Shown here: positions 1 to 64,000 of the stretch, one piece after another
How the letters are laid out: each line of letters begins with the position of its first letter
How positions within the stretch are numbered: the stretch's first letter is position 1
Assembly (NCBI GenBank): GCA_011364985.1
Contig: RDOC01000007.1
Location: 1,495-65,494 of the forward strand
Source: Candidatus Thorarchaeota archaeon
GTDB taxonomy: Archaea; Asgardarchaeota; Thorarchaeia; Thorarchaeales; Thorarchaeaceae
Direction of reading: 5' to 3'
Length of the DNA stretch: 64,000 nt
Notes under the pieces: generated by a model
Databases searched by the model: none
The model's input: the letters and a program-made list of their open reading frames with translations, nothing else
Told to the model about the DNA's origin: nothing
Program-made: the position numbers and the translations under genes

Positions 1-262
1 AAGCCGGGTGCAGGGAAAGCGGAACCACTCCAGTATATCCCCCAACTTCAATGAAAACTACAATCATCAGAAATATCTAGAAGGCCCATTTGACAACCGG
101 ATGATTTCTTTCCTCCACCGCAAATCTCTGATATAGTTCAAAGAGGAGTCTGTTTTAGCTGATTCACGCTACATCTTCAACGCCTCAATATTCACTACTG
201 ATATGGGCAAAAGCACCTTTCTGTTCTTGCACAAACATCCGTGGCATATGCCTTCTAAGGTA

Positions 263-350
263 GAGAGAAGTATTAGGCGGCGGTGAGATGAAGTATTGGG
301 GAAATACCCTTTTCATTTTGCTAAGCATCCTCATTCTGAAGCCAATTACT
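263..350 (+). repeat. Copy A of ~85-nt conserved intergenic element (GAGAGAAGT..CGGCGGTGAGAT..GGGGAAATAC..)
   Basis: Nucleotide-level similarity to 5884-5970 and 7147-7236. Shared blocks GAGA(G)AAGT, CGGyGrTGAGAy, GGGGAAmTA and CATTTy..GCATCCTC-like tail. Lies 3' of the convergent rSAM gene. Confidence 0.55.
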
Positions 351-352
351 GA

Positions 353-1822
353 CTAAAGGCAACTACTTCTCCCATCATTCTTCTCCAATTGCCTTTTCTT
401 GTCATCGTCGAGTTCTCCTCTTGCATAGGACAGCAGTTGCCCCCGCTGCCTCACGTTTCTTATGAAAAGTCCCATTCTATACCTGCTCTTCAAAGTCAGA
501 AGTATCTCTCTTGAGAGGTAACGCTTCCTATAGACGAACTTCTCATATGCATCTGAAATCAATCTTTCCAGTATGCCAGTCTGCACTGAATCAGGATGGA
601 TGTCTGATACGAGGACTCCTGTTTCCCAGTATGCCTCTGGGTCCAAATATCCTTGATTGACAAGCTGATTCCAGATATCAGTCCCGGTGACTGCTCCCAG
701 CATGTTCAGTTGAATGAAGTCAATGTCGAGTTTCATGGAGAAATCAATAGTATTCTTTACTTCTTTCACTGTTTCACCAGGTGCTCCAACAATGAATGTG
801 CCTAGAATGATGTCTACACCTGCCTTACGACACGTTTCTGCCGCCTGTATGCTCATCTGTGGAGTTATTCTCTTGCCATATAAATCAAGGATTCTCTGAT
901 TTGCGCTTTCAAACCCAAGATACATGAGTCTACAACCACTTTTGACCATTGATCTGATCGTATGGCTATCAACCTGGTCCACTCGTCCTTCGCAAAGCCA
1001 ACTGAACTCAAGTTTACGTTCCCTTATTAGGTCACAAATCTTTAGTATGCGCTTCCTGTTCATGGTGAAACAATCATCGACAAAGAAGATGGTCTTGAAG
1101 CCCTCTACTAAGAGGTTCTCAATCTCATCCACTACATTCTCAGGACTTCTAGAACGCCACTTTCTACCTGCAAATAGACTGCAACTACAGAATGTACATG
1201 AAAATGGACAACCCCTAGAAGAAACCATAGACGCCAAATTGGGCCATCGCAGTCCTTCAACCTGCCCATACCACTCAGTCTTGACCAAGTCCATTGCAGG
1301 AGGTGGCAAAGCGTCTAAATCGGTTATGAATCTTCTAGGGGCGCCTCTCTTCACAATCCCATTCTCCCGATGGTAGATACCGCTTACAGCCTTAATATGT
1401 CCCCCGCTCTCTAGTGCTCTAACAAGCTCAATCATGGATAACTCACCTTCGCCCGTTATGGTGGAATCGATTTGGGTGTACTTTTTCATCATACGTTCCA
1501 CGTTGAGTGTGGCATGCACTCCTCCAAACACGATATGAGTATCAGGAAGCCGTTTCCTTATCATGGCGGCCAGCTCTGCTGCCTTTGATGCTTGCCATGT
1601 CATCATTGATAAACCAACTACACCGGGTGAGTACCTCTCTACTCTTTTCAATAACCGTTCGTCTGACAGATGTTCTCCAATTTGATCAATGAGCGTGACT
1701 TCAACTCCAGCTTCGCGCAACGAAGATGCTATATAGAGAAGACCAAGCGGAGGACTGAATGTTGGAGTTGCGAATCTGGAGTTGATATAATCTGGAGCAG
1801 GGAATATGAGACAGACTTTCAC
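353..1822 (-). CDS. B12-binding domain radical SAM protein (class B rSAM, methyltransferase-like)
   Basis: 489 aa. N-terminal MKVCLIFP.. cobalamin-binding-like domain, then a CPFSCTFCSC (CxxxCxxC) radical SAM cluster motif. GTG start at 1822. Confidence 0.85.
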   Translation of the reverse strand: MKVCLIFPAPDYINSRFATPTFSPPLGLLYIASSLREAGVEVTLIDQIGEHLSDERLLKRVERYSPGVVGLSMMTWQASKAAELAAMIRKRLPDTHIVFGGVHATLNVERMMKKYTQIDSTITGEGELSMIELVRALESGGHIKAVSGIYHRENGIVKRGAPRRFITDLDALPPPAMDLVKTEWYGQVEGLRWPNLASMVSSRGCPFSCTFCSCSLFAGRKWRSRSPENVVDEIENLLVEGFKTIFFVDDCFTMNRKRILKICDLIRERKLEFSWLCEGRVDQVDSHTIRSMVKSGCRLMYLGFESANQRILDLYGKRITPQMSIQAAETCRKAGVDIILGTFIVGAPGETVKEVKNTIDFSMKLDIDFIQLNMLGAVTGTDIWNQLVNQGYLDPEAYWETGVLVSDIHPDSVQTGILERLISDAYEKFVYRKRYLSREILLTLKSRYRMGLFIRNVRQRGQLLSYARGELDDDKKRQLEKNDGRSSCL

Positions 1823-1983
1823 TTCCTAGATTCTGCCGCGGTTCAAGATAAACGCATCTATCCCCTGTCTAAGTAGGAGTAAGGGCGGTGGAGAGAGGGT
1901 ATTTGGGGGGCTTATCCTCCTCGTATTGCTGAGATGGTGGATTTCTTTTGTCTATCAGTCTTACAAATCTCGTAATATTATAA

Positions 1984-2040
1984 ATTTAAATAAAAGTATC
2001 AGGTAATATATGATGGAATCAGCATTCGCACGATGAGGTG
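1984..2040 (+). promoter_or_regulatory. AT-rich TATA-like box (TTTAAATAAAAG) and Shine-Dalgarno GAGGTGG upstream of SPASM rSAM gene
   Basis: TTTAAATAAAAG at ~1984-1995. GAGGTG at 2035-2040, 6 nt before the ATG at 2046. Region is divergent with the rSAM gene. Confidence 0.4.
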
Positions 2041-2045
2041 GGAAA

Positions 2046-3200
2046 ATGCTTGTGACTGTCACTCACGACGAAATAAGAAGGCGAATTGGGGAAAGAAACA
2101 GGAATCCCCAACAGCGTCCATATGCAGCTATAATGAAATCTGCTGACACATGTAATAATTCCTGTACCTACTGCTATGTTGAACCACACTCAACGGTTCC
2201 CATAATGACAAAAGAAACAGCTGAGATTGCAATTAGAACGATTCTTGAATATGTTGGTCCTAACAGGCAAGTGAACTTTATCTGGCATGGTGGCGAGCCG
2301 TTGCTAGCAGGATTACCTTTCTTTAAACACATTGCTGATGTGTGCGACGAGTATGTTGAGAACAGAATCGAGAATTCCATTCAGACAAATGGTACTCTCT
2401 TGAATGAGGAATTCTTGGAGTTATGCGTGAATAGACACATTCTGATAAGCCTCAGCATAGACGGACCAAAAGATATCCATGACCTCATGCGGAAAGACAA
2501 AGGAGGTCGCGGAACATTCTACCAGGTAATGGATGCAGTGGCAATGATTCGAAATGTTGGTCTTCCAGTTGGCTGTGTTACCGTACTTCACCAGCAGAAT
2601 CTTCATCACATCGAACGGATGTACAAGTTCTTCAGGGACAATGACATTAACTTCCGAATCAATCCCATAGTGAAATCGGGGCGGGCAACAAGAGCATACA
2701 ACGAGCTATCTATTACACCCAAGGAGTACGGCGAAGCAATGTGCAAGCTTTTTGATCTTTGGTTCGAAGAAGACGGCCCTATTCAAATAGAACCACTCGA
2801 AACAATAGTTGGCAACTTAATAGGACCAACTGTATGGGGTTGCGATTATCATGGAACCTGCCTGTTAAGCATCATTTCGGTCAACCCTGACGGCGGATTA
2901 TATCCGTGCGGAAGGTTTGCTGGTCTGGAGAACTTCAAGTTAGGGGATATCAATATTAATTCGGATTTCGAGGCTATGTTTGAATCCAGTCTTTTCAAGA
3001 GACTTTCATCGAGGAGTCCTTTGACAGTTTCTGGGTGTTCTGATTGCGAGTTTGTTGAAATCTGCAATACCGGATGCATGGTGACAGCTTTCATGGGAAG
3101 AAATAGGATTGAAGATCCTGACTACTACTGTTACGGACGGCGGATGCTGTTTTCGCATATCTTCAATGCTCTAATTGGACATTTGCGAGATGTCCAATAG
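2046..3200 (+). CDS. Radical SAM/SPASM-domain protein (anaerobic sulfatase-maturase-like peptide-modifying enzyme)
   Basis: CNNSCTYCY (Cx3Cx2C), GGEPLL, TNGTLL, SIDGP motifs. C-terminal Cys-rich SPASM region (CDYHGTC.., YPCGRFAG, CSDCEFVEICNTGCM). Confidence 0.85.
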   Translation: MLVTVTHDEIRRRIGERNRNPQQRPYAAIMKSADTCNNSCTYCYVEPHSTVPIMTKETAEIAIRTILEYVGPNRQVNFIWHGGEPLLAGLPFFKHIADVCDEYVENRIENSIQTNGTLLNEEFLELCVNRHILISLSIDGPKDIHDLMRKDKGGRGTFYQVMDAVAMIRNVGLPVGCVTVLHQQNLHHIERMYKFFRDNDINFRINPIVKSGRATRAYNELSITPKEYGEAMCKLFDLWFEEDGPIQIEPLETIVGNLIGPTVWGCDYHGTCLLSIISVNPDGGLYPCGRFAGLENFKLGDININSDFEAMFESSLFKRLSSRSPLTVSGCSDCEFVEICNTGCMVTAFMGRNRIEDPDYYCYGRRMLFSHIFNALIGHLRDVQ

Positions 3201-3228
3201 ACAATGAGTGAATGGATGAGTGAATAAT

Positions 3229-3438
3229 ATGGGAAAAGTGAAGAAAGAGAATATTATTGAAGTACTAGGTGAGAATGTGAAGACCGAAGACCTGAAGTCA
3301 TCAGTACAGAGGATTATTGGCCATAGGCGCTTTAAGGGACCTATCGAGTTCGAGCTACGGCTTTCTGAGGAAGACAAGAAGCGTCATGATCCAACAACTA
3401 GCTATTACAACGTCTACCGGTATGCTTTCTTCGATTGA
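3229..3438 (+). CDS. Small protein (69 aa from ATG) with aromatic-rich C-terminus ..TTSYYNVYRYAFFD; candidate precursor peptide
   Basis: ORF immediately 3' of the SPASM gene on the same strand. Protein-like composition (K/E-rich). The track start at 3220 is GTG; first ATG is at 3229. Confidence 0.35.
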   Translation: MGKVKKENIIEVLGENVKTEDLKSSVQRIIGHRRFKGPIEFELRLSEEDKKRHDPTTSYYNVYRYAFFD

Positions 3439-3607
3439 GCCTAGCGTATGGGATAATGAAACGGATAATCTGAAGAAGGAAACACGAGAAACAGATGCAA
3501 TTATCTGGATTCGTATGCCGAAGAGCTTTCAGATTGATTCAGTGCGAAAGCTTGGTCTTGAGATGGATGTATGCCTTGACGATACCTGTACTTGTGCTCC
3601 TACCTAA
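3422..3607 (+). CDS. Small ORF (62 aa from ATG 3422, or 30 aa from ATG 3515) with Cys-rich C-terminus ..EMDVCLDDTCTCAPT
   Basis: Downstream half of track ORF 3317..3607. Only this part has protein-like composition. Overlaps the previous ORF's last 17 nt in another frame. No clear SD. Confidence 0.2.
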   Translation: MLSSIEPSVWDNETDNLKKETRETDAIIWIRMPKSFQIDSVRKLGLEMDVCLDDTCTCAPT

Positions 3608-3846
3608 ACTAAGGGTACTGGTTTAGTGATATAAAACCCAAAAGGAATCAATCTTAAAGAACTACTGAGAAGAGATGGATTCATGCCAAGGGTGGAGTGC
3701 TTTGGATACACATGCAATGCCTAGGTTGAATCGGATTCAAGGCAAGTGGAAGACTTCGAAGTATACCGACAAGATTGAGCTTAGCTGCTTTCTCTGTCAA
3801 GAGATAGCTCGAAATGGAGGCAGCTGGAGTGGCGGTGCAAAAGGAA

Positions 3847-4200
3847 CTAATTTGACGGATCATATCTGACCTGTGCTAATGAGTTTAGATCATTCAGGTC
3901 TTTTCTGACGCCTCCCATCAGTTCTCTCTCGGTGACTTTGAGTTTTGTCCTATAAGCCGATTCATCTGCAATGGATTGCATGATGAGTACATGAGGTAAA
4001 TCATTATCGGACTCGAAAAGGATTGTCTGATGGTTCTCTTCATTTTCAACGTTTGTACTCGCGATGATACTACCATTCAATTCTCCTATCCTTGTAATTG
4101 GTATAGCAGGTGTCACACACACGTAAGGGAAACTCTGGTCTTGTACATTGTAGTTGAGGAGATTGAACTCCATCATGGTCAAACTGCAACTTATTTCCAC
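3847..4200 (-). CDS. Hypothetical protein (117 aa, GTG start), overlaps 3' end of next gene in another frame
   Basis: ORF-track only. The frame stays open upstream of the GTG. Could be a frame-shifted continuation of 4070..4534 or a spurious call. Confidence 0.15.
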   Translation of the reverse strand: MEISCSLTMMEFNLLNYNVQDQSFPYVCVTPAIPITRIGELNGSIIASTNVENEENHQTILFESDNDLPHVLIMQSIADESAYRTKLKVTERELMGGVRKDLNDLNSLAQVRYDPSN

Positions 4201-4534
4201 ATATATTGCATCTGTAAAGAGCTTCGATTCTGAACTTGATTTCTTGAGATGGACAACTGTACACCTTCACATTGCGCTTTGAACTGCCCAGTTCTCTCAT
4301 ATCTCCAAGGGCTCGCATGGAGTGCAATATAGGATACATTCCAATAAGACTCTCTGTGCAAATGCCTTCTGGAGATCTCCAACTGAATTCAAATTCCTGC
4401 CCCACTCTATGGTTGGCACGACAATTTCCCTCATCGACAACTGTGACTCTAAATGCAACTGCTTCCTCCCAAATATCACGAAGTCTTAGTAGCAGATCCT
4501 TCTCAGATTGATTCCTTGTAGTCATTACTACCAC
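4070..4534 (-). CDS. TIGR04076-like protein with C-terminal CxxC..CxxC zinc ribbon
   Basis: RVTVVDEGNCRANHRVGQEFEF..PEGICTESL..YP..CPSQEIKFRIE matches the remembered TIGR04076 pattern (C..H.G.EF..P.G.C..CP...F.I.R). C-terminal RCNICGN..CDTCY. Confidence 0.5.
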   Translation of the reverse strand: MVVMTTRNQSEKDLLLRLRDIWEEAVAFRVTVVDEGNCRANHRVGQEFEFSWRSPEGICTESLIGMYPILHSMRALGDMRELGSSKRNVKVYSCPSQEIKFRIEALYRCNICGNKLQFDHDGVQSPQLQCTRPEFPLRVCDTCYTNYKDRRIEW

Positions 4535-4882
4535 CCATTACTGCTAGGTAATCATCGATATTATCTCTTCTCTCCTCTCATATCAGAGTATGAGAAGAGA
4601 ATTCTGTCACCTGATTCTGCTAGTATACAATTTCTCATGGTTCAAGGAGTCTACAAGACCGCTTTCTCTTTTATTAGCAACCAAGAAATTGGGAAATGGT
4701 CAAGTCTCTCTTTCTTTATATTCTTGCATAGATGTTTGAGGACGCATTCAATTCATTACAAGGTCATCTTGCTGAGAGCCCCTTTTGTCTTTGAGATTTG
4801 ACCTCAGATTTGATTCAATTGGAAATGCACCATCAGCTGTTCCATCATCCTTTTTAGTAGGATTCTTTCACTCCGCATCGAA

Positions 4883-5866
4883 ATGCTACCCGACCCTGTG
4901 ATTTGGCTTGTTCTCTTTATAGCAAGTTATATTGCAATCTACTCTCTGGCTGATTTCATAATTGATACTTTGGGGGATATTAGCGAATCCTTTTGCATAG
5001 CTCCCATAGTATTGGGACTGCTTCTTCTCGGAATTGACTTGGAAGAAAGCATTGTTTCATTAATCGCAGCAGTTGACGGTCTTGCTTACTTGTCATTGGG
5101 TAATCTCATTGGAAACACAGTGATAGCGATTGGGATTGCATTTGGATTGCCTGCGCTCTATCTCAAGGCAGAGATCGACCAGCTCCCGCGATTCTACTAT
5201 GCTGAGCTAATCGTTGCCGGGATATTTGTCCTGATTTCAATGATTCTAACAGATTATCTGTTTGTCTTTGGCCTTTTGAGCATCATCCTCTTTGCTGCTC
5301 ATCTGGCGTACACATATCGAACACAAAGGGCGTTTCAATCAACAAGGGTGCATACTGTAATAGACACGCCAAAATCTGACTTGGACAGTGAAATAGATGC
5401 CCAAGCGACCAAGCATGATCGTACGTGGGCGGGATCCAAACTGCTGTTGGCACTCCTTGTCGTATTCTTGGCTGCTGAAGTCTTGGTGACCAGTGCCGAG
5501 GAACTTGTTCTTCTAACGGGATTGAATGAATCTTTCTTTGGATTGATTATTATGGCGGCTGTGACAAATGTTGAGGAATTCTGGTTGGTTGTCAAATCAA
5601 TTCAAAAGGGCCATGTTGCATTGGGTGTGAGTGCGCAGGTTGGCAAGATACTCTGGAATACCACCTTGATCTTTGGACTCTGCAGCCTGTTGCTAGTTCA
5701 ATTCAGATTTGAGATAGTAATGTTGCTGAGCTCAATTCTTTCTCTCTTTGCGCTGGTGTTATTGGCAGTGAATCTCTCTCAGAATCGATTGTCAAGGGCA
5801 GCTGGTATTGGCTATACCACAATTCTAGTAGCTTTCCTGATTATGAACTCGTTCTTTGCTTTCTGA
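4883..5866 (+). CDS. Ca2+/Na+ antiporter (CaCA family) membrane protein
   Basis: 327 aa polytopic protein with two alpha-repeat-like segments (GNLIGNTV.. and AAVTNVEEF..) and an acidic loop between the halves. Confidence 0.65.
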   Translation: MLPDPVIWLVLFIASYIAIYSLADFIIDTLGDISESFCIAPIVLGLLLLGIDLEESIVSLIAAVDGLAYLSLGNLIGNTVIAIGIAFGLPALYLKAEIDQLPRFYYAELIVAGIFVLISMILTDYLFVFGLLSIILFAAHLAYTYRTQRAFQSTRVHTVIDTPKSDLDSEIDAQATKHDRTWAGSKLLLALLVVFLAAEVLVTSAEELVLLTGLNESFFGLIIMAAVTNVEEFWLVVKSIQKGHVALGVSAQVGKILWNTTLIFGLCSLLLVQFRFEIVMLLSSILSLFALVLLAVNLSQNRLSRAAGIGYTTILVAFLIMNSFFAF

Positions 5867-5883
5867 CACGCAAACCAAGAAGC

Positions 5884-5970
5884 GAGAGAAGTAGAGACGG
5901 CGGTGAGATAGAGCACTCGGGGAACTAGTCCTCCCACATTTCTGAGCGTCCTCTCATCTTTCATTAGACC
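5884..5970 (+). repeat. Copy B of ~85-nt conserved intergenic element
   Basis: GAGAGAAGTAGAGACGGCGGTGAGATAGAGCACTCGGGGAACTAGTCC.. starts 18 nt after the TGA of the CaCA gene. Aligns to copies A and C. Confidence 0.55.
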
Positions 5971-5991
5971 ATCTCGAATGGCCTGCAATGG

Positions 5992-7140
5992 ATGAAATGG
6001 CTAATCTTTCTAACTAATCGCATTTTCGTTTTATTCACAGTCAGATACTTGGATGAGAAGACTGAAAATAGACCAAGCAGTGACATTGTCATGCCAATTG
6101 AGTTCCATCCTATGGGAGCCAAGGTTCTCATATCACATTTACGAAGAGTGCATGACGGGAGCCCTCTATCGGAGCGGGAGATCAATGATATACTAGAACA
6201 ACCGGATATTTATCTCTGGATTTCAGTCTATGATGAATGGATGAAGGGATCTAAATCCGAATTTAGAGATATTCTTTGTTCATTGCACAAAGATTCCATG
6301 AATGACTTGAGTAAATGGGGACAACATATCAATCAAGGACTGAGAAATTCCCTATCCAGGCTTGACGAGCTTGAGCAAGCATTGAACCATCTGACGCGCT
6401 ATGACTGGGGGCTGGCTGCATCAAACACCCTTCAATTCCTCCCCAAAGACACCCCCCTTAATGCTCACGTAATAATGACAATTGATGGCTTTAATGGAGG
6501 TATGTTCCATGATGACAATATGTTTCTCTCTCTAACGATCATAGGTCCGGATACCATGAGCCCTCAGTATTTCACACATGAATTTCATCATATTGGATTG
6601 GGATATTGGTGGGAACGGAACCCTGTCGTCAAGAAATTTGGGCAAGAAAAGGCCTCACGAGAGGCTTGGTTGTTGCGTTTGTACCATTATATGGTCAGTG
6701 AAGGCCTTGCTAACGCATTCTGTTCTCCAGCCATGTTGAGCCAAACTGAACATGACGATGAACAAAATCGAAAACACAACAAGATCATCAGAGAATACGA
6801 CTCACAATTCAATGAGATCTTGTATTCGCTGGAAACCATCCTTGAACAGATTATTGGGCATAGCAATCCCGAAATAACCGAACAATATGAGGAGTTCTCA
6901 CTTGACATGAAAACCCACTACTTGCCCAAGGGCCATTTTCTTTCAGGTAGGATGATTCAAATAATGGATGAATCACCAGCAGTTTCACGTGAAGAAATCA
7001 TCGATCTTGTGAGGGAGCCATTCAGATTCTTTCAATTATACAACCGGGCTGCAAGAGATCGGGGGCATAGGGAAGTTTCCAGGCCTCTTCTTGATTCAGT
7101 CGAAGGAGCAATTCGTTCCATGAAGAAGAACGTCAATTAA
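5992..7140 (+). CDS. Hypothetical protein with HExxH motif (putative zinc metallopeptidase-like)
   Basis: HEFHHIG motif, then a downstream EGLANAF segment. True start may be the ATG at ~6091 (MPIEFHP..). Confidence 0.4.
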   Translation: MKWLIFLTNRIFVLFTVRYLDEKTENRPSSDIVMPIEFHPMGAKVLISHLRRVHDGSPLSEREINDILEQPDIYLWISVYDEWMKGSKSEFRDILCSLHKDSMNDLSKWGQHINQGLRNSLSRLDELEQALNHLTRYDWGLAASNTLQFLPKDTPLNAHVIMTIDGFNGGMFHDDNMFLSLTIIGPDTMSPQYFTHEFHHIGLGYWWERNPVVKKFGQEKASREAWLLRLYHYMVSEGLANAFCSPAMLSQTEHDDEQNRKHNKIIREYDSQFNEILYSLETILEQIIGHSNPEITEQYEEFSLDMKTHYLPKGHFLSGRMIQIMDESPAVSREEIIDLVREPFRFFQLYNRAARDRGHREVSRPLLDSVEGAIRSMKKNVN

Positions 7141-7146
7141 ATGGGT

Positions 7147-7236
7147 GCTGAGAAGTGGAGCTGTCGATGAGACGGAGTGCTGGGGAAATACGTTTCTCAT
7201 ATTGCAGAGCACCCATTTCCCTTTTCGGTAGCTGGG
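7147..7236 (+). repeat. Copy C of ~85-nt conserved intergenic element
   Basis: GAGAAGTGGAGCTGTCGATGAGACGGAGTGCTGGGGAAATACG.. starts 7 nt after the TAA at 7140. Contains the GTGCT..AGCAC and GGGAAAT..ATTTCCC inverted repeats. Confidence 0.55.
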
Positions 7237-7430
7237 CAGATTCCCCATGAATGAATCGTATATGAAAGAAGTTCCCACTAGATACTTTGGAAAGGAGCTT
7301 CAATGCCTCATCATATTTCTGCTTCTTGCAATCTTCATAGGTATTTTCCTCTGAATTTCGATGTTGATGGCTCGAGCACCACAATAGTATTCCTGTTCAC
7401 CCGGAGGGAAGACGGATCTCTTCTGCCTTG

Positions 7431-9074
7431 CTAGTTGTCTATTCTGGAGATCTTCAGTGCTCCGGCAAGAAGGACCAAGGGTCCGACAACCAAAATGGGT
7501 GCGATGGCAACGAGCATTCCAAGAATGACATTCTTGAAGAAGATGTCAGTTCTAAATTCGATTACAAAACCGAGTATAATTGCAAACAGGGATATAACTA
7601 GTGTAGCAATGGTATTTGTGTGGAATGCTGAGCTCTTTATGTCTTCGTATGCTGGGTTCATGGCTGTGAGCCCAATTCCAATGAGTATTGTGTTGCATAG
7701 AACGAGATATGCATGTAATACCATAATACCGCCATCAACAATGGGCAGCGAGAGGACCATAGCAAGAATGAGAGCAGGACTTATTGCCATCGGGATTGCA
7801 AAGAAGAACGCACCAATGATTCTGGCTGCTAAGAATCTTGATATTCCTCGGGGTGCACACTTGATAATCCAAAGATGATCCTTTGATTCCAGGAAACCAA
7901 CTCCCCCAAATGTTACTCCTCCTGTAATTCCAAGTATCATACCAACGAAAAATGATGTGTACATGAGTATCTGAATTGGGTCCTGAATGCTCGTGAGACC
8001 TGAGTAGCTTCCCATAACCGGCACTATAATTGACAGAGATGTGCCATAGATTATTTTCGAAGTGTTCTGCGCCTTTCTGCCAAAGTCTTTCAGCATCGTG
8101 ACAATAAGGGCTCCGAGAGAACCCGGCGCGGCCCGCCTGATTGCACGAAGAACTAAATTCTCTTCTCCTACCGTGGTGACTGTTTCTGTTCGAACTCCTG
8201 CCTCAAAGCTGAAAATCCTATCTGGAGTCACTACTCCAAGAATCAAGACCACCGCGGCAAAAAGGCCGATCAAAACGAGGTCTGACTCAATCCCAAGTTC
8301 AAGAATCCCCTCAAAAACAGTAACAGCCTCAGATGGCAGATTTACTCCATTGAAATAGATGGTTATCCACGTAATTGAATCTGCTGCCCATGTAGATGGC
8401 AACAACAGGAAGCCATTGAGTCCCAATAGCTGAGCAAACGTTTCTGCGAAGTACAAGAGGCCATAGAGGGGTAATAAGAATACAAGTACAATAATGATGC
8501 CCATTGCTTTTGCAATATCATTTCCACGTGGAGAATCTCCAAGTCTTGCCTGAATTGCAGTACTGATGACGGTTGAGAGTAAGAGCGTGGTCAGAACAAA
8601 GACTGCAATGATCACGTAGGCAGTTATTTGTCCAAGGATGGATACTTCATAGAAGATAATGAATGGTGAAATCAAAAGGGGCGCCATAAAGAGGACGAGC
8701 AGGCTGTAAGATGGAATCTTTGCTAGGAATATCCCGAATAGCATGTCACGGGTTCTTACGTTGTTGCTTAGTATAATCTCCCACTGACCTATTCTTACCT
8801 CTTGCAGAGAATAGGAGATCGGATAAATCAGCACCATAGTCCATAAGATAAGAATGACAGCTCTCATTACTCCGGGATAGGTCGCTTGCAGGACTTGTTG
8901 AATTTGGGTTGAGAATAAGTCTAGAAATCCACTCATTATCCGAGGTGCTATGAAGAAAGCCCATGCTAGCCCAATTATGAATAATAGTAGCAAAACATGC
9001 AATCTTTTCTTTCTGAACCTCGCGGTTGTGACACGGAACTCAGTTTTCGCAATAATAGCCCAAGCCCTTACCAT
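7431..9074 (-). CDS. Large polytopic membrane protein (possibly ABC-2-like permease, two membrane halves separated by a soluble loop)
   Basis: 547 aa, many hydrophobic segments, central soluble region. No adjacent ATPase. Confidence 0.45.
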   Translation of the reverse strand: MVRAWAIIAKTEFRVTTARFRKKRLHVLLLLFIIGLAWAFFIAPRIMSGFLDLFSTQIQQVLQATYPGVMRAVILILWTMVLIYPISYSLQEVRIGQWEIILSNNVRTRDMLFGIFLAKIPSYSLLVLFMAPLLISPFIIFYEVSILGQITAYVIIAVFVLTTLLLSTVISTAIQARLGDSPRGNDIAKAMGIIIVLVFLLPLYGLLYFAETFAQLLGLNGFLLLPSTWAADSITWITIYFNGVNLPSEAVTVFEGILELGIESDLVLIGLFAAVVLILGVVTPDRIFSFEAGVRTETVTTVGEENLVLRAIRRAAPGSLGALIVTMLKDFGRKAQNTSKIIYGTSLSIIVPVMGSYSGLTSIQDPIQILMYTSFFVGMILGITGGVTFGGVGFLESKDHLWIIKCAPRGISRFLAARIIGAFFFAIPMAISPALILAMVLSLPIVDGGIMVLHAYLVLCNTILIGIGLTAMNPAYEDIKSSAFHTNTIATLVISLFAIILGFVIEFRTDIFFKNVILGMLVAIAPILVVGPLVLLAGALKISRIDN

Positions 9075-9413
9075 ACACTTCCCTCCGTTGTAGGGAGCTC
9101 AATTCCACAATCTTTCCGCATGTTCCTCACTCAAGCCTAAATCAGAATTCTGTTCACTGCCAGCCATTTACTGCATGCATTTCAGGTATGCTGCTAATGG
9201 ACTTTTCTTTTCTATGAAACTCAGTAGACTTTTCATATCCTGCACGTTTGCCATCGAATCCCAATATTTGTAATGGACGTATACGAAGATCGAGCTCCTA
9301 CGCAGTCACAACATAGATGCCTGTATTCAAAGCTCAAATGAATAAGGAGCATTCCTACTACGAGTACCGATTTGAATAGTTTCCCTTAAATTGACGATGC
9401 CATCCTTACCAGA

Positions 9414-10415
9414 ATGGTCTTATTATTCATGACAGCGATAATCGATGGGGTCGTGCGAATCGAGATACCCACTCCATTTCCGGTAGGCAGTGTTAATTGC
9501 TATCTAATAGAAGGCACTCCACTCACTCTGATTGACACTGGTCCGAGAACCTCCCGCAGTCTAGCAACGATAACACAAGAGATGAGAAACATCCAATATG
9601 ATTTGTCAGATATTGAACAAATACTCCTGACGCACAACCATATTGACCACATTGGGCTTACAGCAGAATTTGTGAGAGAACGCAAACGAGTTCATGACGA
9701 TTCATCAATGGTATGGATTCATCAAAGTGATGCTGACGCATTGGTCGATTATGATCGCTACATGGAACTTTATGCCAAGTCAATTACTCAGCTCATTGCA
9801 GCATGTGGTATCCCCACGGACGAGGTACCAATAGTCATGCTAGAAGATTACATTGAGCACTTCAAGTCCTTTGGGGAGCCGGTTCTGACAGCTCAAGGCT
9901 TCGAGGATGGAACCTCTTTCAAAACAGGCATCGGCGAACTCACTGCTCTTTGGGTTCCAGGTCACTCACCAGGTTCAACATGCTTCGTTTGTGATGAGAA
10001 ACAGGTTGTCTTTAGTGGAGATCACATCTTGGGAGATATCAGTTCAAACCCAAGCATATCGTTTGACAGCTCTGAAAGGATAGGCATGATAACCTACCTC
10101 GAGTCTTTGAGCCGCATATCATCGAAAGAGAACTATATTGCGTTGCCCGGACATAGAGAACCGATTTTTGACATAGAATCGAGAGTCGAAACACTGCGCG
10201 CTGAATATGATAGTAAACTCCAGAAGGCTGCTGATGCACTTACATCTACTCCTCAGACAATCTATAGAATATCAAGGGCTGTCTATGGAGAATATGATGC
10301 GAATTCACTTGCCCTAGCCTTGGCTGAGAGTCGTGATCTGCTTAGTATCCTTGAGAGCAGAAATCAGGCCGAGTTGATTAATCAGAATGGGCTTGTCTAC
10401 GCGGTGAAACATTGA
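9414..10415 (+). CDS. MBL-fold metallo-hydrolase
   Basis: THNHIDHIG (HxHxDH) motif, plus downstream His and Asp residues typical of the beta-lactamase fold. Confidence 0.8.
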   Translation: MVLLFMTAIIDGVVRIEIPTPFPVGSVNCYLIEGTPLTLIDTGPRTSRSLATITQEMRNIQYDLSDIEQILLTHNHIDHIGLTAEFVRERKRVHDDSSMVWIHQSDADALVDYDRYMELYAKSITQLIAACGIPTDEVPIVMLEDYIEHFKSFGEPVLTAQGFEDGTSFKTGIGELTALWVPGHSPGSTCFVCDEKQVVFSGDHILGDISSNPSISFDSSERIGMITYLESLSRISSKENYIALPGHREPIFDIESRVETLRAEYDSKLQKAADALTSTPQTIYRISRAVYGEYDANSLALALAESRDLLSILESRNQAELINQNGLVYAVKH

Positions 10416-10456
10416 CGATTGAGATGTCCCAAGAACTCCCAATTGTGATCAACACC

Positions 10457-11296
10457 TCATTCTTGGATTTGATTGCTTTCTTGCTGAATCAGCTCGCATA
10501 CAATTTTCCAGAAGACAGGAGGATTCTCAGTATGAAGTCCATGTCCAGCTTCAGGTATGAAGAGAAGTGGAAGATTTGCCTTTCTTACAAGAGATTCAGA
10601 GGAAAACACTCCTTTGTTCTTCTCTCCGAAGATGAAATACATTGAGATACCTTGATGCGCTAGCAGTCTGCCGAGAAGGTCACCTTTCATAGAAATCGGA
10701 GCCAAACTCTTGGACGATGCCCATATGGTGAATGGTCCCGCTTTGCGAAACGCTGTCACGAAATTGAGCATGGGCTCTTCCTTGGAATCGCCAAGTATCT
10801 TATCACACCAAGAATCGAATTGGCCTTCAAATTCCGAGAATGTCATCTTCGCAATTTGTGATGAAAAGAAGGCATCGCCAGCGTCAAGATTTCCTTCTAG
10901 ATAGAACAATAGACTGGGTCTGGCTTTCAGCGTTTCCTGATGAGCCAGAAGTTCAATCAAGGAAGCTGCAATTGCTCCTCCCATGGAATGGGCTAGAATG
11001 GAGAGGCGCTTTATGTCTTCCTTCTCTAATATAGCTGCTAAGTAGTCTGCTTGCTGGTCCATAGTATATGCCTCAGCTTCATCACTCTTCGTTGAGTCCC
11101 CATGACCCAACAGGTCTGGAACAATCCACGAGAATCTGTCCAAGGCATAGGTGCTGAAGTGCTTTGGGAACCACTTGCGATTGTCTCCCAATCCATGAAC
11201 ATAGAGATTGACCATTGTCTGGTCCGGGTTTCGATAAACATGGTATACTATAGTCCCGTTGTCTGTTACCAAACGCTTTGTTTCTAAGGCGGCCAT
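10457..11296 (-). CDS. Alpha/beta hydrolase fold protein
   Basis: HGLGDN oxyanion region and GxSxG nucleophile elbow (AHSMGG). Confidence 0.75.
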   Translation of the reverse strand: MAALETKRLVTDNGTIVYHVYRNPDQTMVNLYVHGLGDNRKWFPKHFSTYALDRFSWIVPDLLGHGDSTKSDEAEAYTMDQQADYLAAILEKEDIKRLSILAHSMGGAIAASLIELLAHQETLKARPSLLFYLEGNLDAGDAFFSSQIAKMTFSEFEGQFDSWCDKILGDSKEEPMLNFVTAFRKAGPFTIWASSKSLAPISMKGDLLGRLLAHQGISMYFIFGEKNKGVFSSESLVRKANLPLLFIPEAGHGLHTENPPVFWKIVCELIQQESNQIQE

Positions 11297-11453
11297 TGTC
11301 TAGGTCACAGTCCTTTTCCCAGTAGTTCTTTTCCTTTGCTCATGTGGTCAGCAATCCCTATTATCTTTCTCTTTGATTGTATCTTGGGTTCATTGCACAC
11401 TCACGATTGGTTTCAAGCCAATGGCTAACCAAAGCGCTCGAAGGTCTTGCATC

Positions 11454-12215
11454 CTAGAACTCATGCCTACGGAATCGCCAGATTGCAAGCAACATTAGTA
11501 CAGCTAGCACAAGCAGTGATGTGACCACTGGGGTGATTGAATAGATGTCTTCTCCGACCAAGCTAAGCGATACTTGTAAAAGGCCCCAAGGGCCGAATTG
11601 ACCAAGATCTGGATGTTGACCAAGGTTGATTCCTATGAAGATGAATAGAAACGGTACAGCCATGACCGGACCTGGATCATCAAAGAACGTTCCCGCACAC
11701 AGTGTCAAAAAAACGAGGAACATCTGCCAGAGTGCCATTGGCACCAGAGAGAGAAGATAAATCAGGAAATTCGGTGGGAGGCCAAGTAGAAGGGTTTCTA
11801 GGTAGACAGCGAGCCCCGGAAACAATACCATTGAGAACGAAACACCCAGAGAAAGCCCCAAGAACTTAGGGATTATGAATGCCTCTCTCGATACTGGTTT
11901 TGAGAGTACCCATGCCGCGGATCCCGACCGTTTCTCCTCAAGAATCGTTTCATGCGAGATGATTATGGTGGCAATTGATGGAAAAATCGTAGCCATCATA
12001 TAGAATATGGCCAGACCTGTGTCTGGATCAGAGATTCCCACAGAGCCAAACATTCCCAGTATAAGGCTCCATAGTAGGCCTTGCTGCCACCAGAACGGAG
12101 AACCAAACCATGCCTTTAGTTCCTTCTTCATCAGAACAGTGAATCCCATTCTCCATCCTCTCTCTGTGGTTGGCTCGAATGAATCTTTAGCAATCATTGC
12201 TATGGTCCTCCACAA
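11454..12215 (-). CDS. ABC-2 family transporter permease
   Basis: 253 aa polytopic. Immediately downstream of the ABC ATPase, overlapping it by 29 nt. Confidence 0.6.
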   Translation of the reverse strand: MWRTIAMIAKDSFEPTTERGWRMGFTVLMKKELKAWFGSPFWWQQGLLWSLILGMFGSVGISDPDTGLAIFYMMATIFPSIATIIISHETILEEKRSGSAAWVLSKPVSREAFIIPKFLGLSLGVSFSMVLFPGLAVYLETLLLGLPPNFLIYLLSLVPMALWQMFLVFLTLCAGTFFDDPGPVMAVPFLFIFIGINLGQHPDLGQFGPWGLLQVSLSLVGEDIYSITPVVTSLLVLAVLMLLAIWRFRRHEF

Positions 12216-13149
12216 GTTTCATGAAAATTTCTTCAAGCTCATACTGCTTGAGACCAAAGTCAAGAACATCAACCTCTTCATCGGCTAGCACCGTTCTGAG
12301 AAGTTGTTTTCTTGCCATAGAGTCATCATTGACGTCTACGACCCAATGAGTTCGGTTTCGTTCTTCTCTCTCCGAGATGCCCGTGACCCATGGTTCAGCT
12401 GAAAGTTTCTTGTAAGCCTCTTGAGTATCGCCCTCAAGTACGAGGATATAGGCCATTCCTTCGCTTCCCGCAAGGAGTTCTTCAATAGGGGCCTGAGCAA
12501 TTAGGTTACCCTTGTTCAAAATCGCCACTCTGTCACTCACTCGCTGTACATCGTCAAGGATGTGGGTGCTGTAGAATATGGTCGATTCCGACCGAAGGGA
12601 TTCCATTATCTTCAGCACTTTCTCTCGTCCTTCGGGGTCTAGTCCTGCAGCTGGCTCATCCAGAATCAGCAACTCGGGAAAATTGATCTGTGCCTGCGCA
12701 ATCCCCAACCGTTGCATCTCGCCGCCGGAAAATCCTTCGATTGGTCGGTCTGCCTTGTCCTCCAAGTCAACGATTCGCAGGAGATGCTCAATTCTTTCCT
12801 CAATCTTGTCCTCCGGTCCTTTAAAGAATAGGCGCGCAGCGAACCTCATGGTTTCACGGGCACTCAGCTCCTTGTAGAATCTGGGATGTTGCGCAAGATA
12901 TCCAATCCTTCTTCTGACCTCATCATTGTCACCAATCACACTTCGACCAAGGACGTTTGCACCACCGGCTGTAGGATGTGTGAGACCGAGCAGAAGTTTG
13001 ATGGTCGTTGTCTTCCCAGCTCCATTTGGCCCTAAGAAGGCGAAAATCGAATTCTTGGGAACCTTGAGATTCAGCTGGTTCAGTGCAAGTACATCACCAT
13101 ATCTCTTGGTTAAGTTGTCTGTTTCAATGACATACGCTTGGGAATGCAT
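12187..13149 (-). CDS. ABC transporter ATP-binding protein (with ~90 aa C-terminal extension)
   Basis: Walker A GPNGAGKTT, signature LSGGEMQRLGIAQA, Walker B LILDEP. Start probably M18 (MHSQAYVIE..); the track ORF extends to 13200. Confidence 0.9.
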   Translation of the reverse strand: MHSQAYVIETDNLTKRYGDVLALNQLNLKVPKNSIFAFLGPNGAGKTTTIKLLLGLTHPTAGGANVLGRSVIGDNDEVRRRIGYLAQHPRFYKELSARETMRFAARLFFKGPEDKIEERIEHLLRIVDLEDKADRPIEGFSGGEMQRLGIAQAQINFPELLILDEPAAGLDPEGREKVLKIMESLRSESTIFYSTHILDDVQRVSDRVAILNKGNLIAQAPIEELLAGSEGMAYILVLEGDTQEAYKKLSAEPWVTGISEREERNRTHWVVDVNDDSMARKQLLRTVLADEEVDVLDFGLKQYELEEIFMKLVEDHSNDC

Positions 13150-13460
13150 TGTCCGTTCTCCTAGTCTTCTATTGAGTTGGTCATCGACTCCATCACACAA
13201 TATAAATCAGCTGAGCAAGGATGAAGATATCAAGGCCCAGCCCCGTCAGATTATCCATGCAATTATTGCATCTTTACTCAAATCATGGGGCTTTGTAATT
13301 CATATGAGGAGTATAATAGGTGCTTTGTATGGAAGAAGAATTAAGTGGCGCCATTTATAGCATGAATTGATTATACATACTGCATTTTGAGCATCCCTTT
13401 GATGTAACAGCAAATGAATGGAAACTAACAGGTGCTGAGTTAGTCCGTTCAATCAGGCTG

Positions 13461-13649
13461 ATGATATCTACTGAATGTGAAGCGATTCGGTTCTATATGC
13501 AACCTGCAGAATCAACAGACAGCAAACTGGCAAAAGAGGTATTGGTTGACATTGCTGACAAAGAGCGAGTTCACGCTGGTGAATTTCTGAAACTTCTTTA
13601 TCATCTTGATCCGGAAGAGGAGAACTTCTACAAGGAATGGAAAAAGTAG
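13461..13649 (+). CDS. Small ferritin-like / rubrerythrin half-domain protein
   Basis: 62 aa. N-terminal E..FY and an ExxH (ERVH) motif, consistent with a half diiron-binding site. Confidence 0.35.
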   Translation: MISTECEAIRFYMQPAESTDSKLAKEVLVDIADKERVHAGEFLKLLYHLDPEEENFYKEWKK

Positions 13650-13749
13650 AAAAAATAATGGGACGAATTGGCATTAAGTAGACTCCACAATGGCGTGCTT
13701 AATCTTGGAAATGGAGTCCATTAGCTGAAAGCGATGACAATCCGCCTTT

Positions 13750-14439
13750 TCAGGGGTAGCCATATGGCCCATAAGGCATGAGTTCGAGTAGTCCTGGCGG
13801 GCTGACAGTTCCAAACAAAGACCATCCAATGACTAGTGTGAAACCGAACAATACTAAGGGGATGAGTGCCCTATTCCATGATAGACCATACAGATAATGA
13901 GCGGTTGCACTGAATTGTAGGAACCCTGTCCATAGGAGTCCTATGGCTGCTGAAAAGGGCAAAAACCCGAAGAGAAGCGAAGGCAGGTCTCCATAACATA
14001 CTCCTGCTACAGCATGTCCATACTGGCCCTGTCCACCAAGTACATACTTGTACGCCATGTGTAGGAAGAGCGCAAAGAAGAGCGCAGTGACAATTGTGTC
14101 AAGATACACTACTGGAATACACAGGAGCCAAGAGATTACGATGCTTCCCGTGTAGGAATAGAACAACGGGTACCAATCCTTGTGAATGGACAGAAATACT
14201 TGATTTCCATAATGAAAATCCAGTATAGGAGTGGCACAGATTCCCAGAATCCAATCGTTAAGGGCAATCCAGATTGGAATGGTCGCGGAATAAATGACTA
14301 GGAATGTTGCTAGAAATAGAACTGGGCGTCTAGTAAATCTACCAGTCAGCTCATCCTCCTGTTGAGACACAAGACTCTGGAAGAATCCCGTAGGATTCAA
14401 GACAATTGCTTTAGCATCTGACATAGCAGTATTTGGCAT
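13750..14439 (-). CDS. Hypothetical polytopic membrane protein
   Basis: 229 aa, multiple hydrophobic helices. Confidence 0.45.
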   Translation of the reverse strand: MPNTAMSDAKAIVLNPTGFFQSLVSQQEDELTGRFTRRPVLFLATFLVIYSATIPIWIALNDWILGICATPILDFHYGNQVFLSIHKDWYPLFYSYTGSIVISWLLCIPVVYLDTIVTALFFALFLHMAYKYVLGGQGQYGHAVAGVCYGDLPSLLFGFLPFSAAIGLLWTGFLQFSATAHYLYGLSWNRALIPLVLFGFTLVIGWSLFGTVSPPGLLELMPYGPYGYP

Positions 14440-14520
14440 ATTAATTCACCTATTTTGCAATATCTTGCAAATTGCGCCGTAGCGCAAAAGTAAATATGAT
14501 TATCGTTCATAGCAAACAAC

Positions 14521-15000
14521 ATGCCTTCTGAACCAGAGAAGAAGTTGCAAACAATCCTAGCGAATATTGCTGCAGCCCGAGGTTTCAACGCAGTTGAAGG
14601 TTCGATACTAGGAACATTGCTGTTGCATTCTCAACCAAGAACTCAACGCGACATTGCAGCAGCAGTCGGGCGCAGCCAATCCACAATCTCAAGAGCCCTA
14701 CGTCGTCTCATTGATAGAGGAGTTATTGAATGGAGGCGAAAACCCGGGTCGAGAGAGATGCTCTTCTCACTCGTGAGCGAAAGCCCAAAGGGACTAATCC
14801 TATCAGGACTGCTAAAATGGCTAAATACGAATTCAGTCCTCAGAGATGTTCTGGAGGCACTCATTGATGAAATGCCTGCTGGATCGGACACCAAGGTGGA
14901 ATCTGTGGCAAGAGATCTGATTGGCACAATCGACTATGTTGGTCAAGTTCTAAAACCAGCACTCAACACCTTGAAGCTCGCGCAATCGCTTTCGGAATGA
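14521..15000 (+). CDS. MarR-like winged-helix transcriptional regulator
   Basis: TQRDIAAAVGRSQSTISRALRRLIDRGVIEW matches the helix-turn-helix plus wing pattern. Confidence 0.6.
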   Translation: MPSEPEKKLQTILANIAAARGFNAVEGSILGTLLLHSQPRTQRDIAAAVGRSQSTISRALRRLIDRGVIEWRRKPGSREMLFSLVSESPKGLILSGLLKWLNTNSVLRDVLEALIDEMPAGSDTKVESVARDLIGTIDYVGQVLKPALNTLKLAQSLSE

Positions 15001-15047
15001 AAAGATGTCCGGATAGCTCTGTTTTCCTTTCACCTTGATTTCATCGT

Positions 15048-15608
15048 CTATTCAAGTGCTTCTATAGCCTCTTCGGTTGTTAACAGAGTGGTGCCGTGTA
15101 CGCTCCTCATATGTTCTAGGGCAAAGAGATGGTTCTCTTCAGATGTGCTTGCTGTTGCATCTGTAATTACAATTACATTGTAGCCCCTTGCAGATGCGTC
15201 TGCTGATGTGTACATGACACAGATGTCAGTGAGCACACCGACAAGAATCATAGTTACGATGCCTTTCTCTCTGAGGCGGAGGTCCAAGTCAGTTCCAAAG
15301 AAGCCTGAGTACCTTCTCTTTGGGATGACCTCACTACTCTGTTCTGGCTTTAACTCATCAACAATCTCCGATCCCCAAGTGCCTACTACTGCATGTGCCG
15401 GCCATTTTCCGAACTCGTCATCATCTGGCTCATGGTTGTCCGCGAGATACATCACTCTCAATCCCAAGTGACGAGCCATCTCAAGCAGTCTGGACTGATT
15501 GAACAGTAAGTCCGTTGCCTTAGGTACCACCAATCTCCCCTTCTCTCTCACAAAGTCATTCAACATATCCACTACAATGATGGCGGTCTTCTTAGGGTCC
15601 AGCTTCAC
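15048..15608 (-). CDS. pncA: Isochorismatase-family cysteine hydrolase, probable nicotinamidase
   Basis: TAIIVVDMLNDF start and a conserved Cys (DICV). Adjacent to, and with no gap from, the NAPRTase gene. Confidence 0.7.
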   Translation of the reverse strand: MKLDPKKTAIIVVDMLNDFVREKGRLVVPKATDLLFNQSRLLEMARHLGLRVMYLADNHEPDDDEFGKWPAHAVVGTWGSEIVDELKPEQSSEVIPKRRYSGFFGTDLDLRLREKGIVTMILVGVLTDICVMYTSADASARGYNVIVITDATASTSEENHLFALEHMRSVHGTTLLTTEEAIEALE

Positions 15609-16808
15609 TTATTCCTCCTCCATTATTGCCAACTGCGCAAGTATCTTCTCTCTCGTGTCTGCTGGCCGTTCTGGTTTGTATACCAGTCTACCATCTTCAA
15701 TAAGTGATACTGTCACAATCATGGTTTTCTTCTCGCAGCATGAGCATTTCGGCGCAGCGCTCCCATGCTCTATTGCACCTGTGTTTCCACAAATTGGACA
15801 TCGCCATACAATTTTGCGTCCAGAGAACTTTCCTCTCTTTGCAATCGGTTTCCATTTCCCATTCTCATTTAGCGCGACTATATCCATAGCAAAATCAATA
15901 GAAGGCGAATTACTTATCGCTCCTCCAACTCCGTATCCATCAACAGGGGCATTCTGCAATTCTTTGATCTTCTTCCTGTCAAGCCCTCCGCTGACATAGA
16001 TCTTGGTACTGCCGAATCCGCGGATATCTAGCTCCCATCGGACTTCCTCAGTAATTCTGCGAAAATTCCCTCGTCTGCTACTTGGAGTGTCAAGCCTCAC
16101 TCCTAAGAGGCCCTCTACATTTTCGGCTGCGTTCAGGGACTCGACCACCTCATCAAAATAGGTGTCAGCTATCGCAATCCTCGGAACGCCCTTCGGAATG
16201 TGTCTATCAAAGGCTTTCCATGCCTTGGTTTGGTTTCCAAAAGCGATGACCAATGCATGCGGCATTGTTCCAGATGGGGATATGTTAAGAAGCTCCGCTC
16301 CAAGAACGCATGAAATGCCATCACAACCACCGATGTATGCTGCGTATTCAACTTGCGGTGTGATTGCTGGATGGGTTCTTCTTGCTCCAAATGAGAGGAG
16401 AGTTCTATCTCCGGCTGCCTTTCTAATATATGCCGCCCGTGTTGCCATGCCTGATGTATGACAAATGAAGCCCAGCATCGGTGTTTCCAAGACAGCAAAC
16501 TCAGAGTAGGGGCCTTCTATTGATAGAACAGGTATCTTTACTCCATTCTTCCCATGCGGGAAGAATAAGGTCCCCTCTGATAGTCCATAAACGCTAACTC
16601 TCTTGTTTTCAAGGAGCTTAAGGGCGTCATTAACTCCGGCAACTACAGCCCAAGTAGTATCCTCGGGCATTCCTGAAACGGTGACTTCTGCGTGAACTAT
16701 TGGGTCAATGCCTTCCTCTTGAAGAACCTTCAGGGTGTTTTCGAAATAGGTGTCTGTTGTCTTGCCCGAGAGTATTTCTTCCTCTGAGGCAATACGCCAT
16801 GTTCTCAT
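15609..16808 (-). CDS. pncB: Nicotinate phosphoribosyltransferase (archaeal type) with C-terminal zinc ribbon
   Basis: GISCVLGAELLNISPSGTMPHALVIAFG region. C-terminal CPICGN..CSCC. Confidence 0.8.
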   Translation of the reverse strand: MRTWRIASEEEILSGKTTDTYFENTLKVLQEEGIDPIVHAEVTVSGMPEDTTWAVVAGVNDALKLLENKRVSVYGLSEGTLFFPHGKNGVKIPVLSIEGPYSEFAVLETPMLGFICHTSGMATRAAYIRKAAGDRTLLSFGARRTHPAITPQVEYAAYIGGCDGISCVLGAELLNISPSGTMPHALVIAFGNQTKAWKAFDRHIPKGVPRIAIADTYFDEVVESLNAAENVEGLLGVRLDTPSSRRGNFRRITEEVRWELDIRGFGSTKIYVSGGLDRKKIKELQNAPVDGYGVGGAISNSPSIDFAMDIVALNENGKWKPIAKRGKFSGRKIVWRCPICGNTGAIEHGSAAPKCSCCEKKTMIVTVSLIEDGRLVYKPERPADTREKILAQLAIMEEE

Positions 16809-16910
16809 TGTCCTTCCTCGTTTTCCACTCTTTCAGGCACGCTGTTAACTATATTGAATGTTCTTTATAAGATATGGGAATACACAAAGGCATCAAAGCA
16901 GATCTCAAGA

Positions 16911-17906
16911 CTAGCTAGATATCTGATAGCTTCTGTACCGGTTTTGGCATGGGTACCCAGAGGCGAGGTATATTTTGCCAGTTCCAAGCTCCGCAATCCA
17001 AGACCATATCGTGCCTCCTAGTGGGTCCTTGAGATGCTCGCAAATGCCATTTTCGTGGTCCCTACAGAAATCCTCCGCTTTGCCTAGTGATATTTTTCCT
17101 CGATGCTGATCAAACCAGTCATTGATTCTTCGATAGTAGACTCTTGAACGATCATCTCTGGGCATCTTATCAAAATGTCGAGTACCCTCCAACATGAAGA
17201 AATTGCAAACCGTATTTAGGCCATCTTGTGATTCGAAAGATGATACTCCTCTTGGCGTACATTCGACGCGTGCTGATATTCCTCTCGAATCTGCAACCAA
17301 AAAACCAATCGCCTCCGCATGAGGAATGTTTTCAAGATACTCCACAGCTTCTTCCGTTGTTGAGAAATTGTCCAGAATCCATCTCGTGGCGAAGCTATCT
17401 CTGAGACCTACACCCGTTTTTCCGTCATAGAATGGGACTGAGGCTGTACCAACCGTCAATCCGGCTTCATTAAAGCCATCATAGCAGCCAACATCTGAGA
17501 AATTGAAACCAATTGCAGTGTGTTTCCCAGTTGGCTTTGTTTCAAGCATTATGCCATATTGCAGATCTTCCTCGATCCAATCCATGTAACGAATGAAAAG
17601 AGAATAACCGGATTTCGTATGTTCTCCACTTACAAAGAAGAGGTTACACTCCAATGTCTTTTGAGGAACAAGATGCGTCGCTATCACCTACTCATAATCC
17701 ACATCAATTCCTTCGGCGAATCTCTTGAGTTCTTCCAGAAGACCTGGTGAATGACTTCCGACCTCTATTTCGCAGTTCCGGGCCCTTCTGAGCACGTCAT
17801 CTTTCGGCGCCGAGTATTCAATGACTCCCCTGATCGATTCTCCAAATCTCCTTCCAATTTCATAATATGTCCCAGTTAAGCGCAAGTGCTTCAATCTGAC
17901 AACCAT
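16911..17906 (-). pseudogene. Peptidase C45 / acyl-CoA:6-APA acyltransferase-like Ntn-hydrolase gene interrupted by an in-frame TAG (17688-17690)
   Basis: Track ORFs 17688..17906 and 16911..17687 are in the same frame. The TAG stop of the first abuts the ATG of the second. The N-terminal part ..YEIGRRFG.. and downstream ..KTLECNLFF.. (Cys nucleophile) together make one ~331 aa C45-like protein. Confidence 0.5.
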
Positions 17907-18158
17907 CTCTTTACTTATAGCAACATATCATACTACATTCGACGGCATGTTGAGATTCTATCAATAAAATTGAGCACGAGTCAAGTACTAAGATTCCACT
18001 GACTTAACTGCCCAGCCATTGACAGGCTCTCTTTGATAAACCCAATCTTATCAGAACGCTGAAGACCTCCAGACACCATCATTTGCATCGAATACAAATA
18101 TATGGAATACAAACAGAATCTTTTTTCACGAATTTTCGTTCAAAACTGGAACGGTATC

Positions 18159-19481
18159 TCATCTGCAGGTCTCGTTAGTAGGTTCTTTTAGTATCATATT
18201 CCAAGTACTCAGTGCTCTCTTCTTTTCCTCTATCACAGGGTCCCTTGCTCTCATCAAGGCAAAACCTGCTGCAATGAGCAAGGCTGCAGCCAATACAAAA
18301 GGAAGCGCACCAATGAGACCTGAATGAGAAACGCCTTCAACTGGCGTCGCAGTAAGGTCTGCCAAGAAACCGAGCAAGATTGGACCAGTAACAAATCCCA
18401 TGTCACTAATCATACGATAGAGGCCCATTGACACCTCAAGTTTGTCTTGTGGCGACACATCCGTTACGTATGCAGCTATTGGTCCTGATAGTCCTGTTGC
18501 TGCTCCGTACATCGCCATTACTGCTGTGAAACCGAACATGTCCATCGAGAACGGAATGAGTGTTGTAACAGCAGCAATCGCAAGCAGGCAGAGTATCAGA
18601 GGATTTCTCCTTCCGATTCTATCTGAGATAGTCCCCATAGGAATCATTGTGATAGCCGTTGTTACCCCTGCAACTGTAAGGATTATACCTATCCTAGTTG
18701 AGTCCAAACTTAGATTATTGCCAGCATAGAGTGGGACAAGGGTACTTCGTACTCCGGTCCTGATGAAGAATAGAGTGAATGTTGCGAATGTCGCAAGAAG
18801 AAATGAAGGGGCAGATAGAATCTGCCACACATCACTGAAGATTGATTTTGGCTTGAAGTCTAAAGAAACATACTCGGAGCTTGTTATGTTGGGTAATACT
18901 AGAGTTGGAACGACTCCGAATCCCGAAACCAGCGCATAGGCAAAGAATGGAGCGTGGATGTCATAGATACCAGCAATCAGACCGCCAAATGTGGGTCCGA
19001 AGATGCTTCCGAGGAGAAGCATACCCATGTATAAGCTCATCCATTGCCCACGCTTTTCTTTTCCAGAGATTTGGGCCAGAAACACTGTGGCAGCAGTAAC
19101 ATACATAGCGGACCCTACTCCCTCTATCATTCGGGCAATGACTAAGACGCTGTAATTGGGAGCAATACCGGCCAGTATAGACGATAATAGAATCAGTGTC
19201 AAACCGGTAATCATGATCTTCTTCTTGTTGAACTTCCTTGAGAGAAGACCTGCTGGCACATCAAGAACCATTCTTGTAACGGCAAAGGCAGAGATGACAA
19301 AACCGACCAACGTGTACGAAACTTGGAAGCTCTCTGCGTAATCAGGAAGAATTGGTGCTACCATATTCAAGCCCAGCAGCACTAAGAATGTCACCAGTGA
19401 GAGATTCAATACTGTCCAGATGTTTCCGTCCATTTCTGGATTTTCCATATTCCCGTTGTTAGGCTCGCTTCGGTCTTCCAA
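18159..19481 (-). CDS. MFS transporter
   Basis: 440 aa, 12 predicted TM segments, MFS-like loop motifs (GxLxDRxGRR-like RIGRRNP). Confidence 0.8.
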   Translation of the reverse strand: MEDRSEPNNGNMENPEMDGNIWTVLNLSLVTFLVLLGLNMVAPILPDYAESFQVSYTLVGFVISAFAVTRMVLDVPAGLLSRKFNKKKIMITGLTLILLSSILAGIAPNYSVLVIARMIEGVGSAMYVTAATVFLAQISGKEKRGQWMSLYMGMLLLGSIFGPTFGGLIAGIYDIHAPFFAYALVSGFGVVPTLVLPNITSSEYVSLDFKPKSIFSDVWQILSAPSFLLATFATFTLFFIRTGVRSTLVPLYAGNNLSLDSTRIGIILTVAGVTTAITMIPMGTISDRIGRRNPLILCLLAIAAVTTLIPFSMDMFGFTAVMAMYGAATGLSGPIAAYVTDVSPQDKLEVSMGLYRMISDMGFVTGPILLGFLADLTATPVEGVSHSGLIGALPFVLAAALLIAAGFALMRARDPVIEEKKRALSTWNMILKEPTNETCR

Positions 19482-19537
19482 GTTTCTGGTCTTCCTAATT
19501 CTCTTTTATTGAGATTCAGCAGTCAATGATTTTGAGG

Positions 19538-21100
19538 CTAACTGGGTTCTCCTTTCCTGTTCCCCTGCTTTTGATGTTCTTTTGAAGTCGTAGGTTCGGC
19601 CCCATCACTGAGTTGCTTCGCTCTCCTTTTCCTTTTAACAGCTTTCTTGGTTAGTTTCATTGGAGTCTGAAAAGTATGACGAAGTCCATCAATTGTTGAT
19701 ATTGTTCTCACATTTCGTCTTGTTTCAGCTATTATTGCCTCCAACACGACCTTTTCTTCCACCTCTCCTTCCTCCTTGATATATGCCAGCCTATAGAGTG
19801 CAAGAAGTCCCAATAGAACAGAGAAGATGAAAATGAAGTCAAGGCCCATCAGTCGATATGTGTCAATTATCGTCACACCGTGCGGTCCAGTCCAAGTTAT
19901 GGAGAATGAAAGCTCGTATAAGTTGAAGACATCCGCTAAGGTTCCTGCAAGAATGGGTGCGATTGTTCCTGTAAACGCCGCGACCACCCCCTTTGCCGCA
20001 AGATACACCGAAGACTCCCCTCTTGGTGCGATTTTCAGTCCAATGTTGTTTGAGCTGAGATTCACACCAGCAGCCGAGAAGCCTGTGAGAATGTGGATCA
20101 TCACAAGCAAATGGACAACAAAGCCATAGTCCACTGCTATGGAGGAAAACGTCCAAAGAAGTGTTCCTAACATGAAGACTGGAACCGTGACTTGCAGGAT
20201 GGACTTGTTGCTGAATCTGTCTGAGAGCCTTCCCCAAAATCTAAAGAAGATCACACTAGTTAGCTGGGTCAGAGCCGCTAACGCTGCGACTAAGGGGACT
20301 GCGAGGCCCAATCGAAGCAATAGGTAAACTGTGAAGAATGGAGCGGCTAGTCCTGTACTGAATCCCCAAATTGCTGTAAACCACATCAGGTTCCTGTAGT
20401 TTGTGTTCTGAAATGGTTTGGCCATGAGATCTGAATAGCCTAGCTTCTCCTGTGTTGTATGCAACGGTGGCTCAGGGGTAGTGGATGTGTAGTATAGTGC
20501 AGTCATTCCTGCGATGAATGCAAGAAAGAAGATGATTGAATACCCACTTACAATATCATCTGGGTTTGCAGAGGACCATACGCCAATAAAGAATCCTCCA
20601 AGAAGGGATGCGAGAATTCCCACAATCCCCATGATTGCCATTCTTTTAGCAAAGAAGCTTCCAAGTCTATCTTGGGGAACCAAGTCTCTAAGCCATGAGT
20701 TCCAGCTGGGCGCTCCTAGAGCAGTGAAGATTGATTGAATGGTAATCGAACCGAGCAGCAGGACAAGTCCAATCTCGGAAGTCGAAATGAAGGGAATGAG
20801 AGCTAGTAGAAGCACGCCCAATCTGTTTCCAAGCTGAGTAAGGAGATTAAGATTCCGTCGGTTTCTATATTTCTGAATCAGAATCACTGCTGGCATTTGC
20901 AAGAACTGCGTTAACGAGGGAATTGCTGCAAGTATCCCAATCACACTATTCGGTGCACCCAGTAGAATCGCAAAAGCCACCAGAAACACACTCTCTGTAA
21001 GTGTGGTTCTTATCTGAACGGCGGCTCCTTGGCCCACCATCTTTGAGAGAGCCTTCTCTGTTTCTTCAGATGACAATTCAGACACGGGCTCTTGGCTCAT
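19538..21100 (-). CDS. MFS transporter with charged C-terminal extension
   Basis: 520 aa. MFS-like TM pattern. C-terminal K/R/E-rich tail. Confidence 0.75.
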   Translation of the reverse strand: MSQEPVSELSSEETEKALSKMVGQGAAVQIRTTLTESVFLVAFAILLGAPNSVIGILAAIPSLTQFLQMPAVILIQKYRNRRNLNLLTQLGNRLGVLLLALIPFISTSEIGLVLLLGSITIQSIFTALGAPSWNSWLRDLVPQDRLGSFFAKRMAIMGIVGILASLLGGFFIGVWSSANPDDIVSGYSIIFFLAFIAGMTALYYTSTTPEPPLHTTQEKLGYSDLMAKPFQNTNYRNLMWFTAIWGFSTGLAAPFFTVYLLLRLGLAVPLVAALAALTQLTSVIFFRFWGRLSDRFSNKSILQVTVPVFMLGTLLWTFSSIAVDYGFVVHLLVMIHILTGFSAAGVNLSSNNIGLKIAPRGESSVYLAAKGVVAAFTGTIAPILAGTLADVFNLYELSFSITWTGPHGVTIIDTYRLMGLDFIFIFSVLLGLLALYRLAYIKEEGEVEEKVVLEAIIAETRRNVRTISTIDGLRHTFQTPMKLTKKAVKRKRRAKQLSDGAEPTTSKEHQKQGNRKGEPS

Positions 21101-21201
21101 TGCCCTCAGGCTCCATTATCGGGACTTAACAGCCCTTTGACAGATAGATTCAGCCTAATGAAGATTCGTACACGAATGCACTACAAAGGTAGTTTCTTTG
21201 G

Positions 21202-22695
21202 TTATCGGTTCAGCTTCTCAAGTTGTTTCAGGGTCCACAAGCCCCTCTCGGTCAATGCGTAGTAGCTTCTTTGTCGCCTCTGATATGTTTGCTCTATCCG
21301 AGTGCTCTTGATTAGCCCGCTACTAGTCAGTTCAGAAAGATGCTGGTATACACTTGGAATTTTGATGCATATTCTGTACTCATCCATTAGTTCTCTCCAA
21401 ATTCCGTACCCATAAGATTCGCCCTCAGAGAGAACTTCAAGAATTCGCATTTTAGTTTGACCCAGTTTGGTAGTGACTCTCCTGCCCTCTACTCTACTAA
21501 GAAGACGTTCCAGCTCTCTTCTGCCTTTAACAAACGTCCTAGCAATGTCGGGATATTTGAGCCCCATTCCAGTTATTGCACATACGACACTCTGGTCTTG
21601 ACTAATCTTCCCCAAAAGAACTAGCCTTTTCAGAGCCGCGATTGTCGTAGCTGAAGCTGGTTCGGCAAAGACCCCTTCCCGTCTAGCTAGTTGTTTGACC
21701 GCATCCAGAATCTCCCTATCAGACACAGAAATTGCTAGTCCATTTGATTCTGCGATTGCTCTTAGCGCAGTGTGCCCACAGAGAGGGCTCTTCACACTGA
21801 TATCATAAGCTATTGTCGATTCGGATGTTGCAGGAGAAACCGTTCTTTCTCCTTTCTCGAAGGCCTCAACGATGGGAGCACAACCGCTAGCCTGTGCGCC
21901 TACGATTCTGGTATGACAAACGTCTATCATCCCAATGGTTTGTAGTTCGATCAATCCTTTCCAAATCATCGATATGTGTCCTCCATTTCCCATAGGGGCA
22001 ATAATCCAGTCTGGGGAAGTCCAGTCTAGCTGTTCACATATCTCATAGACTGTTGTCTTTTCTCCCTCCATAAAATGCGGATTGGAGGAGGCGACGCAGT
22101 GGCTCATCTTGCCTTCTTGTCGAGCTCTTGCTAAGGCCTCATCATGGTCCTTGACAATCTCTACATCAGCGGCATAGGCTAGAATCTGATAGAACTTGCC
22201 TATGTCCACATTTCCCGTCTGCCCTATGAACACCTTGCTCTTAAGACCTGCACGGGCAGCATAGGCAACAAGAGATGCGGCAAGATTTCCCGTGGACCCA
22301 CAACAGACAGAAGCAATTCTGTGTTCTTTGGCTGCAGAGATCTCTACTGCTGTTCCTCGGTCAATAAAGGCTCCAGTTGGATTGGTGGTCTCATCCTTGA
22401 GGAACAGTTCGTCAAGTTCAAGGTCCTTTGCGAGTCCATCGCACTTATGAAGGTACGTCCCTCCTTCTCCTAGAGATATAATGTTGGTCTCGCTTCGGAC
22501 TGGAAGCAGATCGAGATACTTCCAAACACCGGGTCTACGACCTCTTAATCTCCTTGATGTGAAATGACTCTTCGCTCTCTCAAGATCATAGACTACCTCC
22601 AAGGCTCCTCCACATTGTACGCAGGAACTTCGATGGGTTTCCGAGTCATAGACTGACCCACATACCGTACATGTGAAACCAGTTTGGAGAAACAT
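21202..22695 (-). CDS. Threonine-synthase-like PLP-fold protein with N-terminal Zn ribbon and C-terminal PadR-type wHTH domain; canonical PLP lysine replaced (GAFIDRG)
   Basis: CTVCGS..CVQCGG ribbon. LKDETTNPTGAFIDRG..CGSTGN aligns to ThrC NPTGSFKDRG but has I at the Lys position. C-terminal RILEVLSEGESYGYGI..YYALTERG matches the PadR family. Confidence 0.8.
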   Translation of the reverse strand: MFLQTGFTCTVCGSVYDSETHRSSCVQCGGALEVVYDLERAKSHFTSRRLRGRRPGVWKYLDLLPVRSETNIISLGEGGTYLHKCDGLAKDLELDELFLKDETTNPTGAFIDRGTAVEISAAKEHRIASVCCGSTGNLAASLVAYAARAGLKSKVFIGQTGNVDIGKFYQILAYAADVEIVKDHDEALARARQEGKMSHCVASSNPHFMEGEKTTVYEICEQLDWTSPDWIIAPMGNGGHISMIWKGLIELQTIGMIDVCHTRIVGAQASGCAPIVEAFEKGERTVSPATSESTIAYDISVKSPLCGHTALRAIAESNGLAISVSDREILDAVKQLARREGVFAEPASATTIAALKRLVLLGKISQDQSVVCAITGMGLKYPDIARTFVKGRRELERLLSRVEGRRVTTKLGQTKMRILEVLSEGESYGYGIWRELMDEYRICIKIPSVYQHLSELTSSGLIKSTRIEQTYQRRQRSYYALTERGLWTLKQLEKLNR

Positions 22696-22788
22696 ATTCT
22701 TTCATACTTATATATAGGCTCAAGGTTATATATCCTTCTCTCCAGAGCAGATTTGTTCAAGATGGTGGCACCCACAAGAGGATGAATA

Positions 22789-23394
22789 TTGATGGAATAC
22801 TTCAAACCCAAAACACGCAGCTATTCAGTATACCTGTCCTTGTTGGCAGTACTAACAGCCTTAACAACTGTGGCGACGATCATAATTGCCATTCCATTTC
22901 CAACGAGTACTGGGTATCTGAATTTTGGCGACGTACTAGTGATGCTCAGCGGTTTACTGCTAGGTCCTATTGGGGGATTTCTTGCTGGAGGCATTGGATC
23001 CGCAATGGGCGATGTCGCTCTGGGCTATATCCACTTCGCACCGATAACTCTTGTTGTGAAAGGATGCGAGGGGCTGATAGTTGGTCTGCTCAGCATTAGA
23101 GTGCGAACCTCTAAGACTCTTACCTTGTATGATGTTGCAGGACTAATTCTATCGTCTCTTATCATGTTACTCGGATATTTCGTTGCTGAAGTTTTCCTGT
23201 TTGGATATGCGGCCGCTTTAGCCGAATTACTCACACTAAACTGGATTCAAGTCACAGTTGGCTCTATAATCACTGCACTCATTGGACCCACTACAAGAGG
23301 ATTTCTTCAGCAGTTTCTCTACACGCCCGAGAATGAAATACTAGAGGATGGTAGGTCCGCTGAATTTGATGCGGTACCTGAACAGACAACTTGA
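22789..23394 (+). CDS. ECF-type transporter S (substrate-binding membrane) component
   Basis: GYLNFGDVLVMLSGLLLGPIGGFLAGGIGSAMGDVALGY.. is typical of ECF S components (BioY/ThiW-like). No A/T components nearby. Confidence 0.6.
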   Translation: MMEYFKPKTRSYSVYLSLLAVLTALTTVATIIIAIPFPTSTGYLNFGDVLVMLSGLLLGPIGGFLAGGIGSAMGDVALGYIHFAPITLVVKGCEGLIVGLLSIRVRTSKTLTLYDVAGLILSSLIMLLGYFVAEVFLFGYAAALAELLTLNWIQVTVGSIITALIGPTTRGFLQQFLYTPENEILEDGRSAEFDAVPEQTT

Positions 23395-23537
23395 GGCCGT
23401 ATGCAACGGAGAAGAATAGTAGGTCATTCCCAAAAACTAGATTCCGGCATACAGGACGTTCATTTTGTTTCACGATGGGCGAATTCTTGGTGCGAAAGAC
23501 TCATACTCTGGAGACCTCCAAGTAGTACGGGACTAAA

Positions 23538-24212
23538 ATGGGCGAATACTACTCAGACTGTCTGTCTGCCTGGCGACTCAAGAAATGCTATGATATTGCT
23601 CCTAAACGCACAAGACAATACTTGGAGGCTGAAATCTCGTATATTCTCAGTAAGATTGACCAGCAGGATTCAGTTTTGGAACTTGGATGCGGCTATGGGC
23701 GGATATTAAGACGTCTTGTTCCGTTCTGCACGAAAATCACAGGGATTGATATTTCCCTTGAAAGCTTGGCTCTGGGTCTAAACGAACTTCAGCCGATACT
23801 AGGGAGGAATCTATTACAGGTGAATGCAGACACGCTTCCATTTGCCAATGAACAGTTTGATTTTGTTCTTTGCGTTCAAAATGGCATATCAGCATTCAAG
23901 CTCGATTCCTTGAGTCTGGTGAAAGAGAGCATGAGAGTAACACGTTCAGGAGGTTTGTGCCTGTTCTCTAGTTACTCGGAGAAATTCTGGGGGCATCGTC
24001 TTGAGTGGTTCAGGCTTCAATCCGAACAGGGTCTTATTGGACCAATCAATTGGGAAGAAACGCGTAATGGCATTATTGTCTGTGAAGATGGATTTAGAGC
24101 CACTACTTACAGAGCAAAGGATTTCAAAGAGCTGGCCGCTAGGCTTGGAGTAAGATGTCAGGTCATTGAAGTTGATGATTCATGCCTGTTCTGCGAGATT
24201 CCTGTGAAATAA
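23538..24212 (+). CDS. Class I SAM-dependent methyltransferase
   Basis: VLELGCGYGR motif I. Confidence 0.7.
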   Translation: MGEYYSDCLSAWRLKKCYDIAPKRTRQYLEAEISYILSKIDQQDSVLELGCGYGRILRRLVPFCTKITGIDISLESLALGLNELQPILGRNLLQVNADTLPFANEQFDFVLCVQNGISAFKLDSLSLVKESMRVTRSGGLCLFSSYSEKFWGHRLEWFRLQSEQGLIGPINWEETRNGIIVCEDGFRATTYRAKDFKELAARLGVRCQVIEVDDSCLFCEIPVK

Positions 24213-24534
24213 TATTGCTCGACCATCAAGAATCGAATCTTAGTCAATAGTTAGATTGGGATTTTAGTTTCCTTTCAGGTGTTCTTTATTTGAACTCAGG
24301 CATCATCATCCTCGTCAATACATTGATGGGTCTCTTCGATATTTCATCGGTCAGAGCGGAAGTTCTGATGAATAGGGTTGGCTGACAGGTTTGTGTTCTT
24401 AGCTCTTCGTTAGTCCTCTTGTTAAATGATACTTCTCCTTCACGAGATACGGTTTCCCTCTTGGGATGGAACGCTCTGAGATTCATTTTGCTACCTGCAG
24501 CCGCCAGCAGAGGTTTCCTCTTTCCAGAAATGAA

Positions 24535-25461
24535 TCATGCCCTTAGCATGATTATGCCTAGAGCGGCAATACTAACAAGAATGCCAACACCGTATGCAAC
24601 GTCAAAGTAAGGCATCAAACCTGATAGATCAACTAACAAGAACATATAGGTGAAGAGCAATGGTACAACCATGGCGATGATTATCAAGAATATCCTTTCA
24701 ATGACGCCGAATCCTACTCTATCAAGTGAGAACATTCGAATCCACAAGACAAAGGTCACGAGAGCAAGTGGAGGGAAAGGCAGGAAGAACATTGCCAATG
24801 GGAGGAGAATCATGCCGCTAAGAAATGCACGAATTGAGTCAAGTTGTATTCTGTATCTTTCAAACTCCTGAGCATAGATCCTTCCATAATCACGTCTGAA
24901 GTATGACTGATATCCTCTCCATGCTATGAATCTCCATCTATCAAAGGTCTTTCTTACTCTTGCACTGTCAGTTTCACGCCAGCTAGGGTCATACTTCCCT
25001 TCGATTAGCGGAAGCAAATAGACAAAGATGAATAACAACCATACCCCTGCCAGTGATGTCAGTATTTCGATCTGAGTGAGAGACTCTGAATAGATTAGAG
25101 ACCGGATAAAGACTGTTCCAGCGTAAGCTAATACACCGATTATTGGAACCGTCACAGCAGCTTTCAGTATGCCTGCTTTTCCCTGATTTCCTTTTACCCA
25201 ACCCGACAATCCACTGAAAACAAGAACACACAAGAACGCATAGGTCAACATGATGCCTGTGCCGCTTAGAAATTTCATCACAGATCCTGAAACAAGAAGA
25301 AGCTCGTTTGTTATCATTATGCTGACTAGCAATCTAATATCCCAATCCGTGAGGTAAAGAAGTATCAGAAATGCAACGATTCCTACGACCAAGGCAAGGG
25401 CATAGCTCAGCATTTGATCATCGGATATCCGAATGCTCAGTTTCGTAATGGGATCTGTCAT
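24535..25461 (-). CDS. Hypothetical polytopic membrane protein
   Basis: 308 aa, several TM segments. Confidence 0.45.
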   Translation of the reverse strand: MTDPITKLSIRISDDQMLSYALALVVGIVAFLILLYLTDWDIRLLVSIMITNELLLVSGSVMKFLSGTGIMLTYAFLCVLVFSGLSGWVKGNQGKAGILKAAVTVPIIGVLAYAGTVFIRSLIYSESLTQIEILTSLAGVWLLFIFVYLLPLIEGKYDPSWRETDSARVRKTFDRWRFIAWRGYQSYFRRDYGRIYAQEFERYRIQLDSIRAFLSGMILLPLAMFFLPFPPLALVTFVLWIRMFSLDRVGFGVIERIFLIIIAMVVPLLFTYMFLLVDLSGLMPYFDVAYGVGILVSIAALGIIMLRA

Positions 25462-25691
25462 TTCTGGTCGGCACTCATCGTAGTGTTCTGATGTGTACAG
25501 TCAACTAGTCTGCAATTGAAGCAATACTATCCAACACGGCTCGAATCATAGTAGTGAGCCTCCAGTGATAAGTGGCATGGTTTTTCTCAGGTTATTCTCC
25601 TCTAAGCCACAATTGAAGCTCTTCAACCTGATTTTAATGAACCACGAAAGTCCTCTCTGCCGAAGAACAGGAGCCCGACTCCAGTTGTCTT

Positions 25692-26600
25692 CTAGAATAC
25701 TAGCACCACCAATGCTACTCCGAGAAAGGCAAGAATTGTGCCCACAATGACTTGCCCTGTTGCCTTTTCATCAAGAATGACAATGGAAATTGGTGTACTC
25801 ACAAGAGGAGACGCTGCCAAAATGACCGAGTTCACCGTCGCACCAATATATGCCACTGCGAAAGTCAATAGAACGAGCGTGACGCTAAACCCAACAAATC
25901 CTGTTGCCAAAACTATTCCCAACAGCTTTCTATCAGTACGAATGGCACTTTTTTTTCCCGAATATGGCACTAGTGGAAGGAACACTATAACTCCAATGAT
26001 GATTCTTATGAAATTCGCATCTAACGGGTCGACATCAATAAGACCAACCTGAAGCGTCAGATCACTCAAGGCCCATGCAACGAACGTGACGAGGGCAAGG
26101 CCAACTCCAATAATTATCTTTTCCTGGTCCTCAGTCGAGTTTCTCGCTTGTTTGTGCTGGTCCCGAGTTATCAGTCCAATACCCACTACTACCATGATCG
26201 CACCCAAGACTCTAGTTGGAATGACCGGCTCATTGAGAAAAAGTGCTGCAAGAAGATAGACCAAGAGAGGATAGCTCGCGGATATGGGAAAAGCCCTGGA
26301 AACGCCAATTCTTTCTTGGCTTTCGAAGTAGAGAAGATCTCCTATTACAAGTCCAATGACCATTGAGAAAGTCAAGAACAGGAATCCATCCAAGGTCAAA
26401 GAAATGCCATCAGGATTGAAGGGAGGAAGTACCAGAACTATGGCTAATGGAAGACTAATCAAGGACCTTGTGATAACAATCTCAAGAGGTGTAATCCTAT
26501 CCCCAAGTTTCTTGTAGACAACATTCGTGGCAGCAAATAGGGCTGCTGTAATGATTGATGCAAGTACTCCCAGAATGTAGACACCAGTAGCTGTTTGCAA
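25692..26600 (-). CDS. DMT-superfamily (EamA) transporter
   Basis: 302 aa, 10 TM, duplicated EamA-like halves. Confidence 0.7.
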   Translation of the reverse strand: MQTATGVYILGVLASIITAALFAATNVVYKKLGDRITPLEIVITRSLISLPLAIVLVLPPFNPDGISLTLDGFLFLTFSMVIGLVIGDLLYFESQERIGVSRAFPISASYPLLVYLLAALFLNEPVIPTRVLGAIMVVVGIGLITRDQHKQARNSTEDQEKIIIGVGLALVTFVAWALSDLTLQVGLIDVDPLDANFIRIIIGVIVFLPLVPYSGKKSAIRTDRKLLGIVLATGFVGFSVTLVLLTFAVAYIGATVNSVILAASPLVSTPISIVILDEKATGQVIVGTILAFLGVALVVLVF

Positions 26601-26633
26601 TTGGGGTTCACCAGACCTTCCTTCCTCGGCGTT

Positions 26634-28814
26634 CTAGTTTCCTTTATGAAGTCGTTTGTGCAAGTGATTGAACGAAATAACTCCCTTCTTACTTATGTTC
26701 AAATCCAATTCTCTCTCAAGTTGCTTCATTGCACCTGCGAACCAATCGTATTGGATATTGCTACTTGATGCAATTCTAAGTATATTTCCAATGAATCTTA
26801 TGACTGCTTCTTTTCTGGTTCGTGCCATGTTGCTATCGAGGGCAAACCGTAAGGCACGTTCCAAAAGCTGAGCCGGAGTTGAGAGAGAAGTCAATATGTC
26901 CAGTCTTGGCTTACAAAACAACACGAGATCCATGTCAAGAGTGTCTTTCTGTCGAATATGCGGGTTCATCTTGTACTCGCTGTTAACTGGGAATGAAGTG
27001 TTGATTGAGAAACCGCTTTCTCTTAATGCACACAGAATCGCCCACCATGCCTGCAATTTGGAGTGATGGAACGTGAACGCTAGAGTTCCTTCTTCCTTTA
27101 GCACTCTTCGGCACTCTTTGAAGACAGAGACCATAATCTGTTGGTATTTTTTGCTATCCTTACCCATTCCTAAATTTACTACTGCCTCGTTCTCAGGTGA
27201 AACATACTTCTCTTCAAAATACTCGTTCTCAATCAGCAATCTTAGCCAAACGTAGAAGAAATTGGAAAGTTCTGAGTAGTGAACATTGTCAAAATACGGC
27301 GGATCTGTGATTACCAAGTCAACGGAATTGTCAGGAATCTCCGGCACATGCGATGAATCACGACAGAATAGCATGGCGCCTCGCTTTTCCTTGGTGAGAT
27401 GCTGGAAAGTGTCTACAAATTTAGCTTCTATCCTCTCTGTAGGAGTGAAGACTGTACGAATGCGGCCACTTGCATCCTTGTACTTCTCAAAAGGTCTCCG
27501 ACAATACAGCTTCGCTTTGAGATACCGCTGATAGCAGTTAACAAAGGTCCCAGCACCCATATTCGCAGATCCCCAGAAGGAGTTCTCTACCGGTGTTGTT
27601 GTCAGAGGAAATGAGTGATATGTGAACAGATGGTGAAGCTTTCTGTGCGGATAGTTGTAGGGTGTCATCATGTTATTATACTCAAGGCTATTTGACAAAA
27701 TGGTTACGAAAGCATCTCTATACTCATATGATGTTTTTCCAAGAGACTGCTCAACGAAGTTCAATGCAAGAAGCTGGCGTGAACTGAATATCTGAGAATA
27801 GTATCTATATCCGTGTGTTCGCCATCGTCTAGACGAAGACCCCTTAGGAATGCTCTGATGAGGCAGTGTCATGTCTTCCTTCGTTTCTCGAAATTGTCTT
27901 TCGATTTCCTTGATTCTGGAATAGTCCTTAGAATCAGGTGACTTGTAGAGTCGTTTCTTACAACTGGGACACCAATATTCAATCGCAACAATCCTTTCAG
28001 TCATCAGTCGGCTGTTTCCTGCTACTTCAGCAAGCTTCTGCCCTGCTTCGCCGCAATTTGGACAGCAGAACCTTCCGTGGTCGAACGTCCCCTTCATGGG
28101 ATCAAATTCAGCATTGCAGGCGTTGCACGTACAGATTCCGCTCCCCTCCCATGTGTTCAAACTAAAGCAATTGGCGCAAAAGATGGATGCCTTGTTTTCC
28201 TCAGATATAGGCTTGTTTCTTTTCAATCCCTTATTCAGGAGAGTTCTCTTGTAAAGGGGCACTTGCTTGCTGCACTTGGGACAGATGATCTCTCTAATCC
28301 AAAATACATGGAGTCCTTCGCAGTTCTTTCTTCCACATACAACGCAGTCTGTCCGATATATTTCCCGAATGCTTTCCCCAACTGTTTCATTCAGATTGTC
28401 GAAGATGGATGAAAGCTGCTGCAGATCAATGGGTCTAAGGCTTTCGCGTACAATCCAATATGAAACAGGATTTATATCACAGCCTATTACCTTCGCTCCA
28501 AGCCGATTCGCCTCAACGAGAGTTGTTCCTCCTCCCATGAACGGATCGAACACAATGAGACGTTCGAGATTGGGCGGGTGAAAGTACTTACTGGATTCCA
28601 GCAAGCCTCCGGTTTCATCGATTTCGAAGAGACCATCGTCTAATCCTGCAGCCAGCAGTATGATAGACCGGAATTGCGCTCCTGACCTTCTGGCCCACCA
28701 TTTATGCAGCGAATAAACTGGTCGATAGTGTTGACGCTTTCCAGACTCATCCTGTGCAAGCTTACTGATTGTCCTCTCAATCAATGACTTGAACGGTTGC
28801 CTATTTCTTTTCAT
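26634..28814 (-). CDS. DNA (N6-adenine/N4-cytosine) methyltransferase with internal Zn ribbons, DUF1156-like N-terminus
   Basis: N-terminal ..LHKWWARRSGAQFR.. Motif I VFDPFMGGGTTLVEA. Central CPKC..CANC..CTCNAC..CPNC ribbons. Motif IV DLVITDPPYFDNVHY. Confidence 0.75.
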   Translation of the reverse strand: MKRNRQPFKSLIERTISKLAQDESGKRQHYRPVYSLHKWWARRSGAQFRSIILLAAGLDDGLFEIDETGGLLESSKYFHPPNLERLIVFDPFMGGGTTLVEANRLGAKVIGCDINPVSYWIVRESLRPIDLQQLSSIFDNLNETVGESIREIYRTDCVVCGRKNCEGLHVFWIREIICPKCSKQVPLYKRTLLNKGLKRNKPISEENKASIFCANCFSLNTWEGSGICTCNACNAEFDPMKGTFDHGRFCCPNCGEAGQKLAEVAGNSRLMTERIVAIEYWCPSCKKRLYKSPDSKDYSRIKEIERQFRETKEDMTLPHQSIPKGSSSRRWRTHGYRYYSQIFSSRQLLALNFVEQSLGKTSYEYRDAFVTILSNSLEYNNMMTPYNYPHRKLHHLFTYHSFPLTTTPVENSFWGSANMGAGTFVNCYQRYLKAKLYCRRPFEKYKDASGRIRTVFTPTERIEAKFVDTFQHLTKEKRGAMLFCRDSSHVPEIPDNSVDLVITDPPYFDNVHYSELSNFFYVWLRLLIENEYFEEKYVSPENEAVVNLGMGKDSKKYQQIMVSVFKECRRVLKEEGTLAFTFHHSKLQAWWAILCALRESGFSINTSFPVNSEYKMNPHIRQKDTLDMDLVLFCKPRLDILTSLSTPAQLLERALRFALDSNMARTRKEAVIRFIGNILRIASSSNIQYDWFAGAMKQLERELDLNISKKGVISFNHLHKRLHKGN

Positions 28815-28999
28815 AGGAAGCCTCAGACTGGTCTTGTTGTCAAAGTATGGACATTACGATTTGCTTTCATGTAGCAAGGCGCCTATAAAGCTCCGCTTTG
28901 GCTTCTCAAAGGGAATTGCGACGAACATAATGAAATACTATAAGACGATATTGAATCTATAAATCAGCCAACTCAGGCCTCGCTTTGTGTTGAAACAGT

Positions 29000-29959
29000 A
29001 TGATTTTGAATCAGAATCTTGTTCGACGTAATTCTGTTCTTCAGGACGTAACAGAAAGAATAGGTAGTTCAGTCCGAGTTCTGCATGTGGAGCACAATCG
29101 TCTTCTTCAATACACGTACATTATTGAATCTCCGAGCGCTCTTCGCATTCTTCTGGAGCCATGGGCAGTAGGATCAAGGCTAGCGAATCTCGCTCGGTCA
29201 AGCACAATTGACTTTCTTCGTGTTGCCTATCAGCTTTGTCCGGAGCTAGCCCGGTCAACCTTTGAAACCGTAGTTGAAATTGTACCTCTCGCGGGCTCGT
29301 TATACTATAGCCTTGCTGAGGCGTTTGAGGAGGTGTTTGGAGAAACGATCAACCGTTGTTTCATTGGAGCACGTCGTCACCTGACCACCACCGGATGGGT
29401 TACAGAGCTATCCTACGAGAACTTCGAAGCAATGCCACATGATCCTGTTCTACTTATTGGTGACACAATAGCCACCGGTAGTACAATAGAACGAATCGTT
29501 AATTCTTCAATTGATCACAGCTCTAGCATTAGAGCGATCGTGATATACTCCATTGCAGGAGGATTGGTTGGAGCTGTGAGAATCAGAGAGATGGCACAGC
29601 GAATTAACATCCCAACATATCTCTTCTATTCCAATGCAATTTTCGGTGTTGAACCAAATGGTACTGACATGCCGTGGTTGCACCCAGGCACCATAGCAAC
29701 AATCGAGAATCAAGCGAAGGCAAGAGCTGTCTATGGACCCGATCTAGGTTGCAGATGGTGCTCAATTTGGGATTGGGGGGATCGGGCCAAGAATCCTTTG
29801 AAGCATCTTGAAGAACTGCTAGAGCGATGCAAGACTGAACTCAAACAGACGGAGTCCAGGAGTACGAAACGTATCCTGACCACAATCTGCCAAAGAACAG
29901 AGTCTTCTATTGCTTCTTGGAAGCAACCCATCAAAAACGTCTTCAGTCCCACCTATTAG
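29000..29959 (+). CDS. Phosphoribosyltransferase-domain protein (UPRT-like) with N- and C-terminal extensions
   Basis: EIVPLAGSLYY and PVLLIGDTIATGSTI PRTase motifs. 319 aa versus ~215 for canonical Upp. Confidence 0.55.
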   Translation: MILNQNLVRRNSVLQDVTERIGSSVRVLHVEHNRLLQYTYIIESPSALRILLEPWAVGSRLANLARSSTIDFLRVAYQLCPELARSTFETVVEIVPLAGSLYYSLAEAFEEVFGETINRCFIGARRHLTTTGWVTELSYENFEAMPHDPVLLIGDTIATGSTIERIVNSSIDHSSSIRAIVIYSIAGGLVGAVRIREMAQRINIPTYLFYSNAIFGVEPNGTDMPWLHPGTIATIENQAKARAVYGPDLGCRWCSIWDWGDRAKNPLKHLEELLERCKTELKQTESRSTKRILTTICQRTESSIASWKQPIKNVFSPTY

Positions 29960-29984
29960 ATCAATCCTCTACGCCATCCTCTGC

Positions 29985-30431
29985 TCATTTGGTTTGCTCT
30001 TCATACTCTATCAAATTCTGCAGGACACGCCGCAATAGGTCATCGAATTGATCCCTCTCTCTTGAACTCAATCCATCATAAACTATCTCTGTCATTCTAC
30101 AGGATGCCAATTCATACTTTTGATTCATGTCTTGCGCTTCAGCAGTGAGTTTGATGATTACCTGTCGCCTGTCTTTCTTTGAACGATTTCTTTCCACTAT
30201 TCCTGATTCCTTGAGTCTGTCAACCAACTCCGTCACAGCGGGCTTGCTCAGTTGTGTTTCTTTAGCCAATTCATTTGCAGATATTCCATCCTTTCGCCAG
30301 AGAGCAAGGAGTATGCGTCCCTGACCCGGTTTGACATCGATACTAAGGTCTCTGAGTATTTGCGTGAAAATCCTCCCTACGAGATGGTGAATCTTGGTAA
30401 TGAGAAACCCTCCCTCCCTTATTCTAATCAC
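29985..30431 (-). CDS. MarR family transcriptional regulator
   Basis: ISANELAKETQLSKPAVTELVDRLKESGIVER. Confidence 0.7.
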   Translation of the reverse strand: MIRIREGGFLITKIHHLVGRIFTQILRDLSIDVKPGQGRILLALWRKDGISANELAKETQLSKPAVTELVDRLKESGIVERNRSKKDRRQVIIKLTAEAQDMNQKYELASCRMTEIVYDGLSSRERDQFDDLLRRVLQNLIEYEEQTK

Positions 30432-30907
30432 TCTTTCTCACCAAGATTTAGTCGGAAAGTATGAGTCTGATTCCATCCCCTAATGAGGATTGGTTCAAGT
30501 CGAAGCACAGTATGGTCCGGATCATTATATCCTTCAGGATAGTATCTCTCCCACTCATCGTGCCAGAGGGCTTTCTTCAATTTAACATCATCAACAATCT
30601 CAATATCCCCGCTTAGCATAACGCCTCGTGATTCATCTGGAACGCAATAGTATACAGAGACCTTTGAATGCTTCTTGATGTCGTCAATCTTTGTAGACGA
30701 TGTGTTTGTAGTGAAAATCGTAGTGAACTCCTTTTCTAGTCTGAGAAACAAGGATTCAAGTTTCGGAAAATAGCGCTTGTTCCTCAAATTGAACATTGCT
30801 CGCGTTTGAGGATATCCTCTCTCGCCAACTGTTGTGAGATATGCAGGCCATGCATCATTCAAGACTCTCAAACACATCTCTCTTGAGCTGTTCTTTCGCG
30901 TAATCAC
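30428..30907 (-). CDS. Pyridoxamine 5'-phosphate oxidase-like FMN-binding family protein
   Basis: 159 aa with a PNPOx-like split-barrel pattern. Low-specificity assignment. Confidence 0.4.
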   Translation of the reverse strand: MITRKNSSREMCLRVLNDAWPAYLTTVGERGYPQTRAMFNLRNKRYFPKLESLFLRLEKEFTTIFTTNTSSTKIDDIKKHSKVSVYYCVPDESRGVMLSGDIEIVDDVKLKKALWHDEWERYYPEGYNDPDHTVLRLEPILIRGWNQTHTFRLNLGEKE

Positions 30908-30995
30908 ATCACCGTAATAGTTCGTAACAGAATAATTCGTATGCGAACTAAAAAATATTATTATTCTGCTATTGCCATAGCATAGAAGAAACGCA

Positions 30996-31973
30996 CTAAG
31001 GTCTCACAGTAGGCAATGCCTTTTGCTCTCTAGCGGTCTTCTTGGCCTGAAGTACTTGCACAGCCGCAACACAAAAGACCAGTAGTATAAGACCGAACCA
31101 CTCCAAGGATGTTGGCATTGCACCAAGGAAGATGATCGATAGGATTGTAATCTGTGGAAGCATGGTACTATTGATAATTGTTGTATCCACTGCTCTCAAG
31201 GTCTGCATGGCACTGTTCCATAGCGTGAAGGCAAATGCAGTATTTACTACGCTCAGCCAAAGGATGTAGAAGATGGATAGAGGCGAAAGAGCTGGAATTC
31301 CTTCAAGGAGTACACCTGCAGCTAGCAGAATGAATGAACCTATCATCATGCTGGCTGCCGTGATGACTATGGAAGGTGCAGCATGCTGTTTATTGACGTA
31401 TCTACCGATAATTGATGACAAGGCGTTTGCAATCAATCCCACAATCATCACAAGTACTCCCAGAGTTGCGGAAGCATCAAAATCGAAGGGGTAGAAGTAA
31501 ATCATTGCTCCAACGACGACCAAAATAATAAGCAAGACTTGCAGTAGTGTAGGGACTTCTTTCAGCAAGACCGCTCCAAGGACCAGGACAACGATTGGTG
31601 TCAGATTGAGTATAATCGAAACAGAGATCGTATCAAGCAGGTCCAATCCTACAAATTGTGCTCCCTGTGTTATAGATATAAAGACCACACCGTAGGCCGC
31701 CATCAGCAGCCACCAGCTTCTTGGTTTTTCGCCAATTGAAGTTCGGTACTCACTGCGCATGGTCACTATTGTCAGAAGAATGAGGGCTGCAATGACATAA
31801 CGCAATCCTGAGAAGATCAACGGTGATAGCTCCTGAAGACCAAACTTGATTATCACCCACGAAGAGGACCAAAGCATCGTGACAAAGACGGCCTCTGCCG
31901 CAGCTCGATAGTGCCTTCTCATTGCATGCTGAGCTGCCGATGTTTCGTTTTGTTCATGTGATTCCGAAGCCAT
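30996..31973 (-). CDS. DMT-superfamily (EamA) transporter
   Basis: 325 aa, 10 TM. Confidence 0.7.
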   Translation of the reverse strand: MASESHEQNETSAAQHAMRRHYRAAAEAVFVTMLWSSSWVIIKFGLQELSPLIFSGLRYVIAALILLTIVTMRSEYRTSIGEKPRSWWLLMAAYGVVFISITQGAQFVGLDLLDTISVSIILNLTPIVVLVLGAVLLKEVPTLLQVLLIILVVVGAMIYFYPFDFDASATLGVLVMIVGLIANALSSIIGRYVNKQHAAPSIVITAASMMIGSFILLAAGVLLEGIPALSPLSIFYILWLSVVNTAFAFTLWNSAMQTLRAVDTTIINSTMLPQITILSIIFLGAMPTSLEWFGLILLVFCVAAVQVLQAKKTAREQKALPTVRP

Positions 31974-32040
31974 CTTTCTTTGTTCTCCATATAACTAGAA
32001 GGATTCAAGTACCGATTAGTATAGTGCCGTCATAAGACGG

Positions 32041-32694
32041 GTGATCATTCTGGTTGTTCAATGCACTATTCAGGTCAGTCCGGAGAACTACTACTCCTGT
32101 GACCTGACAAGGAAGATTCCTGTTCGGGTGACAATTGTGTCAATCAATGGTGATGTTGGATTCGGCATAATTGAGGCTCTTGAAGGAGGAGAGAAATCCA
32201 TTCAAACCTATGTTGAGGAGATGAGTCTGTCCCCCAGTATCGAGGATGTCAAAGTCACATACAAATCCCCCAAAGCCTACTGGACAAGAGTAGTACATAG
32301 AATGGAATCAGGCTCAATATACGAAACCATTTTGAAAAACGACTGCATGACACGCCTTCCGGTCACAATTCAAGGTGGGATTCAATATCATATTGTTCTT
32401 GCCCCATCTAATGACCTCCTCAAGAAACTCCTGAGAGAACTAAAATCAAAGTTCATCTCAGCAAAACTTGTGCAAATCAGATCAAATCCATTAAGTCCTT
32501 TTGAATCAATTCTAACTGATAGACAGAGGGAGGCCTTTCTTCTTGCTTTTCAGGAGGGATATTATGAGATGCCTCGCAGAGTCCACATCGCAGAGCTCGC
32601 CGAAAGGCTTGGAATAAAGCGTGTTGCAATGCAGGAGCGACTTCGTCGTGTTGAGTTTCGAATCATGTCGGATTTTGCAGATGGTCTGATCTAG
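32041..32694 (+). CDS. HTH_10 (Bat-type) transcriptional regulator
   Basis: C-terminal DRQREAFLLAFQEGYYEMPRRVHIAELAERLGIKRVAMQERLRRVE. Confidence 0.6.
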   Translation: MIILVVQCTIQVSPENYYSCDLTRKIPVRVTIVSINGDVGFGIIEALEGGEKSIQTYVEEMSLSPSIEDVKVTYKSPKAYWTRVVHRMESGSIYETILKNDCMTRLPVTIQGGIQYHIVLAPSNDLLKKLLRELKSKFISAKLVQIRSNPLSPFESILTDRQREAFLLAFQEGYYEMPRRVHIAELAERLGIKRVAMQERLRRVEFRIMSDFADGLI

Positions 32695-32708
32695 AATCAC
32701 TAACAGCA

Positions 32709-33956
32709 TCAGATCATCAAAGAGATCGCATCTCTTGGTCTAGTTCTCAGCATTCTCATAGTCAGCTTTCTTCTTACAATCTTTGGAGGCAATAATCCGC
32801 CTATCATCGCAGCTATGAGGTAACTAGCATAGTCATCTGCCTTGAAGAAATGCATTAGTGTCTGCATGTTCTTCTGGCTCTTATAAAACAGCCCTGCCAT
32901 ATACTCAGAAACCTTAAGCACGCTTACGATTTCCTTCTTGCAGGCCCTTTCATAATGCTGCAATAATTTCGAATCATTTGCTCGTATGGCCTCTTCCAAG
33001 GTTTGTGCCGCAAGTACTCCTGAGCGAATTGCATACTTGATACCCTCCCCCGTAAAGGCATCCACAAAGCCTGCGGCATCTCCTACAAGAATCGTGCGCT
33101 CTTTTATTGTAGAGTCTCTTACAATGCATGGAAAACGGGCACCAGCCTCTGATAGTATGATGGGTGCGATCTCGTAGTTCAAACAAAACTGGTTAAACCA
33201 TTGATCATAAGTTCTTCTTAGACCTGCTGCTTTCTCTTGCCTGCAGCAAGCCCCTAGACTCAGGATAGAGCGTTTCGGAAAACACCAAATGTATCCATGA
33301 GGGACCTGTCCAAAATACAGGAAGAATAGGTCCGCATCATATCCACTTGGCTCACCACATATTTCCCTCACTTTGCCCTCGCCAACCTCGGCCTCAATCT
33401 CTATTGCAACGAAAGCAGAACTGCTAGGCCACCCGGAGTAGAATTTCAGACTCCTTGCCACAACTCCATTAATGCCGTCAGCGCCAACAAGGAATTTTGA
33501 ACTGATTTGTTCTCCCTCTTCGGTAAACACAGTGGCACTGTGTCCATTTTGTGACACATCTAGTACCTTTGTTTCCTCTCTAACTTCAGCGCCTGCATCA
33601 GAAGCTTTCCTTAGTAGCAAATGGTCAAACTCAGAACGCATAACGGTATGCCCTGGTTTTGATCTATCTTCGGGAATGCAATCTACTCGAAACCCTTGAG
33701 GTGCATATAGGGCCAACCCACTAATATTCCTGTGAATAATACCGGTGATGTCGAAGTCAAGTAGTTCCTTTGTTTCGCTTGGTATCGCACCAGCACAGGG
33801 CTTGTATCTTGGAAACTTGGCCTTATCAAAAACAACTACGTTAAGTCCTGCCTGTGCTGCTCTCCTAGCTGCTGTTGCCCCTGCGGGACCACCACCCACT
33901 ACTATGATGTCATACTCTGGCATGATACTCCACTCCTCCTTGATTGAGTTTTCCAA
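32709..33956 (-). CDS. Geranylgeranyl reductase family FAD-dependent oxidoreductase
   Basis: DIIVVGGGPAGATAARRAA dinucleotide fold. GDAAGFVDAFTGEGI. Confidence 0.8.
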   Translation of the reverse strand: MENSIKEEWSIMPEYDIIVVGGGPAGATAARRAAQAGLNVVVFDKAKFPRYKPCAGAIPSETKELLDFDITGIIHRNISGLALYAPQGFRVDCIPEDRSKPGHTVMRSEFDHLLLRKASDAGAEVREETKVLDVSQNGHSATVFTEEGEQISSKFLVGADGINGVVARSLKFYSGWPSSSAFVAIEIEAEVGEGKVREICGEPSGYDADLFFLYFGQVPHGYIWCFPKRSILSLGACCRQEKAAGLRRTYDQWFNQFCLNYEIAPIILSEAGARFPCIVRDSTIKERTILVGDAAGFVDAFTGEGIKYAIRSGVLAAQTLEEAIRANDSKLLQHYERACKKEIVSVLKVSEYMAGLFYKSQKNMQTLMHFFKADDYASYLIAAMIGGLLPPKIVRRKLTMRMLRTRPRDAISLMI

Positions 33957-34002
33957 TTGTTAAACTCTCGGGTTGATTGGGGCCAGCATAATCAATGAAT
34001 GC

Positions 34003-36021
34003 TCAAGAGGGGTAGTCTAGAAGTATCATCTTTGCTTTCTTGACAATGTTCTCTGCTGTGAAGCCAGATTTCTCAAAGAGAACATCGCTCGGTGCGGAGA
34101 CTCCGAAGGAGTCCATTGTGATCATGGCTCCCTTTGGTCCTACCCACTTTTCCCAGCCCTGTGAAACACCGGCTTCAACAATGACTCTAGCTGTCACCTT
34201 AGATGGCAGCACAGACTCCTGATAGTCCTTCGATTGGGCTTCAAAGAGTTCCCAACTTGGGAATGACACAAGTCGTACATTGATACCTTCGCTGGAGAGA
34301 GTTTCTCCTGCTTCTTTAATCAGGGCCACCTCTGATCCTGTTGCCATTAGAATCACTTCCAGTGGCCCTCTACCAAGGTCTGCTAACACGTATGCTCCCT
34401 TTGCGAGACCACTAGCCGGTGCATAGACTGCTCTGTCAAGTACTGGCACTTTTTGCCTAGTTAATGACAACAATGTCGGACCATCTCTTCTCGCTACTGC
34501 GACTCTCCAGGCCTCAGTCACTTCATTTGAATCGCAAGGTCTAATGACTACAAGACCTGGAATTGCTCTGAGTGAGGCGAGATGCTCTATAGGCTGATGA
34601 GTGGGTCCATCTTCACCTAGCCCGATACTATCATGAGTGAATACCCATATACTGGGGTGTCTTGAAAGAGCAGATAGTCTGATGGCTGGCCTCATGTAGT
34701 CTGAGAAGACAAGAAAGGTGCTACAATACGGGATTAACCCTCCATGAGCAGCCATTCCATTAACAGCTGCTGCCATTGAATGTTCACGTATACCCCAATA
34801 CAGATTGCGTCCTTGAGGATTATCCACCTGAAAGGCATCGCTATCACTAATCCATGTCTTGTTCGACCCTGTTAGGTCCGCTGACCCGCCAATTAGCTCA
34901 GGTAGCTTGGGGGCCAAAGCATTGATGACTTTTCCAGACGCTGTTCTGGTTGCCTCTCCTTTGGGATTGGTTTCAAAAACAGGAAGGTTTCTATCCCATC
35001 CATCAGGGAGTTCACCTGAGAGGCGGCGCCTCAGCTCTGCCGCAAGCTCTGGATGCTCACGTGAATAGGCCTTCACAGCATCAATCCAGTGTTTCTCAAG
35101 TTCTTCTCCCCTGTCTATGGCTTGACGGAAATGTTCGTAGACCTTTTCTGGCACATGAAACTCTGGCTTAAGCGGCCATCCAAGATTCCTCTTTGCGCCC
35201 TCGATTTCTTCTTCTCCTGCAGGTTCACCGTGGGCTTTTGAGGTGTCCTGTTTCGTTGGCAAGCCAAAACCAATGTGGGTTCGACATAGAATCAGGGATG
35301 GACGAGGGTCCGCCTTCGCATTTTGAATAGCTTCATCTATGGCATCGACATTGTTACCGTCTTGAACATTGAGTATTTGCCATCCTAGCGCTTCAAATCG
35401 AGCAGCTCTGTCCTCGGTGAATGTAAGATCTGTAGATCCATCAATTGAGATTCGGTTATCATCATAAAGCAGAATCAGCTTTCCAAGTCGGAAGTGACCA
35501 GCCAATGAAGCGGCCTCATAGGAAATTCCCTCCATCAAATCGCCATCTGTCACAATGGCATATACGAAGTGGTTTATGATCTCATGCTCTGGACGATTGT
35601 ATATGGCAGCTAGATGAGCTTCTGCAATGGCCATTCCAATGGTGTTTCCTACTCCCTGACCGAGAGGTCCGGTTGTAACCTCAACCCCAGGTGTTAGAAA
35701 ACACTCAGGATGGCCTGGGGTCTTGCTTTCCCATTGCCGGAACTGCCTTATGTCGTCTAAAGAGAGGTCGTATCCTGTCAAATGTAATAGCGAGTAGAGG
35801 AGCATTGATCCATGTCCTCCAGAGAGGACAAATCGATCACGGTTAGGCCAGCTTGGATTGCGTGGATTGAATCTGAGATGACGCATCCATAGGGTATATC
35901 CAATAGCTGCAGCACCCATTGGCATTCCAGGGTGGCCCGAATTAGCTTTTTGAACAGCATCTGCTGATAGAAATCGTATCGTGTTGATAGCTAGATTCTG
36001 GATATCTTTGGAATCTGTCAT
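34003..36021 (-). CDS. tkt: Transketolase (full-length, fused N- and C-terminal halves)
   Basis: [19 protein letters not shown] (TPP binding), [11 protein letters not shown]. Start likely MTDSKDIQ.. (track ORF to 36057). Confidence 0.9.
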
Positions 36022-36256
36022 CGCTCTGTTTCCTCTCCTAGAATGATACTGTCGCATTTGCAGGACGGGCGAAATAACTTACTTTTGGTTGTTGCGCCTA
36101 ACGCTTCTTTCAACTTCCCCTATACAACTCTTGCCGTTGATTGTCTAGCTTTTTGAAGCTGTGCCCTACCCTCATTCTCTTCTCTTTTTTTCGTCAATTC
36201 AATAGTGATATTACCCTGTTAATCTGGTTCAATCATTGAAGAGGACTTGATACCTG

Positions 36257-37684
36257 ATGAACAAGCTCGACAAGCTGCATGATCAGCTCGAACGAATTGT
36301 GGGTCCTGAATATGTAACATTCGAACTCTGTGATCGTCTGGTATACTCCAAGGACTACTCCATTGAAGGCTTTGCCGGTAACTACACGCCTGACATTGTT
36401 GTAAAGCCTGGAAGCACCGATGAGGTTGCAGCGATCGTAAGAATTGCAATTGAGCTAGACATTCCAATCTATACTTGGGGTGGCGGCACTTCCATGTCTG
36501 GTAATCCACTTGCAGTTCAACATGGGATTGTTCTTGACATGAAACGGATGAATCGCATCATTGAAGTTGACCCCGAGAATCTTACCATAACTGCAGAGGC
36601 TGGTTCCACAATGGCTGCAGTGCAAGCTGCAGCACAAAAACATGGCGTATTCTTTACACATCAGCCGGAGAGCTGTCTTTCCTCAACAATAGGTGGAGCG
36701 CTAAGCTGCATGGGTATTAGCATCTTCAGTGCCAAATATGGTTATGTATATGATCAAGCTCTAGGAATTGAGGTCGTCCTTGGCACAGGTGAGAAACTTG
36801 AGATTGGGGGGAAAAGCTACCTCTCTGTACCATCCCACAATCTACTCAACTTGTTCTTGGGGGCCGAAGGAACTCTTGGGATTATTACAAAAGCAATTCT
36901 CAAGGTCTATCCAATACCACAGCATCGTGACCATCTAAGCTTCGGATTTCCGAACATAACCATGGCGATGGCTGCGTGCAAGAGAATCCACGCCGCTGGA
37001 TGTTGGCCTGAAACTGTTTACGCTTTCGACAAGCGGTCTCTTGCGCAGTACATGGAGCGTGCAAAGACACCAATTCCCGAGGATGTCAAAATGGCCATCT
37101 TGTTTGGATGCTCAGGGGATCAAGATATGGTGAACGCTTCTATGAAGTCGATTGCAGCATGCTGTACTGAACTGCATGGTCATATTTTGCCAGATGAGCT
37201 CACACACTCTTGGTGGAACTCTGTCAACATTAATCGAGATACCTTCGACCAAAGCAATTTCGCACTATCTCATACCGAGTACGAACCTGATTTAATTGAT
37301 GCCTGCGTACCATTAAGCAAATTCCAAGAATACAGTGATTTCTGTGATGAATTGAAGGCGGAGTTCGGATGGATTGACATAGACTTCGGCGCATTTATTG
37401 TGGCCTCACCCAGAGGTCCAATTCCCTTTGCTATCTATTTCAGTGTGCCAATTGACACAAGACTATCTGCCGAAGCGGAGAAATGGTTTGCGTTCAAAGA
37501 ACGCATGTACAGGAAAGCACTAGCATTAGGCGGAAGCATCTCAGATGTCAATGGTGTTGGGCTCAGGTCTGCTCCATGGATTCGTGAGCAACTCGGCACT
37601 GCATGGACTTTCTTAACGCGCATAAAGAGCCTCGTAGATCCCAAGAATATTCTGAATCGAGGGCAGAGGGGGTTTGACCAATGA
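36257..37684 (+). CDS. FAD-linked oxidase (GlcD / D-lactate dehydrogenase-like)
   Basis: FAD_binding_4 pattern (WGGGTSMSGN). 475 aa. Confidence 0.8.
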   Translation: MNKLDKLHDQLERIVGPEYVTFELCDRLVYSKDYSIEGFAGNYTPDIVVKPGSTDEVAAIVRIAIELDIPIYTWGGGTSMSGNPLAVQHGIVLDMKRMNRIIEVDPENLTITAEAGSTMAAVQAAAQKHGVFFTHQPESCLSSTIGGALSCMGISIFSAKYGYVYDQALGIEVVLGTGEKLEIGGKSYLSVPSHNLLNLFLGAEGTLGIITKAILKVYPIPQHRDHLSFGFPNITMAMAACKRIHAAGCWPETVYAFDKRSLAQYMERAKTPIPEDVKMAILFGCSGDQDMVNASMKSIAACCTELHGHILPDELTHSWWNSVNINRDTFDQSNFALSHTEYEPDLIDACVPLSKFQEYSDFCDELKAEFGWIDIDFGAFIVASPRGPIPFAIYFSVPIDTRLSAEAEKWFAFKERMYRKALALGGSISDVNGVGLRSAPWIREQLGTAWTFLTRIKSLVDPKNILNRGQRGFDQ

Positions 37685-38814
37685 CGGAGAAGCTCAGGAG
37701 ATACGAAGACTGGGCTCGTGCGTGTATGCACGTACGCTGCGGTCTTTGCCGTGAGAACTGTCCAGCCTATGGTCAGATGAAACTTGATAGCTATTCTGCA
37801 AAGGGGAAGGTTACAATGCTCTACCACTGGCTTGAGGGTAGCTTGGAGCCTAGCGAGAAAATGGCAGAACGTGTATTTGCCTGTACAAGCTGCGGTCTGT
37901 GCGACATTGCCTGTGGATACCCACAAAGCGAGGCTATTCAAGAGATGAAGATCGCTTTGTTCGATGCTGGAATTTTTCCTTCGGCACAATACTCACGAAT
38001 CAGTGAACACACAAGAAGAGCTGGGAATCCGTATGGAGAGACCCCAGAAACGGGACAACAACTCCTTAAAGCAATACCTGAGGCATCTGCTGAGAACGCC
38101 GAGTATCTACTCTTTTTTGGGTGCACTGAGATATATCGGGGAGCTCCTCAACGTGAAAGCGTTCTCAAGATACTTCGTTCTGCCGGAATTCCTTTCAAAA
38201 CACCTTCCGAAAACATCTGCTGTGGGTCTCCGGTCTATCGTGTTGGTGACTTGGAGCAAGCAACGATTCAGGCCAAATCTGTTCAGAGTATGGTCAAAAA
38301 CATTGGAATAGACCAGGTGATTGCATCATGTTCAGGCTGCTATAGGACTCTCTCACATGACTACTCTACACTCTTGAGAACTGATCCAGGCTTCCGAACT
38401 ATCCATACGGTTCAATTGATTGACCGACTTATAAAGGAAGGAACCATAAGGATGCGACGAATGAATGCCAAGGTCACCTATCATGACCCCTGTCATCTTG
38501 GCCGGCATTCCGGGATCTACGAAGAACCCAGAGAAATACTCCGGTCGATTCCTGGTGTGTCTTTTGTTGAGATGGAATGGAATCGCAAATTCAGCAGATG
38601 CTGCGGAGCTGGAGGTGGACTTCGAAGTGCACGTGGTGAAGATGCAATTGAAATTGCATCGCGAAGGGTGAAGGAGGCCGAAGAAACGGGCGCAAGCCTT
38701 CTTGTTACTGCATGTCCTTTCTGCTTGCGAAATTTGGAGGATGGGGCGAAGTCGATCGGGTCTTCGATTAAGGTGTGTGCAATCGAATCTCTTGTGGCCA
38801 ATCTAATCGAATGA
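37681..38814 (+). CDS. Fe-S / CCG-domain protein (GlcF-like partner of the FAD oxidase)
   Basis: CxxCxxC..CP ferredoxin-like motifs (CGLCRENCP, CTSCGLCDIAC) and two CCG-like domains (CCG, CPFC). Overlaps the upstream gene by 4 nt. Confidence 0.8.
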   Translation: MTEKLRRYEDWARACMHVRCGLCRENCPAYGQMKLDSYSAKGKVTMLYHWLEGSLEPSEKMAERVFACTSCGLCDIACGYPQSEAIQEMKIALFDAGIFPSAQYSRISEHTRRAGNPYGETPETGQQLLKAIPEASAENAEYLLFFGCTEIYRGAPQRESVLKILRSAGIPFKTPSENICCGSPVYRVGDLEQATIQAKSVQSMVKNIGIDQVIASCSGCYRTLSHDYSTLLRTDPGFRTIHTVQLIDRLIKEGTIRMRRMNAKVTYHDPCHLGRHSGIYEEPREILRSIPGVSFVEMEWNRKFSRCCGAGGGLRSARGEDAIEIASRRVKEAEETGASLLVTACPFCLRNLEDGAKSIGSSIKVCAIESLVANLIE

Positions 38815-38828
38815 AGTCAGGATCAATC

Positions 38829-39407
38829 CTATGTCTTGGAGGCTTCGCCAACAAAGCTACCTGGCGGATATTCTTCTAGAAACTCGCTCTTGAGAATATC
38901 CATTGCCAATAAGTCATGGAACGCCCCTTGCATATACACTGCCTGTCTAAATGCCCCGATTGACTTGAATCCGGCCTTTTCGTAAGCTCTCTTCCCTCGG
39001 TCGTTGAACTCGGCATGATACAGATAGATTGAATTCAACCCCAATACATGAAATCCTATCCAGAGCATCACCTTCACGGCATCTGTTCCATAGCCTTTTC
39101 CCATGTGCTCTTCATTATGAATTGCAATGCCAAGCTCAGCGCGCTGGAATGCCTTGCTAATGCCAAAAAGACTAACTGTACCAAGGAACTTCTTCGAATT
39201 CTTATCCTCAACCGCCAGAACTATCTGTCCGTCTTTCCAAGGATCATACTGCGTGGCTTTCTCTAGCCAGACCCTTTCTGCATTCTCTGAACATGGCAAT
39301 GCAGTCCCCAGAAATCTCCTCATTGCAAATGTGTTCCAATGTTCTAGTATCTTGTTCAAATCGGACATTTCAAGGGCACGCAGGCACACTTTCTCGCCAA
39401 AGTACAT
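38829..39407 (-). CDS. GNAT family N-acetyltransferase (RimJ/RimL-like)
   Basis: 192 aa. GNAT motif A region (GKGYGTDA). Confidence 0.75.
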   Translation of the reverse strand: MYFGEKVCLRALEMSDLNKILEHWNTFAMRRFLGTALPCSENAERVWLEKATQYDPWKDGQIVLAVEDKNSKKFLGTVSLFGISKAFQRAELGIAIHNEEHMGKGYGTDAVKVMLWIGFHVLGLNSIYLYHAEFNDRGKRAYEKAGFKSIGAFRQAVYMQGAFHDLLAMDILKSEFLEEYPPGSFVGEASKT

Positions 39408-39487
39408 AGCTGTTTCTCAGCACTCTACTGGATTAAAGATTCCGGCTTCGGGTATTTCAGTCAGCTGGCCTTGTTCGACAGACTCTT

Positions 39488-40141
39488 TTGTCCAGAATTG
39501 GCAATCATCATAGCATCATTAGGAAGCACATGCAATTGAGTCCAAAACGAGTTGTGTTTGATCAACCTATCGTAAGAGTGTCTTTGGATGGAATGCAGTT
39601 TCCACAGATTTGTCCAATATGCACTGCTCCGGCTGAGGATTATATCCGTGTGTCTGTGGTGTCCGAAACGCGGGCTGCTTTGACATCGACAGCGCGACCA
39701 ACAGCAGCCCTCTTCGGCTCAAGGTATCAGAAAGACTCATCAATTAGGCTTTCAGAAGGGAAGGCGTTCATTATTCCTGTATGCCGAGAACATCATTACA
39801 CCGATGAGGGGTCCTACCGCTACAAATCCTATTGCATTGTGTTTGATGGCTTGGCCTTATGCCTTCTAATTCTAGCTTTTCTTATGAGTGGCAACAACTT
39901 CTGGAGAGGCGAGCCTCCAAGTCCTTGGCTATTTATCTCCACTGCAATATTCGCGGTATTTCTTGGATTAACTTACGTCTTATTTCAGCCAGGCCCAATC
40001 GAATCCGCAGTACGTATTATTGGTTTTGACACTGGCTTCAGCAACGTATGGATTGCTTTCAAGAATCCAGCGTATCGTGATGAGTTCGTCCGCCACAATG
40101 AGATGTCAGCAGAACTTGTGAAATGGGTAATGAAGAACTAG
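39488..40141 (+). CDS. Hypothetical protein with Zn-ribbon-like CPIC..C motif and TM helices
   Basis: ORF-track. Start possibly the ATG at ~39530. Confidence 0.35.
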   Translation: MSRIGNHHSIIRKHMQLSPKRVVFDQPIVRVSLDGMQFPQICPICTAPAEDYIRVSVVSETRAALTSTARPTAALFGSRYQKDSSIRLSEGKAFIIPVCREHHYTDEGSYRYKSYCIVFDGLALCLLILAFLMSGNNFWRGEPPSPWLFISTAIFAVFLGLTYVLFQPGPIESAVRIIGFDTGFSNVWIAFKNPAYRDEFVRHNEMSAELVKWVMKN

Positions 40142-40557
40142 ATTCAACAAAGAGTACTCAAGTAGCTTCCCACTTGAGTACTTCTTTGCAGATTGGACAT
40201 TTATGTTCTGCATCGTCTTTGTCTGAACTGGAGAATGGGGAATTGACACGGGAAGCGTTAGGTACAATGGTCATTGTCACTAAGCCTCTCTGTGCAGGTA
40301 TGCGTATGCTAGAGCTCTGGTTGATACAACATTTCTGATCTTCTTCTTGTTATCTTTCTTTGTCAACGCCATCTGTTGTCACCTCCGATACAGGTATGCT
40401 TGATACAGAGCATAGGTTGAGCTAATTCTTGCTCTGGATTTCTTTCTCGTCACAGACGAATTCTGGAAGTTCTTCGCTAGAGCCATAGTGGTTCACAAGA
40501 AATTCTGCTCAGAATCAGTATATATAGCGAAGCCACAATGTAGGGTCACACGTTGAA

Positions 40558-40572
40558 GTCACAATATGTGAC
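40558..40572. promoter_or_regulatory. Palindromic operator-like site GTCACAATATGTGAC downstream of a TATATATA box
   Basis: Perfect 5-6 bp inverted arms GTCACA/TGTGAC. A further GTCACAC half-site lies at ~40545. TATATATAG at 40520-40528. ORF start ATG at 40602. Confidence 0.4.
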
Positions 40573-40601
40573 TATGTGAAGGATGAGGTTGTGTTTTGTC
40601 C

Positions 40602-40853
40602 ATGAGTTTGAAAAACATCTGTGCTGTGGGCGTAATATCGAAAATACCTGATGAATATGTTATTACAACTGAAGATGGAACTCGATATAGACTCTCAGCC
40701 ATCATGCCCTATGAGGCAGTATCCCCTGACTTCGATAGGGGAGGTTTGCTTCGGCACTTGGCAGAAGAACAACGATTGTTGAAGTCACTGGTGGTCATTC
40801 GATTCAGCGCCACTATTATGGATGAGAAATCAATTCTGGCATCTTCCAAGTAA
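40602..40853 (+). CDS. Hypothetical small protein (84 aa)
   Basis: ORF-track (TTG at 40596; first ATG at 40602). Protein-like composition. Confidence 0.3.
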   Translation: MSLKNICAVGVISKIPDEYVITTEDGTRYRLSAIMPYEAVSPDFDRGGLLRHLAEEQRLLKSLVVIRFSATIMDEKSILASSK

Positions 40854-41058
40854 TCACTAATTGATGGTTGTAGAGCATTTGAAGGACATTACAATCGAAT
40901 ATCTGGGTCATTGCCTTTTTGTTGTCAATGATTGTTGACCGCCTAGTCAAGAATGAAAGAAGGATATCTCTTCTTAAGAAAATGGAGTTGAGTCATAGTG
41001 AGTGTCGATGATGCCCTTGATGCAATCATCTACCCAATACTCATTAGGATTCTGAAAA

Positions 41059-41418
41059 GTGTTATCAAGGAAGTCAGCTATGTTTGCAGACCTAAGGAGA
41101 AAGCTGGAGATTTCTAGTAGCGGGCAGCTTGATTTTGATCTAAAAGAAAATGATACTTCTAGTGACTACGGATTCGTGGGGGATGTGCGCACTGACCTCC
41201 AAAGGGTGCGCAGTCCTTTACGCAATAGACATTATACCAAAACATGGATGGCAAAGGCGGTTCTTCTTCGTAAATTTCGGCGTTGTGTTTGTAAACAATA
41301 CTACACTTGCTATAACTGCTACCGAACTCCTTCCCTTGAGCCTCGTTGTCGCTATATCATGGATCGTCTTCTATTGTTATTGGACCTTTGTGAAAAGAAA
41401 AGTACGACTACGAAATAA
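41059..41418 (+). CDS. Hypothetical protein
   Basis: ORF-track only. Confidence 0.2.
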   Translation: MLSRKSAMFADLRRKLEISSSGQLDFDLKENDTSSDYGFVGDVRTDLQRVRSPLRNRHYTKTWMAKAVLLRKFRRCVCKQYYTCYNCYRTPSLEPRCRYIMDRLLLLLDLCEKKSTTTK

Positions 41419-41521
41419 TGGTCAGTCATCAGTCAGTGAATAGATTCAACAACAGATAGAGTCCGATGTTGACGGGATCCTTCTCACGAGCAAGCCCCAT
41501 TAGATATATCTTCAGGCTATG

Positions 41522-41899
41522 CTATCCGAGCTCTACTTCGCTTTTCCAGAGACCATGAATATTGCAGTAGGCAGTGGCCATGAGCGTTCCCTTTTTCTTC
41601 GTTTTGAAGACAAACTTGGCTATGGGCTCAGTATAGATAGTGCTTGTGTCGGGTCCGTCGATGCTTTCCCCATGATGGTCGAAGGTACAGTACCCGATCT
41701 CAACAGGGAACTTCGCACCTTCCGGCCAAAAGAATAGATCACACCACTTTATGTGATGCTTTGTTTCATTAGGATGGGGTATCTCCTTTCCAACTTGAAC
41801 CATCACATGAGCCACTCCATCTTCGAATTTCTTTATCGTGATAACAGGTACATGTTTCTCACTCTTCCAGTCATCAGTTTGAATCCATTTCTTGGACAT
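41522..41899 (-). CDS. sor: Superoxide reductase (neelaredoxin/desulfoferrodoxin family, 1Fe-SOR)
   Basis: EKHVPVI, ..HP..ETKHHIKW.., CNIHGLW motifs. Confidence 0.8.
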   Translation of the reverse strand: MSKKWIQTDDWKSEKHVPVITIKKFEDGVAHVMVQVGKEIPHPNETKHHIKWCDLFFWPEGAKFPVEIGYCTFDHHGESIDGPDTSTIYTEPIAKFVFKTKKKGTLMATAYCNIHGLWKSEVELG

Positions 41900-42060
41900 T
41901 CCTATTCCTCCCAAAGCATTAGGATAGAATGATGATATAGACCTATTTATAAAAAGCCTACCAATTAGCTGTAACCACTCTGGTTTTCCTTTTCACTCGT
42001 TCTGTGCCAGACATATCATCATGTCCTAAGACCTTTAGATTCGATCTTTGATATGCCATC

Positions 42061-42375
42061 ATGGCTGGTAAGACATACCGTGATAGCCGTGGCAATTTTC
42101 GATTCAATGATTCGGGAAGACCCGTTCACAGATGGGCAACCGAGAAGAAGCTAAAACGGAAGCTTTCCCCTGGTGAGGTTGTACACCACAGAAATAGGAT
42201 CCTGATCAACAATAGGAGACGAAACCCAACAATATTCTCGTCGCAAAAGGAGCATCTAGCTCATCACATCAAACAATCATGGGAACATCCGCAGTATCGG
42301 CAAAGACACAGTCGCTGGAAATGGCAGATGCACATTAAGTCTCAATTAGAATCGTTTTTTAGTCAGTGGAAATAG
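42061..42375 (+). CDS. Small HNH-like endonuclease-domain protein
   Basis: ..VVHHRNRILINN..H..HH spacing resembles an HNH motif. Weak. Confidence 0.35.
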   Translation: MAGKTYRDSRGNFRFNDSGRPVHRWATEKKLKRKLSPGEVVHHRNRILINNRRRNPTIFSSQKEHLAHHIKQSWEHPQYRQRHSRWKWQMHIKSQLESFFSQWK

Positions 42376-42432
42376 GTTGGCTCAAGCCCATTGTAGGCTT
42401 TTCATCACATTAGTACATCGGAAGTTCTTGAT

Positions 42433-43713
42433 ATGATTGACCGAAGCAAGCTCAGGATTGATGTGGAACGACTCAATGAACTAAACGACTTCCTTTTGAA
42501 GGATGACAATCCACTAGTAACAGATTTTCTCAAGGTAATTGAGAAACATGGGGGCATCGATGAGATCAACAAAAAGGCGGAAGAAGCAAGAAAACTGGAG
42601 AATCTGATGGCTAAGCTGGAAGAGAAGAAATCTTCCTACGTCACGGATCTTTTCTGGCTTCAAGAACAACGTGATAATGATGCCTTCATAAGCATCCCTG
42701 AGTATCGCCGCCAAGTTCTAGGTGACAAGGCCGATTCCATGTCTTTTGATGAGAGCTTTGCTGTTACACTAGAAATCAGTGCATGCCAGTACTTTCCGTA
42801 TATCATTCCCCAAACAAAAGAAGCCATTGAGAAGAAGGAATTAATGCCTGGTCGTTTTATTCGCGTGCGAAATATGGCCGAGCAAGTGAAAGATAATGAT
42901 GTGATTGCTTTCGCCGCAGCAATGCAGATTGTTGGCGCATCCTATGTTGAAACACTGGACACAAAGGGAACTCTCCCCGGTCCGGATGGAGCACCCGCGA
43001 ATATTCATCTGGGTGGACCTGATACGATCACTGGATACTTCGGAGGAGTGGGGATGCCCAATGACTTCGCTCTGAAATGGGCTGATGAGTTCCTTCACTA
43101 TTACACAGAGTATGGCATCAAACAGGTCCTTAACATCAATCCTGGGAGTGTGCTCGTTGGTTACATGATGCACAAGCTCGGAATTGACATGGAGTTCAAA
43201 ATCTCTGTGTATATGGGAAATGACAATCCCTATGCTTGCCTCTGGACCCTACTAACAGCTAAGCTCTTCAGTCGCGATGATGGAACAAGTCCTCTTATTG
43301 GTTTCAATCTGGCTAACAGTGTAGACAACAAGACCATCGAGCTTGCAGCCTATGTGAGGAAGGATCTAGGATTTGAGGATGTTGTGAGAATCGAACATCA
43401 TATCACCGAGACCTACAAGTCCATCGTCCGTCAGCCATATGATCGACTTGATGAATTGGTTGAGCTCGCTGATCATGTTAAGAATATCAGTGCAAAGCAT
43501 GAAGGTGCAGGTCCAAAGATTGATGCAACACGTGAGCATCCTAGTGACATCTTGGACTATTTCAGGGCAAAAGAAGAGATAATTGAAGCTGGGGACTGGA
43601 ACTTCCTGTTGCGCAATTACCTTGACAAGCATGCTTCATTGAATAGAACGGCTAGAGTTCTTACAGAGAACGGGCTGACCTTCATTGCTGCTCAAAATCT
43701 ACACAAGAAATAG
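42433..43713 (+). CDS. Hypothetical protein (426 aa), no recognisable domain
   Basis: Long ORF with good coding composition. I recognise no motif. Confidence 0.5.
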   Translation: MIDRSKLRIDVERLNELNDFLLKDDNPLVTDFLKVIEKHGGIDEINKKAEEARKLENLMAKLEEKKSSYVTDLFWLQEQRDNDAFISIPEYRRQVLGDKADSMSFDESFAVTLEISACQYFPYIIPQTKEAIEKKELMPGRFIRVRNMAEQVKDNDVIAFAAAMQIVGASYVETLDTKGTLPGPDGAPANIHLGGPDTITGYFGGVGMPNDFALKWADEFLHYYTEYGIKQVLNINPGSVLVGYMMHKLGIDMEFKISVYMGNDNPYACLWTLLTAKLFSRDDGTSPLIGFNLANSVDNKTIELAAYVRKDLGFEDVVRIEHHITETYKSIVRQPYDRLDELVELADHVKNISAKHEGAGPKIDATREHPSDILDYFRAKEEIIEAGDWNFLLRNYLDKHASLNRTARVLTENGLTFIAAQNLHKK

Positions 43714-43748
43714 GCTAGAGATGAACAAGGTCATACAAGGCCCTTGCT

Positions 43749-44225
43749 TTACATCCAAGGTTGAATGTGTTGATCATATATGCTTTCAAGACGTTCCTTG
43801 TGAATCTGTTCTTCTTTGGCGAGAGTTTCAAAAACCGTTCGATTGGATGCATCTTCCGTTAGCTTCGAGAGTGCCTTGTAGAAATCGCGTGCGTTTTCTT
43901 CTCTCTTTATCGCCACAATAAGAATGTCCTGTGAGGTTGATGATGGTTCTAATGGAATGTCAAGAAGATACTTGCTAAGGTCATACCTGTCGAATTCGTC
44001 GATAGTGGTGCAGGTGAACGTTTCACAGACTCCGCCTCCAAGAGCCTCTTCTAGCTTCTCCTTGTGTCCGACCTCCTGTCTTGCAAGTTCCTTCAGCAAT
44101 TTTGCTGAGGATGGCAACTCCGCATTATTTGCTGCCTTTGTATAGAACTCGTAGGCCTCTTCCTCTCTTTGAATTGCAAGGGATATGAGTTTCTCAAACG
44201 ATTGTTGGACAGTTGTCAAGGTCAA
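43749..44225 (-). CDS. Rubrerythrin/ferritin-like diiron protein
   Basis: Two E..(30)..ExxH half-sites (QEVGH, EEQIH). Confidence 0.7.
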   Translation of the reverse strand: MTLTTVQQSFEKLISLAIQREEEAYEFYTKAANNAELPSSAKLLKELARQEVGHKEKLEEALGGGVCETFTCTTIDEFDRYDLSKYLLDIPLEPSSTSQDILIVAIKREENARDFYKALSKLTEDASNRTVFETLAKEEQIHKERLESIYDQHIQPWM

Positions 44226-44350
44226 TTCCCGGCCTGAATGTGCACATATGTGTTTTAAGCGTGCTGCTTTGGCTCTTTTCCATGCAGATTCTTACGTGCA
44301 TCAAAACTCTTTTGATAAGGTCATATTTCGCTCGAACTGGGACTTGGACA

Positions 44351-44797
44351 ATGGAAGAGAAGAATGGAAACAGATTCAATTGTGCTGAGAGCGTCCTTAT
44401 TAAAGTGAGTCGAGACATCTCTTTGAGCGGGTTCAATCTCTCCTGTATGAAGATTGCATCAGCATTCGGAGGAGGTGTGGGGGGCACACAGGAGATCTGT
44501 GGAGCTGCAAGTGGAGGCGCCATGTGCATAGGTCTTGCCCTTGGAACTACTGGTGATGAACCCAGTGATGTCTTCAATGAGAAGCGTACCAAGGCCAGAG
44601 AGATCACAGGAAAATTCCTTGTTGACTTTGGTAAGGCATGGGGGTCCACACGTTGCCAAGTTCTCACAGCAATGGATAAGGGTGAACAGACAGCAGATGG
44701 GACTCTCCGCATGAATGACACGGCTGTTCGTAATCGATGTGACGAATATGTCCTATGGGCAGCGAAGCAAGTCTGTGAACTGCTAAGTCGAACCTAG
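44351..44797 (+). CDS. C_GCAxxG_C_C family protein
   Basis: NCAESV..CMKIASAFGGG..CGAASGG..C pattern. Start probably MEEKNG (track ORF begins at 44213). Confidence 0.65.
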   Translation: MEEKNGNRFNCAESVLIKVSRDISLSGFNLSCMKIASAFGGGVGGTQEICGAASGGAMCIGLALGTTGDEPSDVFNEKRTKAREITGKFLVDFGKAWGSTRCQVLTAMDKGEQTADGTLRMNDTAVRNRCDEYVLWAAKQVCELLSRT

Positions 44798-44921
44798 ACC
44801 TTCTTCAACTCCAGAGTGGCATCTTCTTATCGGAATCTGTCAGATGCGAGAACGTGCTAAAACCTGATTTCATTCTTCAGTGAAGAAATGAAAGAGGTAT
44901 AGGGAGTCGCATTGACCACCG

Positions 44922-46223
44922 TTACTTTCTCGGCTCAATCTCTCTGATTCGAACTGGAAGGTATTTGTGTAGAATCTTTGGTATGACTATACTCCCATCG
45001 GCCTGTTGGTAGTTCTCCATAATGGCAACAATGGTGCGCGGATTGGCCATCATTGTACTATTCAGAGTGTGAGGATAATCCTTCTCTGTTCCGCCCTTCT
45101 TGATTCGATACTTGATGTTAAGTCGTGCTGCTTGATATGCCGTGCAATTGCTACAAGATCCTCCTTCCCGGTACTTGCCCTGTCCAGGCATCCAGAATTC
45201 TAGGTCGTATCTCTTTGCAGCTACCGTACCGATATCTCCGGTGCAGATATTCACTACTCTATAGGGTAGTTTCAAAGCTTGAACAAACTCCTCCTCGTTT
45301 TTTAAAATCTTTTCATGTATGTCCCACGACTCATCTGGATGACTGAACACGAATTGCTCGACTTTGTTGAATTGATGTACTCTAAAGATACCCTTTGTGT
45401 CTTTTCCATGACTGCCTGCTTCTCTCCTAAAGCAGGCGCTAACTCCGGCGAATCTAACAGGCAAGTCAGTTGGCTCAAGAATCTCGTCCATATACATGGC
45501 TGCTATGGGATGTTCTGAGGTGGCTATTAGATAAAGGTCCTCATCTTCAATCTTATACATCATCTCACCAAAGTCAGCAATATCGACCACACCTTCATAG
45601 GGCTCTCGCCGCATCATGAATGGTGGGTAGATTGGAGTATACTTCTTTTTGATGAGCATTTCCAGCGCCATTTGCTGCATTGCGATATCCAAAAGCACAA
45701 GTTCGTTCGTCAAGTAGTAAAACCTTGATCCGGCTATCTTAGCTGCTCTTGGTATGTCTGCAACGCCTAGTGACTCAAGAAGATCAATGTGGCTTTGAAT
45801 TTCAAAGTCAAAAACAGGCTTGCCACCCCACTCTCTTACAACTTCATTATCTTCTTCACCCATGCCATAAGGAACACTATGATGCAGGATATTTGGAATG
45901 CTCATTTGGATGGTTCGAAGCTTGTCTTTAGCCTTCTTCTTCTTCTTCTCCTTCAATTCAATTGCATTGTTCACATCATTCGCCTTGCTGGATATCAGCG
46001 AGGTATCCTTTCCCTCTTTCTTGAGCTGGCCGAACTCCCTAGAGAGACGATTTCTTTGAGTTCGTAGGTCCTGAATCTCTCTCATTAGTTTCTTCACTTT
46101 CAAGTCCAGCTTCAGAAGATTCTCAAAGTCCTTTAGTTTCGCCTCATCTCGCCTTCGATGAAGATTCTCTCTGACAACTTCCACATTCTCTCTGATGAAT
46201 TTCAGGTCCAGCACTAAGTTCAC
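44922..46223 (-). CDS. serS: Serine--tRNA ligase
   Basis: N-terminal coiled-coil (MNLVLDLKFIREN..). Class II motifs (FRRE, GSHGKDTKGIFRVHQF, GGSCSNCT). Confidence 0.9.
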   Translation of the reverse strand: MNLVLDLKFIRENVEVVRENLHRRRDEAKLKDFENLLKLDLKVKKLMREIQDLRTQRNRLSREFGQLKKEGKDTSLISSKANDVNNAIELKEKKKKKAKDKLRTIQMSIPNILHHSVPYGMGEEDNEVVREWGGKPVFDFEIQSHIDLLESLGVADIPRAAKIAGSRFYYLTNELVLLDIAMQQMALEMLIKKKYTPIYPPFMMRREPYEGVVDIADFGEMMYKIEDEDLYLIATSEHPIAAMYMDEILEPTDLPVRFAGVSACFRREAGSHGKDTKGIFRVHQFNKVEQFVFSHPDESWDIHEKILKNEEEFVQALKLPYRVVNICTGDIGTVAAKRYDLEFWMPGQGKYREGGSCSNCTAYQAARLNIKYRIKKGGTEKDYPHTLNSTMMANPRTIVAIMENYQQADGSIVIPKILHKYLPVRIREIEPRK

Positions 46224-46267
46224 ACCAGCCTATGTTTCTTCACTAGAGCGACAATATGTGCCGCTTT

Positions 46268-46954
46268 TTAGACTCTTCCCATTGACGTTTCAAGCATTGC
46301 AGAGGGGCAGAGGTCCTTCACTGCACAAACAGGGCATTTTGGATTCCTTGCATCGCATGTCTGTCTTCCGTGTGCACCAACCAGTCTTGCATACTCGTAC
46401 CACAGGTCTTGAGGAAGCAAATTCATCAGATCTTTCTCCACCTTGTTTCGATTGGATCTCTGCTTCGTAAAACCTAGCCGTTGTGTCACTCTCAATACAT
46501 GAGTATCTACAACGACGCCCTCGTTCTTTCCGAAAGCAACCGAGAGTACAACATTGGCAGTTTTCCTGCTAACTCCAGGAAGCTGAACCAACTCCTCCAT
46601 TGTCTTAGGCACTTCACTGTCGAAATTCTCCACTAGAAGTCTGGCAGAATCTCGAATGTAGGCAGACTTTCGATTGTACGTTCCGCATGGGCAGATAATC
46701 TCTTTCAAGCTATCAAGAGGCGCTTCTGCCATCTTCTGAGGCGTCGGATACTTTTCAAACAAAATAGGCGTTATGATATTCACGCAGGCGTCCGTCGTGT
46801 GCGCAGAAAGAAGTGTTGCGATTACCATCTCGAAGGGGTTGCTGTGATTAAGATAGGTCAATGGAGCATCGGGATAAGCGGCATCCAATAGATAAAGCAC
46901 TTTTTGAATTCGTTTCTTGTCATCCATCGTAGAGGTGTTCTCCTGACGAATCAT
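46268..46954 (-). CDS. nth: Endonuclease III (DNA glycosylase/AP lyase)
   Basis: HhH-GPD (LVQLPGVSRKTANVV..D). 4Fe-4S loop CDARNPKCPVCAVKDLC. Confidence 0.85.
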   Translation of the reverse strand: MIRQENTSTMDDKKRIQKVLYLLDAAYPDAPLTYLNHSNPFEMVIATLLSAHTTDACVNIITPILFEKYPTPQKMAEAPLDSLKEIICPCGTYNRKSAYIRDSARLLVENFDSEVPKTMEELVQLPGVSRKTANVVLSVAFGKNEGVVVDTHVLRVTQRLGFTKQRSNRNKVEKDLMNLLPQDLWYEYARLVGAHGRQTCDARNPKCPVCAVKDLCPSAMLETSMGRV

Positions 46955-47010
46955 TGGCTCTCTTAGTCTACGTATTCCTCAAAGGCAATAGGAGCTTGTC
47001 CTCCTGTTGA

Positions 47011-48501
47011 TTACTCCTTGTCCAAGTTCGCATCATCTATCTTGTCTTCTCCAAAATGGAATCTGCTGATTCCGCCCAGAATCATGATGTTTGATATAAA
47101 GACAAGCGCAAATAGAATTGCTGGGTCGAAGAATGTGAAGACCACTCCTCCCAGGAATGGGCCTAGGGGCGTGAAGACGAATACGATGAACCAGAACACT
47201 CCAAGGATTTTCGATGTGTCAGTTCTTGGCATTTGTTTCTGGATAAGAGTAAGAAGAACAAGATACCAAAGAGCGTCGTTAACATACTTGCCTACAATTG
47301 CAATGAATGGGGTTGTGAAAACGACCCCAAGTCCAGGAAGGATAAGGTTTGCTGAGTCAATGAGTTCCTGTGGTGCCCAGATTGGAAACTGCTGTGCTAT
47401 CATCAGCAGGAACGCACATATCGGCATAATGGCATAAACTGTTAGAGCAGTTCGTCGCATTCCTTTTTTATCCGACATTCTTCCAATCTTGAGTTGCAGA
47501 GGAACAGTGACCAGCAAAGAAACCAGGACAATGATATTGATTCCTGCAAAGTCCACATTCAGGAATTCATTGGTATAGATTAACGCACCGAATTTGAAGA
47601 GGGCATCACTAAGTGCATCTAGCATTACAATACCCAGCACCCCTGGCATTATTCCAAAGATCAAATTGACAGCGCGTTTGTTTTCACTTATGAAGTCACG
47701 CCAGAGTGGGATTTCATTCTCTCTCTTCTCCTGTTCACCACCTTTTAGGTAGACATATCTGACTATGGTGCACACCATGAGTGCACAGCCTGCAATAAGA
47801 AATATCAGTTGCATCCCGCCAATGAATCCCATAATAGGCATTAGCACATGAAAGGCAACTAATGTTAGGATGCCAAATGAAGATCCTGCAGTAAATAGCG
47901 CAATTGCAAGGCCACTGTGCTGTCGCGGAATATTGTCCAAGATATAGGCTGACGAGCCTCCCTTTACCAGATCCATTAGCGAATAAATCACAAGAGCTGC
48001 AAAGATCAGTGCGAACTCCATTGTTAGTCCCATTATGAGATTGAATACTGCTGCCAGAAACATTGCGATGACAGACAACGATTTACGATTTACGATATCT
48101 CCTAGATATCCTCCCAAGAGTCTTGAAATCGCTGAAATTGCTGCCGTGATTGCACACACCGTTCCTAGGATTATGAAATCCCAGCCTATGTTGAATAGGT
48201 ACAGATTAAAGTATCCATAGATCGCCGAAAAGGCATTGAATACCCATGCTGTTGATAAATAGATGGCATAATTGCGCCACGAGAATATAGATTTTAGAGC
48301 TTCTCGGACGCCATGCTGTTCATCGCCTTTCTTTGCCAACGCATTCAATTCCGCTTTATCCCCCTCCTCAAGTAGATAATTCCGAGTCGAACTATCTCCT
48401 ACTTCCTTGTCGCTCCTTACCTCCTGCGTGGCTAATCTGTCCATATATCGTTCCTCTGTTTTGTGTACCGTTCCATCTCTCTCTCCAAAACACCTCGTCA
48501 C
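47011..48501 (-). CDS. MFS transporter
   Basis: 496 aa, 12-14 TM. Confidence 0.7.
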   Translation of the reverse strand: MTRCFGERDGTVHKTEERYMDRLATQEVRSDKEVGDSSTRNYLLEEGDKAELNALAKKGDEQHGVREALKSIFSWRNYAIYLSTAWVFNAFSAIYGYFNLYLFNIGWDFIILGTVCAITAAISAISRLLGGYLGDIVNRKSLSVIAMFLAAVFNLIMGLTMEFALIFAALVIYSLMDLVKGGSSAYILDNIPRQHSGLAIALFTAGSSFGILTLVAFHVLMPIMGFIGGMQLIFLIAGCALMVCTIVRYVYLKGGEQEKRENEIPLWRDFISENKRAVNLIFGIMPGVLGIVMLDALSDALFKFGALIYTNEFLNVDFAGINIIVLVSLLVTVPLQLKIGRMSDKKGMRRTALTVYAIMPICAFLLMIAQQFPIWAPQELIDSANLILPGLGVVFTTPFIAIVGKYVNDALWYLVLLTLIQKQMPRTDTSKILGVFWFIVFVFTPLGPFLGGVVFTFFDPAILFALVFISNIMILGGISRFHFGEDKIDDANLDKE

Positions 48502-49178
48502 CCATTCTGCGGCATACCTTGAGGCTTACGCATGCACTTACAGTAGAGCGCTGGCATACGTTGGACAGAGTCCATTCCTCCTTAGGAATTGATGTTGGTT
48601 ACGCTACGGTACAGATCCATACTATATTAGCTCCTTCCGCTCATTACGTTATGCTCCATTGAACTCACTGGAGGGATAAATCCCTCTATTGGAGTTCGCT
48701 TTCACACGCAATTGCCGGTTTCACTCAAAGACTAGCACCTTTACGTCTCCATTGCCATCTGGCATAGCAACAAGACTGTGCGAGCAAATGTCTGCGGTGA
48801 GCACCAGACAATCCGGTGGCGTTTGAGAACTGATCAAGTTCCTAACAGCCAGCTCCAAGTTGAGCGCAACGAGCCTAACGAGTTCGGGGTCGGTAAAGGG
48901 ATCTACTGCTCTTCCTTCTTCTGGTACATATGCACTTGCAAACGCTGTTGCGGTTTTTTCTGAAATCATTTCTTTTCCTCCTATTATTAGGATATTCGAT
49001 TTTTACCATGGTTCTGGAATTTCGCTTCCTGTTGGGGCCATACATTCTCTCTCCGTTTGTTTATTCTCTCTCTGATTTAGTCAGATTATACCGATGACAC
49101 GATGACATCAAGGCCAATCGACTCATACAGACATCATGTTAACCTAGAATCCACTATTCACTGCAGGCAGTAAATAGG

Positions 49179-49337
49179 TCAGTATGGAAGTGGATCTTCA
49201 CATGGTGGCTGTATAACGGTCGATATGCCACGAACAACTCCGATTGATAGCAGCTCTAAGGCGACACGGTTCTCTGTCATGTTCTCATAGAGGCTTCGAA
49301 TCTTCTCTGTGCTAATCGCTTTCACCTCCTTCGTCAT
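49179..49337 (-). CDS. Unlisted small ORF (52 aa) MTKEVKAISTEKIRSLYENMTENRVALELLSIGVVRGISTVIQPPCEDPLPY
   Basis: Hand-translated from the minus strand inside the ~700-bp gap 48970-49673. Has AAGGAGGTG (SD-like) inside its own first codons (unusual). Below the track's 60-aa cut-off. Confidence 0.15.
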   Translation of the reverse strand: MTKEVKAISTEKIRSLYENMTENRVALELLSIGVVRGISTVIQPPCEDPLPY

Positions 49338-49673
49338 CTTGCGTTCGGTATGGCATCACTAAGCGATGCTCATAATCAAGGAATGAGTAATTCTGGCATA
49401 AGTGACCTTCGGTCAACCTATTACCGAGATATGTATCTGGATATTCATCCTTGACGTAAAACATCGCCCGCAATGTACTGACAAGCAATTAAGGGCAAAA
49501 CCCACATATGAAAGGGTCGAGTTTGGATTCTCTGGCGCAGAAAGTGCTAATTGACCATCTCCGTCGGTTTCCAGAATCCAGCGGCGAAATCACGAAACAC
49601 CGGTAGATAAATAGGACACGAGCACGCCTAACATCTTAACAATCGGTCATACAAAATCTGTGGAGGCTAGATA

Positions 49674-50753
49674 GTGGATGGACTAGGGTCTGGCGAATTA
49701 CGGCTTCTTAGAAGAGTTACTATCTCACCAAGGCTACGAAAAGCTGCTTTAGCCAAAGAACTGGGAATCTCAAGATCTGCAATTACTCAACTTTGGGACA
49801 AGCTAGAGTACAGCAGAAATCTTCGTATCGAGTCCTACTTCGACCATGGCCTTCTAGGACTCACAATCTTATTCGGCTGGGCAAAGGCAGAGGAGGGATC
49901 AGAAGTGTTGTTCAAATTCGCGACATGGCTGCGTTCCAACCCACTTGTATCAAGAGTTGTAGAATCTGCTATTTCCTCTTCAATGGACCATCGCGTCTAC
50001 TTTGAAGCCAGACTTCCAGCTGGTCCGCGCGGTAACTGGTTTCGCAGTCAGCTTGCTCGTTTTGAGAAGCGTCCGTACAGCCTCCGTCTTATCTATACTT
50101 CAGCATCACACATTGCTCATCATATGAATCTTGGGCTTTTTGATGGTTCTCAATGGGATTTTGATGTTGGGTTTCGATTTACGGCTGCTATTGATATGGC
50201 AAGAGGATACGCAGATGTCATTCCAGTTGATCGCACAGTTCAACAAACTGCCCAAGGCGAGCTTGATAGTGAAACGCTTGTGGTAGCCGCCGCGCTGAAT
50301 CAGAATTACCACGCTACCGCACTTGACTTACATGAATGCTATCTGCGTCTAGGGCTCAACCCCCCCTCCGAAAGAACATTGCGGAGAAGGCTGAATTATC
50401 TGAGAAAAGAAGCAATTCCTTATGTAGGAATTGAAAACATCGGTCTCACAAAGACGGCTGTTATTAGTCTGCATCATCCATCAACCGGTTCTGAGATTGC
50501 GCGACTTCTACTTGCACAAGCAAGCACACTTCCAAAAACCAGAGCCGTTTACGCACCCACAATGACTATCCTGATTACGGAACTGCCTGAACCAGTAGAG
50601 TGGTTCACCCTCTCTCAGGCACTATCTCCGCTTGCTGCTTCCTCCATCGAGATGTGTACATTTATAGCAGATGGCTCTCAATTATGGAAATCACTTGAGA
50701 GTTTTACGCAATACATGATTTCAAGTATCTCTTCAAGTGAAGATGGCATATAG
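49674..50753 (+). CDS. Tandem Lrp/AsnC-module protein (repeated HTH+RAM-like units)
   Basis: LRLLRRVTISPRLRKAALAKELGISRSAITQLWDKLE + GLTILFGWAK.. is an Lrp-like HTH plus RAM. A second unit sits at ..ERTLRRRLNYLRKEAIPYVGIENIGLTKTAVISL. Confidence 0.45.
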   Translation: MDGLGSGELRLLRRVTISPRLRKAALAKELGISRSAITQLWDKLEYSRNLRIESYFDHGLLGLTILFGWAKAEEGSEVLFKFATWLRSNPLVSRVVESAISSSMDHRVYFEARLPAGPRGNWFRSQLARFEKRPYSLRLIYTSASHIAHHMNLGLFDGSQWDFDVGFRFTAAIDMARGYADVIPVDRTVQQTAQGELDSETLVVAAALNQNYHATALDLHECYLRLGLNPPSERTLRRRLNYLRKEAIPYVGIENIGLTKTAVISLHHPSTGSEIARLLLAQASTLPKTRAVYAPTMTILITELPEPVEWFTLSQALSPLAASSIEMCTFIADGSQLWKSLESFTQYMISSISSSEDGI

Positions 50754-50756
50754 CAC

Positions 50757-52235
50757 TTGGCGTTGAAGACATTGAAGAAAGCTCATCATCGAGCAGAAGA
50801 TGTTACGCAGAACCTCGGCTCATCTGAGAATGGACCATTGAGTTTCTCCACTCCGTACGACGATGATATTCCAATGACCGAGGATTCGATTGTCAAGTTT
50901 TACATAGATGTCCTAAGAGTCTATCTGGCTCTTTATTCAGGAGAGATCTCACTCCAAGAAGCATTAGCTGCTGTGGAAGTATTACGAAAGCATCCCGAAT
51001 TCATTCGAGCTCCCACAGATCCGACTCTCTTACCAATGAGTGAAGAGCTTGTCAATAAGATCATCGCGAACCTCCAGACACTGAAGAAACTGAATTTGGT
51101 TACAAGAGATGCAATTAGATCTGCTTTCAGTTTCTCCTTCTTATCTCAGGATGCACCTGTTTCCCAATCAGACTTGGACGTCCTTCGGATTCTTGCCGAA
51201 AATGCATTGGAATCACTAGTTGCCATTGGAGAGAAACTTGAACTGAATCCCCGAACTGTGGCTAGGGCCATTGAGCGATTGGAAAACCGTAATAGACTAC
51301 GTTTTAGCTCACACATGGATGCTACTGCTTTTGGCATTCAACCATTCATTCTTTTCTTCTCTCTGGCAGAAGGCGTTAATTGGGATGAGTTTGAAGAGGG
51401 GATTTCCATCTATCCATTTACAAAGAACATCCTCAAGACATCGATGACAGATCTTGGATATATTTCATTCATGATTCCAGGACCACCAAGCAACTACAAC
51501 GCATTTCGGAAACACATCAGTGATATCTCTTCAATTCTCTTTGAATACTCCAGTCTTCACCATCAGGTAGCAATTGGAAACAGCCTATCATTTTCTCATT
51601 TCGACGGAAGTCAATGGAGGTATCCTGATGAGATTGCTGCTGCACTTGACACTGAAAGAGAAATATGCCATGGCGATAATCCCCGTTTGCTTTTCTGTCA
51701 AGGACATAGACGAGGTCTATCACTGGAAGACTATCTAGTCTTGATCGAACACAGGATTGGTGCAAGACAGCCGCCCCGAGTTCTAAGTAGTAGACTTAGA
51801 GCACATGGATGGGATTTAGGAGCCAAGGAGGTCACAAATTCACTAAGGAAATTGAATACGCGCAATATGCTTTTACCATTTATCGCAGTTAGTTTCATTG
51901 GTCTTTCTACAAACTTGTGCTTTGAGATAATCTGCAATGATGAGTGGAGAGAGCGCATTCTCTCTTCCGCCAAGTATATTCCATCTTGTTACTACTATTT
52001 GTCACAGAAGGGGATTATCCTGTGGGCTCATGTCCCCAGTAACCACCAGGTGGATTACTACCAGCTTTTCCGTTCTCTTGCGGAAAATCCAGGAGTGGAA
52101 TCTGTTCAGCCAATAATGACTTTACTTCCCAAGGGGTCCCAATCAGAACTTGAACTGATAAAGAACTGGAAATATAGAAAGCACGGTTGGACCGCTGATC
52201 CCATGTCTCTAGACCTTACCAATTACTTGCTTTGA
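50757..52235 (+). CDS. Tandem Lrp/AsnC-module protein (paralog-like neighbour)
   Basis: Lrp-like HTH+RAM unit at DLDVLRILAENALESLVAIGEKLELNPRTVARAIERLENRNRLRF..; a second such unit sits further C-terminal (..LRKLNTRNMLLPFIAVSFIGLS..). 4 nt from the previous gene. Confidence 0.45.
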   Translation: MALKTLKKAHHRAEDVTQNLGSSENGPLSFSTPYDDDIPMTEDSIVKFYIDVLRVYLALYSGEISLQEALAAVEVLRKHPEFIRAPTDPTLLPMSEELVNKIIANLQTLKKLNLVTRDAIRSAFSFSFLSQDAPVSQSDLDVLRILAENALESLVAIGEKLELNPRTVARAIERLENRNRLRFSSHMDATAFGIQPFILFFSLAEGVNWDEFEEGISIYPFTKNILKTSMTDLGYISFMIPGPPSNYNAFRKHISDISSILFEYSSLHHQVAIGNSLSFSHFDGSQWRYPDEIAAALDTEREICHGDNPRLLFCQGHRRGLSLEDYLVLIEHRIGARQPPRVLSSRLRAHGWDLGAKEVTNSLRKLNTRNMLLPFIAVSFIGLSTNLCFEIICNDEWRERILSSAKYIPSCYYYLSQKGIILWAHVPSNHQVDYYQLFRSLAENPGVESVQPIMTLLPKGSQSELELIKNWKYRKHGWTADPMSLDLTNYLL

Positions 52236-52588
52236 GCTGTTCTACTGCGAATCTCTTGGAGCATCTCCTCTTTCGTCTCTCTACATTTTCCTGTGACGAG
52301 AGGACCAAGAATAATCTCAGTTAGTCCTGATCCTGCTATCTTCTCAAATCTATCCACCATACTGTCTTTACTACCCGTGATGGATAACATCTCCAGCAAA
52401 TCATCATTGACAAGCTCCACTTCCACGTCAGGTTCACCTTGTATCACCGCTTTCTTGAGATTCTTGACCCGCTGTTGGTCAATGTCTAGCATGTCAAGGA
52501 CACCAGATGATGTATCAGCAACTACAATTGAGACAACCTTTTTCGCCCACTTCTCCTTTTCTTCCTTAAAGGTCGGAATGGTTGGCAA
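52223..52588 (-). pseudogene. Possible C-terminal fragment of a luciferase-like (LLM/F420-dependent) oxidoreductase
   Basis: ..GSKDSMVDRFEKIAGSGLTEIILGPL resembles the LLM C-terminal GTPEeVaerleelaeaGvDEliL. Only 121 aa, TTG start. An N-terminal two-thirds is not found. Confidence 0.25.
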
Positions 52589-53159
52589 TCAGGCTACCTT
52601 TTCCACTTCTGCCGGTGCTCTTCCAGCATTGATCGCCGCTTCATTCATACATCCTTTATCGGGCATTTCGGAACCATCGAATCACTTACCAGGCTTCTCT
52701 TTCAATAATCGAAAGACACATTGAGTCGTTAGGTCTCCAGGAGGTTCGCGGTCGTCATCATCAAGCCGATCAGGCAATATCGCAGGTCTACGTTGGTGCT
52801 ATTCCTTCGTCGATTGATACCTTGTCAAGTCATCCTAGTATTGGTCGATATCTGGCTGTCGCCATTGTCAATTTTGTCTTTGGCGAGTCTGTTCCCAATG
52901 ATAGATGGGAATGTTACCTGTCTACCCAATCGTGTATTCAATATGAAACTGAAAGATGCTGAGGATGAACGTGCTTGAGAACTCATGCAGCAGCTTGGCA
53001 GTCCAAGGCATGAAAGAGAGCTGTACTGGTAGATTATTGACATCGTTGCGACTCTTTGTCTACTAAAATGCCCTTGGTGCGCAATCTGTCCATTGGCAGA
53101 GATGTACTCCTCTTCCCAAGAGTGCTCTATCCACTAAGATTAACAGTGCAATACGATTC

Positions 53160-54482
53160 TTGCCCCGATGGGTGTCCTCAATGAAAAACTCTCTCTTTCA
53201 GAGCCTCCCTGATGGCTTTGAATATGGCATTGTTCAAACCGAAGAGGAAATGGACAAGATAATCGAATTCAATGAAGCAATCCACGGAGAAAATGATGCC
53301 TCTACACTTCGACATCTTGTTGAGGAATATCCAGATTTTCGAAAGGAAATGAATTTCTACATTCGAGATACCGACAAGGGAATTATCGTTTCTGCTCTAA
53401 ATGCGATACCAAGTACTTGGGACTATAATGGAATCTTATTGAAGAATCTTGAACTTGGATATGTAGGAACGCATATCGATTACCGGAATCAGGGCCTACT
53501 ACGAGCTCTATATCTATCTCAATTCGAGAATGAACTCTTCAAGGGCAAATATCATATCTCCACAATAATGGGCATACCTTTCTTCTACCGCCAATTCGGC
53601 TATGATTTTATTCTACCCCTATCGCGAGCAGTCATGCTAGATCCTCGAGAGATCCTTAGGACAAATGTAAAGCCCCTGCCTTCGTTTGAGGAGATTGAGG
53701 TTCGTCCTGCCACTCTTCAGGACCTACCTCATATCAAGCAACTGTATAAGGATTTATGCAAGCGTTTCTTGGTCACTGTAAGACGCGACGATTCCTTATG
53801 GACACTTCAAGAAAGGACACACCGAGTTTGGGAACGCAAGTTCGAGACCTTTGTCATGGAAAGGAAGGGTGATATTGAGGGATATTTGCGATTTTCAATT
53901 CGGGACAACCCTAAGGATCACTTTCATAATTCATTGGATGTGATAGAGAGTAGTGTAAGATCCATTGGCGCGGTAAAGAGAACCCTGGATCTTCTTGCGA
54001 AGAAGTGTCAGGAAACTGGGCTTGTTCGCATTCTTCTTCCTGGCACAGATGTCTGTCATCTGTCAAGAGTCGCATTAGACCTTGGCGGAACCATGTCACG
54101 AGGATGGAAGTTTCAAATTCGGATTCCAAACATGCTTCACTTCCTGAAAAGGATACGTCCAGTCTTGCAACGAAGACTAAGACGCACTATCTTCGAAAAT
54201 CTCACTATTGACCTAAAACTCGATATCTATCGCACCTGCTATACTCTGAAGATTGTGCAAGGGAATATTATTGAAGTGACTGAAGATAGAAGACCGCCCC
54301 CTAGTGAATACTTCGGAATCAGGATGCCCCCACGAGATTTTCTTCGACTTGTTCTTGGAGAATACGACTTGGATGAGCTGAGCAATTACAATACTGATTT
54401 CATTGTCGATGGCTTTTTCCGGTTTCTTCTGCGTACACTCTTTCCAAAGCAGGAGAGCTGGATTTCTTACTATTTTGTGTAA
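53160..54482 (+). CDS. Eis-like GNAT acetyltransferase (GNAT + GNAT + SCP2-like architecture)
   Basis: 440 aa. GNAT core RNQGLLRALY, then a C-terminal sterol-carrier-like region. Confidence 0.55.
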   Translation: MPRWVSSMKNSLFQSLPDGFEYGIVQTEEEMDKIIEFNEAIHGENDASTLRHLVEEYPDFRKEMNFYIRDTDKGIIVSALNAIPSTWDYNGILLKNLELGYVGTHIDYRNQGLLRALYLSQFENELFKGKYHISTIMGIPFFYRQFGYDFILPLSRAVMLDPREILRTNVKPLPSFEEIEVRPATLQDLPHIKQLYKDLCKRFLVTVRRDDSLWTLQERTHRVWERKFETFVMERKGDIEGYLRFSIRDNPKDHFHNSLDVIESSVRSIGAVKRTLDLLAKKCQETGLVRILLPGTDVCHLSRVALDLGGTMSRGWKFQIRIPNMLHFLKRIRPVLQRRLRRTIFENLTIDLKLDIYRTCYTLKIVQGNIIEVTEDRRPPPSEYFGIRMPPRDFLRLVLGEYDLDELSNYNTDFIVDGFFRFLLRTLFPKQESWISYYFV

Positions 54483-54514
54483 CAGAGTACCCGAAGATCA
54501 ATCATATCCCACAC

Positions 54515-54898
54515 TCAGTCGAGATCAGGAATTGGAATCTCAATATTGAATTTGTTGCCACAAGGACATGCAGCTGGAATCGTGAACTTGTCAACGGTGT
54601 CAATGCTAATTCTTACCCCCTCCTTTGCTGCTCGGTCAATTAGTGATTGCATATTCGTTGTCATGTACTTCGCGAAGTTCTCAACCAATCCTGGTATTGA
54701 TAGATCGTTAATCCAGTAGACAAAGCTGCCATTGCAATCAGGATTTGGACACTGGCTTAACATGACTCGTGTCTCATCGCCACAATGAGTACACCTCAGC
54801 TCTGAATGATGAAACTCAGGTGCTCTGGGGCACGGCAATTGAAGTTCGTTCTTTCTTCCACAACGGTAGCAGTAGTATCTAAGACCAACCTCATTCAT
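54515..54898 (-). CDS. Hypothetical Zn-ribbon protein
   Basis: CYRCG..CTHCG..CPNPDC..CPCG pairs. Confidence 0.4.
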   Translation of the reverse strand: MNEVGLRYYCYRCGRKNELQLPCPRAPEFHHSELRCTHCGDETRVMLSQCPNPDCNGSFVYWINDLSIPGLVENFAKYMTTNMQSLIDRAAKEGVRISIDTVDKFTIPAACPCGNKFNIEIPIPDLD

Positions 54899-55309
54899 TG
54901 AATCTGCACCACAAGTACTGCAAGAAACACATTGAATAAAATATGTGCATGTTACTGCTCAATCATACTCGAATATCTTCTTTCATCTTGAAGTTTGTAG
55001 GTTCTAATAAGGTAAGATACGACCCTAACTGTGAGAAGGTGACTATGATTTGCAAGTAGTTCGTCCGCGATCGAGTTTACTCTCTCTGCTAATCGTATTC
55101 TTGGGAGAAAACTTCGAGAACAAAGCTGGAAGCTGTTCACACTGTGGAAGCTCTATTCCCCGCTGTGGAAGAGTCTATAGAATAAACGATGCTTGGATTT
55201 GTGTAGACTGCGTCATTAATCGCATCCATGGCAACTGAGTATTGAGAACTGTCTAAGCCCAAGAGTGAAAAGCAGGTATTGCAATCATAGTGATGATTAG
55301 GTGAATACA

Positions 55310-56077
55310 ATGAAGCGTAGGATTCAGCCTCATCTCAGAATTGGCGAGGGTGACGTTGAAGATGTCGTCATTATTACAGGCAACCCAGATAGAGTGCCAG
55401 TCATTGCCTCAAAGATGAAAAATGGCGAAGAAGTCGCTCATTATAGGGGCCTTGTCACCTACAAGGCGTACACTCCTAAGGGAATTCCCGTGACAATCTC
55501 CAGTACTGGAATGGGTACTCCTTCGACGCATATTTGCATTGAGGAATTGGCGAATCTTGGAATGGATGTCTTGATTCGAATTGGATCCTGCGGAGGAATC
55601 GATCCAAAGGTCAAGACGGGTGATGTTGTTGTGCCCACGGCAGCAGTCCGCGATGATCGTGCAGGGCTCAACTATGTTCCAATTGAGTATCCTGCGGTCG
55701 CATCTCCTGTCTGGTCAATTGCTCTCCACGATGAAATCTCCAAGCTTTTGCCTTCGGACAGAATCCACATGGGAATCTGCTGGACAAGTGACGTCTATTA
55801 CATGAATCCCAACAACAATCCCCTTGATATGTGGACCCGCGCCAATGTAAAATGTGTCGAAATGGAAAGCTCCCTTCTCTTTGTTTTTGCATCAACCCGT
55901 GGTATTGACGCAGCTTCGATACTTGGATGTGATGGAAACCTTCATGGCACACAGAAGGGCGAACAAGAAGATGTTTCAGAGGAAAGTGGTGAACAAAATC
56001 CATTGCTCATAGAAGCAATTGAGAAGGAGATTATTGCCACAACAAGCGCCATAGACAGGCTTCGAGGAAAGGAATGA
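55310..56077 (+). CDS. PNP/UDP family nucleoside phosphorylase
   Basis: ..RIGSCGGI.., ..ISSTGMGTPS.., VEMES motifs of phosphorylase family 1. Confidence 0.75.
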   Translation: MKRRIQPHLRIGEGDVEDVVIITGNPDRVPVIASKMKNGEEVAHYRGLVTYKAYTPKGIPVTISSTGMGTPSTHICIEELANLGMDVLIRIGSCGGIDPKVKTGDVVVPTAAVRDDRAGLNYVPIEYPAVASPVWSIALHDEISKLLPSDRIHMGICWTSDVYYMNPNNNPLDMWTRANVKCVEMESSLLFVFASTRGIDAASILGCDGNLHGTQKGEQEDVSEESGEQNPLLIEAIEKEIIATTSAIDRLRGKE

Positions 56078-56186
56078 GCAAATCGACAGGTAAAATCAGC
56101 AATCATCTCTCGTAAGTGAGGAAACGGGATTGGCTTCCGAAGAAAGCGAAACCAGTGGCTCAAAAACAACTAGGTCATATACCATT

Positions 56187-56774
56187 ATGAAGGCTGATAC
56201 CCAAGAGGCTCTTGAGCTCGCTAAGAAGTGGTGGTCAAATCGAAGCGTTCCAAGCTATGTAAGCGTCAGGCGATTGGACAAGGAGCGCCTGACCGAGTTT
56301 GTTGAGGTCTATAATCGATGTTTCATTGCTTCTCCTGATCCATTCTGTCCTCTGACTAACGAACAGGCGGCACATTTAGATACTGAGGGTATCTTTATTG
56401 CTGATCTTTGGGGACAGATAGCTGGATTCATTGCATGTTTTGTTGAGAGGAGACAAATGTCTGTTTTTGGCGAGATAACCGGGATTGGAGTTCTGCCTAG
56501 TAGAAGAAGAAGAGGTATTGCTACAGCTCTCATCCAGCGGGCCGTCGAATACTTTCTTGCTGCTGGTGTTGATGAGGTGTACTGCGAGGTATATGAAAAG
56601 AATATCCCCTCACAGATGCTGATACTGGCTTACGGTTTCAAGGAAGTGGGTCGTCGATCAGTCCCTATTGTTTCTTCACTGGAAGACCCGGAAACAGACC
56701 TGCCAGGTGGGAAGATAATGAGACGGTTAGGATTGAGACCCCGCCCCGGCTGCGAAGGATGTAGAGATCTCTGA
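56187..56774 (+). CDS. GNAT family N-acetyltransferase
   Basis: Motif A ..GVLPSRRRRGIATALI... The track ORF starts at 56130; I take the ATG at 56187 as the likely start. Confidence 0.65.
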   Translation: MKADTQEALELAKKWWSNRSVPSYVSVRRLDKERLTEFVEVYNRCFIASPDPFCPLTNEQAAHLDTEGIFIADLWGQIAGFIACFVERRQMSVFGEITGIGVLPSRRRRGIATALIQRAVEYFLAAGVDEVYCEVYEKNIPSQMLILAYGFKEVGRRSVPIVSSLEDPETDLPGGKIMRRLGLRPRPGCEGCRDL

Positions 56775-56834
56775 CCCAAAGTGAAGTTTTAATAGTTGAC
56801 ATCTGGAGTCTAATTAAGAAAATATGATCTTGGC

Positions 56835-58091
56835 ATGAATAGCTGCATTTGTTGGAGGAGACCAACCGATTTGCTTTATGATGTAGTAGTTGTCGGAGCA
56901 GGTCCTGCCGGAGCAATAGCGGCATATGACTGCGCCAGAGCCGGCTTGAGAACACTTCTTCTTGAGAAGTATCAATTACCAAGGGAGAAGCCCTGTGGTG
57001 GCGCGGTTATGTATAGAGGCCTTCGTATATTGCAAGGGAATATTCCCTCTAGGCTAATTGAGCAGAAAATACACGGCCTCAGATTCAAGCTTCCAAGTGG
57101 CGAATCGGCAGAGTTCACTTCGGACAAGCTAATCGGAATTACGGTCTTCAGAGACCGTTTTGATGAGTTCCTAGCTCGCCGAGCAGAGGAAGCTGGTGCT
57201 GAGCTATTGGAAGGAACCCGAGTCACTAATGCATCTGTTGATGAAAGAATCGCCTCCGTAGAAATCAAGAAAGGAGGAACCTATAAGGCCAAAATCTTGA
57301 TCGGTGCCGATGGTGTCAATTCCGTTGTGGCAAAATCCCTTAAGCTTCGTCCAGAACGGAAGAATCTTTGTCGTGTTGGTCTTGGAATGGAGTCTGATTT
57401 TCATGTTGGCGAGGAAGGAGTCATAAAAGCTACAAATGGCAACCCTTCAATATTAGAGATACTCCCGGTGGAAGGACGTGTTTCTTATGGTTGGATATTC
57501 CCCAAACGTGAGCGCCTCGCTATCGGAATAGCCGGTGCAGCGGCACAGATGTATCCTCTTAGACCCTCTTTCGAGCATTTCTATAGAGACCTAGAGAACA
57601 GATTCGGAATGAAGCTCACCCCAGAAAGACGTCGGACTCATTTCTTGGGAGCTGACGGAGTGACCAGTGTGAATGTCACAACTAGGGCACTCCTTGTGGG
57701 TGATGCAGCTGGCTTTGTGGATCCAATGATGGGGGAAGGGATTGCCTATGCGATGCAATCTGGAGTCTACGCAGCTCAGGTGGCCGCTGCTGCAATAGAA
57801 GCTGACCGATACGATTCTGAGTTTCTTGAGTCCTATCAGCATCTCTGTGTGGATGAGTTTGGTGACAATTTCCAAATGGCTGAGTGGGCAGGTCTTCGAG
57901 GAACCTCTTTTGCGGAGTTCGTACTGACAAGGGCAAGGGGTCATCCTCTCGCCTCTGATATAATGACAAAACTTGCAAGAGGCGAGCTTGGATACTCACG
58001 CATCCCTTACTACGTCCTTAGGAAGCTTCCAAGGGAGCTGCCTGGAATAATTCAGAGGATTGTGCTTTCAAGTATTAACACATCGAGTTAA
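56835..58091 (+). CDS. Geranylgeranyl reductase family FAD-dependent oxidoreductase (second paralog)
   Basis: DVVVVGAGPAGAIAAYDCARAG, GDAAGFVDPMMGEGI. Confidence 0.8.
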   Translation: MNSCICWRRPTDLLYDVVVVGAGPAGAIAAYDCARAGLRTLLLEKYQLPREKPCGGAVMYRGLRILQGNIPSRLIEQKIHGLRFKLPSGESAEFTSDKLIGITVFRDRFDEFLARRAEEAGAELLEGTRVTNASVDERIASVEIKKGGTYKAKILIGADGVNSVVAKSLKLRPERKNLCRVGLGMESDFHVGEEGVIKATNGNPSILEILPVEGRVSYGWIFPKRERLAIGIAGAAAQMYPLRPSFEHFYRDLENRFGMKLTPERRRTHFLGADGVTSVNVTTRALLVGDAAGFVDPMMGEGIAYAMQSGVYAAQVAAAAIEADRYDSEFLESYQHLCVDEFGDNFQMAEWAGLRGTSFAEFVLTRARGHPLASDIMTKLARGELGYSRIPYYVLRKLPRELPGIIQRIVLSSINTSS

Positions 58092-58107
58092 AAGGTTCAT
58101 AGGACAT

Positions 58108-59148
58108 ATGCTAGGCAGTGGTCCCAAGATGAGTTCATTGCATGCCATACTACTGCTATTTTTGTTGCTTCCGTTGGGAGGTTTCAGAAGCCAGCAAGTG
58201 GACTATTCGCCTGTTTTTGACGGATCCAGTGCCTATTCCTACATCATACAGCAATGCGAATTTGGACCGAGGCCTCCGGGTTCAGAGAATCTTAGTGAAT
58301 GCAGGGAATTTATGATTCAAACATTGGAGGCCTTTGGCTGGATAGTTACCATGCAGAACTTCATCTTTGATTCTATTGAGTGTGTCAACATAATTGCGAA
58401 CTATGGATTCGAGCCAAACGTGTCTGTGATTCTTGGTGCTCATTATGATACTCGACCAAATGCAACAGAGGACCCAGAAAACACAAACACTCCCATTCTG
58501 GGAGCCAATGACGGTGGTAGTGGTACTGCAGCTCTTCTGGAACTATCCCATACTATACCTGAGGACCTCCGTCCCAAGATAGAATTAGTTTTCTTTGATG
58601 GGGAGGACTCTGGAGATATTGATGTCAACAACACCGGTACTAAATGGCCATGGATTCTGGGGTCCACCTACTATGTGGATCAACTGTCGGCCAATGAGAT
58701 CCAATCGACCAGTGCCATGATTCTTCTCGACATGATTGGTGATGAGCGTCTCCGACTTCCGCGCGAAATCACATCAACAGACTCCCTTCAGAATGCAGTG
58801 TGGGCTGTTGCAGACCAGCTTGGCTATGGCAACATATTCCTTGATGAGTTTGGTGGAGCTGTTATGGATGACCATAAGCCATTCCTTGATGCTTCAATTC
58901 CTGCTCTCGATATTATTCAAACTCCATTTCCCTCCTCTTGGCATACCCTCAACGATACGCCCGAACGATGTAGCGCTGATAGTCTTAATGCCGTTGGAGA
59001 AGTCGTTGAGGCCTTTCTCGTAAGCCATCTTGGAACAGATACGACTTTTGCTCCTGACACTCCTCTATTGCTCTATATTGGCTTGCTGGCTATTCCAATC
59101 ATGATTATTGTCTTGGTCTATGATCGGTATTCTCGAAATCGTGTCTAA
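58108..59148 (+). CDS. M28 family metallopeptidase / glutaminyl-cyclase-like, secreted with C-terminal TM anchor
   Basis: Signal-like LHAILLLFLLLPLGG. GAHYDTRP, GANDGGSGTAALLE, FFDGEDSG zinc-ligand motifs. C-terminal hydrophobic helix. Confidence 0.7.
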   Translation: MLGSGPKMSSLHAILLLFLLLPLGGFRSQQVDYSPVFDGSSAYSYIIQQCEFGPRPPGSENLSECREFMIQTLEAFGWIVTMQNFIFDSIECVNIIANYGFEPNVSVILGAHYDTRPNATEDPENTNTPILGANDGGSGTAALLELSHTIPEDLRPKIELVFFDGEDSGDIDVNNTGTKWPWILGSTYYVDQLSANEIQSTSAMILLDMIGDERLRLPREITSTDSLQNAVWAVADQLGYGNIFLDEFGGAVMDDHKPFLDASIPALDIIQTPFPSSWHTLNDTPERCSADSLNAVGEVVEAFLVSHLGTDTTFAPDTPLLLYIGLLAIPIMIIVLVYDRYSRNRV

Positions 59149-59204
59149 AAGGTCATACACACTTTTAACAGAAGAACACAAGGATTAATACAGAAACTCT
59201 TCTC

Positions 59205-60110
59205 ATGGTGATATCTTTGACCATAGGTACCCTCTATAGACCAAGTGCGGCAGCACCATCTCCTATCACATCTCTGTCGGTCGACAAGAGAGGGAAGACA
59301 ATTGCCTGTGGGACAATGGATTCTGACATACTTCTGCTTGATGCAACTTCAGGAAGACCAAAGCGAGCTCTGAAAGGGCACGAAGCAATGGTATCATCCG
59401 TGACATTTGCAAAAGGCGGAAAATCGATTCTTTCCGCTAGCTGGGATCACACAACACGTAAATGGACCGTGCACGGCGCTGACAAAGCGGCTTCTCCAAT
59501 AAAACACAAAGCAGAAGTTAAGCTCGTGGTCGTCGACGATTCTTCATCGAGAGGCGTATCGGGAGCCAGAAATGGTGTAATAAAGCTCTTTTCTGTCGAT
59601 TCACTTCGTTGCTTCCGGATTATTCAGGCCCATAGAAATGACATCTCTGGACTAGCCTTTGGCCATGACAGTTCTACTCTCGTAACATCTTCTTGGGATG
59701 GCGAATGCAAGTTATGGGACTTGACCAATTATGAGATGATTCAATCCCTTGTCAGACTGAAGGAACGAATCCGATCGTTGGCTCTATCCCCGGATGATTC
59801 CCGCTTCTACTTAGGACTTCACAGCGGAAGAATTCTCTCTATTGATTTTGCAGATGAGTGCAAAGTGACGAAGCTGAAAGGTCATGAAGACATCGTGACA
59901 TCATTGGCTTTGAATCCATCTGGGACAATGCTCGCTTCAGCAAGTTGGGACCGGAAAATCAAGATTTGGTCGACTAGCACAGGAAAAGAAAAGGCACAAA
60001 GGCGACTGCTCACTGGAGCTTCATGTATTGCTTGGACTCCAGATGGTTCTGCAATCTTCGCATCCGATTTCTCAGGGGCTATTCTAAATTGGCCCTTTGA
60101 AAGAAAATAG
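59205..60110 (+). CDS. WD40-repeat protein
   Basis: Repeated GH..V.S..F..DG..L.S.S.D..I.IW-type units (WD dipeptides ASWDHT, SSWDGE, ASWDRK). Confidence 0.8.
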   Translation: MVISLTIGTLYRPSAAAPSPITSLSVDKRGKTIACGTMDSDILLLDATSGRPKRALKGHEAMVSSVTFAKGGKSILSASWDHTTRKWTVHGADKAASPIKHKAEVKLVVVDDSSSRGVSGARNGVIKLFSVDSLRCFRIIQAHRNDISGLAFGHDSSTLVTSSWDGECKLWDLTNYEMIQSLVRLKERIRSLALSPDDSRFYLGLHSGRILSIDFADECKVTKLKGHEDIVTSLALNPSGTMLASASWDRKIKIWSTSTGKEKAQRRLLTGASCIAWTPDGSAIFASDFSGAILNWPFERK

Positions 60111-60123
60111 AATATGCAGAATC

Positions 60124-60675
60124 CTACTCTTTTGCCTGTATGTCAATGTCCGCGTATCCTTGCTTATTCCATGTAATTCTGATTCTTCCAAGCATAGAGG
60201 CATTCTTCGAAAGTGCCAACAATTCATCTGCATTCTGATTCCTACTACGCTTATCGAATGGTATTGGCAGCTCAGAGTTGTTGGAGACTCGTACTGCCAA
60301 GCCCTTTTCATCAACGGAAACCAAGGGATGACTTAGTATCATTTTACCTAGTCTAAAGTAGGCGGTTCTTCCTCGCATAGTTCGAATGGTTCTTGCCATC
60401 CGACGGTGTCTTCCAACTTCGCTCCTTGCAGTCTTCACCACATCTCTCAGATACTCTGGTCGCGAATCGAATCGGGTTGAAAACAACGCCTCTACAACTT
60501 CGATGGCCTTCTGTTCCTTCGTGATGTGTTTCTGCATGATGACTTTGATCACGTAGTTTGTACTGGATGCATACTTCTCAAGTTCTTCTTGGAGGATAAG
60601 CTGCTTCTCTCGAGTGAGGGCGACACTTGTCAGTTTCAGAATCCTCATTGCGGAGTCAGACATTTGCTTCCACAT
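60124..60675 (-). mobile_element. Truncated TnpB-like (IS200/IS605 OrfB) N-terminal fragment, 183 aa
   Basis: ILKLTSVALTREKQLILQEELEKYASSTNYV resembles the OrfB N-terminal L.PT.EQ..L....RfvYN motif. Ends where the RuvC-I GIDLG would begin. No RuvC/Zn-finger part downstream. Confidence 0.3.
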
Positions 60676-60718
60676 CGATTCTCATATGAGCTTTCACTAA
60701 TCAATTTACCCACAGGTA

Positions 60719-61741
60719 TTACAACCGCTGAGCTATGAATCTAGCCTCATTGACCCCTCGTAAAACTCCCTTGGCTGTGAAGTCGAAGGCGCCATATTGA
60801 ACCAAGATGTTCTCATAATAGACAGGTTCGCTCTCCTTGAGTTCCTGAATGAAGCTGGTCTGATCCACCTCAAATTTACCTGAGAGTGCAATGAGCACTT
60901 TGCCTAGGTCATCAATTGCACGACGCATCTCCAGAACCGCAAGTTCGATGTCTCCGGCCAAGGTACAGTTGGTTGCACTGTGATGTCCTCTTTGAACTCT
61001 GTTAATGAGTTCCATTACATATTCATCGGCTGTTCCGTCACCAGCTCTTTCCATAGCGATACCTATCCATTGTTCTATCTCTTCCAATATAATCATCAAG
61101 TCGTCTTCTTCGAGTCCTCTCAGCTTAAAGGTGCGAATGAAGAGCTGGTATGCCAATGGATCGAGAAGTCTGATTTCGGTTAGAATCTCAGAAGGCTTCA
61201 TGATTGAGAAGTAATTGTTCTTCATGACAATGACTCTGCCTAGGTCAAAGAGACCAGTGCGGAGATCATGAATTGCACTGATCGTATCATCTGTTTCAGT
61301 ATTTCTTATAGCATTGGCTAGTGAGAGTTCTACTCTATTCTTCATGGTTTCGATGGCTTCCATAGGCCAGAGAAAACCTGCTGCGCTCTTCTTCCAATTG
61401 CTTAGAGATCCGTTGGTGTCATACACAACCTGGGCATTCCTGAGAATCTCTACAAGTTCTGCAATCTGCAGGACATCCTCAACTTTGCCATCCAGTATGT
61501 CGTCAATTAGCTTTGCTGACTTGAATAGCACATCAACCCTAACAGCCATATGTTCAGAGATAAGTTGGACAGGTGCCTCGGAATCTTCCCAAACCACAAG
61601 GAGATCAAGATCTGAAGTACTGGTAATGGTTCCTCTCACGAATGAGCCGTATACGAAGATTCCTTTGACCTTTTCATGCCTTTTCCACTCCTCCACAGTG
61701 TCTTTGAGAGCTGCATTGAATCGTGATTTAATGTCAAACAT
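60719..61741 (-). CDS. Nucleotidyltransferase-domain protein (Pol-beta-like NTase, possibly with HEPN-like C-terminus)
   Basis: GIFVYGSFVRGTITSTSDLDLLVV (GS..DxD). C-terminal R-x4-H (RVQRGHH) candidate HEPN motif. Confidence 0.65.
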   Translation of the reverse strand: MFDIKSRFNAALKDTVEEWKRHEKVKGIFVYGSFVRGTITSTSDLDLLVVWEDSEAPVQLISEHMAVRVDVLFKSAKLIDDILDGKVEDVLQIAELVEILRNAQVVYDTNGSLSNWKKSAAGFLWPMEAIETMKNRVELSLANAIRNTETDDTISAIHDLRTGLFDLGRVIVMKNNYFSIMKPSEILTEIRLLDPLAYQLFIRTFKLRGLEEDDLMIILEEIEQWIGIAMERAGDGTADEYVMELINRVQRGHHSATNCTLAGDIELAVLEMRRAIDDLGKVLIALSGKFEVDQTSFIQELKESEPVYYENILVQYGAFDFTAKGVLRGVNEARFIAQRL

Positions 61742-61883
61742 CGTTCACTTGCCTCTAATACTCAGCGTTCTCTTGAAGGTCACAAATCAGTTAATCGTAC
61801 TTCATCAATAAAACTATCTAGTGCACCATTGGCCGAGGGAAATAATAAGCGGAGATGTACAACAGATCAAGGAGCAATCCCTA

Positions 61884-62588
61884 ATGTGCCGTACAGATGG
61901 AAGAAAAAATGACGAATTGCGCCCTGTTTCGATTGTTCGCGACTTTCTCAAATACCCAGAGGGATCAGTTCTCATCAGTACAGGTGACACCCGAGTAATC
62001 TGTACAGCGACAGTAGAGGAAGGAGTGCCCAGCTGGCTTAATGGTCATGGTCAGGGATGGGTAACAGCAGAGTATGCCATGTTGCCTCGTGCAACGGAAG
62101 ACCGGACAAATCGGAATCGCGTAAGTGGGCGCGGCGCAGAGATTCAGCGACTTATTGGGCGGTCTCTTAGAGCAGCAGTGGACCTTAGGGGTCTTAATGA
62201 GAATACAGTTCGTATCGATTGCGACGTCATCCAAGCTGACGGTGGAACAAGAACCGCCTCAATAACAGGTGGATACGTGGCACTCTGTGATGCCCTGCGG
62301 TACATGGTTGATTTGGATATGATCACTGATATGCCTCTCCTCGGCAATGTTGCCGCGGTCAGTGTGGGCATGATTGATTCAGAGATTGTTCTAGATCTCT
62401 GCTACATTGAAGATTCTCGAGCTGAAGTGGACATGAATATCGTGATGCGCAACCATGAATATGTCGAAGTCCAGGGGGCCGGAGAAAGCAGTACTTTCAA
62501 CCATGAGCACTTGGAAGAGATGTTGAAGCTTGCTCGTAAAGGCATTACGAGCTTGATTGACAAACAAAAAGAGGCATTAAGCCAATAA
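61884..62588 (+). CDS. rph: Ribonuclease PH (bacterial-type)
   Basis: [52 protein letters not shown]. Start likely [14 protein letters not shown] (track ORF from 61821). Confidence 0.85.
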
Positions 62589-62895
62589 CTCCTCCGTTTC
62601 CTTTTCGCAAAGGCAGAGGTTTCTTCTTTTCAAATACATAACAATACTTGAGCGCTATTGTATTGAGCAGAGGGAGTGTTATCGGGCGGCTGTCGAAAGG
62701 TCCCTATCTAAAATGATCCCAGAAGTACTCATCATACATTTGCATTTCTTCCATGGCATTGAATCACTAAAGAGATGATTTCGACTTGCAATTCAATGAG
62801 ATTAGAAGAAACATGAAACATTCAATTAGTTGCAACGAATGGCACAAGACATGCCGTACCTTAAACATGAAATTTGAAGGCATGAGATTCCCAAG

Positions 62896-63228
62896 TTGGG
62901 CTCGCAATATGTTTTGGGCAGAGTCCTGCAAATATCACTCTTGAAAGGTCTGGCATCGGATATTTATCAGATGTTGAGATACACTCCCGACTTCTATAAT
63001 TCTGAGAAGGTCCAGAGGTACATCAGTATCCGTGTGAATGAACAGATGCGAAAGGGTTTGGAATTAGGTGCCTCATCCATGTTTCTTTCGATGAGCGACT
63101 TGGTTGCTTCTGGCTGCAGGGACCTGCTGCAGGCTGTCTTGAAGAGAAGACAACTTGAGCTACCAGAAGCCCTGTTGGCTTCCCTACAAAGCTATGAGAA
63201 TGGTTTCTATTCGTTTTGGTCCCTTTAA
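62896..63228 (+). CDS. Hypothetical protein
   Basis: ORF-track only. Confidence 0.25.
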   Translation: MGSQYVLGRVLQISLLKGLASDIYQMLRYTPDFYNSEKVQRYISIRVNEQMRKGLELGASSMFLSMSDLVASGCRDLLQAVLKRRQLELPEALLASLQSYENGFYSFWSL

Positions 63229-63617
63229 CTCACTTCCTATGGATTTACATTGCCATGGGACTAGGTTTCGATTTCAAAGAAAGAACTGAAGGCATGGAGA
63301 GAGTCATCTGTCCCTTTCCTAAAAGTGAAATGCCTATTCGTAGAGTGGAAATGAAATTGGATGACCAACCGTTCTCAATGGCATTTTTATTCTTCCTGAA
63401 GAGTCAAATCGAGAGAACGGAACGGCTCCCCTTGAAAATGGCGCACCTGGGCTTCTATCTCCTGAATTTGATAGGACCACAAGTGCACTTGAATCACATC
63501 TTCTCAGTTTACAAAAACCGAGCTTCTGAACACTGGAGGGACAAATCTCCAGAATTGCCCATATGCATAGTATCGATGATTCCTAGGAATTATGACAAGT
63601 TCCTGTCTTCTTTCTGA
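63216..63617 (+). CDS. Hypothetical protein
   Basis: ORF-track only. Confidence 0.25.
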   Translation: MVPLTHFLWIYIAMGLGFDFKERTEGMERVICPFPKSEMPIRRVEMKLDDQPFSMAFLFFLKSQIERTERLPLKMAHLGFYLLNLIGPQVHLNHIFSVYKNRASEHWRDKSPELPICIVSMIPRNYDKFLSSF

Positions 63618-64000
63618 GATAATCTGTCTTTTCCCATAGATGCCCAAGAGAATGTTTATGCCCAAGGCTAAAGCCTCACGAATGAAAACTCTCTTTCTAG
63701 TACTTCTGCCATATGTAGTGAATGATAGTGAGACCGGGCTCTTCCCCTTGATCCGCGCCTACTGACTCAAATGTATGGTTTCATTTGCATCTTCCTGAGT
63801 CCTGACACCAATGACCACTTTGGTCACGCACAAAAGGTCAATCCTGAAGAGGCTGAAAGAATAGCAATCTCCTTCAAGATAGCCCACGACTTCCTGACCA
63901 GTAACGATATTCTTCATGAGAGCGAAAGTCGGAAGGAGTGATTTGACAGGCTTGCTCAACAGATGGAAGCAAGAATCTAGAATCTACATGGGCGTACCAT

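Follow-up and report, generated by a model that had tools for sequence, protein, structure and literature searches.

A threonine synthase-like protein lacking the Schiff-base lysine and fused to a PadR winged helix: a candidate vitamin B6-responsive regulator in Archaea

The stretch of 64,000 nucleotides analysed here at its full length (the window), from a Candidatus Thorarchaeota archaeon, carries at positions 21202..22695 (minus strand) a gene assigned from its open reading frame, from Pfam matches to PALP and PadR, and from an AlphaFold2 model. We interpret its product as a one-component regulator, in which a threonine synthase (ThrC)-like sensor devoid of the catalytic lysine is joined to a PadR-type winged helix-turn-helix (wHTH), and which would control its own gene and that of a transporter, probably with a B6 vitamer as ligand. 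The probability of this reading is put at roughly 55%. A wider claim, namely that the protein belongs to the first family of B6 (PLP/PMP)-responsive archaeal transcription factors, derived from a lysine-less ThrC independently of MocR/PdxR, with a conserved operator and PdxU-like target and hitherto misannotated, is advanced tentatively, as falling a little short of even odds. To our knowledge, a B6-responsive regulator has yet to be described from Archaea. Full-text searches of the literature yielded no earlier account of this regulator type, consistent with the preliminary description of this DNA, which knew of none. The pseudoenzyme sensor fused to a transcription factor that it proposed gains support, at the level of sequence, from the family-wide loss of the lysine, the conserved wHTH, a palindrome and a partner gene. 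That the protein binds DNA at the palindrome, in which direction it regulates and which ligand it senses are inferred.

Protein architecture and the missing lysine

The reading frame 21202–22695 (minus strand) and its product of 497 residues are exactly as first delimited. An N-terminal Zn ribbon at residues ~7–31 (22603..22677, minus strand) was recognised by its conserved cysteine columns, with C9, C12, C25 and C28 invariant or nearly so across 52 fusion-family members; Pfam returned only weak matches for this region, to DUF7129 and rubredoxin-like entries. The ribbon, correctly noted in the preliminary description, also occurs in lysine-bearing relatives; it is ancestral to this ThrC clade and not a special retention. 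Further downstream, residues 73–376 (21568..22479, minus strand) form a ThrC-like domain of the fold-type II PLP enzymes, the proposed sensor, assigned from PF00291 (PALP; E 8.6e-66, 222.7 bits), matches to ThrC structures and residue mapping. ThrC structures are the top matches of this domain by sequence and by fold: four solved threonine synthases (2ZSJ, 2D1F, 6CGQ and 1UIM) align pairwise at E 1e-53 to 1e-60 and 36–42% identity (2ZSJ at E 6e-60), and the AlphaFold2 model (mean pLDDT 92.6, pTM 0.83) matches ThrC structures in Foldseek with TM 0.87–0.88 and an rmsd of ~2.2 Å. With the gap-free motif alignment given below, these figures bear out the threonine synthase-like PLP core read earlier from the letters, and both Pfam families then anticipated, PF00291 and PF03551, were found.

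In fold-type II enzymes, the lysine that anchors the cofactor as a Schiff base also acts as the general base. The corresponding position, K61 of T. thermophilus ThrC, is occupied in the window protein by Ile111 (codon 22363..22365, minus strand), as the query motif NPTGAFIDRG pairs with NPTGSFKDRG of the four ThrC structures without gaps. Among the 120 closest homologs, this column holds isoleucine in 103, leucine in 17 and lysine in none, and in a sister branch it holds arginine in 119 of 120. Across 150 representatives from clustering at 50% identity, the wHTH-bearing proteins of ~440–500 residues have I, L, V, M, R, T, N, A, F or S at this position, and only two fusion proteins, P0198 and P0225 of the Arg sub-branch, kept the lysine, which suggests that catalysis may persist in some members. 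The lysine is replaced in 62/64 diverse fusion representatives, and the wHTH-less relatives of ~400 residues have it in 71/71 cases. No family-specific lysine column, shifted or compensating, was found in the fusion-family alignment. Its conserved lysine columns (100, 167, 213, 246 and 380) are all equally conserved in the lysine-bearing relatives, so the catalytic lysine has not been shifted, and the K-to-I substitution first proposed stands as an actual loss. Judged from these alignments, the loss is far beyond chance.

To trace its origin, a PALP-only tree was built with the lysine column masked. The midpoint root fell inside the fusion family, and an unrooted split test was used instead: one split sets 64/64 fusions apart from 81/81 lysine-bearing non-fusion proteins. 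The lysine loss, family-wide in the alignments, is thus monophyletic on this tree, and the fusion family is of single origin. A profile scan of contigs was performed with a pattern that let any residue stand at the lysine column, so that canonical ThrCs made up the majority of the 80 loci and served as negative controls; fusion genes were present among the 80 loci listed only at L005–L008, L012 and L017. At a further locus, L009, the protein aligns over residues 9–449, but a PadR domain was not detected. Within the 64-kb window, a canonical thrC was not found.

The pocket itself is well preserved on its cofactor side. In the fusion family, the anchoring residues F110 (57/62), G136 (60/62), N137 (54/62) and T375 (60/62) were kept, along with the phosphate-loop glycines G236 (59/62) and G238 (62/62), and mean column identity across 52 diverse members is 43%. 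By these measures, the ThrC-like domain is under purifying selection with its cofactor-anchoring residues kept. On the substrate side, the residues of T. thermophilus ThrC that we take, from the structural literature, to bind the phosphate of O-phosphohomoserine (T88, N154, S155 and R160) correspond to L138, A202, S203 and F208 of the query. Leucine stands at the T88 column in 42/62 fusion-family members, and hydrophobic residues occupy the R160 column across the family (F in 20, L in 16, Y in 8 and I in 6 of 62). Since the changes T88 to Leu, N154 to Ala and R160 to Phe remove its phosphate contacts, O-phosphohomoserine is, on residue mapping, disfavoured as the ligand. Of the candidates named in the preliminary description, threonine is likewise disfavoured on account of these lost contacts, and PLP or another B6 vitamer is now favoured in view of the PdxU/HmpT-family partner described below.

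The protein is thus most likely not an enzyme, as the residue comparisons indicate: the lysine is replaced family-wide, no other lysine compensates for it, and the contacts to the phosphate of O-phosphohomoserine are gone. It would still be a binding domain, because its columns are conserved, the cofactor-anchoring residues are kept and the model is confidently ThrC-like. A bifunctional enzyme-regulator in the manner of RbkR or BirA, which would catalyse without the lysine, with non-covalent PLP or no cofactor, and autoregulate through the wHTH, is very unlikely. The high conservation of the PALP domain and the lysine of P0198 and P0225 fit such a protein, and RbkR offers an archaeal precedent for a vitamin regulator made of an enzyme plus an HTH (PMC8305020); against it, the lysine is missing from nearly the whole family, the substrate-phosphate contacts are gone, and the replacing residues (I/L/V/M/T/N/A/F/S/R) are chemically unrelated, which argues against one conserved alternative mechanism.

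Winged helix and candidate operator

The C-terminal domain, residues 413–496 (21208..21459, minus strand), was assigned as a PadR-type wHTH from PF03551 (residues 418–489, E 8.6e-12, 45.3 bits versus a cutoff of 27), from PadR-family matches in the PDB (1XMA, 7QZ7 and 5DYM) and from the topology of the AlphaFold2 model. The latter comprises helices α1 (413–423) and α2 (429–440), the recognition helix α3 (446–458, with VYQHL), a wing at 462–481 made of β1 (462–469) and β2 (475–481), and a C-terminal helix (483–496), with mean pLDDT values of 83–98 per 10-residue block over residues 411–497. This is the full topology α1-α2-α3-β1-β2-α4 known from PadR, of which the B. subtilis protein contacts DNA through Tyr20, Tyr42 and the basic wing residue Lys67 (PMC5728393). 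Across 52 fusion-family members, H452 is invariant and Y430, Y450 and Q451 reach at least 90%, and Arg474 and Arg476 lie within the wing consensus GxRxRxxYxLT. Residues Y430, Y450 and Arg474/476 fit the Tyr/Tyr/basic signature of PadR, the equivalence being assigned by motif position, and conservation within the domain is highest in the recognition helix and these DNA-contact signature residues. The C-terminal PadR winged helix seen at the outset is therefore confirmed by a Pfam score above cutoff, a complete topology and the Tyr/Tyr/basic signature.

Upstream of the regulator gene, a 12-bp palindrome, CTTATATATAGG (family consensus CCTATATATAGG), at 22707..22718 was identified as a candidate operator from its conservation across phyla. 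It ends 11 nt before the regulator ATG and is the sole match with at most one mismatch in the 64-kb window, which holds ~55 genes. The same type of palindrome was found 2–23 nt upstream of the regulator ATG in 10/10 divergent gene pairs at no more than two mismatches (four exact, five with one mismatch and one with two), these pairs coming from Asgard, Bathyarchaeia and Nitrososphaerota, and at up to one mismatch it had zero matches in 789 kb of control loci. It is absent at L012, L017 and L009, and the Arg branch is without it. A metagenome scan with the 14-mer AGCCTATATATAGG returned neither regulator nor S-component in any of the 80 loci listed; the scan is uninformative as to the regulon, because a 14-mer occurs by chance in so large a collection.

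A second element, TATA-like, lies at 22726..22733 and reads TTATATAT on the plus strand and ATATATAA on the regulator's strand. It was located by an anchored alignment of 10 loci, which yielded the consensus aTATATAAg-N6-CCTATATATAgG with the spacing between the element and the palindrome fixed at 6–7 nt. In the standard geometry of archaeal promoters, the TATA box is centred near −26. The position of the element fits this geometry, so it probably serves the regulator gene as its TATA box; it is possibly bidirectional. The notion that the intergenic inverted repeats are back-to-back TATA boxes and nothing else was dropped after the cross-phylum comparison. The core of the palindrome, TATATATA, is itself TATA-like and could mark a conserved basal promoter element, a point against reading it as an operator; 12 bp is also short for the palindrome of a PadR dimer.

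The TATA-like core bears on a quite different interpretation, according to which the wHTH has no DNA-binding role: the protein would be a cytoplasmic partner that assists or gates the S-component, or else one that stores or chaperones a B6 vitamer, and the palindrome would be just an unusually strong bidirectional TATA element. The core TATATATA speaks for it, and the adjacency of the two genes suits physical partnership and regulation alike. The PadR contact residues and the recognition helix are nonetheless what is most conserved in the C-terminal domain, and the palindrome keeps its CC/GG flanks from phylum to phylum, with the site unique in the 64-kb window; we consider this interpretation highly improbable.

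Partner transporter gene and proposed signal

The proposed target of the regulator is a divergent gene at 22792..23394 (plus strand), assigned from Pfam, a PDB match and adjacency as an S-component of an ECF transporter of the PdxU/HmpT family. Its product matches PF07155 with E 1.1e-33 (117.1 bits versus a cutoff of 26.7), and its only sequence match in the PDB is HmpT/PdxU2 (4HZU_S, E 4e-16). The regulator gene lies right next to a PF07155 gene in 13/15 contexts, which come from Asgard, Bathyarchaeia and Nitrososphaerota and include divergent, co-directional and convergent arrangements; at L017 and L009, no S-component neighbour was detected. No gene for EcfA or EcfT lies near the partner gene. 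Both PdxU and PdxU2/HmpT belong to PF07155/COG4720, and few parts of B6 metabolism are as poorly understood as its transporters (PMC9997740). Members of PF07155 have diverse specificities, and the Pfam name refers to riboflavin.

HmpT binds pyridoxamine in a pocket that includes E41, H84, Q87, Y120, N140 and Q143 (PMC4860826). Eight HmpT ligand positions were compared with 14 archaeal partners. Y120, N140 and Q143 are identical in all 14, the Trp76 position is aromatic in 14/14, and Glu41 is kept in 8/14 and is Asp in the window's copy. The archaeal proteins differ from HmpT by three changes that are invariant in 14/14, namely H84 to Lys, Q87 to Glu and S136 to Glu, so that positions 41, 84, 87, 120, 140 and 143 read D, K, E, Y, N, Q in the window and [E/D] K E Y N Q in all 14. 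By this comparison, the partner pocket is related to that of HmpT but distinct from it. Against NCBIfam, the partner scored 53 bits with TIGR04002 (cutoff 120), and folate and riboflavin S-component models were weaker.

The PdxU/HmpT family membership of the partner, together with a sensor that amounts to a PLP pocket deprived of its covalent anchor, makes a B6 vitamer the most likely signal and the probable ligand. Against B6, pdxS/T/K genes are not found beside the regulator in any locus examined, the transporter pocket departs from HmpT at three positions, and specificities within PF07155 vary. The same regulator and target could instead respond to and carry another micronutrient, or an amino acid-like or phosphorylated metabolite, in which case PLP might stay bound permanently as a co-ligand and form an aldimine with the actual effector, by analogy with GABA in GabR. 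This variant is unlikely, albeit one to be taken seriously. It draws on the S-component pocket, invariant in 14 partners yet off HmpT at 3/8 positions with the gain of a lysine and two glutamates; on the sub-threshold level of all NCBIfam matches of the partner; on the lack of any linked gene for B6 biosynthesis or salvage in all loci examined; and on residue Y169, specific to the family, and the hydrophobic residues or Arg found in place of the lysine, which suggest a remodelled pocket. Weighing on the other side are the closest characterised relative of the partner, a B6 transporter (PMC4860826, PMC9997740), the loss of the O-phosphohomoserine contacts, and the retention by the sensor of precisely those residues that anchor PLP.

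On the preferred reading, the B6-responsive regulator would work as follows. The ThrC-derived domain, without the lysine and the substrate-phosphate contacts but with the residues that hold the cofactor, would be a reversible small-molecule sensor, to which PLP, PMP or PNP would bind non-covalently as the signal. A linker of ~35 residues would join it to the DNA-binding PadR-type winged helix, and the protein would presumably act on DNA as a homodimer. The operator would be the palindrome CCTATATATAGG, placed between the TATA-like element and the start of the regulator gene, within the promoter region shared with the S-component gene. Binding there would cause autorepression by blocking polymerase recruitment; it would bring the transporter gene under control as well, through competition with TBP or from an upstream position. 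B6 uptake would in this way be tuned to the intracellular B6 level, and the regulator would be the archaeal equivalent of PdxR in Bacteria, arrived at by convergent evolution.

Relation to known systems and significance

A close parallel is offered by the bacterial MocR regulators (PdxR, GabR and TauR), in which a sensor derived from a PLP enzyme is also fused to a winged-helix DNA-binding domain. Their fold-type I aminotransferase domain keeps the PLP-binding lysine. MocR proteins combine it with an N-terminal GntR-type wHTH, whereas the window protein has a C-terminal PadR wHTH, a fold-type II domain, a Zn ribbon and no lysine, and gave no GntR or aminotransferase match in Pfam at E ≤ 1; the resemblance is convergent, not homologous. 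MocR regulators are reported to be absent from Archaea, and the regulons of the PLP sensor PdxR contain pdxST and pdxK along with pdxU, which encodes a B6 transporter (PMC5320631). With PadR proteins of the subfamily-2-like type (LmrR, Pex), the window protein shares a single wHTH with a C-terminal helix, the Tyr/Tyr/basic residues and a palindromic candidate operator (PMC5728393). It differs in that the wHTH is a C-terminal appendage of an enzyme-derived domain of ~400 residues, in which, rather than at the PadR dimer interface, effector binding is expected. ThiR, a ThiN-like domain with an HTH, is reported by Rodionova et al. (2017) to be an archaeal vitamin regulator of the same design. The same logic, in which a domain from vitamin enzymology and an HTH control archaeal genes of vitamin metabolism or uptake, applies to RbkR (riboflavin kinase plus HTH; PMC8305020, citing PMID 28073944). 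Both differ from the window protein in folds, HTH type and domain order, and RbkR is still catalytically active. With ThrC, the window protein shares its fold, clear homology and the cofactor-anchoring residues, and its nearest lysine-bearing relatives have the Zn ribbon in common with it; it differs by the absent Schiff-base lysine, the replaced phosphate contacts and the added wHTH.

In databases, such proteins go by the name of threonine synthase in hundreds of clusters at 90% identity, drawn from MAGs of Asgard, Bathyarchaeia and Nitrososphaerota, and also in the curated NCBIfam equivalog PRK05638. This model (NF004170, 442 positions) aligns with the window protein end to end, including the wHTH (residues 8–492 to model positions 3–441). 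At its cutoff of 421, the window protein falls below (275.9) and P0167 of the Arg branch above (451.6); the model captures the Arg branch, whereas the window protein is of the Ile/Leu branch. Going by their lysine column, the Arg-for-Lys sequences under PRK05638 very probably cannot perform the implied catalysis. Two further equivalog models score the window protein above cutoff, PRK08197 (317.8 > 303) and TIGR00260 (215.4 > 167.1), and these two threonine-synthase cutoffs thus fail to exclude this non-catalytic family. Such scores and the naming of homologs would favour the annotation in NCBI, JGI and NCBIfam, by which the protein is a true threonine synthase. With the catalytic lysine absent and not shifted, the O-phosphohomoserine phosphate contacts lost, and a wHTH fusion, a conserved candidate operator and a transporter pairing that are all foreign to ThrC, this is scarcely credible. 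A cultivated carrier exists in Ca. Bathyarchaeum tardum, of the Arg branch (PMC10477458); the published descriptions of this organism and of Bathyarchaeia MAGs contain no mention of pyridoxal, ECF transporters or threonine.

If the B6-responsive reading is true, metabolic reconstructions that count the fusion proteins overstate threonine prototrophy in Asgard, Bathyarchaeia and Nitrososphaerota, and regulator, operator and transporter would come together in one module of ~2.2 kb. It would also represent a clean case of convergence: a PLP enzyme would have been recruited as a cofactor sensor twice, one of fold-type I in Bacteria and one of fold-type II in Archaea, and removal of the covalent lysine would be the step that converted tight cofactor binding into equilibrium sensing.

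Architecture of the proposed regulator and its putative ligand pocket

The proposed regulator is the 497-aa product of a minus-strand open reading frame at window positions 21202–22695, at the coordinates given in the preliminary description. Pfam searches assigned the PLP-enzyme fold to residues 73–376 (PF00291; E = 8.6e-66) and a PadR winged helix to residues 418–489 (PF03551; E = 8.6e-12, above the gathering score), with weak Zn-ribbon matches at residues 7–32, so that the N-terminal ribbon and the C-terminal PadR domain described there were both recovered. The best solved-structure matches were the threonine synthases (ThrC) 2ZSJ, 2D1F, 6CGQ and 1UIM (E 1e-53 to 6e-60). Because NPTGAFIDRG of the regulator was paired without gaps with NPTGSFKDRG in all four alignments, the position of the Schiff-base lysine corresponds to Ile111, which bears out the reported loss of this residue from the threonine-synthase-like core. 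The AlphaFold2 model, computed from a 52-sequence alignment, had a pLDDT of 92.6 and a pTM of 0.83, with low confidence confined to the linker (residues 405–409), and superposed on ThrC structures with TM-scores of 0.87–0.88 and an rmsd of ~2.2 Å.

The model contained the complete PadR winged helix-turn-helix (wHTH) topology (α1 413–423, α2 429–440, α3 446–458, β1 462–469, β2 475–481 and α4 483–496). C-terminal conservation peaked at G429, Y430, Y450, Q451, the invariant H452, L453 and the wing GxRxRxxYxLT; by motif position, the conserved residues match the Tyr/Tyr/basic triad that is the DNA-binding signature of the PadR family (PMC5728393). In having one wHTH followed by an extra C-terminal helix, the protein resembles PadR subfamily 2 (PMC5728393). 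The PadR domain of the regulator is a bona fide one.

Pocket residues were mapped through the 1UIM alignment and counted over 62 fusion-family sequences. The cofactor and substrate roles are those that we take the structural literature to assign to Thermus thermophilus ThrC. Cofactor-holding F60, G86/N87 and T317 map to F110 (kept in 57/62), G136/N137 (60/62 and 54/62) and T375 (60/62), and the phosphate loop to G236 (59/62) and G238 (62/62), within GNGGH in the regulator. On the substrate side, K61 and N154 are replaced by I111 and A202 in the regulator, T88 by L138 (Leu in 42/62) and R160 by F208 (F/L/Y/I in 50/62). Such a pattern would be expected for a pocket kept for a PLP-like ligand and no longer for O-phosphohomoserine chemistry. 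Conservation of the PALP (PF00291) domain overall is strong, at a mean column identity of 43% over 52 diverse members; D112-R113, immediately C-terminal to the missing lysine, are invariant, and Y169 and G166 are family-specific.

Loss of the lysine across the fusion family

All of the 120 closest proteins from a 5.8-billion-sequence collection had the PALP+PadR architecture, and the named ones belonged to Thor-, Loki-, Hod-, Odin- or Sifarchaeota or Promethearchaeota. The comparison with orthologs suggested by the preliminary description gave Ile (103) or Leu (17) and no Lys at the lysine column. An exhaustive HMMER search over 1.84 billion representatives provided a wider set, in which wHTH-bearing proteins of ~440–500 aa carried I (19), L (19), V (7), M (5), R (5), T (3), N, A, F or S at this column, with K in just two, and the wHTH-less relatives of ~400 aa carried K in 71/71 cases. 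A sister branch, with Arg in 119/120 members, is found mainly in Bathyarchaeia, plus Odin, Freya and Promethearchaeota members. That the lysine had merely shifted was also considered, but the conserved Lys columns of the family are all equally conserved in the enzymes, and no alternative lysine was recruited. On sequence grounds, the lysine-less fusion is more than a degenerate copy.

A neighbour-joining tree was built from the PALP domain only, with the lysine column masked. One split placed 64/64 fusions on one side and 81/81 lysine-bearing non-fusion proteins on the other; by this tree, the fusion arose once and has been kept in three or more major archaeal lineages. P0166 (truncated, 362 aa) and P0147 (519 aa), which lack both the lysine and an aligned wHTH, grouped with the fusions. 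The lysine is kept in two PALP+PadR fusions nested in the Arg sub-branch, P0198 (NPTSSFKDRS) and P0225 (NPTNSFKDRA), either as a remnant of an ancestral, catalytic state or through reversion, and these proteins could be bifunctional enzyme-regulators. Separately, P0181, P0186 and eight similar representatives of 610–633 aa are lysine-bearing, ThrC-like and equipped with the same N-terminal Zn ribbon; at the C-terminus, they bear a LeuA allosteric/dimerisation domain (PF08502; E ~1e-27). Such a ThrC + LeuA-domain fusion is presumably an allosterically regulated enzyme, distinct from the PadR fusion.

The S-component partner and the candidate operator

The gene divergent from the regulator (window 22792–23394, plus strand) encodes a 200-aa membrane protein, an ECF-transporter S-component (PF07155; E = 1e-33) with no above-threshold NCBIfam name. 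Its only PDB sequence match was 4HZU chain S (E = 4e-16), the Lactobacillus brevis S-component HmpT/PdxU2, which co-purified with a substrate identified as pyridoxamine (PMC4860826). Only three B6 transporters have been characterised in prokaryotes, and two of them, PdxU and PdxU2/HmpT, belong to COG4720/PF07155 (PMC9997740). At the HmpT pocket positions E41, W76, H84, Q87, Y120, S136, N140 and Q143, all 14 extracted partners (that of the window and 13 orthologs) read [E/D][F/Y]-K-E-Y-E-N-Q, with an invariant Lys at the His84 position and Glu at those of Gln87 and Ser136. By this comparison, the partners form one orthologous group with a pocket related to that of HmpT yet distinct, and a B6 substrate is putative, by family membership alone. 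That pyridoxal might in principle be bound by the pocket lysine as a Schiff base is pure speculation.

The divergent pairing was also found in a complete and a second Thorarchaeota genome, in one Hodarchaeota and one Lokiarchaeota contig, in one genome each of Bathyarchaeia, Nitrososphaerota and Nitrosopumilales, and in two distant representatives in which Asn and Thr replace the lysine. Within the Arg branch, the two genes are convergent at locus L089, whereas in Ca. Bathyarchaeum tardum and an Odinarchaeia contig the S-component gene directly follows the fusion gene in the same direction. Overall, it was the immediate neighbour in 13 of 15 informative contexts and lay 3 kb away in one further context; none was detected near the fusion gene in two. 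Since adjacency persists through three gene orientations, these arrangements provide strong evidence that the two genes are functionally coupled.

No pdx or ECF energising genes were found in the annotated parts of the window, and no other ThrC homolog in the window. The regulator gene is directly followed, on its own strand, by two MFS transporter genes, one Bcr/CflA-like and one DHA-type efflux-like (19538–21100 and 18159–19481, minus; gaps of 101 and 56 bp), which might be co-transcribed with it; as the other loci showed no such arrangement, these genes are probably outside the conserved module. GNAT acetyltransferase genes recur one or two genes from the S-component gene in several loci (Thor, Hod and one Arg-branch contig), and a second PadR-domain protein (278 aa) follows it in the complete Thorarchaeota genome (L001:6463–7299, L001:5947–6438, L002:6118–7270 and L089:9812–10345 for these GNAT and PadR genes); the GNAT gene of the window (38829–39407) is far from the module. 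Some 4–6 kb from the regulator, a quinolinate/nicotinate phosphoribosyltransferase-type gene of NAD cofactor metabolism (15609–16808, minus) and an acyl-CoA:6-APA acyltransferase-family (Ntn hydrolase) gene (16911–17687, minus) have no evident link to it. A 726-aa protein (26634–28814, minus) has split N6/N4 DNA-methylase motifs, an N-terminus that weakly matches DUF1156 and a further, weak methyltransferase match; it may be a stand-alone or fused restriction-modification/defence-type methylase.

Ten divergent intergenic regions of 52–149 bp, unalignable elsewhere, share the element aTATATAAg-N6-CCTATATATAgG upstream of the regulator ATG. Its 12-bp palindrome is exact in four pairs, with one mismatch in five and two in one, and ends 2–23 nt before the ATG. 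The window copy, CTTATATATAGG (22707–22718), was the sole match with at most one mismatch in 64 kb; 789 kb of control loci held 15 two-mismatch matches and none closer. We infer that the upstream element is the regulator's TATA box. If so, with its centre near −26 as in standard archaeal geometry, transcription would start 3–4 nt past the palindrome, so that the regulator mRNA would be leaderless or short-leadered, and the palindrome would occupy about −15 to −4, the classic site for archaeal repressors that block RNA polymerase recruitment. The palindrome could also act as the transporter gene's TATA box or overlap it. In the Arg branch, this palindromic element is absent; two of its loci have a different palindromic core, (T/A)AGTTATAACT(A/T), immediately 5′ of the S-component gene (L090:8404–8447 and L089:9213–9260), which is a possible branch-specific operator (n = 2). 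The Nitrososphaerales locus L017 (5900–5992) has degenerate promoter elements only (CATATAGAAG-N6-CCTATATGTCGC), and tblastn detected no S-component within 6 kb of its fusion gene; the pairing may have been lost in this lineage, or the partner may have diverged past detection by tblastn.

Proposed mechanism, known analogues and annotation

We assign a probability of roughly 0.8 to the protein being a ligand-sensing regulator of the S-component gene. As a one-component regulator, it would reversibly bind a small molecule through its ThrC-derived domain and engage the palindrome through its PadR domain, most plausibly as a dimer, and so control the adjacent transporter gene as well as its own. 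The most likely ligand, at about even odds, is a B6 vitamer, because the pocket retains PLP anchors without the covalent lysine, the proposed target belongs to a B6-transporter family, and the PLP sensor PdxR controls pdxU in Bacteria, a regulator class absent from Archaea (PMC5320631).

The regulator would work similarly to MocR/PdxR, yet it falls outside that family: wHTH class, PLP fold type and domain order differ, and the lysine is missing. It is a ThrC homolog that lacks two defining catalytic features of the enzyme. ThiR is a conceptual analogue in Archaea. RbkR is another (PMC8305020). No description of a ThrC/PadR fusion was found in the full-text library searched, which covers few subscription journals, so that an earlier mention is possible; this accords with the earlier impression of an undescribed regulator type. 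The finding is real and conserved, apparently undescribed, and a new variation on an established design, in which a sensor derived from an enzyme is joined to a winged helix.

Public annotation is systematically misleading here, since the NCBIfam 'threonine synthase' equivalog NF004170/PRK05638, to judge from its match to the Arg-branch protein P0167 (451.6, above the cutoff of 421), in fact models Arg-branch relatives, and the window protein exceeds the PRK08197 and TIGR00260 threonine-synthase cutoffs. PRK05638 thus appears to spread a wrong enzyme name onto non-catalytic regulators of Bathyarchaeia and some Asgard archaea. Annotation is affected at once, as the fusion proteins carry the threonine synthase name, and B6 sensing by them is a concrete, cheaply testable hypothesis.
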